From Octopus sinensis (taxonomy: Eukaryota): 15,887 nt of DNA. The position numbers were made by a program, and so were the translations under genes. Every line of letters starts with the position of its first letter. Position 1 is the first letter of the stretch. Location: the NCBI RefSeq assembly GCF_006345805.1, contig NW_021825521.1, positions 1 to 15,887 of the forward strand. The letters run 5' to 3'. This document shows positions 1 to 15,887 of this stretch, piece after piece. Under the pieces are notes generated by a model. The model did no database searches. It was given only the letters and a program-made list of their open reading frames with translations, and was not told the DNA's origin.

Positions 1-23
1 CCACTTTGAAATGTATTTTTCAG

Positions 24-74
24 TTGGTCCAAATTCGTCAAAGATGGAAGTCCAGATGGTGGCAGGACCAGTTG
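24..74 (+). CDS. Internal coding exon A (51 nt, phase 1-1) of a death-domain gene: xGPNSSKMEVQMVAGPV
   Basis: Acceptor tatttttcAG (22-23), donor GTGAGT (75-80), length divisible by 3, no stop in the phase-1 frame. Its flanks are homologous to those of the exons at 2865 and 5954. Confidence 0.6.
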
Positions 75-107
75 GTGAGTATAAAATAACTGTACCTAAT
101 TATGTTA

Positions 108-324
108 TCCCATAAGAGGCATAGGGTTGGTTTCCCGGTTTCTCTAGCGTATACATTCCTCCCTGAACAGGACACTAATTCGCTGTAAGATTACTTATTT
201 TTGCCAGCTGAGTGAATGGAAGTGTTTTGCTCAAGAACGCAACGTATTGCCTGGTGAAGGAATCGAAACCCCAATTTTACTATCATGAGTCAAGTACCCT
301 AACCATTAAGCCCGGCGCCTCCAC
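108..324 (-). mobile_element. tRNA-derived SINE inside an insertion (100-383) flanked by a 9-bp target-site duplication
   Basis: The minus strand shows A-box GGCTTAATGG and B-box GTTTCGATTCC. TGTACCTAA occurs at 91-99 and 384-392. The paralogous introns (2937+, 6026+) lack the insert. Confidence 0.75.
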
Positions 325-770
325 TTGCTATGGCCAATTCGTTTCCATAAAACACAAGCGATGGAAAAATTTATAGAAATCAATGTACCTAACTGATTCC
401 TATAAATTCCCCACTCCCTGAGCTGTTTTGTTTGTCAGAAGGACTGAGAACAGGGCCCATCTCTAATCTCCATTTGAAATGTTAGCTGCAAAAGGAGTCG
501 ATGAAATATATCGCTGAGATTTCATAAAATCTTTGTTGCCATGGATGGAAAAATGGATAAATTAGAAAACACAATAGAGTTAATATTGTCTTTTGGAACC
601 AAGAACTAAGATATGTTGTTGTTAGGGGTAAACAGGTGAACAGAAACTAGAAAAATGTGGACCAAAATCATTAATGGTACCAATTGACCATTGCTGATAG
701 GAATGTCTCTCAATAATGTAAAAAATGCGTTTTTTGAAAGTTTAACTGTAAAGTAATTCTATTAATTAAA

Positions 771-841
771 GAGGTCTGTGTGGTAAGTAGCTTGCTTACC
801 GACCACATGGTTCCGGGTTCAGTCCCACGGCGTGGCACCTT
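771..841 (+). mobile_element. SINE head fragment (tRNA-like region only)
   Basis: Near-identical to the heads of the full copies at 4291, 10763 and 11350 (GTGTGGTAAGTAGCTTGCTTACC...GGTTCAGTCCCAC...GTGGCACCTT). Confidence 0.9.
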
Positions 842-1065
842 AGATGAGTTGATGAGAAAGTTTTTCTTTCTTTCTCTCCCAAGTCCTGGGCTCTGTTTCC
901 CGATAGGTTATTGTTGTTGTTGTTGTTGCCTAGTGAGATATTTGTCGTAACATGTTGCTTCTCGCTGGGGTATCTACCAAGAACATCTCTGATTTGAATA
1001 CATATTGGGGTCATAAAATAACAAAAAATATATTATAAACTCGGTATAAGAATATTGATTTTAAA

Positions 1066-1267
1066 GTTTTGACACAAGGCCAGAGAGCTCGATGTAGGGG
1101 GTATTTCAATTTAATCACCCCCAGTGCTCAACTGCTGCTTATTTTATCCGCCCTTAAAGGATGAAAGCCAAGTCAACCAAGGCAGAATTCGAACTCAGAA
1201 CATTAAACCTCAAGAAATGCCTCTAAGCATTTGGGGCAATGTGCTAACGATTCTGCCAGTTCCCTGC
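1066..1267 (-). mobile_element. tRNA-derived SINE, second family
   Basis: The minus strand shows A-box-like TGGCAGAATCGTTAG, B-box GAGTTCGAATTC and a central GCTTTCATCCTTTAAGGGCGGATAAAATAAG segment resembling a conserved SINE core. The family assignment is from recall. Confidence 0.75.
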
Positions 1268-1308
1268 TTTAATATGCATAAGAAAACTGATTTGAAACGT
1301 TAGCTTAA

Positions 1309-1364
1309 TGCCGGCCAGTTTGGGGCAGTGGGTAAGGCGATTACGTCCACACCAGTACTCAATG
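1309..1364 (-). mobile_element. Short 3' fragment of the same SINE family as 1066-1267
   Basis: GGCCAG...GGGTAAGGCGATTACGTCCACACCAGTACTCAA resembles 1078-1132 (GGCCAG...ATCACCCCCAGTGCTCAA). Confidence 0.45.
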
Positions 1365-2651
1365 CTTTTACCTCTGAAATGTAACCTTATTTTGTCATAG
1401 CATCATCTTCTGCCCTCATCTAAGATTTTACATTGTGCTACCCTCTATGGATTTCTATTGTTTTCTTGGGTATAGGACCATAGCCCTACAATTTGGGATT
1501 ATTGACATCCAACGTCCAGTAATGTTCAGATGTTATTGTTCTACTTTCATTCCGTATCAAACAGTATGTTGTGAAACATATTTCTTTATATATGCGACAC
1601 TAATTAAATTTATTTCATAAAGCATGATAATGACCTTTTTTAATTAGTTAATCTTAATTAGCATAAGGGACAAATGGTATAGTAGTGTTGATGGTGTGGG
1701 ATGTAAGTAGAGTTACATGTTCCTCGTAATCTTCTTCTTATATTGGCATCAGAAAGACAGTCTCTGTCATTTAATGGTGTAACTTTTGTGTTCTCAAATT
1801 TACTTGTGACTGGGTTTTCAAACCTTGGACGTCCACCACAGTCATAGAGGAAACATCAAATGAGTGGGTAAACTTTGACTGCTGTATAAAATAGGGTCAA
1901 CAGAGATACCCTATTTTCTTGAAAACCTGTTCAGGTATATCATTTCAGTTATTTTCACTGTAATAATATATGGATGAACAGTTTCTTATAAGTTGTTAAT
2001 GAGGTGATGTCTTTTAGAACACCTGATATCACCTTCCGTTCCACCTGTGTAAAACTATTCATTGCTCACCATTTAAAAAATAAACTTTTAGGGAGTTTTC
2101 AAATATTTCACTTGACATCCTGTTAAACTGTGATGCAGGCAGTTAAAATTAATGATTACCAGCAGCAACGTTTAACAAAGAGAGGAGTTGTATGTTTATC
2201 CTACTTGAAGTTGTCTGTCGTGTCTGTGGTTAGATCTTTGATGACCAACTTCCCTGACTTTACAATTAAGCAGAAGATAAGACGAATGTTGGTTAGTGAA
2301 ATCTAGAAGTGAGACAACAATGATATGTCATAGATTGGACACAGATAGAAGAACAGAAAGACAGAACTAAGGGGAAACAGTTTTATCAAGTGATAATTAA
2401 ATGAAATAACCGTAACATTGTTAGATTATGTATGATGTCTTAATAGATAGTGGAGATTTAGGACGGTCAGTCAATTTCGTTGTGGACGTAAATACTGAAT
2501 TATCACATGGGGTCACTGTAGAGAGTATAAAAATCTTGACCAAACCCACAGTGTCACCAGTTGACCATTAGTGATAGAAATGTCTAAAAATAAAAGAATA
2601 TAGTTTATTTATAATAAAGAAATACGATTAAATGTAAAACCTTGAAATATC

Positions 2652-2843
2652 GAAGACAGGCAAATACCTAGAAACTGCAGTCCGTGCGTATCACTTAGGT
2701 TGACGAGAGAGGGATGACCTCCCTTTGCAAATATCATAAGGGCACAGAAAGTGTGCCTAAATCCAGCTGGAGACGATGATCTCCTGGGGCTACAAGCTAC
2801 AGTAACAATATGGTTAGCCATATTGAGATGGCTAGTATACTTT
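2652..2843. mobile_element. 192-bp insertion with a 13-bp target-site duplication just upstream of the exon B acceptor
   Basis: ACCTTGAAATATC occurs at 2639-2651 and 2844-2856. Removing the insert restores collinearity with the acceptor region at 5900-5953. Confidence 0.7.
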
Positions 2844-2864
2844 ACCTTGAAATATCTCTTTCAG

Positions 2865-2936
2865 TGTCTCCAAAGTTTGAGGACAAAGGAGTTCAATCAG
2901 ATGCACAGTTATTAGGGGCTACATCCAAGCAAGGTG
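2865..2936 (+). CDS. Internal coding exon B (72 nt, phase 1-1): xSPKFEDKGVQSDAQLLGATSKQG
   Basis: Acceptor tctctttcAG (2863-2864), donor GTGAGT (2937), open frame. Same length as exon C with gapless amino-acid alignment to it. Confidence 0.65.
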
Positions 2937-3699
2937 GTGAGTATAAAATAACAGTTCCCAATTGATTTCTATAAAGTTTACTTACCCTGGGCATATTGTG
3001 CTTGAAAGAATAACTGAAAACATGTTATATTCTTACTCTCAAATTGAAAGATTAGCTGCAAAATAATTGTATTAAAGATATGGATATTACTGAAAGGTCA
3101 TGAAATATCCACCGAGGTAAGCACAGTTTGTAATAATGGATTAAAAAGGCACAACAAAGTTAATTTTATCATTTCCACAGGAAACTAGTGATGTAGTTGA
3201 AGTGTAAACAAGTGAGGAAATTATGATTTTTCCTGTTTATTATTGTGGTTGTTTAGGTAGATGCTTTTCATAATGTGGCAGAATTACTATGAAATATCTT
3301 CCAAGTGTGAACAGCCTGTCGTTTTTCACTGATACTAAATCTATCATTACATCCACTAAACATTGTCTTTATCCAAGCAGAAGACTTTGCTTTCTTGATG
3401 AAACAACCCTTGTTTCTCTTTCTCGCTTGAAGATACAATGCAATGATATGACCTTCATCATTTATGATTTCCATATTCCCATGGGTGGTCACTGTCCAAG
3501 TCAGTTCTTATTGAGAATTACTGCCCAACTTCATTTGTGGAGGAACACATCTCACTAAAATATTTCAGCCTTTCTATGGTGGTAATCCCTTCTTAACATC
3601 GACCTCTTTATAAAGGGTCCTGGGTGCATTTTATGGTGGCACATGTTCTAGAAAGATTGTCATGTCCTCAAAAAACTTAAACGTCCCTTTTTAACTTAT

Positions 3700-5405
3700 T
3701 CAAAGAAATATGAGACATGTTGAAACAGGAAAGGATAGTAAAGGGTATGGAGAGCAGCTTGCTAAGAACCCATATGAGGTTACTCAGAAACAGTTTGCAG
3801 ATACTAAGAGTGGAAAGCTAAAATGCAATAAAGATGCAAAGAGACGGGTTGACACGGGCGTCCTACACTGACACAAAGTGAAATCAAACATTCCCACTCA
3901 TGGACAGTTTGAAATTACCAAGGAAACCAGCAATCAAATATTTCAGCTTGGTGATTTCAGTAAGAAGCAAGTATATAGCTGAGGGAAGAGGACAAGAGCA
4001 AAGAGTGCCCCAGGAGGGGATGGTGTACTATGGAAAGTGTACAAGCATTATACCCAATTGTGTTATAAGTATTACCTACTACTTTGGAAGTTGTGATATA
4101 AAGGTGAACTGGATGGCTGATGCAAGGTAAAAGGAGTTTACTTATCAAAGGGAGCTAAAGGAAAATCGACCGACCAGTTCAGAACAATTCCAACCGTGAA
4201 CGAAGATGGCAAGATTTACATGGGTGTACTTGCTAAGAGATCAACTACATATCTCCAAAATAATGGTTATGGGACGGAAAGTATCCAGACGGCGTAGGAG
4301 TGGCTGTGTGGTAAGTAGCTTGCTTACAAACCACATGGTTCCGGGTTCAGTCCCACTGCGTGGCACCTTGGGCAAGTGTCTTCTACTATAGCCTCGGACC
4401 GAACAAAGCCTTGTGAGTGGATTTGGTAGACGGAAACTGAAATAAACCCGTCGCATATATATACATATGTATGTATGTGTATATGTTTGTGTGTCTGTGT
4501 TTGTTCCCCCAGCATCACTTGACAACCGATGCTGGTTTGTTTACGTCCCCGTAACTTATTTGTTCGAGAAAAGAGACCAATAGAATAAGTACCAGGCTTA
4601 CAAAGAATAAGTCCTGGGGTTGATATGCTCGACTAAAAGCGGTGCTCCAGCATGGCCACAGTCAGCTCACTGAAACAAATAAAAGAGTAAAGAGTAAAAG
4701 AGAGAAGACAGGAATCCCTGAATGTGTGGAACTTGCATTTTGAATCTGGGATGCGATACAAGATACAAAGAAGAACAAAAGCGATTTGAATGTTGTATGG
4801 CTTGATCAGGTTAATGCTTATCGTTCTGTACTACACGAATTGTTGCTGAAAACAACGGACGTCTTTTATATACGAGAAAAGATTAAGAATCTAATGAAGA
4901 GTTGCTGTAATAATTTCAAAATGCGCTTCAGGACAGAATATTTCACAACAGACTCGCATCGTCTGGAGACTGGAATTGCCGTGGGTTGCACAATATCAGT
5001 CATTTTGTTTGTACTTGTTATGGAAATGTTTATTAGATCAGCAGATTGATCAGAAGAAATAACTCGAGTGAAGTCCCCTAAGACGACATTAATGGATGAC
5101 ATAACAACACAAACAACAGAGCAAAAGGATATGCAAATAGTTCTGAATAGACTGTATTAATTAATTAGTTGGTCAAGAATAGGTTTGAAGGCAAATAAAT
5201 GTTGCCGTCATTGGCCAAAGCTCAGCAGAAATAAGTGAAATTCAAAGTAGCAGAAGAAAGCATGTCAAAGGTTAAAGAGAAACTGTTTAGGGTGATGGTA
5301 CACTACCTCATTGTCCCACAAGAGTAGAGGCATCGAGATAATAGCACAAAAAGAAGACATCTTATAAGCAATAGATAAGCCAAAACTTTTGGGGAATAAA
5401 GGGTT
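3700..5405 (+). pseudogene. Decayed non-LTR retrotransposon reverse transcriptase (HERO/R2-like group by motif recall), split by a SINE
   Basis: RAKSAPGGDG (3995+), GVYLSK...QFRTIPTVNEDGKIYMGVLAKR...ESIQ, then after the SINE KTGIP...VVWLDQVNAYRSVLH...GIAVGCTISVILFVLVME...TLMDD (MDD at 5092-5100) and LG*WY. Many stops and frameshifts. The RT call is solid, the clade less so. Confidence 0.85.
4291..4703 (+). mobile_element. Full-length tRNA-derived SINE with internal (TA)/(TG) microsatellite and AAAGAGT tail
   Basis: A-box TGGCTGTGTGG, B-box GGTTCAGTCCC, CORE-like CCTTGGGCAAGTGTCTT. Homologous end to end with 10763-11200 and 11350-11756. Confidence 0.9.
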
Positions 5406-5524
5406 TTAAAGAACTTCTTTATTAAGGAGTCTTAAAATATTTCCTGAATCAGATGATGTTCTTGTGACCTGGGATGTGCGGAGTTACGATTCAAGATTAC
5501 CAACATCAACCCTTCACAAAGATG

Positions 5525-6295
5525 TCAGGTGTATGTTTATCCTACATGAATTTGTCTGCCGTGTATTTGTGGTTAGGTCTTTGGAAACCACCTTGTTTGA
5601 CATTAGAATTAAGCAGAAGATGAGAAAAATGTTGGTGAGTGAAGTCATGTCACAGGTTTGGTACAGATATAAGAAGGGAAATAGAGAACTGTGAGAAAAA
5701 TAGTCTTATCAAATGATAATTAAATGTGACAAATGCAACATTGTTAGATTATGTAGGATGTGTTGATAGAGAGACGAAGTTTAAGAAGTTTAATCTATTT
5801 TGTTGTGGACCAAAATATTGAGCTATTACATAGATTAAAAAGGTTGACCAAAATCATAGTGGTCACCAGTTGACCATTGATGATAAGCATGCCTCAAGAA
5901 TAAAGATTAAGAAATTTAGTATAAATTATAAAATTTGGAAATATTTATTTCAGGGAGTCCACAGCTGAAGGAAAAGGATCTTCTGAGAGTGGCTAAGAGG
6001 TTAGGAAGAGATTGGTGGCAAGTAGGTGAGTATAAAATTACACTACCTAATTGATTTCTATAAATTTTACATTCACCTGAGCTATTTCATTTGTCAGGAT
6101 GAAAGAGAACAGGTTACATTCCTAATTTCCAGTGGAATGGTTAGCTGCAAAATAAATTCTATTAATGATATTACTGGTATTTCATAAAGTATCCACTGAG
6201 GTTGGTAATTATGGATACACAAGAAAATACAAGTAGCATTTAATATTGGAAGAAAGAAGAAAAATATGTTAAGGGTAAACAGCTGAGTTAATGAC
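5525..6295 (+). repeat. Intragenic duplication block 3
   Basis: Collinear with blocks 1 and 2. The first 39 nt after the donor are 35/39 identical to block 2. Confidence 0.9.
5954..6025 (+). CDS. Internal coding exon C (72 nt, phase 1-1), N-terminal helices of a death domain: xSPQLKEKDLLRVAKRLGRDWWQV
   Basis: Acceptor tttatttcAG (5952-5953), donor GTGAGT (6026). DLLRVAKRLGRDW matches the death-domain helix 1-2 pattern (L..ia..lG.dW) and joins in frame to the exon at 7943. Confidence 0.85.
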
Positions 6296-6464
6296 AACGT
6301 TTTTGGTTCGTCTTTACTCCATCAAAAGACTATGAGTTAGGGTCTTCTTGAAGACATTAGGGATTGGGTTATTGTGTTTGAAAGTGATAATTGCACTTAT
6401 TACACACATGTGATTGAGAACACTTTGAGATATTTTTGGTATCTAACATATGTCAGATACTACG

Positions 6465-6568
6465 AGCGCTGCTTCTGATAGGTCAATCCATGGTGATGAC
6501 CCGAGGTAACGGTGACAGCGCTGCTTCTGATTGGTCAATTCATGGTGATGACCCGAGGTCCCGGTGAC
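6465..6568. repeat. Two tandem 52-bp direct repeats
   Basis: AGCGCTGCTTCTGAT(A/T)GGTCAAT(C/T)CATGGTGATGACCCGAGGT(AA/CC)CGGTGAC at 6465 and 6517. Confidence 0.95.
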
Positions 6569-6664
6569 GGCACTACTTTTGTCATTCATAAGTTACAACT
6601 AAACGTGAAGAATTTAGTTATTGGGTTAATAAAATATGGTCGTTTATTCGTGTGTAATAAATAA

Positions 6665-6804
6665 AATACCAAACTCATTCCCTATGGATACCGTATTTAT
6701 TACAACGAGTGGCTTGTAAACGTATCTAACTTTCGCTCGTTAGATACGTTTACAAGCCACTCGTTGTAATAAATACGGTATCCATAGGGAATTAGTTTGG
6801 TATT
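6665..6804. repeat. Near-perfect inverted repeat: 66-bp arms, 8-nt loop
   Basis: 6665-6730 is the reverse complement of 6739-6804 with one mismatch. The loop is TTTCGCTC. Confidence 0.97.
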
Positions 6805-7184
6805 CTCTCTTTTATATTGCCATATTGAAATGACTTTACCACATGACATATGTTTGTAAATGCTTCAGTAAAAACAGACTTAGTATAGGGGTGACACAGC
6901 CAAATCATATCATATTCCCCACATCCAAAAAGAGAGAATGACTCTAAGGAAATTTGCCAGAAAATGAATATTCACAAGTGAAGCCAGACCATGGCTGGTT
7001 CTCTCTCTCACTGAGACATAAGAATAACTGAATGGGTTCAGGAGAATTGATTGAATCTGGAGTAGATTCAAAAAGGATTGGATTTGACTGAGAATAATCG
7101 ACTGTTGGTCTATCATTATTCATTTGATTTTCAGTGTCATTTTGGGAACTTTGCAAGGTGATTGATTTCACAGAGACATTACTT

Positions 7185-7600
7185 TCATGACCCTTTGAAT
7201 ATCAGATCTGAAATCTGCCAGATTAAGACAGATATATGGGATTTCTCTGAAGGGTCTCTGGAGTAATGTTACCCAATAGGATTTATAGTTCAGAGATCTG
7301 GGAGTCTCTCCAGGTGGAGCCACTTCTTCACATCTCTGGTACCTAGGACATGTGATCAGAATGTCGCAGGATTGAATTACAAGACAGGTTCTCAAAGTCA
7401 AAACCAATGGAGTAGGAGACCCAGGGGTAGACCAAGCACTAAATAGTTGGATGATATCCATAGACTTAGTTGTTGATGCTTGGGAATCCAACCAAAATAT
7501 GTAATGATGGTTACATCTGATAGGCCCCTATGGAAGAAATGCCTGGGGACTCTATCCCCACAACTCTCCCAGAAATATTGAGCAGAGGGAATGAATGGAT
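7185..7600 (+). pseudogene. 3' fragment of an RTE-clade LINE (Rex3/Expander-like)
   Basis: MGFL*RVSG...LQVEPLLHI..LWYLGHVIRM...RRPRGRP...LGIQP...DRPLWKKCL matches the RTE C-terminal pattern. Stops, a frameshift and an ATGA/ATGG-like tail are present. Confidence 0.8.
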
Positions 7601-7942
7601 CAAATGGTTTGCCTGTTGGTACCCTATATTGATTCTTTAGGTTCTCATGCACTTTTGCCTTCACAAACACATCTGCCATCGGTTTACCTTAAAAGATTCT
7701 CAAGTGTAAACTTTAACTAATTTTTTAAAAAATCTCCATTAATTTAACCACTTTGTTATTTTTCTCATCATCCCTAGAAATAGAAAACAATGTCTTATAA
7801 TTTTCTTGTTTCTTAGCTATTTTTTTATATTTCTCTCTTGAAATAGTTTCTTTGTTATGTTTATAACAGCACACATCTTTTATATTATTGTTAATATTGT
7901 TGATGTTGTTGCATTTATTTCTTATTGTTGTGTCTTTTGCAG

Positions 7943-8142
7943 CAATTTTTTTAGGAGTTGATACAACTAAACTGAAAATTGATGATGAGTCTATTGACGC
8001 TGTAAAACAAGGCTACCTGATGCTTTACGAATGGTACAGGAATTGCGACCCAGAAACACGGACACACGCAACATTACGTGCAGCTCTTGAAGAAGCTGAA
8101 TGTGTCGCTGTGATGGAATGTCTGTCATTAGACGCAAAGTGA
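7943..8142 (+). CDS. Terminal coding exon D, rest of the death domain: AIFLGVDTTKLKIDDESIDAVKQGYLMLYEWYRNCDPETRTHATLRAALEEAECVAVMECLSLDAK*
   Basis: Acceptor gtgtcttttgcAG (7941-7942), phase 1, TGA at 8140-8142. The pattern FLG...Q.Y.ML.EW...AT...L..AL fits the death fold. An in-frame alternative acceptor is possible at 7953-7954. Confidence 0.85.
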
Positions 8143-8384
8143 ATTTCTGTGTAACTGTTGTTGTTTAGCCTCAGATTAACCTTGACCAAACAGAGACTTA
8201 TGATCAAACGCATGCCAGCCAAGACCATCATACCTATTTCCAAAGAGAACCCACAACCACATTGTCCAATATGCCCTTCTGTACAGTGATATCGTGTGAA
8301 TTTAGCTGCTAATTCTAGCAGGTATATCAGCCACATAGTGATCCATTCACTGGTTTGGCTCCTTTGTTAAAAATTCACATTTAA

Positions 8385-8878
8385 AATAAAGACAAACTTT
8401 GAAATGTTCATTTATTGTTGTTGCTGTTGTTGTATATCTAATCCCCTCCCTAAACAACCCCATTGTTATATAGACAGCTTTAATATCTTCTGCTATATTG
8501 ATAGTTATCTACCTTCATTTTTAGCTGAGAGTAGAATGCCTGGTATATATATATATATTGATGTCTTTTCCCTTTATATATCCTATAGAGATAGTATTTC
8601 TATATAATACATGATGTATCTAAGGATATATCTCACTTTGTCCTGTTGTGGTTTAAGACAGGACTCTCCAAAGTGGTGGTGGTTGAATAAAAATTCCAGG
8701 GGTTTTGAGTGCAATATACAATATTTTAATTTTATATTCTTACTTTATGACCTTCGTTATTTACTAATTACTGAAATTTTCGTCAGTAAAAATAAAACTT
8801 CACTATTATACATATGAAAATAAATCAAAAAAATTATAATTAAACAATAGCTGTGCTGAAAAAGTCTGAGATAATAAA
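8385..8878 (+). promoter_or_regulatory. Candidate polyadenylation signals of the death-domain gene
   Basis: AATAAA at 8385, 8686, 8791 and 8873, with a T/GT-rich stretch near 8893-8915. The hexamer is common in AT-rich DNA, so the site used is unknown. Confidence 0.35.
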
Positions 8879-9789
8879 ATAATGACACAACATTTGTTGT
8901 TTTAATTGCATGTGTCTCCCTCTTTTTAAATAACTTCAGATAAAGGAAGAGTACAATTCTTCCTTACAATATTTACCTTCATATTACTCCACTGTTATTT
9001 TAATTTGAAATTAGATTTCAAGTTCTTACAGCAGAGACCAAGATCAAATAAGTAAAACATATGAGACCTTCATGTACATTATAAGATGTGACAGGAAGCT
9101 CTACCGAGCAGACTTTTGTGGAATTGGAAAGGAAGATTCATAAGTATTCTCCACTTTTTATTGGATTCTTTTGTGATAGAAGTGAACAAACCTGATTGTT
9201 TTCAAATTAAATAATCAAGATATTTAAATTAGATAAAAAGAAACTTTATTCAGAAATTGATAATTACTATTAAAGCAAAACGAAATTTTACCGGTGAGTG
9301 TGTTAAATAATAAGGCACTAAAAGAGAATGACTCTCCCCAGACACAACAAAATTATTTTGTATCAAACTTTGTACAAAATTATTCTAAATAAATTGATAA
9401 CATAAGTTTCTGATTTTTTGCTTGGATAACTGGGGGAGAAATTCTATTCACACATTATATGCCATGTAAATACACAACAAAATAATAAAGCTGTTCAAAG
9501 CTATAGGTTACTGTTTATATAGACCAGCTGGAGCAAATTTAGTTTAACATTTAATGCGTAGCAATAAACTCATTTATAAAAGTGTTAGTTTTCTTTAAAT
9601 TGAGAAAACGTAAGACTTTTAGTGACTTTATAAAACTAAAAAGAGTAACTTCAAACTTTGATGACCCCAGACAAATTCCTTTACTGACTGAGATCTTCAT
9701 CTTGTTCTGGTCAATGACTGTCAAAGTAATTTTCATATTTTAAAAGCATCAAAACGAAAATATGTTGCCCAGAGAAGAGAGGTTGAATT

Positions 9790-9937
9790 TGTCAAATTAT
9801 AAAAGCACAGAGTATAATGATGGACTGGACATTTTCTTTAGGTTAATGATCAGAGGATCCCTAAACAGATGCTATATGCTAAACTTCTTTATGGAAAGAG
9901 CCCCCAGCAGAAACGAAGACTACGATTTAAGGACTGT
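9790..9937 (+). pseudogene. Short RTE-clade LINE 3' fragment
   Basis: The frame starting at 9821 reads WTGHFL*VNDQRIPKQMLYAKLLYGKSPQQKRRLRFKDC, matching the RTE WxGHxxRMxxxRxPKQxLY...RFKD motif. It ends at a (TA)n tract. Confidence 0.7.
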
Positions 9938-9942
9938 ATATA

Positions 9943-9988
<46 letters not shown>

Positions 9989-9994
9989 TATATA
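9936..9994. repeat. (TA)n microsatellite
   Basis: Direct reading. Confidence 0.95.
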
Positions 9995-10214
9995 CTAAGC
10001 AATTAAGGGTTTAGCAACAAATTGCCTCACCACACACCGAATTTAGAAATAGCAGTCAAAGAGTTATAGCTATTCTTTCTACTAAAAGGGGATCTCAGTT
10101 GCTAAACCCTTAATTGCTTAGTATTACTTAAATTTTCCTCGAATGAGGCTTTTACATGCCGAAATCTACTTGGTGTAATTAATAATTATTCCAAATTAAT
10201 TAATTTCACCCTTT
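9993..10214. mobile_element. Truncated, internally inverted relative of the 594-bp array unit
   Basis: 9993-10097 matches the unit start in array orientation. 10098-10214 is the reverse complement of the unit end plus the next unit start. A 26-bp perfect inverted repeat lies at 9993-10018 and 10098-10123. Both sides are flanked by (TA)n. Confidence 0.9.
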
Positions 10215-10224
10215 ATTGTTACTG

Positions 10225-10251
<27 letters not shown>
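10225..10251. repeat. (TA)n microsatellite
   Basis: Direct reading. Confidence 0.95.
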
Positions 10252-10258
<7 letters not shown>

Positions 10259-10284
10259 CGGATACTTACCAGGCTGAAAAAATG

Positions 10285-10378
10285 TACTTTAATGAGGTCA
10301 ATTGGTTCGACTAAAAATCCTGCAAGGCGGTAACCCAGCATGGCCGCAATTTAATGACTGAAAAAATTAAAAAAAGAA
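10285..10378 (+). mobile_element. SINE 3' tail fragment
   Basis: GTTCGACTAAAA...GGCGGT...CCAGCATGGCCGCA...AATGACTGAAA matches the 3' end of 11350-11756. Confidence 0.7.
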
Positions 10379-10762
10379 GAAGCAATATACGAAAATTGTC
10401 ATCGATGTCAACAACTTCTCCGTCCCGCTTTCACAAATTCAGCGAAACAGAAATGAAAGCACACACACACACACATATTGGCTGACCCACACACTCATAC
10501 AATTTCTTCAGAATGTCACGGTTTTAAGGTCAACATTTTTAAAGCATAAATAGCTACGAGTGTGCGTCTTTGCATGTATCTATATGTGTGGGTGTTTGTG
10601 CGTGTGTGAGCACAGTCCACCCATACCCATGTTGGTCGCATCGTCTCATTTGACCCAGCCACGAAATTTTTTTTCTCCCTCGAGTGTTCCGGATCCCATT
10701 AATGAACTAATTTGCATACAACCAGTCAGAGCTCACCTTCAACTTGTTCTCAGGTTAATAAA

Positions 10763-10931
10763 CAGGAGTGTCTGTATGGGAAGTAGCTCGCTTACCAACC
10801 ACATGGTTCCGGGTTCAATCCCACTACATGGCACCATGGGCAAATGTCTTCTACCATAGCCTACGGACCGACCAAAGCTTTGTCAGTGGATTTTGTACAC
10901 GGAAACAGAAGGAAGCCCGTCGTATATATGA

Positions 10932-10977
<46 letters not shown>

Positions 10978-11200
10978 GTGTGTGTGTATGTTACTGTGTC
11001 TGTGTTTGTCCTCCCAACATAGTTTCACAACCGATGCTGGTGTGTTTACGTCCCCATAACTTAGCGGTTCGGTATATAAGACCGATAGAATAAGTACTAG
11101 GTTTACAAATAATAGGTCCTCGGGTCGATCTACTGGACAAAAGTCGGTGCTCCAGCAAGGCCACAGTCAAATGACTGAAACATGTAAAAGAGTAAAAGAG
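10763..11200 (+). mobile_element. Full-length tRNA-derived SINE (same family as 4291-4703)
   Basis: End-to-end homology, internal (TA)(TATG)(TG) tract, AAAAGAGT tail. Confidence 0.9.
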
Positions 11201-11216
11201 TATACAATATATATAG

Positions 11217-11259
<43 letters not shown>

Positions 11260-11296
11260 CAACCATATATGTATACATATATATATATATATATAG
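11201..11296. repeat. (TA)n/(TACA) microsatellite
   Basis: Direct reading. Confidence 0.9.
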
Positions 11297-11349
11297 TTAT
11301 AATTCGGAATGGTCATTTTGCCAGTTTAGGCAAGAAATATATAAACATA

Positions 11350-11756
11350 GTCGCTGGAGTGGCAGTGTGGCTTGCTAACCAACCACATGGTTCTAGGTTC
11401 AGTCCCACTGCGTGGCATCTTGGGCAAGTGTCTTCTGCTATAGCCCCGGGCCGACCAAAGCCTTTTGAGTGGATTTGGTAGATGGAAACTGAAAGAAGCC
11501 TATCGTATACATGTACATATATATATATGTATGTGTGTGTTTGTGTGTCTGTGTTTGTCCTCCTAGCATTGCTTGACAACCGATGCTGGTGTGTGTACGT
11601 CCCCGTCACTTAGCGGTTCGGCAAAAGAGACCGATAGAATAAGTACTGGTCTTACAAAGAATAAGTCCCGGGGTCGATTTGCTCGACTAAAGGCGGTGCT
11701 CCAGCATGGCCGCAGTCAAATGACTGAAACAAGTAAAAAAAAAAAAGAAAAAAAAA
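11350..11756 (+). mobile_element. Full-length tRNA-derived SINE (same family), with a small deletion after the A-box and an A-rich tail
   Basis: End-to-end homology with 4291-4703 and 10763-11200. Confidence 0.9.
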
Positions 11757-11969
11757 TATATATATATATATAGATATAAGTAATACTAAGCAATAAAGGG
11801 TTTAGCAACGAATTGCCTTACCACATACCGAATTTAGAAATAGCAGTCAAAGAGTTATAGCTATTTCTTCTACTAAAAAGGGAGATCTCAGTAAAAACAG
11901 CAATTGGAAGGCAGACACAAACAGGTAAGAGAGAATGAATTGACGGCAATCTATCATACAATTTTAAGT

Positions 11970-12075
11970 TATCTACGGACGTACGTTTCGAAATCAAGTT
12001 TTTAGGAAAGCATAAGAATTAAATATTAAATAATTCTATCTTACCAAAAACTTCTTTTCTCTTCAGCGTAGAATA
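11970..12075 (-). ncRNA. Type I hammerhead ribozyme, unit 1
   Basis: Minus strand: UAUUCUACG-CUGAAGA-[70-nt stem II, G...C closed]-GAAA-C-GUAC-G-UC/CGUAGAUA. Stem I UCUACG pairs with CGUAGA. Predicted cleavage is between 11978 and 11977. Confidence 0.88.
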
Positions 12076-12563
12076 CTATAATCATAAATGATTATATATT
12101 GAATTTTGAGATACTAGAAGGCACCAACTCAACTCAGTATCAGAGCGAGCTAGAACCCGCAACTAGTATCACCAAATTCAATGCTTGAATGAAAGGATTG
12201 TGTCACCAGCCCCTTCCCACCCGCGTGTAGCCAAAACAAGATGCTGTGGTCATCTACTGAGATAAAATATGGTTATCCGTAATAATGAAGCGTGAAATTA
12301 ATTAATTTGGAATAATTATCAATTACACCAAGTAGTCTTCGGCATGTAAAAGCCTCATTCGAGGAAAATTTAAGTAATACTAAGCAATAAAGGGTTTAGC
12401 AACGAATTGCCTTACCACATACCGAATTTAGAAATAGCAGTCAAAGAGTTATAGCTATTTCTTCTACTAAAAAGGGAGATCTCAGTAAAAACAGCAATTG
12501 GAAGGCAGACACAAACAGGTAAGAGAGAATGAATTGACGGCAATCTATCATACAATTTTAAGT

Positions 12564-12669
12564 TATCCACGGACGTACGTTTCGAAATCAAGTTTTTAGG
12601 AAAGCATAAGAATTAAATATTAAATAATTCTATCTTACCAAAAACTTCTTTTCTCTTCAGCGTAGAATA
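12564..12669 (-). ncRNA. Type I hammerhead ribozyme, unit 2
   Basis: Same core. Stem I has a U-G wobble (CGUGGA). Predicted cleavage 12572/12571. Confidence 0.88.
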
Positions 12670-13154
12670 CTATAATCATAAATGATTATATATTGAATTT
12701 TGAGATACTAGAAGGCACCAACTCAACTCAGTATCAGAGCGAGCTAGAACCCGCAACTAGTATCACCAATTCAATGCTTGAATGAAAGGATTGTGTCACC
12801 AGCCCCTTCCCACCGCGTGTAGCCAAAACAAGATGCTGTGGTCATCTACTGAGATAAAATATGGTTATCCGTATAATGAAGCGTGAAATTAATTAATTTG
12901 GAATAATTATCAATTACACCAAGTAGTCTTCGGCATGTAAAAGCCTCATTCGAGGAAAATTTAAGTAATACTAAGCAATAAAGGGTTTAGCAACGAATTG
13001 CCTTACCACATACCGAATTTAGAAATAGCAGTCAAAGAGTTATAGCTATTTCTTCTACTAAAAAGGGAGATCTCAGTAAAAACAGCAATTGGAAGGCAGA
13101 CACAAACAGGTAAGAGAGAATGAATTGACGGCAATCTATCATACAATTTTAAGT

Positions 13155-13260
13155 TATCCACGGACGTACGTTTCGAAATCAAGTTTTTAGAAAGCATAAG
13201 AATTAAATATTAAATAATTCTATCTTACCAAAAACTTCTTTCTCTCAGCGTAGTAGAATA
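13155..13260 (-). ncRNA. Type I hammerhead motif, unit 3, core one base short
   Basis: Reads CUGAGAG instead of CUGAAGAG, with a 3-nt duplication in the 5' strand of stem I. This is either an inactive copy or a consensus error. Confidence 0.6.
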
Positions 13261-13756
13261 CTATAATCATAAATGATTATATATTGAATTTTGAGATACT
13301 AGAAGGCACCAACTCAACTCAGTATCAGAGCGAGCTAGAACCCGCAACTAGTATCACCAAATTCAATGCTTGAATGAAAGGATTGTGTCACCAGCCCCTT
13401 CCCACCGCGTGTAGCCAAAACAAGATGCTGTGGTCATCTACTGAGATAAAATATGGTTATCCGTAATAATGAAGGGTGAAGGTGAAATTAATTAATTGGA
13501 ATAATTATCAATTACACCAAGTAGTCTTCGGCATGTAAAAGCCTCATTCGAGGAAAATTTAAGTAATACTAAGCAATAAAGGGTTTAGCAACGAATTGCC
13601 TTACCACATACCGAATTTAGATTAGAAATAGCAGTCAAAGAGTTATAGCTATTTCTTCTACTAAAAAGGGAGATCTCAGTAAAAACAGCAATAGGAAGGC
13701 AGACACAAACAGGTAGAGAGAATGAATTGACGGCAATCTATCATACAATTTTAAGT

Positions 13757-13861
13757 TATCTACGGACGTACGTTTCGAAATCAAGTTTTTAGGAAGCATA
13801 AGAATTAAATATTAAATAATTCTATCTTACCAAAAACTTCTTTTCTCTTCAGCGTAGAATA
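13757..13861 (-). ncRNA. Type I hammerhead ribozyme, unit 4
   Basis: Intact CUGAAGA, GAAA and GUC, Watson-Crick stem I. Predicted cleavage 13765/13764. Confidence 0.88.
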
Positions 13862-14345
13862 CTATAATCATAAATGATTATATATGAATTTTGAGATACT
13901 AGAAGGCACCAACTCAACTCAGTATCAGAGCGAGCTAGAACCCGCAACTAGTTTCACCAAATTCAATGCTTGAATGAAAGGATTGTGTCACCAGCCCCTT
14001 CCCACCCGCGTGTAGCCAAAACAAGATGCTGTGGTCATCTACTGAGATAAAATATGGTTATCCGTATAATGAAGGGTGAAATTAATTAATTTGGAATAAT
14101 ATCAATTACACCAAGTAGTCTTCGGCATGTAAAAGCCTCATTCGAGGAAAATTTAAGTAATACTAAGCATAAAGGGTTTAGCAACGAATTGCCTTACCAC
14201 ATACCGAATTTAGAAATAGCAGTCAAAGAGTTATAGCTATTTCTTCTACTAAAAAGGGAGATCTCAGTAAAAACAGCAATTGGAAGGCAGACACAAACAG
14301 GTAAGAGAGAATGAATTGACGGCAATCTATCATACAATTTTAAGT

Positions 14346-14451
14346 TATCCACGGACGTACGTTTCGAAATCAAGTTTTAAGGAAAGCATAAGAATTAAAT
14401 ATTAAATAATTCTATCTTACCAAAAACTTCTTTTCTCTTCAGCGTAGAATA
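14346..14451 (-). ncRNA. Type I hammerhead ribozyme, unit 5
   Basis: Intact core, U-G wobble in stem I. Predicted cleavage 14354/14353. Confidence 0.88.
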
Positions 14452-14767
14452 CTATAATCATAAATGATTATATATTGAATTTTGAGATACTAGAAGGCAC
14501 CAACTCAACTCAGTATCAGAGCGAGCTAGAACCCGCAACTAGTTTCACCAAATTCAATGCTTGAATGAAAGGATTGTGTCACCAGCCCCTTCCCACCCGC
14601 GTGTAGCCAAAACAAGATGCTGTGGTCATCTACTGAGATAAAATATAGTTATCCGTAATAATGAAGGGTGAAATTAATTAATTTGGAATAATTATCAATT
14701 ACACCAAGTAGTCTTCGGCATGTAAAAGCCTCATTCGAGGAAAATTTAAGTAATACTAAGCAATAAA

Positions 14768-14908
14768 TGTATCTATATATCTATATATCTATCTATCTAT
14801 TTATCTATCTATCTTTATATATACCTTTATAAATGTCTATATATATCTTTATACATACATACATACATACTACATACTACATACATAATACATACATACA
14901 TACATAGG
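14768..14908. repeat. (TATC)n/(TACA)n compound microsatellite
   Basis: Direct reading; abuts the array end. Confidence 0.9.
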
Positions 14909-15318
14909 TTGTATATACTCAGACACGCATATCTGAAACAAAATAATAACAAAGGTTTGTACTAGATATTGTTGTTACTTTATATAGTTGTGGTGTGTAA
15001 TTAAATGTAAATTATAAGCTAGTCGATGTTTAATTGTTAAAGGTATCAGCAGGAAGCTTGCATGCGTATGTGGTGTCTCTTGGTGTGCCAATGCTCGTGT
15101 CCCCTTCGCAAGCGAAAAACGAACCCATTTTTCAATTTGAAACTCTCACGTCGTTTTTATGGACGCAAGGGAAGTGATTCTAGATGTTATTTTTTATACC
15201 CTCCAGGCTTCATCAGGTGTCTTGGGGAAATTTGAAACCTGAGTTCACATTCCTAAGGTATTTTATGTACCTGTATCTCTACTTATATTTCTCTCTTCCT
15301 CTCTCTCTACTCGCACTC

Positions 15319-15341
15319 ATATATGTATATATACGATATAT

Positions 15342-15422
<81 letters not shown>

Positions 15423-15507
15423 TATATATATATATATATATATAATATATATAGAGAGAGAGAGAGAGAGAGATAGATAGATAGATAGATAGATAGACAG
15501 ACAGACA
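15319..15507. repeat. (TA)n-(GA)n-(GATA)n-(GACA)n compound microsatellite
   Basis: Direct reading; it explains the spurious YI-rich ORFs. Confidence 0.95.
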
Positions 15508-15887
15508 CAAAGTACAAACACAAGTAGTGTGTATGTTCATACACTTCTTGTGCGCCTGTATGAATAGCAGACAATAACAAAAGAAGATCCAAAAATTAAC
15601 GAGAAATATCATAGAAGCCAGAATATTTTTTGTCTTTGGAAAAGGTGAAGATATATTTATGCCTCACTTAAGTTTAATACCTCAAATATTCCTTCGAACT
15701 CAAACGACTTCAATTTGGCAATACGTCAGTCTCTTGCGATGTCCATTGATAGTACCAAGATCAGACATTCAAAGTTACTTCTTTGCAATTAGAGAAGGGT
15801 TTTTTCACACACAACATATCCTGGGGTTCCAGAGTGGGGAGCAAAGACAATTTTATCATTTTCACCCCTACAGGTAAAACTCAAACC

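What the first reader, a model, noticed from the sequence alone, without database searches (positions are those of the whole stretch)
11777..14767. 594-bp tandem array with a self-cleaving hammerhead ribozyme motif in every unit (retrozyme-like system)
Seen in sequence: on the minus strand, units 1, 2, 4 and 5 have the full type I hammerhead core (CUGAAGA, a G-C-closed stem II, GAAA, a 2-bp stem III with a GUAC loop, a GUC cleavage triplet and a 6-bp stem I). Unit 3 has a core one base short. Established: hammerhead-bearing tandem repeats (newt satellite 2, schistosome Sm-alpha, cricket pDo500, metazoan non-LTR retrozymes, Penelope pLTRs) yield monomeric and often circular RNAs. Inference: a minus-strand transcript would be cut into ~594-nt monomers that may circularise and be mobilised in trans by an autonomous RT. 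The unit is longer than the non-LTR retrozyme monomers I recall, and I cannot tell whether this family has been described.
Basis: partly seen in the sequence, partly recalled or inferred. Interest (0 to 1): 0.92.

Follow-up and report, generated by a model that had tools for sequence, protein, structure and literature searches.

The report
Hammerhead-ribozyme tandem repeat (animal retrozyme type)
A five-copy, roughly 594-bp non-coding tandem repeat carries a complete type I hammerhead self-cleaving RNA motif in four of its copies and looks like an ordinary animal "non-LTR retrozyme"; its one unusual feature is a very long second helix that hides the ribozyme from standard database scans.

Summary
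Window 11777-14767 is a 5.04-unit tandem array with cleavage-site spacings of 594, 591, 602 and 589 bp. Units are about 95-99% alike, 35% G+C and non-coding. On the minus strand, units 1, 2, 4 and 5 carry a full type I hammerhead: CUGAAGA, a G-C-closed helix II, GAAA, a 2-bp helix III with a GUAC loop, GUC and a 6-bp helix I. Unit 3 is broken. No match this good appeared in 1500 window shuffles.

Rfam Hammerhead_1 does not reach its gathering score. On a 136-nt slice it aligns end to end at exactly these coordinates (20.9 bits against 34). The score is low because helix II holds a 66-nt insertion.

The hammerhead helices form in unconstrained folds, even in the full 594-nt monomer (z = -5.95). 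Two copies co-fold into a double hammerhead through the ACGUACGU palindrome.

The array sits in a (TA)n tract. A second, inverted and 5'-truncated fragment of the unit sits in another (TA)n tract 1.7 kb away. Both are published hallmarks of Penelope-like-element insertion.

Best reading: a non-LTR retrozyme array, a new member of a known kind. Its size is inside the published range of 51-972 bp. Cleavage, transcription, circular RNA and conservation in other copies are untested, and no relatives were found outside the window.

The parts
11777..14767 (-). Tandem array of 5 units plus a 21-nt terminal redundancy. It is non-coding and 34.7% G+C. The ribozyme-bearing (sense) strand is the minus strand.
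11972..12072 (-). Unit 1 type I hammerhead (101 nt). Predicted cleavage lies between 11978 and 11977.
   Evidence: Descriptor hit; Rfam RF00163 at 20.9 bits covering the full model; the unconstrained MFE fold forms helices I and II
12566..12666 (-). Unit 2 type I hammerhead. Cleavage after 12572. Helix I carries a U-G pair where unit 1 has U-A.
13157..13257 (-). Unit 3 defective hammerhead: TAC duplication in helix I, core CUGAGAG (one A lost), one A lost in helix II. The GAAACGUACGUC half is intact.
   Evidence: no Hammerhead_1 hit under the same conditions that detect unit 1
13759..13858 (-). Unit 4 type I hammerhead. Cleavage after 13765.
14348..14448 (-). Unit 5 type I hammerhead. Cleavage after 14354.
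14747..14767 (-). 21-nt terminal redundancy (TTTATTGCTTAGTATTACTTA). The array starts and ends with the same string, at monomer positions 181-201 counted from the cleavage site.
11735..11776 (.). Insertion target on the low-coordinate side: the A-rich tail plus (TA)8 of a SINE-like repeat (about 11350-11735, + strand), directly abutting the array.
14768..14820 (.). (TATC/TATA)n microsatellite abutting the other end of the array.
9992..10099 (-). Solo fragment A of the same family: monomer positions 86-195, 92% identical. Its sense 3' end abuts (TA)30 and lies within 6 nt of the array's 3' terminus.
10098..10227 (+). Solo fragment B, inverted relative to A: monomer positions 169-298, 94% identical. 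Its sense 3' end abuts (AT)13. The 5' ends of A and B meet in the middle.

Best explanation
The array is a genomic copy of a non-autonomous, hammerhead-bearing tandem retroelement of the animal "non-LTR retrozyme" type. These elements are now argued to derive from Penelope-like-element (PLE) terminal repeats.

Shown here: a 5-unit non-coding AT-rich array; a complete type I hammerhead with the canonical metazoan geometry in four units (helix I 6 bp, helix II 4 bp up to the first loop, helix III 2 bp with a palindromic tetraloop); a monomer RNA far more self-paired than shuffled controls; and insertion into (TA)n, with a second inverted, 5'-truncated copy nearby.

Inferred mechanism:
1. A minus-strand transcript runs through the array.
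2. Because helix III is weak, neighbouring hammerheads pair through the ACGUACGU palindrome into a double hammerhead and cut after GUC.
3. This releases monomers of 589 and 594 nt, plus an 1193-nt dimer across the dead unit 3, with 5'-OH and 2',3'-cyclic phosphate ends.
4. An RtcB-type tRNA ligase closes them into circles.
5. A PLE reverse transcriptase with its GIY-YIG endonuclease, supplied in trans from elsewhere in the genome, copies the circle or a multimer more than once round and inserts the tandem cDNA at (TA)n.

The one unusual feature is helix II. After the 4-bp stem it continues through a 2x2 internal loop into an imperfect hairpin extension of about 58 nt, where other type I hammerheads end in a small loop.
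For: - Array and unit structure.
- No open frame longer than 68 aa in the array.
- G+C 0.347.
- Descriptor hits only in units 1, 2, 4 and 5 on the minus strand, and nowhere else in the window.
- 0/1500 window shuffles and 2/20000 unit shuffles are as good.
- Rfam RF00163 aligns over all 45 model positions at 11972-12072(-), with every core base matched and a 66-nt insertion where the model has 10. The broken unit 3 gives no such hit.
- Five metagenome matches to the bare linear pattern CTGAAGAG-N50-80-CGAAACGTACGTC all lack helices I and II (helix I 0-3 bp, helix II 1 bp). The helices here are therefore not a by-product of the core string.
- Unconstrained MFE folds form helices I and II in a 126-nt slice (z -2.3) and in the whole 594-nt monomer.
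- Monomer z = -5.95 on the minus strand against -3.44 on the plus strand.
- Two hammerheads co-fold into a double hammerhead with an 8-bp helix III: -55.4 against 2 x -21.5 kcal/mol.
- The only polymorphism in helix I (A/G) changes U-A to U-G and keeps the pair.
- The geometry matches the published canonical metazoan type I hammerhead (PMC4209133).
- The array meets the operational retrozyme definition: a tandem repeat with at least 2 consecutive complete hammerheads (preprint 10.64898/2026.07.22.740005). Its size lies within the reported 51-972 bp.
- (TA)n targets, tandem or inverted 5'-truncated insertions and short terminal 'tails' are described for PLEs (PMC8557442). All three are seen here.
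Against: - The Rfam gathering score is not reached (20.9 against 34 bits). The hit is lost completely when 3.5 kb or the whole window is searched.
- No related copy was found outside the window. Covariation and conservation of the core relative to the flanks are therefore untested.
- Inside the array the hammerhead region varies at least as much as the rest: 10/102 against 23/501 variable columns, largely because of unit 3.
- Loop 2 is not a hairpin loop, so the usual loop1-loop2 tertiary contacts cannot be read off.
- No PLE RT or GIY-YIG domain is present in the window. The only RT remnant is LINE/R2-like.
- The array ends lie at monomer positions 181 and 201, not at the cleavage site.
- There is no expression evidence of any kind.
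Confidence: 0.7

Rival explanations
1. Chance motif. The array is an ordinary satellite or tandem duplication, and its hammerhead-like string has no catalytic role.
For: The per-unit chance rate is about 1e-4, so a gigabase genome should hold hundreds of chance matches to a relaxed descriptor, and the window may have been picked because of the motif. Rfam is sub-threshold. The motif shows no extra conservation inside the array. The helix II arm is about 70 nt, unlike described type I hammerheads.
Against: The motif coincides with exactly the context that defines retrozymes: a tandem repeat that is AT-rich and non-coding. Its geometry is the canonical 6/4/2-bp arrangement with a palindromic helix III loop. 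The helices are kept in the global MFE of the whole monomer. Real chance matches to the core string have no helices. The insertion hallmarks point to a retroelement rather than a slippage product.
Confidence: 0.1
2. The ribozyme family is real, but this array grew at the DNA level. A single retrozyme or PLE terminal-repeat insertion was amplified by unequal crossing-over or replication slippage, not by rolling-circle reverse transcription, and is now a silent relic.
For: Two substitutions are shared by neighbouring units (units 1-2 against 3-5 at column 107; units 4-5 against 1-3 at column 230). Six of 33 variable columns are shared between units in mutually incompatible patterns. This does not fit a single circle copied five times followed by independent decay. 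Unit 3 is dead.
Against: The array starts and ends at the same unit position with a 21-nt redundancy and abuts (TA)n on both sides. That fits one more-than-unit-length cDNA. The solo fragment shares the same 3' terminus to within 6 nt. Three of the shared variants are homopolymer-length changes that can recur. Copying a heterogeneous multimeric transcript would produce the same mosaic.
Confidence: 0.15
3. The array is a satellite carried by a rolling-circle DNA transposon (Helitron/Helentron type), which also inserts at A/T sites and spreads tandem arrays in molluscs.
For: Insertion into (TA)n; tandem organisation; a dispersed second fragment.
Against: The array has no 5'-TC or 3'-CTRR termini and no sub-terminal 3' hairpin at either end, on either strand (sequence read). 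No Rep/helicase remnant is present in the window. The solo copy has both 3' ends facing outward and its 5' ends joined, which is the signature of target-primed reverse transcription. This model would also leave the complete hammerhead unexplained.
Confidence: 0.05

Closest known systems
Metazoan non-LTR retrozymes (Cervera & de la Pena 2020, PMC7229834; coral, mussel, axolotl; newt satellite 2 belongs here)
   Same: Head-to-tail repeats with one type I hammerhead per unit. Low G+C. No LTR, PBS, PPT or ORF. Weak helix III with a palindromic loop that allows dimeric action. A highly self-paired monomer RNA.
   Different: The unit is 589-602 bp against the 150-450 bp quoted in 2020, although it lies inside the 51-972 bp range of the 2026 preprint. 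Helix II is extended to about 70 nt instead of ending in a small loop 2, so the known loop1-loop2 contacts cannot be assigned. Expression and circles are not shown here.
[quoted passage not shown] 2017; PMC8557442)
   Same: Type I topology, action as dimers, and a longer-than-usual helix II. The insertion features also match: (TA)n targets, tandem and inverted 5'-truncated copies, and a short terminal extension.
   Different: PLE hammerheads are mostly 'minimal', with helix III absent and helix I 4-5 bp. This one keeps a canonical 6-bp helix I and a 2-bp helix III with a tetraloop. No RT/GIY-YIG ORF lies between or beside the repeats.
Rfam RF00163 Hammerhead_1
   Same: All 45 consensus positions align. 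The core is CUGAnGAG...CGAAACG..CGUC with helix I of 6 bp.
   Different: The score is 20.9 bits, below the 34-bit gathering threshold, because of a 66-nt insertion in loop II. The hit is invisible in window-scale scans.
Plant LTR retrozymes (PMC4918200)
   Same: A non-autonomous element whose RNA is cut by hammerheads into a circular RNA of about 600-1000 nt. The monomer size is similar.
   Different: Plant elements use type III hammerheads inside two LTRs, have a PBS and PPT, exceed 55% G+C, produce 4-bp target-site duplications and depend on Gypsy-type RTs. None of this is seen here.

Membership tests
Type I hammerhead ribozyme | Conserved core CUGANGA ... GAAA ... with cleavage after UH (here GUC) | tested here: met
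   Present in units 1, 2, 4 and 5. Unit 3 fails: its core reads CUGAGAG.
Type I hammerhead ribozyme | Three helices around the core, with helix I open-ended | tested here: met
   Helix I is 6 bp (plus 3 bp beyond a 2x2 loop). Helix II is 4 bp plus an extension. Helix III is 2 bp plus a GUAC loop. Helices I and II appear in unconstrained MFE folds.
Type I hammerhead ribozyme | Reaches the Rfam RF00163 gathering score (34 bits) | tested here: not met
   No hit at gathering or at E<=10 on 3.5 kb. A 136-nt slice gives 20.9 bits, E 0.005, over the full model length. The shortfall is explained by the 66-nt insertion in loop II.
Type I hammerhead ribozyme | Canonical metazoan geometry: helix I 6 bp, helix II 4 bp, helix III 1-2 bp with a 2-4 nt palindromic loop (PMC4209133) | tested here: met
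   The helix lengths are 6, 4 and 2 bp, with a GUAC loop inside the ACGUACGU palindrome. Loop 2 is an internal loop leading into a further hairpin rather than a terminal loop.
Type I hammerhead ribozyme | Loop1-loop2 tertiary contacts | tested here: inconclusive
   Internal loops sit at the expected distances from the core: after 6 bp in helix I and after 4 bp in helix II. Their bases could not be matched to known contact motifs.
Type I hammerhead ribozyme | Helices supported by covariation among homologues | tested here: inconclusive
   Only one informative change, U-A to U-G in helix I. No homologues were found outside the window.
Type I hammerhead ribozyme | Site-specific self-cleavage | not testable with these tools
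   Needs in vitro transcription of monomer and dimer constructs.
Metazoan non-LTR retrozyme | Tandem repeat with at least two consecutive units that each carry a complete type I hammerhead (10.64898/2026.07.22.740005) | tested here: met
   Units 1-2 and units 4-5 qualify. Hammerhead MFE is -21.5 kcal/mol, below the preprint's -5 cut-off.
Metazoan non-LTR retrozyme | Low G+C (<45-50%), no LTR/PBS/PPT, non-coding | tested here: met
   G+C is 0.347. The longest open frame is 68 aa, with no homologue in the protein collection. No terminal repeats other than the unit itself.
Metazoan non-LTR retrozyme | Monomer size in the described range | tested here: met
   The units are 589-602 bp. That is outside the 150-450 bp of PMC7229834 and inside the 51-972 bp of the 2026 preprint.
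Metazoan non-LTR retrozyme | Stable, highly self-paired monomer RNA | tested here: met
   MFE -166 kcal/mol, z = -5.95, 66% of bases paired, in both linear and circular folds.
Metazoan non-LTR retrozyme | Dispersed copies, as evidence of mobility | tested here: inconclusive
   One further fragment, 92-94% identical, lies in a separate (TA)n tract 1.7 kb away. The genome-wide copy number is unknown.
Metazoan non-LTR retrozyme | Expressed as linear and circular RNA of monomer length | not testable with these tools
   No transcript data are available.
Metazoan non-LTR retrozyme | Co-occurrence with autonomous Penelope-like elements in the genome | not testable with these tools
   Only 15.9 kb is available. 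It contains no PLE domain, and the source organism was not identified.
Penelope-like element (autonomous copy with pseudo-LTRs) | RT plus GIY-YIG ORF flanked by the repeats | tested here: not met
   The units abut each other with no ORF between them. The only RVT_1 hit in the window is a LINE/R2-like remnant at 4744-5046.
Helitron/Helentron-borne tandem array | 5'-TC ... CTRR-3' termini with a sub-terminal hairpin; Rep/helicase | tested here: not met
   The termini read TAAGTAAT...GCAATAAA on the plus strand and TTTATTGC...TTACTTA on the minus strand. There is no Rep/helicase domain.

The most novel reading that the evidence does not exclude
This may be a distinct, so far unseen subclass of animal hammerhead retroelement. 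Helix II has grown into an arm of about 70 nt, so the tertiary contacts, if any, come from internal loops rather than from a terminal loop 2. Rfam-based and classical descriptor-based censuses would systematically miss such elements. The host lineage, possibly a cephalopod (from my unverified recollection of the flanking SINE), has no retrozyme reported in the papers I could search. The element also appears to home into the (TA)n tails of SINEs.
Probability: 0.25. Interest if true: 0.5.

Novelty: new member of a known kind. Interest (0 to 1): 0.35.

Why it matters
If the ribozyme is active, this locus adds a family of roughly 590-nt units to the animal retrozymes. It also shows that a canonical type I hammerhead can tolerate a 66-nt extension of helix II. 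Such variants fall below Rfam's threshold and outside most descriptors, so censuses of hammerheads and retrozymes in animal genomes may undercount. The two insertions, both in (TA)n and one with an inverted 5'-truncated structure, are a small piece of sequence-level support for the recent claim that retrozymes are mobilised by, and derive from, Penelope-like elements. It does not open a new question.

Tried and rejected
- TRF found only microsatellites because its period is capped at 500. The repeat finder was needed.
- Rfam at gathering on the whole window gave nothing. At E<=10 on 3.5 kb it gave only weak miRNA/sRNA noise. The MH_s25 hits at 22 bits against a 114-bit threshold are chance.
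- Related copies, protein route: the 64-aa ORF of the unit and a six-frame translation of the whole unit found no homologue in the 5.8-billion-protein collection.
- Related copies, DNA route: a non-ribozyme 24-mer found nothing in viral contigs or metagenome contigs. The ribozyme pattern found nothing in viral contigs. In metagenomes it found five hits that are chance matches in GC-rich prokaryote-like DNA with no helices.
- Organism identification failed. RT-fragment homologues come only from unnamed ENA metagenome assemblies. There is no DNA similarity between the window and the fetched loci. SINE strings occur in no searchable paper. ARAGORN finds no tRNA. My recollection that the flanking SINE is cephalopod is unverified.
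- Literature searches for hammerhead or retrozyme together with octopus or cephalopod found only a PLE paper.
- A PLE partner in the window is rejected. Pfam on 30 open segments gives only one RVT_1 hit, and its closest solved structures are R2 and LINE-1 RTs.
- A ribozyme on the plus strand: no Rfam hit of any ribozyme family.
Full report
THE OBSERVATION

The array is real. The repeat finder reports five in-register copies between 11777 and 14767, with spacings of 594, 591, about 600 and about 590 bp. A MAFFT alignment of the five units has 95% mean column identity, and most differences are small indels. TRF missed the array only because its longest period is 500.

The 21-nt string TTTATTGCTTAGTATTACTTA (minus strand) opens every unit and also closes the array, so the array is five units plus 21 nt. 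It is 34.7% G+C. It has no open frame longer than 68 aa.

THE HAMMERHEAD

I wrote a type I descriptor: helix I, CUGANGA, helix II, GAAA, helix III, UH, helix I. I ran it on both strands of the whole window. It hits four times, all on the minus strand, at 12072-11972, 12666-12566, 13858-13759 and 14448-14348.

Each hit has these features:
- Helix I of 6 bp.
- A G10.1-C11.1 pair closing helix II.
- Helix III made of A15.1-U16.1 and C-G, with a GUAC loop.
- A GUC triplet.

Unit 3 (13257-13157) keeps the GAAACGUACGUC half. Its 5' half has a TAC duplication in helix I, a core that reads CUGAGAG, and one A missing from helix II.

CHANCE

- None of 1500 dinucleotide-preserving shuffles of the window (array collapsed to one unit) gave a match as good.
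- 22 of those 1500 gave a match to a relaxed version of the descriptor.
- 2 of 20000 shuffles of the unit gave a match as good.

A rate of about 1e-4 per unit means that chance matches exist somewhere in any large genome. Statistics alone do not settle the matter.

One control helps. A scan of 241 million metagenome records for the bare string CTGAAGAG-N50-80-CGAAACGTACGTC returned five matches, close to my rough estimate of about seven from random expectation. None of them has helices: helix I is 0-3 bp and helix II is 1 bp. The helices in the window are therefore an independent feature.

- At gathering thresholds there is no hit in the window.
- At E<=10 on 11500-15000 there is still no hammerhead.
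- On the 136-nt slice 11955-12090, RF00163 Hammerhead_1 aligns to 12072-11972(-) over all 45 model positions. The score is 20.9 bits (gathering 34) and E is 0.005.
- In that alignment every core base matches, and a 66-nt insertion sits where the model expects 10 nt in loop II.
- The same search on unit 3 finds no hammerhead.

So the motif is recognised by the curated model in shape. It fails the curated score because of the long helix II.

STRUCTURE

Unconstrained MFE folding of a 126-nt slice gives helix I as 6 bp, a 2x2 internal loop and 3 more bp. It gives helix II as 4 bp, a 2x2 internal loop (A·A and G·G) and an imperfect extension of about 58 nt. The energy is -24 kcal/mol, with z = -2.3.

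The same two helices survive in the MFE of the complete 594-nt monomer, folded either as a linear or as a circular molecule. In that fold 66% of bases are paired.

The monomer is much more stable than shuffled controls on the ribozyme strand (-166 kcal/mol, z = -5.95). It is less so on the other strand (z = -3.44).

Helix III lies inside the 8-nt palindrome ACGUACGU. Two hammerhead copies co-fold into a double hammerhead with an 8-bp intermolecular helix III, at -55.4 kcal/mol against -43.0 for two separate monomers.

This matches the published description of canonical metazoan type I hammerheads: helix I 6 bp, helix II 4 bp, helix III 1-2 bp with a 2-4 nt palindromic loop, active as dimers in tandem repeats (PMC4209133; PMC7229834).

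SURROUNDINGS

On the low-coordinate side the array abuts (TA)8, which follows the A-rich tail of a SINE-like repeat. On the other side it abuts a (TATC/TATA)n tract.

A second piece of the family lies 1.7 kb away, between (TA)30 and (AT)13. Numbering the monomer from the cleavage site:
- Window 9992-10099 is monomer positions 86-195 on the minus strand, 92% identical.
- Window 10098-10227 is positions 169-298 on the plus strand, 94% identical.

The two pieces are inverted relative to each other. Their sense 3' ends face outward into the microsatellite and their 5' ends meet in the middle. That is the pattern left by two opposed target-primed cDNAs. The 3' end of the first piece (position 195) is within 6 nt of the array's 3' terminus (position 201).

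Craig et al. (PMC8557442) list the following as typical of Penelope-like elements: (TA)n as a preferred target, tandem insertions, an adjacent inverted 5'-truncated copy, and a short terminal extension. No PLE RT or GIY-YIG domain is present in the window. The one RVT_1 match, at 4744-5046(+), resembles R2 and LINE-1 RTs.

WHAT IT IS AND HOW IT MOST LIKELY WORKS

The locus meets the operational definition of an "active" non-LTR retrozyme used in the 2026 preprint: a tandem repeat with at least two consecutive units carrying complete type I hammerheads and a hammerhead MFE below -5 kcal/mol.

The inferred cycle is as follows:
1. The minus strand is transcribed through the array.
2. Double hammerheads cleave it into monomers of 589 and 594 nt, plus an 1193-nt dimer spanning the dead unit 3.
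3. An RtcB-type ligase circularises the monomers. PMC7229834 showed this for mussel and axolotl elements.
4. A PLE RT/endonuclease supplied in trans performs more-than-unit-length reverse transcription.
5. The cDNA integrates at (TA)n.

Only the sequence architecture and the insertion signatures are shown here. Every biochemical step is inference.

WEAK POINTS

- The Rfam threshold is not met.
- No relatives were found outside the window by protein search or by DNA scans, so conservation and covariation are untested.
- Inside the array the hammerhead region is not better conserved than the rest: 10 of 102 variable columns against 23 of 501. This is expected for neutrally decaying genomic copies, but it gives no support.
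- The only helix polymorphism, U-A to U-G in helix I, is compatible with pairing but is weak evidence.
- Six of 33 variable columns are shared between units in incompatible patterns. This does not fit a single circle copied five times. It suggests copying of a heterogeneous multimer, template switching, or later DNA-level exchange.

COMPARISON AND NOVELTY

The unit length does not set this element apart. The 2020 paper quotes 150-450 bp, but the 2026 preprint reports 51-972 bp, with a mean of 650 bp in ray-finned fishes.

The real difference is helix II, which is extended to about 70 nt where other type I hammerheads have a small loop 2. PLE hammerheads have a "larger than usual" helix II of 7-8 bp, but nothing that long turned up in the papers I read.

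I could not identify the source organism. My recollection that the flanking SINE is cephalopod is unverified. Searches for hammerhead or retrozyme together with octopus or cephalopod returned only the PLE paper.

I file the locus as a new member of a known kind, with a structural variant worth a bench test. Interest is about 0.35.

Noticed in passing
window 9992-10227: A solo fragment of the same repeat family sits between (TA)30 and (AT)13. It consists of two inverted, overlapping, 5'-truncated pieces (monomer positions 86-195 and 169-298) with their 3' ends facing outward. It lacks the hammerhead region.
   Followed up: yes
window 768-866, 4296-4724, 10764-11229, 11348-11735 (+ strand): Four copies (73-89% alike) of a SINE-like repeat. 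It has a tRNA-like box (GGTTCCGGGTTCAGTCCCAC), an internal (TG/TA)n tract and an A-rich/(TA)n tail. ARAGORN calls no tRNA. The retrozyme array is inserted in the tail of the last copy. From memory it resembles an abundant cephalopod SINE; this is not verified.
   Followed up: partly
window 4744-5046 (+): A decayed reverse-transcriptase fragment (Pfam RVT_1, E 1.3e-7). Its closest solved structures are R2 and LINE-1 RTs, so it is a LINE remnant and not a Penelope-like partner. Its only database relatives (54-57% identical) are unnamed proteins on short ENA metagenome contigs, probably host DNA.
   Followed up: partly
window 2108-3066 and 5449-6155: Two diverged direct copies (73-80% identical, in several blocks) of an unidentified element of about 1 kb, roughly 3.3 kb apart, flanking the LINE remnant.
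   Followed up: no
window 6655-6730 / 6739-6814: A near-perfect hairpin: 76-nt arms, 93% complementary, 8-nt loop. It could be a small foldback or MITE-like element.
   Followed up: no
window 6465-6568: A 52-bp unit repeated twice in tandem (92% match).
   Followed up: no
window 11777-14767 (alignment A1): Among 33 variable alignment columns, 6 are shared by two units in mutually incompatible patterns ({1,2},{4,5},{1,4},{2,4},{2,3},{3,4}). Units 3 and 4 each carry a private 5-6 nt duplication. The array is a mosaic rather than five independent descendants of one template.
   Followed up: partly
window 15319-15505 and 14851-14906: Long compound microsatellites downstream of the array: (AT)68, (AG)n, (ATAG)n and (ATAC)15. 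The whole 9.9-15.9 kb stretch is microsatellite-rich.
   Followed up: no
L001-L005 (metagenome contigs): Five exact matches to the linear hammerhead core pattern lie in GC-rich, apparently prokaryotic DNA. None can form helices I or II. They served as a chance-match control.
   Followed up: yes
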